From: Lobosporangium transversale
Taxonomy: Eukaryota
DNA: 64,000 bases
Direction of reading: 5' to 3'
Assembly (NCBI RefSeq): GCF_002105155.1
Contig: NW_019029006.1
Coordinates: 186,001 to 250,000 of the forward strand
The notes under the pieces were generated by a model. That model was not told the DNA's origin. It searched no databases and saw nothing but the letters and a program-made list of their open reading frames with translations. The translations under genes and the position numbers were made by a program. Positions 1 to 64,000 of this stretch are shown piece after piece; within the stretch, counting starts at the first letter, position 1; every line of letters starts with the position of its first letter.

Positions 1-14157: not shown

Positions 14158-16617
14158 GAGAAGGAATAGTGATTGGTATTAAGACAGGAATAGAAAAGAG
14201 TCAAAGATAATGAGAATGACGATCGTATAGAATAATAATGAATCAATGAATGTGAATGAATGTAATGGACAGATGGATTCGATGACAAAACTGAATCAAG
14301 GAACAAAAAAAAAAAAAAAAAGAGAGAGAGAGAGGAGAAAAGGAGAAAGAAAGGAAAGAAATAAAGATTCAGAAAAAAGGGACAGTCGCTTTGCCCATGG
14401 CTACATGCATGGTGCATGATATGGCCGAGAACAACCCATCTGGTCATGGTCATGGTCATGGATCGCGATCTTGCTTATAGTTCTTGTAGTGAAATGGCTG
14501 TTGTGACTAATGATATAAATATATCAATTCTCTCAAAATACACTCGCTCTCTTGCTCACTCTTCTTATTATATTTCTCACTCTCCTACTACCTCACTCTC
14601 ATACTCTCACTCTCTCCTCTCATTCTCTCCTCTCACTCTCTATTTCTATATTTTCTATTTCTCTCACTTCCCTTCCTGACTTAGTCTCCGTTTAGTGAAT
14701 TGATGCGTGCATATTTGTTCCTGTCAATTTCAAACGCAGCACCGCTCCAGCCAAGTAAGTAAAAAAAACTGTTAGAACAACAAAAAAACTATTGTGTAAT
14801 GCCAATGGATGCATGCAACCTACACGCACGCACAGGACCAAGATTGAGTTAAACGACGTGCATGGGGCACACCTATTTCTTTTGTTTATGTTCATGAAAA
14901 CAAAGAACGCATATTTGTACACCTGTGTAATGTCGGCGGGAATAATTTATCTTTGACTCCCGGCAAGAACGATGCCACATGGTTGAAAATATAAAAAAAA
15001 AAAAAAAAAAAAACAAAAGGAGTCAAGTCAATCTATTTCTTCCCCACCCCTCTCCTTCATCCTCCTCCTTTACTTCCTTTATCGCTCCTTTTATCGCGTT
15101 TTGACTCATACACATCCCTCTATCCTTGATGCTCTATTGATCATAATTCGAAGCAATTTCTAAAACTAAATATTTTTGACCCTTCTCTCCCTCTCTCCAT
15201 TTTTACGCGTACAAGGATGTCGACAAGATCACCAAGGTAATAAAGTAAAAAAAAAAAAAAAAGAAGAAGCACATGTCCATTCTTTCGTCCATTTTTCTTG
15301 TCATGCTGACAAAAGACAGGGGTAAAAAAAAAAAAAAAAAAAAAAAAGGCGCGTAACTTGGTGGGTTCGTGCATTGCCAAATAACAGGCATTACGGACTT
15401 TTCCCCCTTCCTTTCCCCCTTGATAGATGTCGTCTTGAAGAAAGGAAATGAAATTATTTCATCTTGCTCTTTCCCAACGGTTTGTCTTATGATGTGTAGG
15501 GAATCGTTCCTCTTTTTCTGCCTTACTTTCTATTTTTTCTGTTCCTTCTCAGGGCAATCAAAGGAGTGAGAGGGGCCAAAATGAAATGAATTAATTGCTA
15601 AATCACGATTTTCAATGACTGTAATGATGAAACAAATTTGATCAGCCAAAGCAAAGTTCAGTTAATATAAAATGATAAATGAACAATTGATTCCTAAATG
15701 TAGTAGTTTGGAGGTAGATAAAATTGGGAGTATAATTATATATATAAATATTAATATTTGCTCCCTTACAGTTGCCCCATGCTTTGTTGCTTTTCTACTA
15801 CTTTGCTTTGCTTTGCTGTTGCTGCTGCTCTTGTCTTTAAACCTGCATATGTATTTTCAATAAATCTGTATTTTGTCCCGATCTTTCATTGTCTATTGTC
15901 TGTGGTCATTGGTCCATCCCGTCCATCGGGTCAGAACCTTTTCATTCATACTCCAATGCGCGGTAAAAAAAAAAAAAAAAAAAAATGCTCTCCCGTCCCG
16001 TTATAATTTCCCTCCATAAAAAACAGAGCTCTGTTATAAAAATATACATGAGTACGAATGCTCATCAACTTATTTTTTATTTTTTATTCCGCGCCATGTG
16101 GCCCTTTGCTTGTTTATTGTTAATGAGTCGTCAATCCGTCTTTTCGTTTCAATGAAATGCAGAGCAGAGAATACATATTTTTATACGTAGATGTATACAA
16201 CCCTTTTTAGAACCGATCCAAGCTGAGCAATCCATGTTATAGAGTCTTTCTTAATCCTCCACCAAAAAAAAAAAAAAAAAAAAAAAAAACAGAAATAGAC
16301 ATTGTGCAAATGCAACGAATGACAAGACCTCTCCCTTGCAGAAGTCACCATTTGAGATCGGCGTTAGTTTCCGGGAGCCATTTAATACATCCACTTCCTC
16401 TTTTTATTTTTTTCAACGCCCTTATGACCCCTATGACACATTAATGAAAGCGTCATGCATACCACATGATGGCTCTCCATGCTCCATAAAAAAACAGGCG
16501 CCAAATTTGAAAAGATGGTGTAAAAATACAAATGGATCATATATATTTTTTCTTTTACGTTATACTTGAAATTACTCACAGCATCCATCTCATCTTTACG
16601 TTTATGGTTCTACTGCG

Positions 16618-16651
<34 letters not shown>

Positions 16652-16886
16652 TTTCTTAAGCGGCTTTTAGGCGACCATGTTATTAAAATTACAATAAAAT
16701 ACTACATATATACTATCTTGAACACCCTTGAGGTCTCCAAGTCCTTTCTGACAAAACAATGACAGATCAGATACAAAGAAAGAATATATATATATAAAGC
16801 CTAATTTTTTTTATTTTTTTATCCTTACTATTGTTGAAAGAATAACACGAGCGTCAATCATTAAGAAAGACAAGTTTTCCTTTTTT

Positions 16887-18655
16887 TTATACGCCTTCTG
16901 TAGGTTTACTAGGGAGGTCCTCAGGGCCGAACGCATAGGGCAATAAATCTGCGAGCACAGCACGCTTGTATGTCCTATCATCGTTGACAAAGAAGATTTC
17001 AAGGTTCTTGCCGAATTCATTCATGAATTGTCTAAGCATGTTTGTAAAAAGGAAAAGCAATTAATTTAATCATCCAACTCTATTTCTTTTTTGGTTCTGT
17101 CTTTGAGCAAAGTTACCCGTTGGGGCGCGGTAATTAATAGTGCACTGTAAATGTGTGAAGGCATTTCTACCGTTAGAACTGAAGTACTCTTTCCATCATA
17201 CCTGCAGATGCCGCATGGAGTAATATAGTGGTTATAGTCACTAAATTAATACAAGAAAGAATAGCCGATTTGTTAAATACATTGAAGAATGTCCAAAAAG
17301 AGACACGCCGCGTGGCTTTTTTGTGAACAAGTTTTTAGCACACGCCGAACACAGAACACAGAGAGTGACAAAACAGAACATTGACTTTGGGATATCTTTC
17401 GAGTGTGCGATTATAACGTGTGAATACTTACGAGGAAACAGCAATAGCCACGAATCGCAAATGACCCTCACTCTATATGAGATCATCAAATATATATATG
17501 TATATTGTAGAAATCCATGATAATGGTCAATTTTACTTTCTTCATGATGCTTCAATACAGGACATGAAAAATGAACAAGTGACTGGTATGTGAACGTGAT
17601 TTGAGTTGTTTGTCGTGTCCCGTCCCTGGTGAAGATGCGATTAAGCGACTAATGTTGATTTGGTAAAAGGCGCGTCCCAAACCTGATCGAAAGTTAAGCC
17701 TCAAAAAAAAAAAATCATCGTTTACAAAAACTTACAACTGCCTTCACAAAAGCGGTTCGTTCGGCGCAAATGGCTCCTCCTAAGCACCGCGTTGATGAAT
17801 CGAATCCCAATGCGCAGTTACCCGGTATGGCATAGCAACAAAAAGTAGGTAACACCAATAATTTTTATGTGCATGTTTTGTGCGTGAGAAGAGACATTAA
17901 ATTGTAATAATCGGTTGTACATCAATGTCAGTCTATTATCTTCTCATTATTTTGGCTCTTTTTTTTTCTGAAAAGATATGCAACAGCCTTCCTATGATGG
18001 CCCCAGTTTGATCACTTACCATATGAAGCGTTCTCGACGTTGCAGCCTTTTGAAACAAAATAAAGAGTAAAAAAAAAAATTAGTTAATAAGAGACCATAG
18101 TCATGCTCACTAAGAACATTTTGAAGATCGGCTTGGCAACACAATGAAATTTTCTTTTATTTCCTTCTTTCTTTTTACCTTTAAAAACTTGTCCATCTAC
18201 TGTGCGCAAAGCGGCACCTATACGAAATTTAGAGTATGGGGAGTACGAGTGATTTCTAGCTACAAATATGTGAGAATTATATATGCATGAAAGCGTGAAT
18301 ACGTAGACAAAACATGTTTGAAAGAACCAAAAAAACGTAGAGAAGTATAAGATGTCCAATGGGAATGAGTTGAGTGGAACAAGAAAATGAAAGAAATGTT
18401 AGGATCTTCATACCCCGACAACATGCCACTTTATGCCACTTTTTGCAAATAGGCCATTGTCCACTTGGACTGGGGTGCAAGGCAGTTGTGAGAAAATGCC
18501 ATCTGATACGATTAAAAAAAAATCATAACAAATAAACCATGTCCATGAATAACTAACTATTTCTTTACTACTTCTGCTTGGTTTAATATTTTTTCCTCAC
18601 CTTCGAGGGACTGAGTAATGAGGTCCTCGATTTGGTCATTTGTAAGAACAGACAT
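16887..18655 (-). CDS. CDD1: Cytidine deaminase (homotetrameric type), 7 short exons; largely missed by the ORF track
   Basis: GT-AG exons read MSVLTNDQIEDLITQSLE / ARNHSYSPYSKFRIGAAL..VFK / GCNVENASY / GGAICAERTAFVKAV / SEGHLRFVAIAVSS / DYNHYITPCGICR / QFMNEFG...LLPYAFGPEDL...*. The zinc motifs CAE and PCGICR are intact. Confidence 0.95.
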
Positions 18656-21600
18656 GGTGCGAATCCTAAATGTAACTAATCAAGAAATTGATGAATGAAA
18701 AAGCAAAAATAGGGGAAAGTAGACAAACGATACACAGTGGACAGGGAAGTGAAGAAGAATGAGAGTGAAGTCAAAAGAAAGAAAGAAAAAAAAAAAAAAA
18801 AAAAAAAAAAATCTTCTGGTTGTTGGTCTGTCCCTTTTTTTATATTTTTTTGTGAAGAACATGATGTGGGATTGGTATATTTATGTGTAGATGGAGACTA
18901 ATTGGATGCATACCATGCAGTTTTGCAAACGAGTCAAGACAAAAACCGTATCTTTTTGGCTTCAATCGATCGATTTCTCAACTCTGCAATGGTGTCCGTT
19001 GTGCATACAGTACAATAGTGGAATAGCATGCCATGACAATAAACGGCGTCTTCGTTCAACAAAGCTCTTGTCACATTTTATCTTTATTGGTTAAACTGCC
19101 ACTGTGGACAACAGTCGATGCAGAGCGTTGATACAAATATACAATAGCATGCCGTATTGCAGCAGTTCACCCATTCTCCTTTCTCAGTGCGTATTGCATA
19201 GAAAGCCTTGGAGAGCGAACATTCAAAAAATATATCGCCGACTTCTTCATTGGAACAATTATCTGCACACCGGGGTCTATTTCCCGTCAAACCCACCGGT
19301 AAAAGAAGAAAGCCGATCTCCTTTACTTGATCATTAATATTGATGAATACCCACTTATTGGAAAAATAAAAGAAAAAAAGTGAAGAGCGAAGAGTAGAAA
19401 AACCTTGACTTAATTTATCACGCTATTGCACATAAACTGTTTCGGATGACTCTTTCACATCACTATTTACAGTAAGGAAAACAGAAAAAGACATCCAAAG
19501 TTTTCCGATGTCGCCCTGCTGTACACAGCCGATGCGCCGAGGCGTTGTCCAAAAGTCCTATTTTGCAGTGCCCTTCTGGCCCAAACAAAAACAAATCGAC
19601 TACTAAAAGAGAAAATATCTATTTCTTCCTGCGTAACCAAGCGTCTCTTAGGTTCTCGAACGTTCAGATCCATAATCGTAGTGAGTTTTACTTTGTATCC
19701 TTTTCGTTTTTGATCATTTTCGCGTATATATTATTGATTTAATGGCTGACTCACTAAAAACAAGTTCGAGGATCATGCATGAGCAATGAATGGAGTGTTC
19801 TTGGTTAGGGGACGATTGGCTGAATATTTTACAAGCGAAGTTATATGTGTTTGGGTCTGGTCTGGACTCGGTACTTTGAACTCCTTCGTCTGTTTTCGAA
19901 AAATGGATTGAAGAGGTTTGATTAAAGCAGACAGTTTGTCATGCTTCCTTATCCGATAGCCGGTTAAAAGCTTCGCACTGTGATTGTTCCCAGTCAGGGA
20001 CACGAATTTCCGCACCATACCAAGTCGGCCACAATTTTGTCAGATTTAACGATATCCGTAATGCTGTGGGAGTGACTGATGGCACCAAAAATGCTAAACA
20101 GACTTACGCGCTCCATTTAGTACCGCACAATGATGGACGCGTGCCAAAATTCCAGCACATGCAATCAGTGAGAGACGCGTAGAATGACTCCAATGGAAGT
20201 TGAGCGCTACCAAATAAAAACCCTATCATACCCAGGACCTTCTGTCTTCCACTTCTTCTTCATCCTCCATTTTCCTTGGCCATCTCTCCTACGCTCTCCT
20301 CAGCTTATTGTATCCTAACAGAGCCAAACCTTTTTGGACTCAATTCTTTTTCTGTTCCTTCGCTCTTTGGTAAAAAATTGCAAACTGCATACAGTGAGTG
20401 AGCGCTGCTCCGTTCGTCAAAGCCCACAAGGCATAACAACAATAAATGGCTTCCCGTCAATGCCCTTGACCATGGACTGTGCTTTGACAATGGACCTTAC
20501 TGATTTTACAAGACACTGTCTGATCGGGAGTCGTTGTAGAGCAATATTGGTATGTGCATTGCCTTCGTATCTCCTGCAGTAGCTTGCCTTTCCGCGCTCG
20601 AGACATTGCCGCAGCTGCTAGGCTCTATTTCAAACGAGTACAAACCTCTGGTAACACTCAGGATTGACAACAAGAGGCAAAGTTAACAGTAATTGCGAAG
20701 TTGTGACCACTCCTTTTTCCAGTTGTAATTAATGTCTCCTGACATGACTATGGATCTGGTTGTCTGCCAATGAATTATTGAAGACCGGAATATTCCTTGT
20801 TTTAGGCAACTGCGCCGCCTAAAACAGATCTGAGCTGGTGTGAACCAATTGAGTTTTTTTTTTTTTAAAAAAAAAAAAACCAAGATAGGAAGATGACATT
20901 TTTTATGAGTTATATATAGGATGTGAGAAGTGAAGGCGTAGATAATACATTCCGGCTCCTCCTCTTGACCATCAGAGAGAAACAAGAATAGAGTTACAGT
21001 TTTATGCTTTATTGACCATTAATGATAGTTGGCATTGAGCATTTAACAAAAAAAAAAAAAAAAAGAAAAAAAAAAGAAAGGCTCCTACTTAAAGGAAAAT
21101 GAGCGCTTCTTTTTTGTTGGCAACGATAAAAAAAACTTGTCGAGCTGGGTTGTCTCCATATCCTCTTGAGTATTCGCCATGAAAGATGATTGGCATTGAG
21201 CCATATCCATATTCGTACTCAATGTTTTCTTGGTTTGGTAATCTTCTTTTTTTTTTTTTTTTTTTTTTTAGATTTTTTTTGGTACCTTTGATTAATAAGT
21301 AGAGCCAAGGAAGAAGAGATGGTTAAAAAGATTGAAGGTAGTTACGAAGGGTGAGATATTTGTTGATGAGAGACCTGATTACAATGAGAACTTGTTACTA
21401 AACATTTCTGTTACGCGAGTAGACTTTGGTGCGACAGCACGTAGATAATCGAATAAAAGATTGCTGGGCATGGGGAGTTATAATCCATCAGTCTCAACAA
21501 CCGTTATGATCACTACGGTAATAGAGCCCACAAATATGGGTGACTGTATATAATTAGAGGGGGATACATGCTACATGTATATGAAATGTATTAGATAAAG

Positions 21601-22098
21601 GTATCGTTTTGAAGTTGGGATCGCAAGATCGTGAGGAAGAAAGACACCAATGCTTTTTTTTTTTTTTTTTTTTTTTGCTGTGTTAGTAACGAATATTTGA
21701 GCAAGTTAGCTGTTATCATAAGGAGCAAAAAAAAAATAATCCATGGTGTAAATTACTGCATATCTCTCTGCATGGATGGCCTGTGAATGCATCTGAGCAT
21801 ATTAAATCATTCACAACACCATTCAAGTGTTACCGAGTCCCACTAATCAACTCGCTCGCTTCTGCCTTGGAAGGTTTTATTTTCTTTGTTGCGTCTGTGT
21901 GCTTGTTTTCTTTTTTTTCTTCTCTTTTTTTTTTTTGTGCCTCGTGCTTGTTTTCTTATCTCTTTCACTCTTCTTATTTGTCCTTTTTCTTCCTCATCGT
22001 CCATCCCCTGTCTCACTCACCCTCCCCTCATCCACTTTCTCTTTGATCAATCTCGTCTTCATTTGCTCTCTTTTCCGCATTTCATTTACTCCATTCAG

Positions 22099-24342
22099 AT
22101 GCAAAATCTTAGACGATCTCTCCAGAATAAAAACAGCTCTGGTGGTCTTTCACCCAACCGCGCTCCCGCTGCGCTGGCCCCGCCACGCAAGGTTATCAAA
22201 GCCCTTTACGATTATAATTCCTTGCAGAGCGAGGAACTCTCCTTTACCAAAGGCGACTTTTTCCACGTCGTTGGTAATGAGGACGACGAAGATTGGTACG
22301 AAGCCTGCAATCCTGTCACTGGTGCCCGTGGCTATGTTCCTGTCACCTACTTTCAGATCTTAGAGAAAAGCCAGCGCAATAGCAACCATAGCGAGGAGAA
22401 TGGCAATGATTTTGGGTCGCATACAGATTCTTCACAGGGACAAATCTATCAGCAACCACAGCAACAACAGCAACAGCAACAACAACAGCGGCAACAACAA
22501 CCGCAACAATCAACTACCCCGACGCAGAAGTCAAAATTTCAGCCCTTATATGGTATTGTCCTCTATGACTTTAATGCTGAGAGACATGATGAGCTGGATG
22601 CCAAAGTTGGTGATGCCATTTTGGTCATAGCTAAATCGAACGAAGAGTGGTATGTTGCCAAGCATATTGGAAGGCTTGGAGGTCCTGGATTGATCCCTGT
22701 GAATTTTGTCGAGATCAGAGATATGGCTACTGGGAAACGTATTGATGTGCAGGAGATGCTTCGCCAGACAGGAACAGCCATTCCTCGCATCGAAGAATGG
22801 AAAAAGCAAGCTTTAGAATATAAAGCAAATAGCATCCCTCTTGGTAAGCTCGAAGCGGGCGAAGCTCAGCAACAACAACAGCAGCAACAACATCATCAGC
22901 ATCAATCATATCATCAACAGGGTGTAAACCCACAACAATTTATGCAACAGCATCAATCAAATCAGAATACAGGACCAACCCTCCAACAACTCAAAAACAA
23001 AATGTCGCGAGGAGATCTCAAATCCCAACAGAGAGAGCCTAATCTTCGTGGACATGCCTCTCAGGACTTTGATTCTGCTAGACGTATGGTAAAGTGATCG
23101 CTCCTGAATGCTCTCGTATATTTTTTATTATTATGCTATGCATCTTGTCCGGTCCTTGCTATATTATTAGCCACTATTTGGGGTGCTCATTATAGGCTTT
23201 TGAGCCATCTACTGTGATGACAAACATAATGTGTTTAGTTTAAGCAAGCAGAGATCTTTATTTTTCCTTTTTGCCCACAGACCCCACAATTCGGAACTTT
23301 TTTTCTCTGCTATTTTAATATTTATTACCAATGATGCGAATGTAATGTCAATAGTGCTAGTGCTAATACTCTCATGTTAAATTTACAATAGACGAATCGT
23401 GATGAAGGAAACGGAATGAATACAGGAACAGCATCAAGTAAAGGAAATAGCGATTCATATGACAATCACGATTTGGATGTGCCGCGACTTTTGTTTGCGT
23501 CTGTAGAGTCATACTTTCAAGAGGATGATCAATACTGGTTCACCGTCAAGGTTGAGTTATCCAATGGAATGACGCGGACATTGTATCGATTGTACGAAGA
23601 TTTTTACGAGTTTCATATTGCGTTACTCGAAGAGTTCCCTGTAGAGTCTGGCAAAGTGGGCGACCAACCTCGGATCCTACCTTTTATGCCTGTTCCGCTT
23701 CAAGTTGTCACAGATACTATCACGGCAACCCGTCGGGCAGACCTGGATGAATATGTTAAGGATTTGTGTGACTTGCCCTTGAGGATCACACAACATCCTC
23801 TTGTAGAGCGGCTATTTGCGCTAAAAGAAGGAGATATCGAGATACCAACAAATGGAACTGCAGGTAATGGCAGAACCTCACCATCTATCGGACGTTCAAC
23901 GCCTTCCAGTAATATGTTCCATTCAGCCAATCCAGCAGATCGACGCCTGTCGCCTTCGGCAGGACCTCGAGCTGTATTTGCATCCAAGTCACAGCAAGGC
24001 TCTGGAAGCTACCGCGGCTACCCAGATGACTCAGTATCTACCTCTACTTCACCTAGCCTGCGCTCTCAGTCATCATTTGCGGGGGCACCGCCATTGAACG
24101 GTAGTTCTGAGGAGATGATTAAACTCAAGATCTCGTTCCAGGAAGACATTATGGCAATGAGGATACCTGTTTCCATCACTTTCCGCGCGCTTCAGCAAAA
24201 GGTTTTTGAACGCATTGATACCGACAACCGTGAGCTAAGTTACCGCGACGAGCGCGGAGATTTTGCAAGGCTCCAGAATGATAGCGATGTTCGAGATGCT
24301 ATTGATCGTAGTGGAGGAAAGCTCATGATCTATGTGGATTAA
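22099..24342 (+). CDS. BEM1: Bem1/Scd2 polarity scaffold (SH3-SH3-PX-PB1); exons 22099-23088 and 23392-24342
   Basis: SH3 (KVIKALYDY..ELSFTKGDFFHV..WYEA), second SH3 (YGIVLYDFNAERHDELD..HIGRLGGPGLIPVNFVE), PX (LYRLYEDFYEFHIALLEEFP..RILPFMP) and a C-terminal PB1 (IKLKISFQEDIMAMRIP..YRDERGDF). Confidence 0.95.
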
Positions 24343-24674
24343 GAGTAATTTAGTAACAATATCCCGATCCCCTAATCCATGCATACCTATTTATTTTTGT
24401 TTATCGCAATGTAATACCCATGCGAAAAAAAAAAAAAAAGAAAGAAAGATAGAAGATGCACATCTCGCTGTGTAAGAGCAATAAAAAAAGCTTACATATT
24501 GGCACGTGTTGTGATCAAATTCAGTGGCGTTATTTGCCCTGGTGTTTGTGAAATTTTTTACAAGATCTTCTCGTCCGTCTGCTGGACAGCAAGGTGAAGG
24601 AGAGGTCACACATTTTACAGACATCCTTTCACCATCAGCGTACACTCATTTCTGGATCTCTTCATCGACCAATC

Positions 24675-27018
<2,344 letters not shown>

Positions 27019-27269
27019 AAACTAAAAAAGATATATTTTTTTTTGTATTGAACCTTTTTCATCATTTATTATGCTATATCTCGTTTTCTTTTTCTTTTGA
27101 TAATAAAAGATGTATCAAGACGAAAACTTTACCAGAAATGCATGCGGAGCAAATTTTCTTTTTATTCCTTTCGAAATAGATCTAAAAGTCTACTTCAGTA
27201 CAAAAGAGCAAGATGATGTTTTATGTTTTTTATTGTCAATCCTGTTCCTTCCCTTTACAGCAGTCTAAT

Positions 27270-27847
27270 TTATTGAATCTGGCCCAAGTAATCTTCCTTT
27301 ATCGTTCCCACAGCATTCTATAATATACAGATATGTTTTAATATAAATGTTAATTGCTGGAGGAAATCAAGCCGACAACAGATCAAAAAATAAACTTCTA
27401 TTTCGTTTTTTGATTGACGGAATAGATGTAAGGAAACTTACGATCTGAGTTGCCTGATACTTCAATCCAACAATTTTGAGTCGCACTTGCCCATTCTTTT
27501 CGATCATCTATGATTGAGTGTATTGAAAGAAGGAGGGGGAGAAGTCATTAGTTGGCTCTAAATGTTGACAATGTCCATAATGGACTTTTTTTTTTTTTTT
27601 TTTTTACCTGGTCATCCCCTCTGTAACAGGGACCATTTGAATCAAACTTGAAATCATTTGGCATTAACTTTTTATAGGCGGTGAGGGAGAGGGAATAGTT
27701 GCAATGATAAAATAAAATAAAATAAATAAAAATTAAAAAATCATTCTAAAAATAAAATAAAATAAAACAAACAACGTAGAAAAAACGTTTATTACCTTTT
27801 GGGCAACAAAGACTTGCAAAGGCCCAACGTCCGCAAAGAACCCAATC

Positions 27848-27879
<32 letters not shown>

Positions 27880-28505
27880 GGGAAGAGTTTCAATGTTGTT
27901 AACGTAAAGCATTTGAAAAATTGAAAGTTGTTTCCAATAGCTTTTTTATAAATAATAACAATGATAGCTATTGTTGTTACTGTTGCTGTTGCTGTTTGAA
28001 AATGTTTGAGATAGTTATCCGAACCTGATTGACACTAGTCACGATCGCGTCCACTACTTCTCCTTTGTAAGGTTTAAAGACAATGGCTTGGTATTGAACC
28101 ACGAACTCTGCAAGGCCTGATCCGGGTAAGACTTTGCCTGGACTGATGTTGGTAACGGTCAAGACACATATAATGAAGCCAACTCTTCCTGAACAAGTCC
28201 CTTCTACATCTCCATGAAGGTTCCGGAGTAGGAACTCCTTCATATGTGGACCAAAGTAAGAAGGATGCAGATTGATTGTATGTGATAAATTCCGCTGTTA
28301 ACAAAAAAAAAAAAAAAACGTGACAGCGACATCGTATTAGATAATGAGAGGTCATCATTCACTTTGCAGTATGTTGGGCAACAAACAAAGTCGAGCTATG
28401 ACGAGGATCCCGTTCTTCATGATACATGAAATGAAATAATAGTCAGCTTATTTTCTTTAATTAATGTATTTGTATTTGTCCACAGGCCTTTACCAGGAAG
28501 AACAT
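27270..28505 (-). CDS. RPB7: RNA polymerase II subunit RPB7, multi-exon
   Basis: MFFL micro-exon, then LHPSYFGP..DVEGTCSGRVGFIICV..YQAIVFKPYKGEVVDAIVTSVNQ / IGFFADVGPLQVFV / VRLKIVG / AVGTIKEDYLG. Confidence 0.95.
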
Positions 28506-28777
28506 GGTGGGACCAAGATTTAATTTGTACGAAAATGATGTCCAAAAAAAAAAAAAAAAGCGAAATAGGAAGCAGGAAGCAAGCAAAAAGTTTGGGAGAG
28601 GAGAGTTTTGCGTAGTCCTGGCGTCCTGTCTTCCTTCCTGGGTCTTTTTTTTTTTTTTTTTTTTTAAAGAGAATCACGCAGAATCAAGTACAGTCGATTC
28701 GACTAAGGAATGGTTTAAATATGTAGGGTAATCATGTGATATCACCTGACTATAGTGCAAATTTATTCAAGCTTCAG

Positions 28778-29914
28778 TTATTCCCTGAGGACTTTGCGGC
28801 ATGCATAGGCATCTTCACCGTCAGCATAATACTTCTTCTCAATGTCCTGCACACTATCATGGAATATATCTATATCAGTAATTGAATAAAGCAAGAAGTT
28901 ACATGCAACATTATAATAATACCAAAACTTACGTAAAGTTGAGAGTATCCCTATACAGCTGAAGGGCAGCACGATTGCTCTTGCGAACATGAAGAGAAAC
29001 ATATTTACAGTTAAACACATCGCGCATGGCATTTTCTAAAATGGTATTCATGGAAGAAATGTCCACAAAAGAAATACGTGAGTTAGCTCGAAAATATACT
29101 TCATTTTTTGATTCCTCCGCATGCTTTTTTTCATGTTCTTTTGTGTGTTTGATCTTGTGGAAATTTGCTGGCAAGAATAATCCATTAAATAAACAGCTGT
29201 ATCTCTCCCGCTGTCTTGCTGAAAACCTCTTCCACTGAAGAAAAAAAAAAAAAAAAAAAAAAGGTAAATCAAATTGGTATATTGTGTTCCAAAAAAAAAA
29301 AAAAAAAAACTTACGTGATTGAGTCATTAATTTCTCTGCAACACCGAGTCGGCGGTAAGTACGCATTACTGACAAGGAGGTGATGTGTCCATGTGGTTCA
29401 GCTGTTGGATCCTCCTCTCTAAATGATTCATACGTTGATTTTCATCGAGTACACCACAAAAGTGAAAAAAAAAAAGGAGAAAAAAAGCCCAAAGATTAAT
29501 TGTCTCGGCCTTCATCTTGGGCTTTATCGATCTCTCACGGCTCTTGTTCATGTCCTTACAATTTTGCCAGAACATATCCAATGATCCTGCCTTTTTCATC
29601 CTCTGCCACATATGAAAGTTGAGGCCAAGTGAGAGAATGATAAAAGTCTATATGAATTGAACGTTTAAAGAATATATGAGACGTAAATAAGTTCATTTTA
29701 GATCTGTCTAAGCATTAACACACGTTAATTGTGGAAAAAAAAAAGTTACAAAGCATTGATTATCTCTATTAAACATTTGCCATACAATATTTCATCTGAT
29801 AATTTTCTGGCAGATTGTGCAAGTTACAGTTTTGCATGGCGATCATATCGTCCAACTAAGAAAAAAAGAAAACGAAGTCTTAGCTTGCATTCGTTTGATT
29901 ACTTTCTTACTTTC

Positions 29915-29951
<37 letters not shown>

Positions 29952-29998
29952 TCTTTTTCTTGAACTCTGAAACATACAGTAGCCTCACGAATATTCAT
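28778..29998 (-). CDS. ARD1: NatA N-terminal acetyltransferase catalytic subunit (ARD1/NAA10), multi-exon
   Basis: MNIREAT / [17 protein letters not shown] / [19 protein letters not shown] / [23 protein letters not shown] / [21 protein letters not shown] / [13 protein letters not shown]. Confidence 0.96.
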
Positions 29999-30169
29999 CT
30001 TGAATAGAATGTATCGCAGCGATTCTTGAGGAAGAAGAAGTACTAGTAGGAAGGGGGTCCAGTTCTATGAAGAATGTGTTGAATGCTGAATGCTGAATGT
30101 GAATACTCGCGTGTTGAATGACTATCTCCTGATCTGTTTGTGGCTTCACAACCCACAAAGTTGCCTCTC

Positions 30170-30201
<32 letters not shown>

Positions 30202-30518
30202 CCGGCCGTTCATTTTAAGATAACTTTTTTTTTGTGGTTATTATAACTCATATTTTGCAATCCGGGGTTTTGGTTCTTTTCACATCTAAGATAATGTAAA
30301 CGGTGGTAAGAGGCCCCTGTTGGAAAAAACGAAGGCCCCGTCTGGCTCGTACCTTTTTTTTATATCATTATCATATGGTGAGCATTAAATTCCATAAAAG
30401 GTATTACTGCGATTGAGCGCACAATTGAGCCAATTGAACTTGACGGACACGCTCTTTCGCTCCCCTTAAAAAATTGTTTGAGCCTACAGGAGTGTGGAAG
30501 AGGGATGCCTACCGCCAC

Positions 30519-30552
<34 letters not shown>

Positions 30553-31126
30553 AAACAGACAAAGGCAATAGAAAGGTCTGCCTCAGGAAAACAATGAATG
30601 AGTAAGCGGCAGGGTTCTGTCTCTGTTGAGTATTTTTTTGTATGGTTAATGGTATTCTCACTTACTTACCTTTTTGACTCTTCTTACATTTTCCAATCTG
30701 GTCATTTATCTAATTTATAAAGTAAAATACTGTGTTGAAGAAAAGATAACGTGCTCAGGAGTTAAGAGTGATATGGAGGCAAAGAAGCGTATGGTTGTTG
30801 ATCATATTTTTTCATTGTGGGCTGCTATGCCCTGAAACCTTGCGCCCATTTGTGTTTGTGTCTTTTGCGCATGGCTTGGTTTTTTTTTTAAAAAAATACC
30901 GCAACAATTCACAATGACCCACCCCTTTCCATGCATAAAAAAAGAGTTCGTCGGTTCCTTCCGATTTTACCTCTTGACAAGTCAACCCTCAAATGAACTC
31001 CCTCTCTCTTTTCTCTGTCTTCCAGTTTTTCCATCCATCCATTCTAGGAATCACAAACCAACTGTTTGTTTTTAGACACTACTATTTACATTTCTCTGGA
31101 CTTCAAACACACATTCATTCCTAACC

Positions 31127-33365
31127 ATGGCTACTGTCCATAGCCTACCTACGGGCACTAATTCCGTAGAGCCACGCCATGACACTCTTCCCGAGGACAT
31201 GTCTTCGCCTGTGCTCCCCTCTGACCCAGAGTTTGACTCGGCTGAGGAGCACCAACCCACTCGTACACCTTCGCCACCATCTGGTCCTCCTATTACAGGC
31301 GCAGCTTTGCCTTCCAATAACAATACAAATACATTTGATAATGCGCAACACCATTATCAACAATTACAACACCAACAGCAACAACAAACAACACCCCTCA
31401 GTCAGCAGGATAGGAACTCTCAGCGTACCTTGCATGTCCCTGCTCCACTCCGGAGGCACACTAGCAACAGCTTCATGGCTTTCAATGAGATGCCTACATT
31501 AAACGCTTTTCTTAATCACTGTAACCTCTCGCAATATCTTCAATCATTTACTGATGCTGGTGCCACTGATGAATACATGCCGCTTATGATTGATTTTGAC
31601 GACGACGACCTCAAAACTGTTATGGAATCTATTCCCATGAAGCCTTTCCATGCTGTTGCTTTTCGCAAAGGTATCCGTGACTTGCGAGAAAGAAGCCGTA
31701 TGGGGTCCATGCACTTCGATAATTCACAGAGCTCATTTATGCAGCCAGAACCACACAGCACGCTTCATTACTCGCATTCACAATTCTTCCAGCAACCATC
31801 TCAACCTTCACAGGTTTCACATACTCAGCGGTCGCATTCATCACAGACATCAGCCAGTCTTTCACAGCCTTCAAGGGGATATAGTCATCATCCTAATTTG
31901 TCACAACAGACCCCAGAGTTATATCATCAGCCCTCCATCTCTAAAAGCAATTCCCAAAGACAGAATTCACAAACCAGCTCTTCACAACCACAGGCACCTT
32001 CATTCATCCCAACACCATCGCAAGTGCTATCTGGCGGAGCGATCTATCAGTATGTTGGGCCTGCACCACGTAATGTGGAGGCTAACTACGTTTCTCAACC
32101 AGTTACTATCTTCCATCCAGAGCAAAGGACCCCTAGCAAGGTAAACATGGGTTAAAACCTAAATCTAGGGAATGGTTTTGATCGATCTGATATCTGAGTT
32201 ACGATGTGATATTTGACATGGTGACTGACTAAAATGTAAGAAAAAAATGTTTTGAATTGACGTATTATAGAACGAGCATAGACCACTAAAGCGTAGACGG
32301 TCCTCCACAAAGACTCCTCCTAATACTGTAGTTGAAGACTCATCGCCCGTATTGCCAGAACCTAGCTCATTCAACTCTAGTTCCTCTTCTTCATGGGGTG
32401 CTAATACACCCAATACTATGCAGAGCTCCTCCAATACACAGCAAGATGCAGCCACTCGAGAGATGATTATGCATCAAGCGCTCATTTATGGGAAGGATTC
32501 TTCTCGGTCCTTGACAAAGTACGAGCATGCCATCAATTGCGCTGCTCAGAGTCTTGCTCTCGAAGACCCTAGTTTACTGACGAACAAAGGAAAACTTTGG
32601 ACCAAAGCTAAAGCAAAATTGCTAGAAGAAGATTATGAGTATAAACGGGGCAAATCTCGATCCAAATTGCCAGAAGCCGAGCGGAAAAAGGATCAAAAGA
32701 GTAGTAAGGAGCGTTTAGTTCAGAAGAGAGAGGCCAATGCATCAAATGCTGCTAAGCTTCGTGTTCGCCGTATCAATTCGCTCAACGAGCAATTTCATCG
32801 TAAGACTGCAGATCGTGAGGCTCTATTGGCTCATCTCCTTCGTCTTGAGTCGCCAGAGTATAAGCAATCAAATCCGGCGACTTTCGAAATGGATGCGAAG
32901 CAAGCTCGTGAAGACTTGACGCGTGTGGAGAATGAACGACAGACTATCTCTAAAGAGCTCGGATCGCTCAAGAACAAAGAGCGGAAGCACCAATGGTACG
33001 AGAAGAGGAAAAAGGATCGGGCTGAAAACGGAGAGCCATCTGAACAAGAAGACAAGGCTTTGAATGCCGGAACAGATGCTGAAGCAGATGGAGAGGCAGA
33101 GACGGATACAACGGTGGATCCTGATGGCGATGCCAGTCAAAAGGCTCAAGCAGCTAAGCCGGAGCCTGCAGTAAGCTCCTCATCTGCATCAAAACAGGAG
33201 TCAACACTATCGAAACCAATTACCTGGAAACCTCGAGCAACCGTACTGACACCACCTGCACCGGCACCCACAGCTTCGAATGACGTTACTAAGCCAACGT
33301 CACGACCTAAGAAGCTAAAAGATGTATTTCGAGTTAGCGAATACACGCCGGTCGTGAAGTCGTGA
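31127..33365 (+). CDS. NAB (NGFI-A binding)-like protein with NCD1-like and NCD2-like regions; exons 31127-32140 and 32271-33365
   Basis: In-frame GT-AG intron at 32141-32270. NCD1/SAM-like LNAFLNHCNLSQYLQSFTDAG..DDDDLKTVMESIPMKPFHAVAFRKGIRDL; NCD2-like IMHQALIYGK..LTKYEHAINCAAQSLALEDPSLL..LWTKAK. Recognised from recalled motif similarity. Confidence 0.75.
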
Positions 33366-34254
33366 ACTCAGAGCGGTGTGGGTCAGATTATCATCGCATG
33401 ATTGAAAAAGAGTGAACACAAAGCTCCTACTTGTAATTATCCCATTACTCCATTTTCTTTTTTCCTTCTTTTTTATTTTTACTATCAACCTGTCCTATAT
33501 ATACTTTACTTGGTGTTCTTGTGCTGGTCGTGCTTTATGTAAGGCATGTTTTATGTTTGCCGTGCTCGTAAATGACCATCGCTTTACACGTGAATACGAC
33601 ACTTGTTTCCACAATTTGGTAGCCATTGATAATACCACCAAAGGGAAAAAAGCGCTTCGGAGAAGGAGCACTTCAGAATGAATGTATACATACTTGAAAA
33701 TGTTTATTGAAGCACAGTTTAATATGCCTTTAGAGACATCTAGCTGGACCCACATTCAATATTAAGCAGATCTGTTCTCATGATGATGACGCGAAATGAT
33801 TTTATTTTTAAAGGTTGACGACTTTGGCAAAATTTGTTGTGTATCAATTGAGCACAATCCTGGCTAGTGAGCGAAAATGTGAAAATGGACTAACATAAAG
33901 AACGGAGAATGTTCTACTTTAAGTTCTATACACGTACACGTTGAATGAGTTGAGTGGGTTGGAGGGACGTTTATCTGTCACAAATCGAAGTTGTCAGCAT
34001 AAATACAAAAGATGGGTACAAACAAGACACAGCTTGTTTTTTTTAGCCTCAGACAAAAAAAAACTTTTTTGGTTCCTGGTCGTGGCACCCATATCTCTCT
34101 CGGACCAATTATCGAGCCCTACTTTTTTGACCCCCTCTCTTCTTTTTCTTCTCTCTCTTTCTTTCTTTTCTTTTTTTCTTTTTTTATTCACACACTCCAT
34201 TCTTCTCATTCCTTTCCCCTCCACCTCCCTCCGATTGTGTCTATTCTTGTCGTC

Positions 34255-34701
34255 ATGGAGCAACTCCTCAAGTCACCTCAGGACTTTTTTATTGATTTTG
34301 CTAGGAACTTCGGTGTCCTCGCAGCTCCTTATGTCGACCCTCTCGAGGCGGCAGTGAGGGGCCAGCTGGAGAAGCTTTTCCCCACAGCGGTTCAGCATGT
34401 TGACCGGTTCCTGAGTGCGGTAGAATCGCCCTTGGCAGTTCAAAATCTTCCATTGATGAATGGATTTCATGTATTTTTGATCGCAACCGCGTATTTGGTG
34501 GTTGTCTTTTTGGGAATGCAGATCATGAAACATTTTGAACGATTTGAGGTCAAGACTTTTTCATTGCTTCACAACTTTGTCCTGGTTTCAATCAGTGCTT
34601 ACATGTGCGGAGGAGTTCTTTATGAGGCTTACAAGTCCAACTATGGATTGTTTGAGAACTTAGCGGACCACTCTAGCAAGGGATTGCCTGTAAGTATCCG
34701 T

Positions 34702-34739
<38 letters not shown>

Positions 34740-34814
34740 TTTTCCCAAATGGATCCTTTTCTTCTTTTTTGAGTTTATGAGCAAAAGAAACACGTATGCA
34801 CCTTGATACATTCG

Positions 34815-34848
<34 letters not shown>

Positions 34849-35837
34849 ATCTGCACACAATTCGTTCTCAACTGTACCATATTATTCAAGTTACGAATTG
34901 ACACCTGAAAATAATGCAGCGGGAAGGAATTAGGGAGGGAATATGCTTTCAACAGAAAAAAGACAAAAAAAACTTTGTACTCCCACACTTTTCGCATGAT
35001 TCATGAACAAGAGTATAGCAATGCGCTGACAGGAACTATGCCACGGAACTTGAGCATTTTTTGCATCTGGAAAAAAAAAATGTCTAATAAGCAAATAAGC
35101 ATGCGCACGCTTACAAACCGGCGTATGTACAATTTGAGTCCACGACAGACTTGACAAAACACATGTCTAATTTATTTTAACCTCCTTACATCTAGATGGC
35201 CAAGATGATCTGGCTCTTTTACTTTTCCAAGATCATGGAGTTTGTTGACACGATTATCATGGTCCTCAAGAAGAACAACCGCCAGATCTCGTTCTTGCAC
35301 GTCTATCACCACTGCTCCATCTTTACGATCTGGTGGCTGGTCACTTTGGTTGCCCCCAACGGTGAAGGTAAAAAAAAAAATAACAAGATGCAAATGGCGT
35401 GTACTTGGTGTTTCATAATGAATAATGAAACCCCGCATATTTCTGTTGGAATGTTGGTCATTTCTTCTGAACTAAAATATCAACCTCAAAATCAACCTAA
35501 ATCAATAATAGCCTACTTCTCTGCCGCATTGAACTCCTTCATTCATGTTATTATGTACGGCTATTACTTCCTTTCAGCTCTTGGCTTCAAGCAGGTTTCC
35601 TTCATTAAGTTCTACATCACTCGCTCACAGATGACTCAATTCTGCCTGATGATGATTCAGGCCTCGTGGGACATGTATTCCATGAAGGTTTTGGGTCGTC
35701 CTGGATATCCCTTCTTTATCACTGCTCTTCTGTGGGTCTACATGTGGACCATGCTTGGTCTTTTCTACAACTTTTACAGGAAGAACGCCAAGCAGGCCAA
35801 GCAGGCCAAGCAGGCCAAAGCAAAGAAGTTGCAGTAA
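34255..35837 (+). CDS. GLELO: Delta-6 PUFA elongase (GLELO type); exons 34255-34689, 35196-35367, 35512-35837
   Basis: ELO motifs KIMEFVDT, FLHVYHH, NSFIHVIMYGYY and TRSQMTQF, plus an ER-retention-like KKLQ end. The N-terminus (AAPYVDPLEAA..AVESPLA) matches Mortierella GLELO as I recall it. Confidence 0.95.
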
Positions 35838-36027
35838 AAACAAAAAAGCATAGAATAAAAAAGGAGATGCTGGCAATAAAATAAAGAATGGAAAGAAACA
35901 ATCGCTCTGGTCCATCTTTTCATTGCCGTCGTGTTTGTGCTTGCATATCATTTTATACTTTATTGCTTTGATATAGTTTGTAGGATGTCCTCTATCAATG
36001 CAATACTCTCTATTTTACTACATTTAC

Positions 36028-37056
36028 TCACTTCGCATCATCGTCATCATCACTCTGGTCATCAAGATCAGTATCCCATTCATCTTCCCACTCGTTACCC
36101 GTGACTAGTATTCCACGACTCTTCCAATAGGCTTTTCCATAGGTGCACAAGATTTCTTCACCTGGCTGAATCCGTTTAAGGACTTTACAGCCCATTCGGA
36201 CCTGTCCTGTGATCACATCTCTATGGAGGTCCCAACAGACGTTGGGACCTTGCTCTTGAGTCCTGATCCCCCTGAAATCATTGACGAACCGTCCATGGTT
36301 ACCATGGACTGAGGCATCAAGGTTGAGATCATTACAGAGGTACAATGTATGGTCCGAGTTGGGATCTGCATATCCATCAGGGACGACTAATGAGATATAA
36401 TCCAACAGATGAAGGCCTGGCCGTAAGAGTTTTGTAGCAAAAAGACCATATGATCCAAGCACTGGATGATCTGGAGGAGAATCAATGAATCGGATTTCGT
36501 AAGGTGGGGGATCTGAGGAGAGAGTTCGAAGAGAACCAGGGATGGCATGTCCGATGGGTATATCGTCATAGTCTGACTCGAGCTCACTCCTTGGTCCATC
36601 ATCACCCTCTTTCTCCTCCTTATTTTTATTACTATCATCACTCTCGTTTTCCTTATTCTTGTCCTCTTCATATCTTTCTTTTCTGTCTTTTCCAAGTGCC
36701 TCTATCTGTTGTAGCTCCTTTTGTTGACGTCGACGTCCTTGTACAATATCAAGGAGAGAAACAGGAATTGACAGATGATATTCATAGTCAAGTAGATATT
36801 TGACATGTTTGGGCCAATTGACAGGCAATAGATCTGGATCGATAGTTGAGACATGTTCTTGTGTCTCCTGCTGTTGTAAAGGCTGCTGCACAATTGATGA
36901 TATCGTTTTTGGCATCAGCAATTGTTCTAGGTCCTTGTTTAACTTGGCGTTAACGATACTCTCGATCTTCTCAGCATCGAGGGGATCCATAGGAGCAATA
37001 TCTTGATTATACTTCTTATTGCCACCAAGTGGCCTTTCTTTTCCTGTAGAGTTCAT
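36028..37056 (-). CDS. Small SET-domain protein, putative lysine methyltransferase (start codon uncertain)
   Basis: GSYGLFATK..LLDYIS, LDASVHGNHGRFVNDFRG and RIQPGEEILCTYGKAYW; acidic tail. Confidence 0.85.
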   Translation of the reverse strand: MNSTGKERPLGGNKKYNQDIAPMDPLDAEKIESIVNAKLNKDLEQLLMPKTISSIVQQPLQQQETQEHVSTIDPDLLPVNWPKHVKYLLDYEYHLSIPVSLLDIVQGRRRQQKELQQIEALGKDRKERYEEDKNKENESDDSNKNKEEKEGDDGPRSELESDYDDIPIGHAIPGSLRTLSSDPPPYEIRFIDSPPDHPVLGSYGLFATKLLRPGLHLLDYISLVVPDGYADPNSDHTLYLCNDLNLDASVHGNHGRFVNDFRGIRTQEQGPNVCWDLHRDVITGQVRMGCKVLKRIQPGEEILCTYGKAYWKSRGILVTGNEWEDEWDTDLDDQSDDDDDAK

Positions 37057-37216
37057 GGAGTTGTTTGTGTTTGCTTCTTTAACAATAATAAATAAACTAT
37101 ACATGATTCCAACGATTTTATTTAGGTACCGTGGCTTGGAGTATTTCTTGGAATGCAAAAAGTGTTTTCCATTTCCACACGACCTCCATTATAATTATCA
37201 TTTAAAACAAGCAATC

Positions 37217-38225
37217 ATGTCTGACAGAGTAAGACACATCCAATTATGGTTACATGGGACATAGGAAGGATGAATAAGACTGCATGCCATGTTCAATGTC
37301 GGAAACAAAAAAGAAAAAAGAAAGAAAGGACCTGCCATATCCACCAGACGGAAAGTCAAGTTAGACGGACAAAAGACAAACAGATTTTTTTTGCCTCTAC
37401 CAAAATAACAACAGCGATAACATAAAGTGAGCTTCAAAGGAGAAGCGTTGCTGTTGCAGAAGAAATCTGTATCAATGGTTTTTAACAATCTCACTAATCC
37501 GTGAATTGATTCCTGGCTCGTTTATATTATTTTAAATAGCCAAGAGGTGGATATAACTCACGTGGGGGTGGTGGTCGTGGCGGACGTGGTGGTAGTGGTG
37601 GTAGTGGACGCGGCGGTGGACGTGGAGGCAGTAGTTCAACTCATATAGAAAGGCCCAAGAAGGAATCGATCTTGGACCTTGGCAAATACATGGATCAGAA
37701 AATTCGAGTCAAATACAGCGGCGGACGCGAAGGTAATTTCGAACGAATTCGCTTGGAATGACAATAAAAAAACAATATCAAGAAGTTTCAACTAACTCTT
37801 TGTTCTGTTTGATTTTTGGTCCATCCTTTTTTTTTTTTCTGCAGTCGTAGGGACATTGAAAGGTTATGATCCACTGTTGAACCTCGTTTTGGATGAGACA
37901 GAGGAATATCTGAGAGGTAAAAAAAAAAAAAAAAAAAAAAAAAAGATAGAGACATGAGGAGAGAGCCATCCATGAAGCCAGACATATCAATATGAAAATC
38001 TTAATAGTATCTCATGTCTCTATACTCTTGCTCATATTGTCTGGAACCTTCCCTTCTCCTTCTCTGTCATGTAAATTAGATCCTGAGGATGGGCGTCTGC
38101 TAGACCAAACCAGAACCTTGGGGCTCATCATTTGCAGAGGCCCTGCCGTCATTTTGATCTCGCCTATGGATGGTACTATGGAGATTGCCAATCCTTTCAT
38201 TCAAGAAGAGGAAGCTGTCATCTAA
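37217..38225 (+). CDS. LSM7: Sm-like protein LSm7 with an N-terminal RGG-rich extension, 4 exons
   Basis: MSDR / PRGG...PKKESILDLGKYMDQKIRVKYSGGRE / VVGTLKGYDPLLNLVLDETEEYLR / DPEDG..TRTLGLIICRGPAVILISPMDGTMEIANPF. Confidence 0.96.
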
Positions 38226-41153
38226 AAACAGTAGAAAAAATGGAGAAAAGAACCTCTATCTTTATACAAACAATTGAAGAAGTCTTGACTACACCCTCAT
38301 TAAGGCCAACTAAAAAAAAAAAAAAAAAAAAAAAAAAAACATGCTTGGAAATATGAACGTTGGAGTGTCTATTCTTTTTGCTATTTTATTCATCGCCCAG
38401 GTGAAGAAGAATTGCATATATTCTTCTGATACAAAATGTATTATCTGCTTTTCGTCTCTGCTTGTCAAGAGGGTCTTCTAGTAAACAATGGCACAAATAT
38501 TCAGGTGCTTATTCTTGTGCATTTATGAACTAATTTGTCTCTTTACAAATGCTCCGTTTCTATCGCCCACGCGCTATTAGTCGAAAATCCAGAAGGTGCA
38601 GTTGTTTGATGCTAACGACGTTCAAAAAAAAAGAAAAGCAATTATGAATAAGCAACAACCAGATATTGATAGTAAACGGTAGCAATAATTATGAACCAGA
38701 AGCCTTACGGTCTGTCCGCGTTTCGTGCCCGTGAGGCGGTAGTCGCGCTCCATCATGATTCTGTCCCAGCGGTCAAGGCCGTATCTTGTAGGCTACAAAA
38801 TAAAATACATAGTGAATGTAAATGAAATGTCCAAAAAAAAAAGAAAAATCCGTGCTGCTTTTCCTCATCCATTGAACAGACTTATATGGGAAGGGACCAA
38901 TGATACACCAAAAAAAAGGTGCCGCATCGTGTAGAGTAAATATGGCTATTGTAGATAGTCCATGTCTAAACGTTGTATCCTCTGGCTCCAGTACATAATG
39001 ATCTATCTTTTTTTTCCCTTTTCTTTGCTGCGATTGTCTTCTTTGGATCTTGCTCTGTTACCTGTCCCTCGTTGACACTGGTCTTGAGCTTGTGGAAGAG
39101 AATTCCCGAAGCTCCAAAAAATCCGGTAATCAAACTATATTTTTCAATTAATTGTGAATCAAATGGAGAGTGTTAATTCAGAATCTGGAACTCGAATGGG
39201 TCTTTACTAATCTGATTATGAAGAAGTTCTTTATATTTTTTTGTTACCCAAGAGGAATGAAGGCCTCAAATGGAACTGGCATATTCGGATGTGATTACAG
39301 TGGCGAAGGGGAGAATAACTAAATAATTAAATAAATACGGATGACAACTTTGAAAGGATATGATGTCTCTGAAGATCGGGTCAGTTTCGGTTGTAGCTCT
39401 AGTACAATGGAAGACTCAAATTACGTCATAGAAATAGATGGGAGTCGAGATCAGCTGATTTATTGCTCTGAACACCTCTCACTATCATTGTATCGATTAC
39501 TCTCTCTTCTTTCCTTTCCCCTCTTTGGTTCAGTTGGTGCAGTATAACTGGCGAGATATCCTCTCGAGAGAGAGCCCTGAGTCGAATTCAACGCGCGCAA
39601 GTGAGAAAGTTGGTTGAGGAAAGAGGTAACAGAGAGGATGTTTATGGGACGGCTGGCATGAAGAATTTTATCAAGATGGCGAAGACTGCAATTAAAGAGC
39701 TCTACGAACATGGCGGAAGGTGTATCGAGAATCTAATTTGGTTATCAGAACCACAATCGTGGCGAGGAGACTAGCGCCATGTTGAACATCAAAGCCGTCG
39801 TAGATCCTTAACACCACATATGTATATGTGCTTGCAAGGCATTTTATTCCTGTCGTAGTTAGGGCGCGGACAAGAAAAAAGGACATTGTCGCCTATGTCC
39901 ACATCAATAGAGTACTCTTACCTTAGTGTAGAAAACGATTTAACTAGCAACTGAAGGGTTAGCAATCGTTAGAATATCACTTATAAACCTTATACATGCA
40001 ACATTTAAATTGAATGCCAAAGTCTTCGCTTTTCTTTCCTTTTCGTATAAAAATTTATTGGTTTTATGTGTTGGTATTTCTACACGCGCACGGAGAGATG
40101 GCTTTGAGAAGTGCTTCTAACTGATATTCATGCTCCTTCCAGACCATAATCTTTTTGTTACGTCCTAGGGTTTGGGGGTGCACCCAAAAGGGATACTTTC
40201 ATTTTAATTCATAATATCAGATAAGTTAGTAACGCCTATGGTGGGGCCTAATAAAAGGTCCCCACCTAGCAACCAAATAATAAACTCTCGATCTCCTTGA
40301 CATACCAGCCTTCAGAAAAAAACCCAGCTTGTGGTCGTATCTTCAGCATTACCACCAGCGGTTTTATATAAATTTTATATATTCTTCTGAGGATATAGCG
40401 AAGATGAAATAGCATATGATATCTTTTCAGCCCTTCCGAACGAGTCGATACAAAGGAATGAAGGGACGAGACGGAAGTGTATCCCCATAGAAGAAACTGA
40501 TATTTGCTGTCCTTGGTGGTTATTTTGCACCGTTCTGTAATTTTAGCCTGTTTACCACAATATCTGGAGTGGTGTCGAAAACCGGCCGAAACAAAAGACA
40601 GAAGCTTAAACACGCCGGCATACGGAAATGTCTGTATGTAACGAGAGGAGACCATTGGTCAAAAAATTCGGGTGTTCATACAGTAGAAATTTCCTGTCCT
40701 CTTTGCGGTAGAGAGGATTGGGTACGAGCCTACTTGATTGGTGCATTGAGAACGACATGACTCTAATACTTCTTTGCAAAAGAAACCTGCCTCTGTTCAC
40801 ATACGTCCATTGTATGCAATTCAACCCAAAGGTACTCACACCAGAAATATATATATATCCCGCATGATTGGTGACATGCCTGGAGCAACGGACACATGCC
40901 ATGAAAGATAGAGTCCTAGCCTTGACACAATAACTGTTGCTATGTGGACTCTTGCTATGTGGACTCTCTAGAATTACTCTGTGACCACAGAGATATGGGT
41001 CTATCGATCATGCTGTGTTGCCAAGAACTTGAAAAGGTATATAAACTCTTCTTCCTCACACTAAAGTTTCCTTAACACCACTCACATTCTCTCAACACAG
41101 TCTTTCACCGTCTACATCCACAACACTCGAATCACACATAGTCTTTTCACCGC

Positions 41154-41194
41154 TCACTCCAACATATCATCATGAGTGTGATATGTTGGAGTGA
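41154..41194. repeat. Near-perfect 41-bp palindrome with 16-bp arms
   Basis: tcactccaacatatca-tcatgagtg-tgatatgttggagtga. Confidence 0.9.
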
Positions 41195-42114
41195 TTCCCA
41201 ATGGCTTCAATAGACCCAACAAAACCTAGTCCTCCGACTTTTAGCAATGTTTACCAACCCGGATTTATCAAGAGAAGGCAGCAAGATGAGGAAGCAACGG
41301 ATGCAATAAACTAAGGATAGCAACCAATGGAGTCCATTTCAAGCCCATACAGCGGCAACTACTATCACTATTACATACACCAGTCATATACTGGAATAAG
41401 AATCAAGCTTTCAACATCATCAAATGATGTCATGGGACTCCCAAGCGAATGCCGGGACCATGTGTAAGTCTTCATTATTTTATTTATTTTTTTCTTTTGC
41501 TAAACACAGGAGACAAAGTTCTCCTAGGCCAGATTGGTTCCATGGTAGTCACTTCAAAATAACAGTCAGCTTTTTTTTGCTAACCTATTTTCCTATTGTT
41601 TTATATATAGGATTTCTTTCTCTAACTCGATCTATCTTTGTAGGCGCGCTCACTTTTGTCAATGAGTTTATACGCCCAAGAAGTGCCCACCCATCCTGTA
41701 AAGACTTTGTTGGACAAGTTCCTTGTATTATATCAGGCGTATTTGCATCGCAATGTAATGGCAACATATAATTATTCGTAGCCGCCCGAAGGGACCACAA
41801 CGACCGCATTACCTTCAGCCTGTGGATGCAGATGAACTGCCTCCTTGGATACATTAAGGAGCGATAGCGGCAACAGACATAAGCACAAGAACAGGCACAC
41901 TCACAGTATCGAGTCTTGGTCAGAGCACAGCGGGCAGCGGCATCTTTGTATCATAGCAAAAGGTGGATCAAAGAGGAGGCGTAAGAAGTTTTAATAGTTG
42001 ATTAAATAGTTGGATAACCATATGTGTGTTCGCAAGCTACCACCAAAGTTTAATTACTCCCTAGGTGACGTAATATGGCCAAGATTGTGCTGCACTCGAT
42101 GCTGCAGGTATCTC

Positions 42115-43320
42115 CTAGACGGATCTTCCATTCGAGTCTAAGGGCTGGAGGCATGGAGGTTACCGCTGCTCTAGAAGACACCTGTGCACAATGCCGCAGA
42201 TGTCCTCGGCCGCAAGAATATCTCGGTGAAGACGGGTGTGGCACCTTGGAAAGTACAGCTGCCTCATTGCAACCTACCCCATAAAGCTCTTGCACCCGGA
42301 ATACTTTTTAGAAGCGTAATACTTATCCGCGCCCATGGCAATGTATACTAGTGCATGAACCTGAGTCCAGGAAGCTATGATGCCCACCAGCAGCCTGTTG
42401 CACGTAAAATAAACCTCGGCATCATCTGAGCAAGAATAACTACTTTGTTAGTGAAGTACGCCAAATGTCCCGAGTAGGCCAGAAAGTTGGGCTTGAGGGC
42501 GAACTGGCCTGGCCTGATGGCAATGACTATGTAGTTGTCTGGCTGCTGCTTTTGTCCGATACCTCCCCCAACCATCTGATGAAGCTGGTCGGTGACCGCC
42601 GCGAACTCTTCATTCCTAGCTCACTGGCAGTCCCATTGGTACTCCTTGAAGGCTCTCCCATAAAACTGCTGGTGTTGCCCCTCATGGAACTTCAGATACC
42701 CAGTGTAGCTCATAAAGTCTACATTATAGCCATGAAGAGCAGACAAATTGGTCTTGATGTCCTCAACAGTTTGGTTGACTCCTTCTGGCGCTGACTGCTC
42801 CTGTTACCGCAGACATCGACAGAGTTTTAGCGAGGGATGATAAGCCGCCTTTACCTTAACTGCCAAATTGCAGTAAGTCTCGGGTGCAGGTACCCGGGTC
42901 GACGATGAAGGTGATACTGATGGTGTAACGACGATGGTTGCTGCGGACTGCGCTGCAGCAGTAGGGAGAGTAGCAGTAGGGAGAACGATAGTAGGGAGAT
43001 GAACTGCAGTTGCGCGTGAATTGACTTGTCCGACAGCCAACTATATACATTTGCCGTAGATTCAACCAAAAGCTTGATACCTTTGACCCCACATCCCCAG
43101 AGCTGTGAGATATCTCCCTTCATTTCCACCACGATCCGTATTCCTGTCCTACAGCTGAAGTCAGAGGCAACGGCATCGCTTCTTTCCGAAGCCCCTTGAG
43201 ACATACTGCCAACAGCTCTTTCATTTTGTAAGGCAAAAGTTGTAGTCGGAACCCACTCGTCCGTATCCTACCACGAAGAACATATCCTTATTGGTCGTAC
43301 ACTAACATGCAAAACTGCGT

Positions 43321-43357
<37 letters not shown>

Positions 43358-45681
43358 CTCCAACCGGGGCTTACCGCATCGCCGTGGATGTTGGCTGCAT
43401 GGTATCCTTTGGCCTTGGTAAAAGAAGTGCTACCTTAAAAAATATGATCTGTCATTGTTATTGTGATATTGGTAAGGAAAGTGTACCTAGTCATTTACTC
43501 AGTTCTGGAGGTGAATATCAGAAAAATCAATCCTCTGCTTTCTATTAGCTCTGCTCCGCTTGTATAAAAGCCCGTGTTCCATAGGTGCTCCAATATACGT
43601 ATTGTAGAGCAAGCCTTCTGCTTGAGGATGTGAAAAGTAAGAGTCACCAAAAGTTATATGGAAAGTTGTTACTTTTGCACTGTATTCTTTATTGGAATAC
43701 CAACTAGCAATACCCTGCTTGGGGAAGTAGTTCAGGCTTCAAGCTTCCGAATACTATGGCGTTAAACAATAATGTCAGATAACGAAGCGACAACTGTAAA
43801 ATACTTGCGATATGCTATGATGCCATAGTCGATCTTATAGGAGTAATATCTCTTAACTTGATATTGGCTTCAGATGAGGAGTTGATAGCCTGAAATTTAA
43901 GTATATGGTCCACCGCCGTATCTTCTACAAAAGCTGATACTTAGATCATAAAGTTGAGTCTCTGCTGTCGATATCCAATGTCTAATCTAAAAATGTCATA
44001 TGATATTTGGTGACTCTTACTTTTCACATCCTCAAGCAGAAGGCTTGCTCTACAATACGTATATTGGAGCACCTATGGAACACGGGCTTTTATACAAGCG
44101 GAGCAGAGCTAATAGAAAGCAGAGGATTGATTTTTCTGATATTCACCTCCAGAACTGAGTAAATGACTAGGTACACTTTCCTTACCAATATCACAATAAC
44201 AATGACAGATCATATTTTTTAAGGTAGCACTTCTTTTACCAAGGCCAAAGGATACCATGCAGCCAACATCCACGGCGATGCGGTAAGCCCCGGTTGGAGT
44301 ATTAAAAAAAAAAAAAAAATTAAAACTCACTCTTTGCGTGTTAGTGTACGTCTCTTTGATGATGATTGAGCAGGATTCTGAGGTCTTTGTCTGGGTGCTT
44401 TCCACTGGTGCACCTTCATTGCTTTAGGTAGGGGACGCTGCGCCCGCCGTATCTGGACTTTACATCGTACCTTGACTTTGGCGTCGCCGTCGCCTGATTG
44501 TTATGTTGGTCGGCCGGCCCAGTCACGGTCCGGTAACGGTTATACTTGAACCGTTTAGCAAAGCAGACTTCGTGCCTGCCAATCTACTATCGTAAGCAAT
44601 ATGTGGCCGCGAGTAATGACTATCGGCAGCACTTAAAAGGATGTTATTTACCTCGACCTCGTGCGCCTGCCGCAACTGTGTCGTTCTATGCTGTTGCCTG
44701 CACAGTCCTTGGTACCAGGAGCTGAGTAATACATAATCAAAATGGACTGCTGGGCCGAGTGATAGCCCGTAAGAGGAGCTGGTGTTTGCTTGAGCTCGAT
44801 GAACACTCGCTTTGAAGTTTCAAAAATCTATTGCGTTTGGTTCCCTCGTCTGACCTCAAATACTCCTAGACAAAGCCCTCTGCATCTGTATGATAATAAA
44901 ATCATTGAATGCTGACAGATTAGTAAATGCCGGCAATAGCAATATACGAGAGATATAATTGTCTTTTTATGATGCTCAAATTGGTAGCAAGCGAGTGATG
45001 GTACATTACGTGTATAGTTATTCAGACTAACAACACACAGGGCTACCAGTTGCTAACGTGTAACGCTCAGTGATAGGAGCACTTGGTCCAGATTTTAGAT
45101 AAGGGCTTTACGTCTCGGGATCATCCACCAGATCGTTTGGATACCTTCGTACTCCAAAGCACCGCGGTCCCTAGTAAGGCACACATCGCCTTTCATATAC
45201 TCCCCTGCCATCTCAAGATCCGCTTCCAAGGAACAAATATCAACGCTCCGGCCTTTGGCCTCAAGATTAGCTGCCACTGCTCCCTTCTGTCGGTTTCTCC
45301 ACTCGAACCCTCGGTTAGGATGTCTCTTGGTATCCAAATGATACTTTTTCTGAATACTATAGTCTTGGTCGCACCGGCCTTGGAATGTTCGTATATAATC
45401 CTTCGCTTTTTTCAATGATACCGAGCGTGATCGGTCCCGTTCTGTATGAGTTTGCTCTTTCACTAGAGCTTGGCCGCCATCAAATAACAGTACTGAGTTG
45501 GAGGGATCCAGGGCCTCACCGAATCCTTCCACCACAGCTTGATGTGCCTGGACTGCCGCATGAGTCGAATACGCCATCCTTATAAGGCTGTAAAAAGCCC
45601 CTTGTGGTTCCACAGGCAGCACGGCATCTGGCGGGCCATAGCCTTTTTTCTTCACTTTACTTAATGAGTTGGCACTCCCAT
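42115..45681 (-). pseudogene. Decayed XPG/FEN1-like nuclease + TnpB/Fanzor-like RuvC nuclease gene (copy B), interrupted by an inverted repeat
   Basis: 5' part: MGV start at 45681, ..LLFDG..KEQTHTER.., EADLEMA..DVCLTRD, H3TH-like QLVALCVVSLNNYTRNVPSL. 3' part: IKLL/LNLRQMYIVGC (RuvC-I-like), NLAVKVKAAYHP, MVGGGIG, GADKYYASKKYSGC (RuvC-II/Zn), PRCHTRLHRDILAAEDI (RuvC-III), CLQP. Many stops and frameshifts; GT-AG introns at 44947-44886 and 42443-42361. Confidence 0.75.
43296..44350. repeat. Long inverted repeat: 298-bp arms (43354-43651 and 44006-44303), 354-bp spacer, outer poly(T)/poly(A) and diverged outer extensions
   Basis: Arm 1 (aatactccaaccggggcttaccg...gagtcaccaaa) is the reverse complement of arm 2 (tttggtgactc...cggtaagccccggttggagtatt), with no mismatch seen by eye. 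The outer cgtacactaac / gttagtgtacg segments also pair. Confidence 0.95.
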
Positions 45682-46274
45682 TGTCCAATCATTTCTTTTC
45701 TAGTGCCGCTAGAGTGCACTAATCGATATACAGAAGTAGAGAGTAGGGTAGCGAATAATAGCTTCAGATGATAGATGGGAGCAACGTTGAGAGGAGCTGT
45801 AGAGCGTGAGTCAAACTTTTTGCTGGGCAAACTATAGCGCAAAAGAGTAAGTGAGAATAAGATGTGAGTCCACACACCAAGAGATTTTATATAGTTTCTT
45901 GTATTAATGAATATGCAGCTTTTATTGATGAACATACGGCTTTTACCAAAGAACATAAATCTTGATATTCAGGCAGCGTGAGGATGACCTAGAGGAGAGC
46001 CATCCTTTAAAATAAATAGGAAAAAAATAAATAAAATAAATAAAAGTGTGTATTCACCAGAATGACAAGCTCAACAGGGGAAAAGTTCCTTCTACTTTGG
46101 AGCACGTCATGGACGCGGCATGCAAATTAGTCTTCAGTAAACTATATAAAATTTCCTGGTTCGACTATAACTGAATTCCTTTGCAGTTACTTGGCTCCTC
46201 TATCTCGAGTAATGCTAGGGTCTTGGCACGCGCTGTACGAAGAATACTGGTTTTTTTTTTTTTTTTTTTTTTTT

Positions 46275-47110
46275 TTGGAAATAGGTAGTTCGCTATTGGC
46301 AGAGCGGATAGCCACGGGCATTATTAGCTATGCTGCGGCCAACTATCACATCTCTGTGTATGGATACTTTGCACATGGGATTAAAAGCCGGTGAATACCA
46401 ACTTGCTCTACAAATTCCTGGTAGGTTAGATACTTCTTAGAGCTGTAGTATTCATTCACAGCATCAACAATGTATTCAAGGAACCTGACCTGAAATAAGC
46501 GTAAATATTAGCTGGTAGCATTGAAAGCGCCTACTGCTCGAATGAAGTAAGATTGGAACGACTCATGCGATGAGGGAAATTCAGCCTTGGCCTACAGCAA
46601 TTACGACTTTTTTAGTCTCTTTCCTTTCACTCCAATTGAGCCACTAGCAATCTGGAGCAAACGAATGGCAGCCTATTCACCCATGTCCACTTCGTATTCC
46701 ACCGGTGCCTTTTGATAGATCTTTTCTTGTAGAAGGAACTAAGGCGTGTTTCCGCTTCTACAAGCTTACTAATGTAACCTTCGATGCTTGCTATATTGCC
46801 CTGGGGGGGGGGGGGGGGAAGATAAGATGCTTTTAATACCGTTGGTGGGTTCTGTAGAGCCATCAATGACCGCTGCTTTCCTTCCTTCTACCCCAGTTTC
46901 AGTGCCTTTTGTTTGACAGCCAGGTTGTAGAACTTGGACTGCATGGTCGCGCTATTGAGGCTTCCAGTACTTGGTAACAAAGCATTGGCGCCAATCACAC
47001 GCGCTTTTCCTAGCTCGAGGACCATCTCTTGATGTCTCCCGGTTGACATCCCAAGGGTCGAGAACATCTTAGTTGACCTTGGAGCAGAGTCAGTCAGAGC
47101 CGTAACAAAG
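46275..47110 (-). pseudogene. Second decayed TnpB/Fanzor-like RuvC nuclease fragment (copy A, C-terminal part only)
   Basis: VLELGKARVIGANALLP, FYNLAVKQKA, LSSFYKKRSIKRHRW, LLQIASGSIG..KVVIAVG, HESFQSYFIRA | intron | VRFLEYIVDAVNEYYSSKKYLTY, CKVSIHRDVI..ANNARGY. Collinear with copy B; frameshifts and stops present. Confidence 0.78.
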
Positions 47111-48794
47111 CTGATAAAGATTACATTTTCTGGCCCATAAAAAAAACTAATTAATCGCCAGCAATAGGATGGCTCCACCCCGTAACACTGCAAGTTTCTT
47201 TAATTTTTTTTTTTTTTTATATAGTTCCTTAGTAAACGTGTTACTATATCATTCACGTATGCCTGGATATAGTTCTAGAAGCCTCGATTCTTATGATGGG
47301 TGATCAAGATATAGATAGAAAGTATTTTGGATGCTTTTTCTTTTTGATTCTCAGCATCGGTTGCTTCGTTCCTGAACTATTCTGCATCAGATATCAGGAT
47401 AATTCCATTATTTGATACCTTTTTTTTTGTTTGGAGTACAGAAAAATTTGTTTATTAATTTATTTTTGTGCTAATAAATTTCTACACGTTTTTCTTCGGT
47501 CATAATTAACCAAATAAAAAATAATAATCATAATAAAAAAAACGCAGGAAGCAATACAAAAAAAAAATTGCAAAAATAGAAAGGGACAGTCTTTAGTTTG
47601 ACGTTTTAAAGTGTTCGTACTTTACGTTATATTCCTCATTTCCTTAATTGATGAGCGGGTTCATTGTCGCGTAAATAAGGTTTCCCCAAACCGCGAATTA
47701 CAAAAAGAATATGGTTTGTAGTTAATCAAAGGCGAGGAAAAAAGAGGAGAAAGAAGAAGAGGAGAGCAGAGACCTGTGCTGTTCGCTCTTTTTGTAGTCC
47801 TTTTCAATTACAAGAAGTTTATTAAGCAAACAATTTTTATTGAAAAGATCTAACTAAAAAGAGCAAGCAGCACAGATCTTTGGAAGAGAAGAAGAAAACC
47901 CAGACAGATCTTTCATACCGCGAGATTTATTATAATGTGATTTTTTTATTACAAGTATTGAGTTATTGGTTCAATCCTAGATGAATACTCTCTGTAATGA
48001 AATCCCTCTTTGAAGGGACTTTACAAAGAGGCACTATAGCAGTAAAGTAATTTTCTAAAAAAAAAAAAAAAAAAAAAAGTTTGAGTAAATTAACTTCGCT
48101 GGCAAAAACAATCCACAAATATACATCTATTCATTCGTAAACCCAATTCAATCCAACTGATAGAGAGGAACAAGAAGACGTCAATAGAACATTGATTATG
48201 ACGCAAATGAATGCACTCATTGTTGGCTAAAAAAGCCAAGAACCAAGCAAAAGAGGTTCAAAAAAACCTTAAAGCGTCAGTGCTGTTCCTATGAAAACAC
48301 GCAGAAACACAAACCTCAGGGGCGAATATGTGTGGTGACGCTACTTGCTAGAAATAGATAGCTAAACAATGATGAATAGTTTTTTTTATGACGAAGTTTT
48401 GTAATATATGCTGTTCCGAGAAACCAGCCTTATTTAGGAACAAAGAGATTATCAACCGTCCTTATGATTTGAATGTGATACTGAATTAGCCATCACACTC
48501 ATACATGCTCGATGGGATCGCAATGTTAATGGAGTAAAATGCGCCAGTAAATCAGATCGAAAGGCTATCTTGACCTCGGAATCTGTCAACCAACCATTCA
48601 ATGATAAAGCAAGAATGAGATAAATTTTTTTCCAGTGATACCTCCGTCTATCTGAAAAATATAATAAATCATATTATGGTATGAGTCATTAGTAAGCATG
48701 AGAGTGGTATGGATGCAATTAAAACATATGGCTCTTTTATCATAACGGATTGTCGTGGGATTAACGTCTCCTATCAAAGGGTCATTGCCCAACC

Positions 48795-48870
48795 AAAGAT
48801 CATCGCTTCCGACTAAAAGATCATCGCTTCCGACTAAAGGATCATCGGGTCATATCAATGGATCATCGGT
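48795..48870 (+). repeat. Short 21-bp tandem repeat (aaagatcatcgcttccgacta) with degenerate extra copies
   Basis: Two near-exact units plus two degenerate gatcatcgg units, read directly. Confidence 0.8.
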
Positions 48871-51428
48871 AGTTATAAACAGTTACGCACGGTTGCATTC
48901 GTTTCCAATGTTTCGGTACATGTTCTACGCAATACTGACATCAAGGTTCACAAAACTCTGTTCTCAGAATGATCCAAATGCGGGCGTAACGATGATCTAT
49001 GACTTGGAAAACAAAGACCAATCATACACTGTCCAATTTACCCCGCATCAAACCATGGTGCCTGGCCTGAAAAAGGTACTAATGACAACACTGTGAGATA
49101 ATATATAATATATTGCATGCATTTATATATTTATCATATTGATTGTTATACGTTGATAGTCTTTTAAAATGATAAATGAACGTGAGAGAAATAATAAGAA
49201 TGTATTAAAAAATTAAAAGGTCTGTCTTTCTTAGCGCTCGGTTCTCTCCACTCGAGCATTCATAATCGATGAGCCGTTGAGAGACTAGAAAAAAATTAGA
49301 CAGGGTAGGTGGTCAGGGCCCACGACCCTCTTATTCTTAGCTTTAGCTAAAGCTATCAATATACTTTAAATGCGAAAATCGTACTAACGTGCATGAATAT
49401 TCTAACGTCATGAAGTAAGGGAGAAACATTGCGTCCTGTGATGGTTCATAAGGCGCACCATTTTTGGCACACAATCGCCGTCAGTCCATCAGTCCATTAG
49501 TCCATCAGTACTCGAACCACGCACGGTCAACAAAGAGAGTCTAGGCAGCTAGTGCCTGATTGTCTATCGTCATTTCTCATATGTCCTATTCGCTTAGTGT
49601 CTGCTGGTATTATTTTAGTCGTTACTATGCGTTGCATTGTTGCCTTTGTGTGTGTGCAGTATAAATATAGCCCGTTTCATTTGGTCGCGATACCTTATAT
49701 TTTTTGAATACTTTCGAGTGTATTGGCAGCCAATTAGCTCGCTTGTTACGAGTATTGTTGCAAGTCCGTCACGTAGTGAGATGCCACCAGAACAATTCAA
49801 TCATCGTTTTTAGATTAAAAATATAAGGTATCGTGACCAAATAAAATTGGCGATATATGCGTGTGTATAGATAACAAGCTATTTGAACTAAACGTGTGTT
49901 CCTTCCCACTAAAAAAACCCAAATTTCAACTGGGGCCGGGAATGACGACATAATTTTTTTCCTTTGCCCAGGGGTAAATAGATAGGAATAGACGTCTGAA
50001 ATAGTGCAGATCCTGTGTTTGCAAGAAGCCTTAGTACATGAACAGTGCTATCTTATTGCTGTAGGTATCATTAAATTGAATTTAGTAAAATAATCTTCTT
50101 TCTTCTTTTCTTTGCCAAGCCTATGACGACTGACAAATACTTCCTAAACGAGCTCACGATAAACGACTATGAACCCTTCAATGACCACTGATAAAAGGCA
50201 GGATAGTGATTTTCATTTTTTTTTTTTTTTGCATTTGTTCCTCGCTTTGGCCAAAACGTAACACAAAATTTTTAAATCCAAATTGGGAAAGCTTGGACTG
50301 CAGCCACGGGCAGTGGCTGCAGAAACGTATTTTATCTGAATGCTGATAGGATACAGAAGGGGTGTGATTGCATAGTGGCAGAACCTGCTCTTCCGTATTT
50401 TAGTATAGAGTTGAAAACGGTTTTTTTATGCTCTGTGCTCTCTCGTTAATCTTAAGGTGCCTTTAAAACACAGGTCTCTGGCTAAAAAATCTGTCTCTGT
50501 CCTTGTTCTTATTTTGTGTGCATTGTAATAATAAAACAATGTATCATAGCGCCTTTTTTATATTCCATTATTTGCTGTTCTAGTTATTCTATCTCGTAAT
50601 ATTCCTTTATTGAATTAAAGACTGAATTGTTTGAGATAAAGATTAAATAAACAATCGACAAAAAAAGTATCTTAATGGTTCCCAAAAGTGAGGGTAGATG
50701 GCTGTTCATAAAAGAATGAAAAACAGTGTTCATGTCCCCGATCAGATTGAATCTTATTGAATCGTATTTAATATGGTAACTCGCACCCTTTGTTTTCTCC
50801 TTGACCATAAAAAAAAATGCGCGAGTGTTCAATGTGCGTCTGCGTGTGCGTGGGTGCTGGCTGCCTCATTTTTTATTTGTGTCGATTCATTTGATTCATT
50901 CATTCACTTTTTTTTTTTTTTTTTTTTACGTTATGCATTTTTGACTAACCATCAATAGAGACAATATTTTCGAATATAATCTTCCTTGAATATATTATAT
51001 ATATTATATATATTATTATAATAATAAGGCAATTCACTTCCCCAACCATCTGACTCTGACACATCCTTATAAATACTCTTGTTTCTTTTGATGCATTAAC
51101 CTTTCTTCTTTTCTTTTCCTTTTTTTTCTTGGTTGGATCTTCATTTTATCACGCTCCTTGCTCATTGTAACTTTGACACTTCTTTTCAGACATATCAAGA
51201 AGTATTTAAAAACTCATTCAGTCTTCTTTACCCCTCTCCTCCTTCACAAGCTTTTTCTTTTTCCCGAACATTTTATTTTGCGTCCCTCTTTATCGACAAC
51301 ACCGCGACAGCCTACAGCCCGGTTAATAACATTAATAAGAATTACAAAAGCACCCCTTTTCTTCTCACACATCCTTGTTCTCTTCAAAGTCAGAGCCAAC
51401 AAGTTTTTTCTTTTAAAGAATCAAAATC

Positions 51429-53422
51429 ATGTCTTTGGAAGCCGATATCCGTCGAGGTAGGCATTTTTATCCAGTGATCCTCACTGTCTTTTTATATTGT
51501 ATTATACAATATATTATGGCCAGAGAATCTCATGTCCCTTTTTTTCTGCGGACATGCCACCATCAAAAGCAGAAAGATCATCAAAAAACACCATCACGTT
51601 ACTCTTTTTTCATTGCCCTATTACAATCACTATCTCTTCTACTCAAAATCCTCTCACTTCTTGCCTATTAAAGAAAGGAAAATATTAAAAGCGTTTATAA
51701 TCTCTCTATACAGACGAGATCAACGTTGACTTTGACTTGCACATCTTCCCCTTTATTGCATATGTTTATCTCACCTGCTGCCGATGATGGACTTGTTCGT
51801 TTGATGTTCAAAAAAAAAAACTCTGACACTGTTTTCCTGACTGTCACAATGATATACTGATGCCAACCAACAAAAACTATTTCCTATTATTACCCTCTCA
51901 TTTTTTTTTCCCCTCATTTTCATGATGGATAAATTCATTTTCCTTTTGGCTTTGTGAATCAATGACCTTCCCCATTTACACACAAAATACCCGACACACT
52001 TGAACATACTACTCCCTCTTCTATCAACCATCTATTTCTTTCACCCATACAGACACAATCCCTACCTTGACCTACTTCCTGATGGAATCCGAGGAACTGA
52101 CACCTGGGTTCGGTCTCAATTTAGATAATCCCTACAGCCCTTTCGAGGCCAACTACAAATTTCTCAATCCTGGCACACCGAGATCGGATGCTGATCTCTT
52201 TGAAACCAGCTTCAAGGCCCCAAGTACGATTTCTATGCTCCCGCAGCCACATCGGCCGCTTCCCGAACAGCATCCGTGGTCGGACATGGTGTTTGATGTG
52301 GCCTGCATGCCTCTGCGCCAAATGTCGCCTGGTATCTCTCTCCCATCAGCTTCCCCAAACTCCTCTATGCCCACACCACCTCTTTATTCAGGTTCTACCG
52401 TTTCGAGCGCCTTTAGTTCGCGAACATCCTCCATGTGCTCTGACCAACCTCTCACACTTGTTGAAGCTACCCGTACTCTTACTCATGATCACCTCACCTT
52501 TAACCTTTCTCCCTCCAAAAAGTCAAAACACAGTGACCTGGATCTTCCACCTCTTGCACCTGATTCTCCTGTACAGGACTCTCTTGTACCGAGCGATACT
52601 TTAAGAAACAGCAGCATGGACACAACTCTCTCTAGTGAAATTTATTCCCAGCTTGACCTTCAAGGGGATGATCTTGAAGCAGATGGCCAAGATATGAGTG
52701 ACCATTTTGAAAGCACCATGGATGTGGATTCAAATGAGTCTAATGATGAAGGCGATGACGAGGCTGGCTCCTTCAAAGACTCCGATTCGCGTGAATCATC
52801 CTCTATGGGCGACATCTCTCCTGTCAAAGGTCGCGCCACGCGCTCATCCGCTCGGGCTGCCACTAGAGCGTCCAAATCCAAGCCACCAGCCAAGACGTCC
52901 ACAAGAGCAAAGAAGAACGTTGCAACCAAAGCCGCACAGGCCCCACAGAAGATCAAGACAACCCTAAAGAATGCAGGCCGAGCCTCTTCCATGGGATCTA
53001 AATCACCTACTAGTGCTAGCGATAGCAGCAGTAGTGGTAGCATCAGTAGCAGCAGTTCCCGCAAACATTCTTCCGCTGAAGAAGAATCTCCTGAAGCCAA
53101 ACGTCAAAAGTTCTTGGAACGCAACCGTATGGCCGCGTCCAAATGTCGAGAGAAGAAGCGACTGCAAACTCTTAAGACGATTGCTGACGCAGATGCTATC
53201 ACTGCACGCAACCAAGCTTTACATGAGCTGCAAGAAGAGTTACAGGAAGAGGTACGGACACTCAAAAACCAGATTCTATGTCACCGTGACTGCGGTTGTG
53301 ATGTGATTCAGAAGTTTGTTCAGAGCAGCTTTGGTGCAGCCTCGATTTTTGCAGGACCAGCCCATGCACAAATTCAAGCACAAGTGCGCGCAGCTGCCCG
53401 TCCACACACCCATATGCTTTAA
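51429..53422 (+). CDS. ATF/CREB-type (Atf1/ATF2-like) bZIP transcription factor; exons 51429-51456 and 52053-53422
   Basis: Basic region KRQKFLERNRMAASKCREKK, a leucine zipper and LCHRDCGC tail. The short first exon MSLEADIRR splices in frame (GTAGGC/ACAG). Confidence 0.9.
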
Positions 53423-54337
53423 AAAAGCAGTAGTGTAGCCACCTGTCTTTGTAATTTTTTTTCTCTTTCAAACTTTATGACTATTCTCGCATGAATTTCT
53501 GCAGCACATCAGGATATTGCTTAATACCGCGACAAATGTACATAGTGATCAAAACTTTCCAGGGTCGCGCGTCTTTCCTCTACTTTGTTAGTCCTCTCAC
53601 TGTACCATATAGTATTTTCCTTTTCAGCGTCTTTATTTTATTACTTTTTACTTTTTCTCAAGAAAAAACATAGTACATCTATTACTGTTCGTGCACGTCG
53701 CACTAAACAAATAAAAATCCATTATTGCTTCAAAAACGTGTTTTGTTGGTTATATGTTCCTCTCGTGGTAAAAGAACATCAGAAGGAATAATCATCAATT
53801 ATCCGGTTCGAATGGCATAGCAAATTGCACAGCTCTTGTAGAAACGAGTGGAAAAACCTGAATCAGCGAGACACATGGCAACGGAATTTCCCTAGATAAT
53901 AACGAGGATGGTAGTACAACCAGAGCCGCCTATAGAAAGTCCATAGTCAACCAACGGATATAGTTCATTGAAGAAAAAAGAGCATTGTTGACGCGTCGTG
54001 AATAAAGTTGCGCTCTTTCGCAGAAATCAAAGCTTAATGGTTAATGTTTAATGAAATATCAATACCGGGAGTTCATCTTGCCAACGAAAGAGGGAAGAAT
54101 CACTCATGTCCAACGTTGAAGTGTTTTTTGAATATAATTTTTGAATGGGCTTGTGCATCTTCTATACTTTAATGTGGTTGTGTCTGTGTATCATCATTAT
54201 CACCATCAAGCATTGCCCTTTCTTCCTCGCCCATCTCCTTTCTTCCCAACGCCATTTTTTCTTCTATTTTTTTCTTTTCATTTCCACTACCACCACAGTA
54301 AACTTGGTAGTACACGAAGATATATTTTTGACACATT

Positions 54338-55472
54338 ATGAATACTACGTTGACGACACAGCCAGAGCATGTACTGGTAAGCCATAACTTAGTGGCGTTC
54401 TGAATGGTGCAAAAAAAAAAAAAAAAGATTGATTAGAATTAAATTGGCATCAATGAACATCCATTACGAATTGAATAAATTAGGATGTGGCTGTTCTTTA
54501 ATGCATGTTATGCATGTGTTGCATGTGATGACACGAATGAATATTCTTTGAAGCTTAATATATGGCAACAACGCGTTGGAAAAACTAAAAATAAAAAGAA
54601 AGGGACCTTCATCCTAATAAATATGGAGCCTGTGTTGGCGCATTCATGTTGCCATATTACACATCATCGATGAATTGAATATTTCCAACCTGTTATTTCT
54701 TTCATCACAATCATTCTTATCCTATTCTGGTCATTGTATTCATCTTTAGAAGCTTCAGACCACAGATAGAGACAATGATGTCCCATCTGATTCGGAAGCG
54801 GATGATGACTACGGATATGATGAGGATCAGGAGGAGGAAGACAGTAATGGGATCATTGATCATACAACATTTGACCAGTTACTGGAGATGGACGATGAAG
54901 AAGACCGTGAGTTCTCAAAGTCCTTGGTTTTCAATTATTTCGAGCAAGCAGAGCAGACATTTGAAGAGCTAGAAGAAGCCATGTAAGCAAACAAGAAAAG
55001 TTTATTATAGTATGCAGATGGGCCATATGACCGAAATGGCATTGGCACATCCAATATCAAAATATTACAGGTGGTTTTTGGTTTTAAAACAGAAACACGA
55101 TGACACTTTTTCCACTGGAGAACTTTTAAACAAATCTTTCAAGTGCACGTTACATTGTTGCAGGATCAAATAATAAAGCCACTCTTTTCTTTTATTTTAA
55201 CTATACCGCGCAGGTCACGTCTTGGCTTCGCAGATCTTTCGAGACTTGGTCATTTTCTGAAAGGCTCATCTGCAGCCTTGGGACTGATCAAGATTAAGTC
55301 CTCATGCGAGAGACTGCAGCATTATGGAAACCGTAAAGAGGCTGATGGTGTCACGTCTATAACGAACAAGGAAGCTGAATTGCTGATCCGAGCCTTGTTG
55401 ATTCAGATGAGGAAAGAATATGAAGAAGCGAAGGAATATTTGAAAGACTTTTACAAAGATGGAGATGAGTAA
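54338..55472 (+). CDS. YPD1: Histidine phosphotransfer (HPt) protein Ypd1/Mpr1, 3 exons (first exon tentative)
   Basis: IDHTTFDQLLEMDDEEDREFSKSLVFNYFEQAEQTF / LSRLGHFLKGSSAALGLIKIKSSCERLQHYG, with the phospho-accepting His. Confidence 0.93.
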
Positions 55473-56143
55473 ATATTGTTTTTTGTATCTTTCGTTCTGT
55501 TATTACATCTCTTTATTTTACATCTATCTAGTCATCTCTCCTTTAGTATTTGTTATATTTCTTTATGTCTTACTATATTGTCTAAATACAGACGGACAAA
55601 TATACGATCGCTGAAAACTGTCAAGAGGCAAAATCATTGTCTTTCTTTTCGTCTAACCAAACCGGGGCACGATTTCTTCTCAAAAATTATGGCGTTTTTT
55701 TTTTTTTTTTTTTTTTTTTTTAATCGTGGGAAGGATGACGATGCCAGAGCTATAACACTCGGCGGATTTTTAGTCTTTACGTAATATTCCATAAAATTTG
55801 ATTCAATCATTGATTATATTCTATTCCTTGTCACTAAAAAAAGTCATAGATGTGTAGGTGCGAGGGGTATGATTCACCTAGGCGAACGCGAACGCGTTCT
55901 TTCCTTGATCTGATATCTACCAAAAAAAAAAAGCGTTTCAATACTTTCATAGATGTTAATATAGAATCCCAGTTGTTGATTAAGTTAGTTTTAATGATTT
56001 TTAGTAATAAACCTTACAGGTCGGGCGTTATTAAAAAAAAGCCACCTACACTGTGTTAACTCCTTTTTTGAAGGATGGACGTTAGTGGAATTATTCCCGC
56101 ACATCAACATTTATATTCATACACTTACATCAGATCAGGATCA

Positions 56144-56244
56144 ATGTCAGGATTAATAGGATTCGTTCGCCGCTCAATCAACGCTCTCGGAGCAGAGACC
56201 GCCAAGGGTATGGTCATCTTACATGGTCTACCTATTCCGTATTC

Positions 56245-56278
<34 letters not shown>

Positions 56279-57304
56279 CTTTCTTTTCATTTATATGGAT
56301 ATGTGTATTTTTTTTTTATGCCAACAAGACTTACTTAGCATATTGCTTATATTATATGTTCTATTTTCCTCTGAAGTCATCAAAATGGAGCACTCGCCCT
56401 GGAAGCGTGAAATGGTATTAGCATCTTTAAAAACGCCAGAAGATTTAAAAGGCTGGTTAGTAGGCTGCGATAAAGACATTGGAGGCTTCTCGGAGGCCCA
56501 CCTGGAGATCACAAAAAATAACACAGGTATATTTGTGTTTTCCTAAGAATTTCAAGCTTTTACTGTCATATTCTATCTAGTAGAGTACAATTATTTTTTA
56601 ATTTTCTGGATCTCTATTAGGTCGTTTTTATGGCCATTTATCACTGGACCTCCCCGAGAATGAGGGAATTGAAAAGAGTGGATATGCAGGAATCCGGACA
56701 AAGGTAAAGGAGCAATATAAACAGTTTCCGAAGACAGGAGAATTAAGACAAAAGATTATTCGTGTATCGATTTTTTTAACAATGCGGTTATTCCCATCAT
56801 CAATTAGACCAGACCATCGACTATCTTTGGCACACCAGTATGGGATACATGTTTATATGAGTATTTGTCATTAAGAGTCAAAGGAGATGAACGAAAATAC
56901 TTTGTCAATCTTCAAACAGATGGTGTTGTTCCTACAGATCTTTATCAACATCGCCTTTTCCTCAAGACTCCACGTGAGTGGGAGACTGTCTTGGTATATT
57001 CTTTTTATTTTTTTTTATTTTTTTTATGGATGTATGTATGGCGAAGAATGAATGGTTTGGTCGTCTCAATATGCATTTAATCTTTTTATTATGTAAAATA
57101 TCATAGATCCCATTCAAGGATTTTATCTTGACAAATCAAGGCTTCATCCAGGAAGAGCAAATTGAAATTTTCAGGGAGAGGGTGAAGAACGTGGGCATTT
57201 CAATCATTGACAGGCAGTCTGGACCGTTCGAGCTCGAAATTGAAAGTATCAGCGCTGTCAATCTTGGCCCAGATCCCAATGCGCGACCAGATGATGATGA
57301 TTAG
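56144..57304 (+). CDS. CIA30: Complex I intermediate-associated protein 30 (CIA30/NDUFAF1), multi-exon
   Basis: WLVGCDKDIGGFSEAHL / FYGHLSLDLP..SGYAGIRT / LSLRVKGDERKYFVNLQTDG..DLYQHRLF..WETVL / IPFKDFILTNQG..VGISIIDRQSGPFELEIESI. Confidence 0.92.
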
Positions 57305-57453
57305 CTAGGAGATATCCCAATGCATATAATACAAAAATAATTTGCGATACATAAGGTTTATTATACATGACAGGTGGAGCAATACTGGTAAAGATGTGTA
57401 TAAGAAAAGTAGAGAGACAAAAATAACGTCTAAATTTAAAAATGGAAAGGAAT

Positions 57454-59899
57454 TTACTGGCGACGCTTCTTGCCCTGGTCGCGAAGTTTTGTTGCGAGCT
57501 TATGAGGATCTTCGGGCTTGACCTTGTTACGGTTCCTGTTCTTGACGTTAGCCGTCTCATAGTAATGGGTGCCAACCTTACCCTTGTTCGTGGTCATGCG
57601 GGCCTCCTTGATAGGCTTGACATCTTCTTCGTCTTTCATTTCATTCTCCTCAATGTGCTTCCGCTTGGTACCCTTTGAAGTCTTCTTCACATCCCTGACC
57701 TCAAAGCCAGCTGGTCCTGTGGCTGCAGCTGCGGCACGCTTTAGTGCAGCACGTTTCTTGATCCTTTGCTTACGTTCTGCACCCTCATCGGAAAGCTCGA
57801 GCTCACTGTCAACATCCTCTTCATCATCTTTATCTTCCTGACCAGGGATAGTATCCACAGTCTCTCCCACAACGTTGGCGAAGACATCATCCCAATCAAG
57901 CTTCTCTCCAGAAATTGCACTGCTAGCTTTGGCTTCCACAGCCTTAGACTCCTTTTTGGTCTTCTTCTCTTGGCGAAGCTGTGCCTTACTCTTACGGGTT
58001 TTAACGGACGCACTGCTGGATCTGCCTTTCTTTCCCTCATCCTCATCCTCATCTGCTTCCTCATTGTCAGTGTTGATATCGTCCTCGTCAACCTCATCTG
58101 GGAGAATACCTTCAGGAGCACTGCTCTCCTGCTTGCTCCTCTCCTCTTCTATGAGGAATGCATTTTTAGCCAGATCATCAGGCATGAACTTTTGCATAAC
58201 AGGGATCTTTGAGAAAATCTGCTCAACCTGTGGCACTGAGGAGTCGACATAATTATGAGGGGCTGTTCCCTCTCCTGCCTCTCCTGCCTCTCCTGCAGGT
58301 TTATCACCTTCAGGAGGTGGGGTGTAGTAAGGGATCTTGCCACGGAGCCAGTCATTCAAAACCATCTTGGCAACACTACCAAGATCAGCCTCACCTCCTT
58401 TGACTAACTTTCCGGTACGCTTGGCAAGTTGAGTCAAAAAGTCCACGGAGTCTTCCCAATGATCCAGCTCATAGGTGCGCTGAATATATTCTGGACGGAC
58501 ACGATTGAGAAGCTCGGGAATATAGTCATCAGGCTGTTTGACGTTCTCAACACGAACAACTCCCTTGAGCACAATGTCTGTCTCTGTGTCTGTGGTAGAA
58601 GGGTGAACAACACCAGGGCAATCAATCAAATAAATACGTTTCATGAGAGTGATATACTGCCAGACTTTGGTCTCTCCGGGAATAGGGGCAACATTGCAAA
58701 CTTTCTTGCCGCGGAGTGTGTTGATGATGCTGGATTTTCCGGTGTTAGGGTAGCCAATGAAGCCGACCGAGATTTGCTTTTTATCTGAATGAAGAGCAGA
58801 GAATTGGCGAAGAAGCTGGATCAAGGATCCTTTTCCAAAGGAGTTGTTGATGGAGGCGTGGAAAGCTAGGGTGGGGTATTCCTTGGAAAGTGTCTTGACC
58901 CACTTCGCCTAAAAACGAGAAGTAACAAATGATAATAACGTTTAGAACAGCCTATAACATAACAAATAAACAAACAAATAAGTAGACAAAAAATAATGAT
59001 GAATATTTTGTGAAACATGGGATTTTACCGTAACCCAAGTGGGAACGAGATCGCACTTGTTGAGGACAAAAATGAGTTGTTTGTGGCGAGCTTCTTTCTT
59101 GATGTGATATTCAACATTCGAGCAGCGGGTTCCCAGAGGGTCGCGAGCATCCAAAACATGGATAACAACATCCGAAGAATCGATGACCTTGTACAACTCT
59201 CCCCAGATACGTTTGGACTGTCCTTTTTGAAAGACGCTGTCTCTTGCCTCCTCAATCCAGTCCGTGACCTTATTGGAAGTCAAATTCTTATCAGATTTCT
59301 CATCATAGTTTTCTAATGTCGATTCAACTTTAGCTGCCAAATCCTCAAGACTGCCTGAAGACAGCTTTGGGCGCTTGCGTTGGGCTTTGTTTCCAAAAGT
59401 ATCGCTAAACGGCTCTGTTTCTAATACATGCATCTTCCCCACCTGTGAATAATGCAAAAGTAGTATGAGCAAAAAGTATTTCCTAGAGGTGTCCAAACGT
59501 AACAGTGGTATTGCAATTTTCTCTTACATGAACAGGGTCCTGTAGAAGAGACATAGGAAGCTTGTGTTGTCTCAAGAGGACCTGAAAGGGGTCGTTGACT
59601 TTGGCAGCCAGATTCTCTCTAAAGCTCTCAAGAGCTTTTTGTCCAATAACTCTGGTATTCCCGAACCATTTGCGATTGGGCGCGACACGGCCAGGTTCCA
59701 CAGTCTTACTCTGAAAGGCTGCGGCTTTGATGATTTTACCCTGGGCGTTACGGATAGCTCTGCCTCCTTTCAAGAGCTGCACTTGTCTAGCAGCTTTAGC
59801 ATCTCTATAAAAATTCTCGCCTTTAACCTTGACATTACCGAGGCCATCGGAGCCGCCGGTAGCCTTGACTCTGTTCTTCTCTTTCTTCAATTGACCCAT
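57454..59899 (-). CDS. NOG2: Nucleolar GTPase Nog2 (circularly permuted GTPase), 3 exons
   Basis: [73 protein letters not shown] and IYLIDCPG. Confidence 0.97.
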
Positions 59900-60169
59900 G
59901 ATGTATTAATGTATAAATGGTAAGGGGAAAAAGGAGTAAAGAGATGAGTCGAATGAAAAGAATGAGTTGGACACTGAGCAAAAGTTTGTTTTCTTTTCTT
60001 TTTTTTTTTTGTGACTGCTCCTCAATTTATTATTGTTATTATTTTATTGGTGCGACATCTTGAGGCTTCCGATACGTCAGTGGGGTCGCTGGAGCGCCAG
60101 GCACAAAAACACGGAGCCCTTTGCGTTCGTTTCTTCTCCATCTATTCTACATTTGACTCATTCAAACAA

Positions 60170-60910
60170 ATGGCCTCCAGAATCGCTCAAGCTGCTAGGG
60201 GCATTCGCTTTGCTTCCTCTGCCTCTGTCTCCACTAATGCCTGGTTGGCGGAGCGCGCTGCTATCAAGGAGCACGCTGGTCGTACGTCCTTTCTTTTTTT
60301 TTTATTATTTGATTTTATGTAAAGGGATCGATGACATTGATGCAGAGCATGAAGCCATGAAGACTATTAAATTATTGTTTCATGGGGTCTAATGTATCGC
60401 AAAAAAAAAAAAAAAAAAAAAAAAGAATGGCATACACGTGCGCTCTAGGTTCTCTCGCCTGCAATCAATTAAAATACACGGACGCTCCCCTTTGCTTTTA
60501 TCGTGCGCTCGGACAAAATCTAGGAAGCAACATCTTACACGTCGATTCTTTATTGTTTATTGTTCATCTTTAGCTGCTGCTGAGACATGGCGCAAGATTT
60601 CCATCTACGTCTGCATCCCTGCTATCCTTGTCACCTCTGCCAATGCCTACAATCTCTGGGCTAAGCACCAGGCCCACTTGGAGCACGAGCGCCATGAAGG
60701 TCACGAGGCTGTCAAATACCCCTACATGCGTATCCGTGCCAAGGTATTCAACATTTAGAAACTGTTTTTTTTTTTTTTTGTTTTAATATCAATATACATT
60801 TCCTAATCGTTACCACCTTTAATCATTATCCTGTTCACTTTTTTCCCTATTTCTAGGCTTTCCCTTGGGGTGATGACAGTTTGTTTTTCAATCCTGCTGT
60901 TAACATGTAA
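60170..60910 (+). CDS. COX13: Cytochrome c oxidase subunit VIa, 3 exons
   Basis: Mitochondrial presequence MASRIAQAARGIRFASS, then ERAAIKEHA / AAETWRKISIYVCIP..YPYMRIRAK / AFPWGDDSLFFNPAVN. Confidence 0.94.
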
Positions 60911-62000
60911 AAAGCTATGCTATAAGCAAAGCCATTAGCTGCATTAAAATAGACATATTCTAATATATCTTATAGATGCATAGAAAAGAATAAATTTAAC
61001 ATATTATAACATCAATTTGGATGAAAGCTCTGTGCACTACCTCAACAATCTGTTCCGTTTGATGTCTGCAAGAGAGGCTTGAGTAAAGCTGTGCTCTCTT
61101 CTGAACGACGCCAAATCGTCCAAGAATCATTATCCATGCTACACAATATCATCTTTTTACTTTTATTTTTTTATTGCCTGCTTAATATCTAAGGCACTAA
61201 TAATGAGCAACATATTTTTACTAAAGAAGATCACTTATCAGTCCTCTATCGCAGATTTATTCTACGAGTTCTCCACGAGCTATCCTTTGAGATACTCCTT
61301 TCGTGATAATGACTCTCTTCACACAGTGCTTTATCCGTACTATTTCGTGCAACCAAAGGTAAATGGTATTGGAAGCACTGATGTAATTCATTACCAAGCA
61401 AGGATTAAAACATTTACCAAGTTTAAATTAGAACGAGGTGTTCAAGGTCAATGTTTTCTTTTTCATTTTCGAATATTAGTAAACATTGTTTTGAACAATG
61501 TGCTGAATGCAGTAGATCTGACGAAAAACAATGGCTACAGGGACCCCTCTGACACACACACCAAAGATTAACCCCCTTTATTTTTTGCTAGTTGTACGAT
61601 TATGCAAACTACAAATCAGTGAGTATTTTATTTATTTTGGACCTAATGCTGGAAATGCGATTCGTTACGTCTTCAACACAGCTCCATGTTCACCTTCTCC
61701 CACTTACAATCGATGCAGAAGCAATCGCATAAATGAATCCTTTCTTCCTTCTGCAACCTCAGGGGAGGGACTTTACGAGTTCTTTGCTAATTTCCCTTGT
61801 TTTGGAAATAACTTTGGACCCCAAAGGAAAACATGTATGCACTAAATAATAATGGTCCGATTCAGTTGATCGCGACACAATTCATTTTATATATTTTAGA
61901 ATAGCTAAAAAAATAAAATAAAATAAAATAAAGTATATCATGAATGAATTGTATTGTATTGTGACCAAGGAACTGGATTAATACTAATGTAACTGTTGCG

Positions 62001-62031
<31 letters not shown>

Positions 62032-62732
62032 ATTTAATTTTAATCAAAGATGTAGGAACACGCACCAGACATTATTACTTCTTACTTTCAACACCACCAC
62101 GCTATTGAGCAAGAGGGATGGATTTACTACTATTTTTTTTATAAACTATAAAATCCGTTTTCGCAACAGGCACCAAAAAAAAAAAAAAAAAAAAAAAAAA
62201 AGCAAATACGTGAAATAGGAAATTGGATGCATGCGAAACAACTTTATTTTTTACTTCCCTAACTAACACCTTGGTTTCTTTTCATGCAGAATATGCAGGA
62301 TAGTAATCATTGACAAAATAAAGAACGCGGTGTTGACAAGAGTTATTACGCAAAACGCGTTATATTTTTCATGTTTCACGGCTTTGGCCTCTATTTTCTT
62401 GAATCGATGTGGCTCAAGGCTTAGCAAATGGCTATGATCGTCATGGAAAGAAAACCACCTATGAACAAGACGTGTATTAAAAGTCAATTTGAGTATGTAT
62501 TATACAACTTTGCAGCATCCGAATGCCAAGTGGCAAATTTTCTAAAATGTAAAACGGTGCATAAACTGATACATTTTTTACCTAACGTAAAATAAAACAA
62601 GCAAACATCGTCATCAGGTAGCTTTTGGTTGTAAACCCACTTTGACGACAAGATGAATGGTTGGTCTCTGTCTTTACACGCTCTTCCCAATGTTCTTTAT
62701 TTCAACACTAGTTGACATTCTGTCTTATTCTT

Positions 62733-63899
62733 TCAGGATCTCGTACTACTCGCTGTCTGCATAGTACGCATAGTCAACAGACTACGTGTGCTCATATTAC
62801 CGCTTTTCGTTTGTCTCTTCTTGCCTTTTGAGGACGAATCCGTTGCATCTATCGCGTAGACGACCCTTCCGCCAACCCCACCACTCCCTTCTCCCCTTTT
62901 TCCACTCGAATAAGTGTGGGTTGGGATTTCGGATTCGTCCACTACAATAAAGCTCTCGCCGCTGAGTTGACTGTCTCTGTTTTGATGTGATTTGTCTGTT
63001 CTGCTGCCCATGGAGGCAGCTTGTCTACCATTAACGCTAACTCTACTCATTACAATGTCCTCAAGATCACCACTCTTAGACCAAGCACTTCTTTCTATTT
63101 GCGAGGCCTCACCGCCAGCTATGTCCTGTTGCTGTACTCGTTCCCGCTCACGATTTTCTTCCTCATATGCCTCTTCCACGTCATCATCCCATCCGAGTTC
63201 TTGCAAAATCCAGCTCAAGACTTTCATGAATCGAATATAATCCTCTTCCTCTACACCCTCCGTGCCAACATCACGAGAAATCGGAGATTGCATACCTTCG
63301 GCCGTCATCGCTGAGATAGTCGAAGGATCCTGATATGGATGACGAGGATTGACAACGGATGAAGATTGTCGATTTGATCGTACTGAGGCTTGTTGTGCAT
63401 GACGGTGATGAAGCTGTTGTTGATTATGAAGTGGTGACATGGTGACAGGAAGCGGGTCGTTCCTTACCCCTCCAAAGCGTGCTTGTTCGTATCCTGCAAT
63501 GTATTCCAGTCCAATATCCCTGGTTACTAATTTGAGATCTATAAGCATATGAATATAGGCCGAGATGGACATGTTTGGTGGACGAGCCAAATCCGGTGAT
63601 TGAGCAATGGCAGCCCGCTCTGGTATTAGCCATAGCAAAGTGTAAGAAAGAGGTATTAGCAACCACAAAATAAAATAAAAATGTTCAAAGCTACTCCATG
63701 AGATGAAATGTATGTTGTCATTTAAAAACTTACCAATGAAGTGAGGTGTACTAGCCATAAACGTCTTGAAATGTGTGCCTTGTAGTGATGATCCTGGCTT
63801 GCCCCATCCTGGTTGACCACTTTCTTCTAACAAAGGTACTGCCTTCTTGGCCAGTCGCGCCACACGATCCAATTCCGATTGCACAAACTCATATACACT
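62733..63899 (-). CDS. Last exon of an unknown protein with a hydrophobic (probably transmembrane) segment; the gene continues beyond the window
   Basis: Open frame of about 390 codons, a CAACAG acceptor at about 63900, and the hydrophobic stretch FYFILWLLIPLSYTLLWLI. Confidence 0.7.
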   Translation of the reverse strand, partial: SVYEFVQSELDRVARLAKKAVPLLEESGQPGWGKPGSSLQGTHFKTFMASTPHFIGKFLNDNIHFISWSSFEHFYFILWLLIPLSYTLLWLIPERAAIAQSPDLARPPNMSISAYIHMLIDLKLVTRDIGLEYIAGYEQARFGGVRNDPLPVTMSPLHNQQQLHHRHAQQASVRSNRQSSSVVNPRHPYQDPSTISAMTAEGMQSPISRDVGTEGVEEEDYIRFMKVLSWILQELGWDDDVEEAYEEENRERERVQQQDIAGGEASQIERSAWSKSGDLEDIVMSRVSVNGRQAASMGSRTDKSHQNRDSQLSGESFIVVDESEIPTHTYSSGKRGEGSGGVGGRVVYAIDATDSSSKGKKRQTKSGNMSTRSLLTMRTMQTASSTRS

Positions 63900-64000
63900 C
63901 TGTTGATATCCATTGTATATCATCATCAAGATAAAAAAAATTATGAGTTATCAATGACTAGCAGAACTGTTTTTCCCCATTCTGTTTTTAATTTATCTGA

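Follow-up and report, generated by a model that had tools for sequence, protein, structure and literature searches.

The window, a 64,000-nucleotide stretch of Lobosporangium transversale DNA, carries on its minus strand what comparison with related proteins confirms as a decayed transposon gene, XPG/FEN1-like in its front part and of the TnpB/Fanzor RuvC type in its back part. Its intact relatives, as alignments and predicted models support well, join an EXO1/FEN1-fold 5′ nuclease to a Fanzor1 RuvC nuclease that is predicted to be RNA-guided. We consider it fairly probable (roughly 0.6) that this fusion serves restorative homing, in which the protein would cut element-free sites, the fused 5′ nuclease would resect the ends and repair would copy the element back.

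A decayed fused nuclease gene in the window

An earlier note on this DNA had described a collinear series of XPG/FEN1-like and RuvC motifs. By translating the window, we found every listed motif at its place on the minus strand: the ATG of MGV at 45681, FDG at 45484 and EAD at 45226, followed in the 3′ part by the N of LNLRQ at 43062, DKYYASKK at 42327 and HRD at 42228. The 5′ half (44769..45681, minus strand) is identified by its motifs (MGV, FDG..K..R..R, EAD) and by profile as an XPG/FEN1/EXO1-type nuclease domain. Its 197-aa open stretch (45098-45688) matched 120 relatives at E ≤ 0.001 in a full HMMER scan of 1.84 billion representatives, many of them short front-only proteins seen without genomic context, and the front-half match therefore exceeds chance. 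The 3′ half (42115..43302, minus strand) corresponds by profile and motifs to the WED/RuvC/zinc-finger region of Fanzor1. A profile built from nine long relatives matched the minus strand collinearly at 45604-44759 (142 bits), 43302-43144 (41 bits), 42941-42486 (92 bits) and 42360-42124 (64 bits), while the reversed window scored at most −7 bits. Between the halves lies a decayed linker (44330..44565, minus strand; NRYRT.., RYDVK.., MKVHQWK), assigned by similarity to the same clade as the intact protein P0023 (KAG0303305). Gene models of intact relatives place two GT-AG introns at family-conserved positions on the minus strand, one of 62 nt after the H3TH segment (44886..44947) and one of 83 nt before RuvC-II (42361..42443).

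The copy had been called dead, and the damage reaches beyond the RuvC lesions that were the basis of this claim. RuvC-I has D→N (43062) and RuvC-II has E→K (42324), with the HRD of RuvC-III intact (42228); two zinc cysteines of the finger are lost. The 5′-nuclease site is also broken (DSD → DRG, NDY → NNY). Two in-frame stops and one frameshift stand near the start of the 5′ half, and stops occur in four of the collinear pieces of the gene, together with frameshifts. The middle part, suspected of having been deleted, is indeed missing: residues about 440-757 of P0023 (~315 codons) have no match in the window.

The inverted repeat noticed between the halves stands where these codons are missing. 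Self-complementarity defines it as a foldback repeat of ~1,055 nt (43296..44350), with two arms of 329 nt each (43332-43660 and 43997-44325) that are 98% complementary and separated by a 336-nt spacer; the complementarity runs on through poly-T runs to 43296 and 44350. On read contigs, this repeat is multi-copy in the genome, and the family profile search found no protein or profile match in it. On these two grounds, we rejected the view that it is the decayed middle of the gene. We also rejected a chance joining of halves of unrelated elements, since the linker and the two halves align, in order, with one and the same set of proteins.

Judged from its sequence, the surrounding region is a nest of decayed elements. 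Profile matches identified a second, more decayed copy of the RuvC C-terminal part only, with the RuvC-II E kept (46233..46953, minus strand), and a third fragment consisting of a C-terminal tail (RP.YLQP..PW; 41658..41896, plus strand). A right-end or omega-RNA-like remnant of this third fragment (42021..42097, plus strand) abuts the 3′ end of the main copy; the motif is present, with a covariance-model E of 3.1 (not significant) and a fold z of 0.9 (no stable fold). At 39819..39914 (minus strand; tblastn E 1e-5), the SWIM zinc finger of a MULE-like transposase survives as a remnant, and a second, weak right-end-like motif without a stable fold at 39395..39500 (minus strand) is possibly the displaced right end of the main copy. 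Scanning the window with the covariance model of the tail gave nothing significant (best E 0.54), and a search of the window for a left terminal inverted repeat (TIR) to partner either right-end-like motif found none. Pfam searches of 15 window fragments returned a weak TNB match (E 0.077) as the sole hit.

Intact relatives and their catalytic domains

The intact relatives are single proteins of 1,100-1,300 aa among Mortierellaceae entries, plus one intron-free ORF, and all ten long relatives that were named are Mortierellaceae proteins (10/10). A word-index search with the front fragment found no longer relatives; the full HMMER scan did find them. Three of the proteins, P0023, P0030 and P0109, have both a weak XPG_I match and a Cas12f1-like_TNB match in Pfam, and P0023 as query returned 14 proteins, seven of which have the TNB family. 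A first metagenome scan with a single protein found no relatives; seeding the scan with RuvC-side patterns yielded 56 loci. The viral_contigs and prokaryote genomes searched contained no relatives of the fused family.

Both halves were present in 17 of the 56 loci, representing 11 distinct elements. The front domain was absent where expected in five (L013, L022, L037, L052 and L054), and the remaining 34 end too short upstream for it to be judged. Splice modelling of eight metagenome loci yielded stop-free GT-AG models for seven, mostly with 4-5 introns: four showed the full set of eight motif patterns and L038 seven of them, RuvC-II was absent from the models of L008 and L023, and L029 gave no model. 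L051 carries both halves and both active sites in one intron-free ORF of 1,289 codons, and its other match was an Amoeboaphelidium protein only. The proposal that the ancestor was one intron-containing gene agrees with the seven spliced, stop-free loci and with the presence of both halves in the single ORF of L051. We did not find the halves as separate or unlinked genes; the intact relatives have them fused in one ORF. Across 16 long proteins, the two domains diverge together (Mantel r 0.65, or 0.53 without an outlier; p 0.0002).

We also examined the active sites in 81 aligned relatives, counting for each position the rows that cover it. The seven acidic positions, which we take to be those of FEN1 from its residue numbers with the register set by the profile-versus-PDB alignment, are kept in 64/65, 72/74, 77/77, 79/79, 74/77, 76/78 and 72/73 rows. 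The gateway K/R/R is kept in 74/76, 73/77 and 73/77 rows, and the RuvC D-E-D in 20/20, 9/10 and 11/11. Thus, both catalytic sets are near-invariant, and an intact D-E-D does stand alongside the front domain. The RuvC pattern D...[TS][TS]xx-C4 zinc finger...RD, decayed in the window, is present in the intact relatives; the catalytic E lies about six residues before the zinc finger (NE[YF][YF]TSxKC in 9/10 rows), and the RuvC-I signature is DPG in 1/9 rows and DLG, DAG or DGG in the rest.

Profile comparison with PDB sequences gave E values of 6e-9 for FEN1, 3e-4 for TranC and 3e-3 for Fanzor2, the front domain being 13-21% identical to solved XPG/Rad2 members. From profile and model, its predicted fold is of the FEN1/EXO1 type with a helical arch and H3TH. 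The whole-chain model of P0023 had a mean pLDDT of 74.9 and a pTM of 0.48. Residues 2-312 of this model matched EXO1 with Z 22.5 (rmsd 3.3, 278 aligned), effectively tied with FEN1 (Z 21.6), and XRN with Z 16, which supports the assignment of the front half to the XPG/FEN1 fold. The assignment of the back half to TnpB/Fanzor is borne out more moderately by the predicted model: Foldseek matched P0023 to SpuFz1 with E 3.4e-6 over 761 columns at a TM-score of only 0.41 by target, and in a poor separate model of the Fanzor half (pLDDT 48) SpuFz1 was again the best match. In a viral library, XPG-family nucleases and Fanzor-like 'transposases' match as separate proteins. Atlas look-alikes of both halves fall mostly in giant-virus clusters, and the Atlas clusters nearest to the front domain by features are mostly Nucleocytoviricota proteins; we regard both observations as leads only.

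The carrier element, its tail and its flanks

The suggestion that the fused gene could belong to a mobile element is borne out by metagenome contigs, where it sits in TIR elements and one element occupies several insertion sites. L025-L027 have in common a ~7.4-kb element of 99% identity bounded by 25-bp TIRs (24/25); they show three different left flanks, and four right flanks once L028 is counted in. The layout comprises a left end, an opposite-strand MULE-like transposase, the fused gene, a short tail and a right end. In L026, the transposase exons have features of a DDE transposase with CxxH, namely MDSTH, MVDC, CVFH, NNLAESWH and a SWIM finger; SWIM exceeds the Pfam cut-off in two exons, and the MULE match (E 6e-4) is below cut-off. 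Transposase pieces occur in 12/56 loci. L004-L007 represent a second element family with a shortened transposase, the TIRs of L004 and L006 matching at 20/22. By these features, the carrier is a MULE-like TIR element with transposase exons head to head with the fused gene. No target-site duplication (TSD) longer than 3 nt was found in any pairing of six left and nine right flanks; flank pairing in contigs is unreliable (L004 and L006 have a common right flank and different left flanks), so that a TSD, which for MULE/MuDR elements would measure 8-11 bp, may be hidden.

Downstream of the stop, an RTGACG-like motif (relaxed pattern) was present in 35/40 tails, and the flanks of near-identical copies diverge 28 nt past it. 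The last 100 nt fold into a small hairpin and a long hairpin that closes at the last base of the element. Among 25 tails examined for folding, two of them window remnants without a fold, 15 had z<-2 and 19 were more stable in the sense direction. We derived a structure from single-sequence folds and a tight alignment of 12 tails; RNAalifold on a gappy 20-row alignment had predicted no pairs. In the 12 tails, both partners vary in 19 of the 35 pairs, a value that 0/500 shuffles reach, though this structure was derived from the same sequences on which the changes were counted. Pairing extends to 76.5% of cells, compared with 31-54% in slid controls. The covariance model matches 41/56 loci on the strand of the gene (E<0.05), 12 of them by construction. 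Rfam gave two weak, chance-level matches on 10 loci. The two-hairpin tail that reaches the right end is likely to be an omega-RNA.

GTGACG was first noticed in three left flanks and then checked in the other three. It occurs in 4/6 readable left flanks, and ACG in 6/6, ending 14-15 nt before the left end; these flanks come from three element families, and the degenerate left end of L008 was placed by eye. The background rate of the motif is ~3e-4 per position, and it was found in 0/25 distinct right flanks, in either orientation, within 40 nt. The 14-15 nt that follow it differ in every left flank and match no sampled right flank, and are therefore not explained by a flank-derived guide. The distance from motif to end equals the position of the Fanzor1 cut in the non-target strand, which falls after base 14-17 (PMC10432273; here and below, statements on the literature refer to the available parts of the cited papers). 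In described Fanzors, the target-adjacent motif (TAM) borders on the guide-matched sequence and has the 5′ TSD within it (PMC13565253, PMC10711439). A target preference of the transposase with a hidden TSD would be a plainer reading of the flank motif than insertion directed by the cutter. A fixed motif on one side only does not agree with TAM geometry as described, and may be a sign that cutter and transposase are coupled in a new way.

Place among known systems and possible role

The claim that no characterised Fanzor has this fusion stands in part. The proteins were already catalogued as Fanzor1: KAG0303305 is classed FZ1 in Supplementary Table 1 of Saito 2023, where one FZ1 row bears the NCBI label 'Rad2 nuclease' (PMC10432273), and three proteins of the family are listed in Table S2 of Yoon 2023 (PMC10711439). 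By eye, the FZ1 rows from Amoeboaphelidium, Synchytrium and Tilletiopsis have the same front motifs (PMC10432273). That Fanzors often hold other domains (Jiang 2023, PMC10530073) and that Fanzor1 occurs in MuDR-like elements (Bao and Jurka 2013, PMC3627910) was known. 'XPG' is absent from the Fanzor/TnpB main texts searched and from the supplements of Saito 2023, Yoon 2023 and Jiang 2023, image-only parts excepted. Term searches, which included PMC13565253, PMC11423790, PMC10691335 and PMC5499597 and had Repbase and subscription literature outside their scope, found no mention of the fusion; literature searches pairing Fanzor with XPG or Mortierella found none, and Fanzor with EXO1 gave engineering reviews. 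Within these sources, the proteins are catalogued and only the fusion itself is apparently unremarked.

The family resembles Fanzor1 (SpuFz1 of Spizellomyces punctatus; PMC10432273, PMC3627910) in its RuvC D-E-D, with the E six residues before the C4 finger, in a fold match of ~750 columns, in a gene inside TIRs, in a structured tail that includes the right TIR (as the described Fanzor1 omega-RNA does; our tail is recognised by sequence alone), and in the existence of deleted, non-autonomous copies. Unlike Fanzor1, its members have about double the length, carry an EXO1/FEN1-fold nuclease of 310 aa at the front, have DLG rather than DPG and 4-5 introns in most modelled loci, and their flank motif is GC-containing and 14-15 nt off instead of adjacent. 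The Mucorales MuDR-like elements ROr-4 and PBl-3 as well as MCi-4 (PMC3627910) likewise place Fanzor1 on MuDR/MULE-type TIR elements of early-diverging fungi; they have no transposase and have 9-bp TSDs, whereas here transposase exons lie head to head with the gene, we observed no 9-bp TSD, and a further nuclease is joined to the Fanzor. CRe-1/2/3 and MCi-2 are likewise known to insert some way downstream of a fixed motif, but in those elements a TSD of 7-19 or 11-12 bp makes up the gap, and here it was not seen duplicated; MCi-2A/2D are without TIRs, which the fused-family elements have (PMC3627910). With the XPG/Rad2 family (EXO1, FEN1, XPG, GEN1 and giant-virus FEN-like proteins), the front domain has in common the fold, the seven acidic and basic gateway residues and the H3TH; unlike those members, it is fused to a transposon Fanzor.

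Restorative homing has been described as the general role of TnpB/Fanzor (PMC13565253). In the fused family, the tail would be transcribed into the flank and loaded as an omega-RNA, as in other Fanzor1s; the MULE-like transposase would excise the element; RuvC would cut the emptied allele beside a target-adjacent motif, the left-flank GTGACG being the candidate; and the tethered 5′ nuclease would trim the 5′ strands, so that the cut would be repaired more readily by gene conversion from the sister chromatid than by end-joining. This reading rests on the single-ORF fusion, the retention of both catalytic sets, the TIR/MULE setting, the multiple insertion sites and the covarying right-end hairpin. 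The RuvC-cut step is not yet closed geometrically, because the motif stands 14-15 nt away from the element and a TSD was not observed. The departure of RuvC-I from the Fanzor DPG, the weak models (pTM 0.48, TM-score 0.41, pLDDT 48) and the five loci that lack the front domain where expected also count against it, as do the many short front-only proteins among the 120 relatives and the derivation of the tail structure from the sequences on which its covariation was counted.

Three other explanations have to be weighed. The protein may be a usual Fanzor whose front domain acts on another substrate, such as the 5′ end of the omega-RNA, R-loops and flaps, or hairpins and gaps made by the transposase. 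FEN1-family folds act on RNA, flaps and recessed ends, and the tie between EXO1 and FEN1, with XRN also seen, is in keeping with such a role; we nevertheless hold it to be rather unlikely, as the covalent tie to the cutter is most simply understood if the domain works at the cut. Alternatively, the fusion could choose insertion sites, binding GTGACG, cutting 14-15 nt downstream and trimming, with the left end joined first and no TSD made. The one-sided occurrence of the motif, the lack of duplications longer than 3 nt and the Fanzor1 cut after base 14-17 (PMC10432273) would be expected from this, but the intervening nucleotides differ in each flank and match no sampled right flank, unreliable pairing may hide a TSD, and the flanks come from three element families only; we think it improbable. 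The same doubt applies to its extension into a three-part machine, in which a MULE-like transposase and the Fanzor1-EXO1/FEN1 fusion would carry out oriented, duplication-free integration at sites picked by GTGACG. Finally, the front domain might be a captured passenger or an annotation artefact without a role beside Fanzor, in line with the commonness of short front-only database proteins and with some chimeric gene models (P0051 with WD40 repeats, for example). The intron-free ORF of L051, the near-invariant catalytic residues, the joint divergence and the same front motifs, recognised by eye in the FZ1 rows of aphelids, one chytrid and one basidiomycete, speak against it, and we regard this very improbable explanation as already largely refuted.

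In eukaryotes, cuts are often sealed by end-joining, and one made for homing would then be wasted; a resection nuclease built into the Fanzor would be a natural remedy. Engineers build nuclease fusions by hand to steer repair, and a Fanzor-resection fusion would be their evolved counterpart. The three-part machine, if true, would be a eukaryotic parallel to CRISPR-associated transposons and could be reprogrammed. L025-L027 offer a complete candidate system that comprises a transposase, the fused nuclease, a tail RNA, both ends and a candidate motif for the target, and through the fusion the homing role of Fanzors can be tested by means of two point mutants of a single protein.

Repeats and host sequence within the window

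The foldback repeat in the main fossil (an inverted repeat at window 43296-44350) has a depth of 4-5 times that of single-copy sequence, and diverged copies of it are present at other sites. Its length is approximately that of the coding stretch absent from the main fossil, and about 20 nt of its outer arms are readable as coding sequence on both sides. Short multi-copy repeats were also observed at 40900-41740, 45842-45879 and 47795-47855. In the read contigs, the segment 41100-41290 is joined to 41570-41740 in several ways, and these joins suggest deleted, non-autonomous relatives of the plus-strand (third) fragment. The gene at 34003-35834, which we take from its motifs to be fatty-acid-elongase-like, and the long trinucleotide repeat at 25980-26372 are ordinary host sequence.

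Flanks and neighbours of the metagenome relatives

Three flanks of the 7.4-kb element, which is shared by the metagenome loci L025-L027, run, after 18-31 unmatched bases, into sequence from the end of a different MULE-Fanzor family (L025 1-169, L027 1-209 and L026 7630-9146, matched to L013 100-1733). The elements may have nested repeatedly close to related ends, or the contigs may be assembly chimeras. At another locus, L023, a host gene that is presumably Rad4/XPC-like, as judged from its motifs, is the head-to-head neighbour of the fused gene (6000-9760), and no transposase match was obtained in L023. In the tail of L019 (2320-2460), the GTGACG hairpin is duplicated internally, and a single long stem is still predicted by folding.

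Depth and substitutions in the read contigs

In run X7, guessed to be an RNA sample and carrying the same species label, the contigs resembling the 3′ end of the third fragment and the right end (window 41841-41899 and 42077-42103) had depths of 1,172-1,539, whereas the remaining listed pieces stayed below 7; the match on one side spans only 27 nt, and depth in contigs gauges neither the level nor the strand of RNA. We treat this depth as a lead for a possible abundant tail RNA and nothing more. Among the repeats of run X6, which is another sample, that are related to window 40500-48500, the differences were almost all C>T (117 of 222) and G>A (98 of 222), a bias that resembles RIP or methylation-driven decay.
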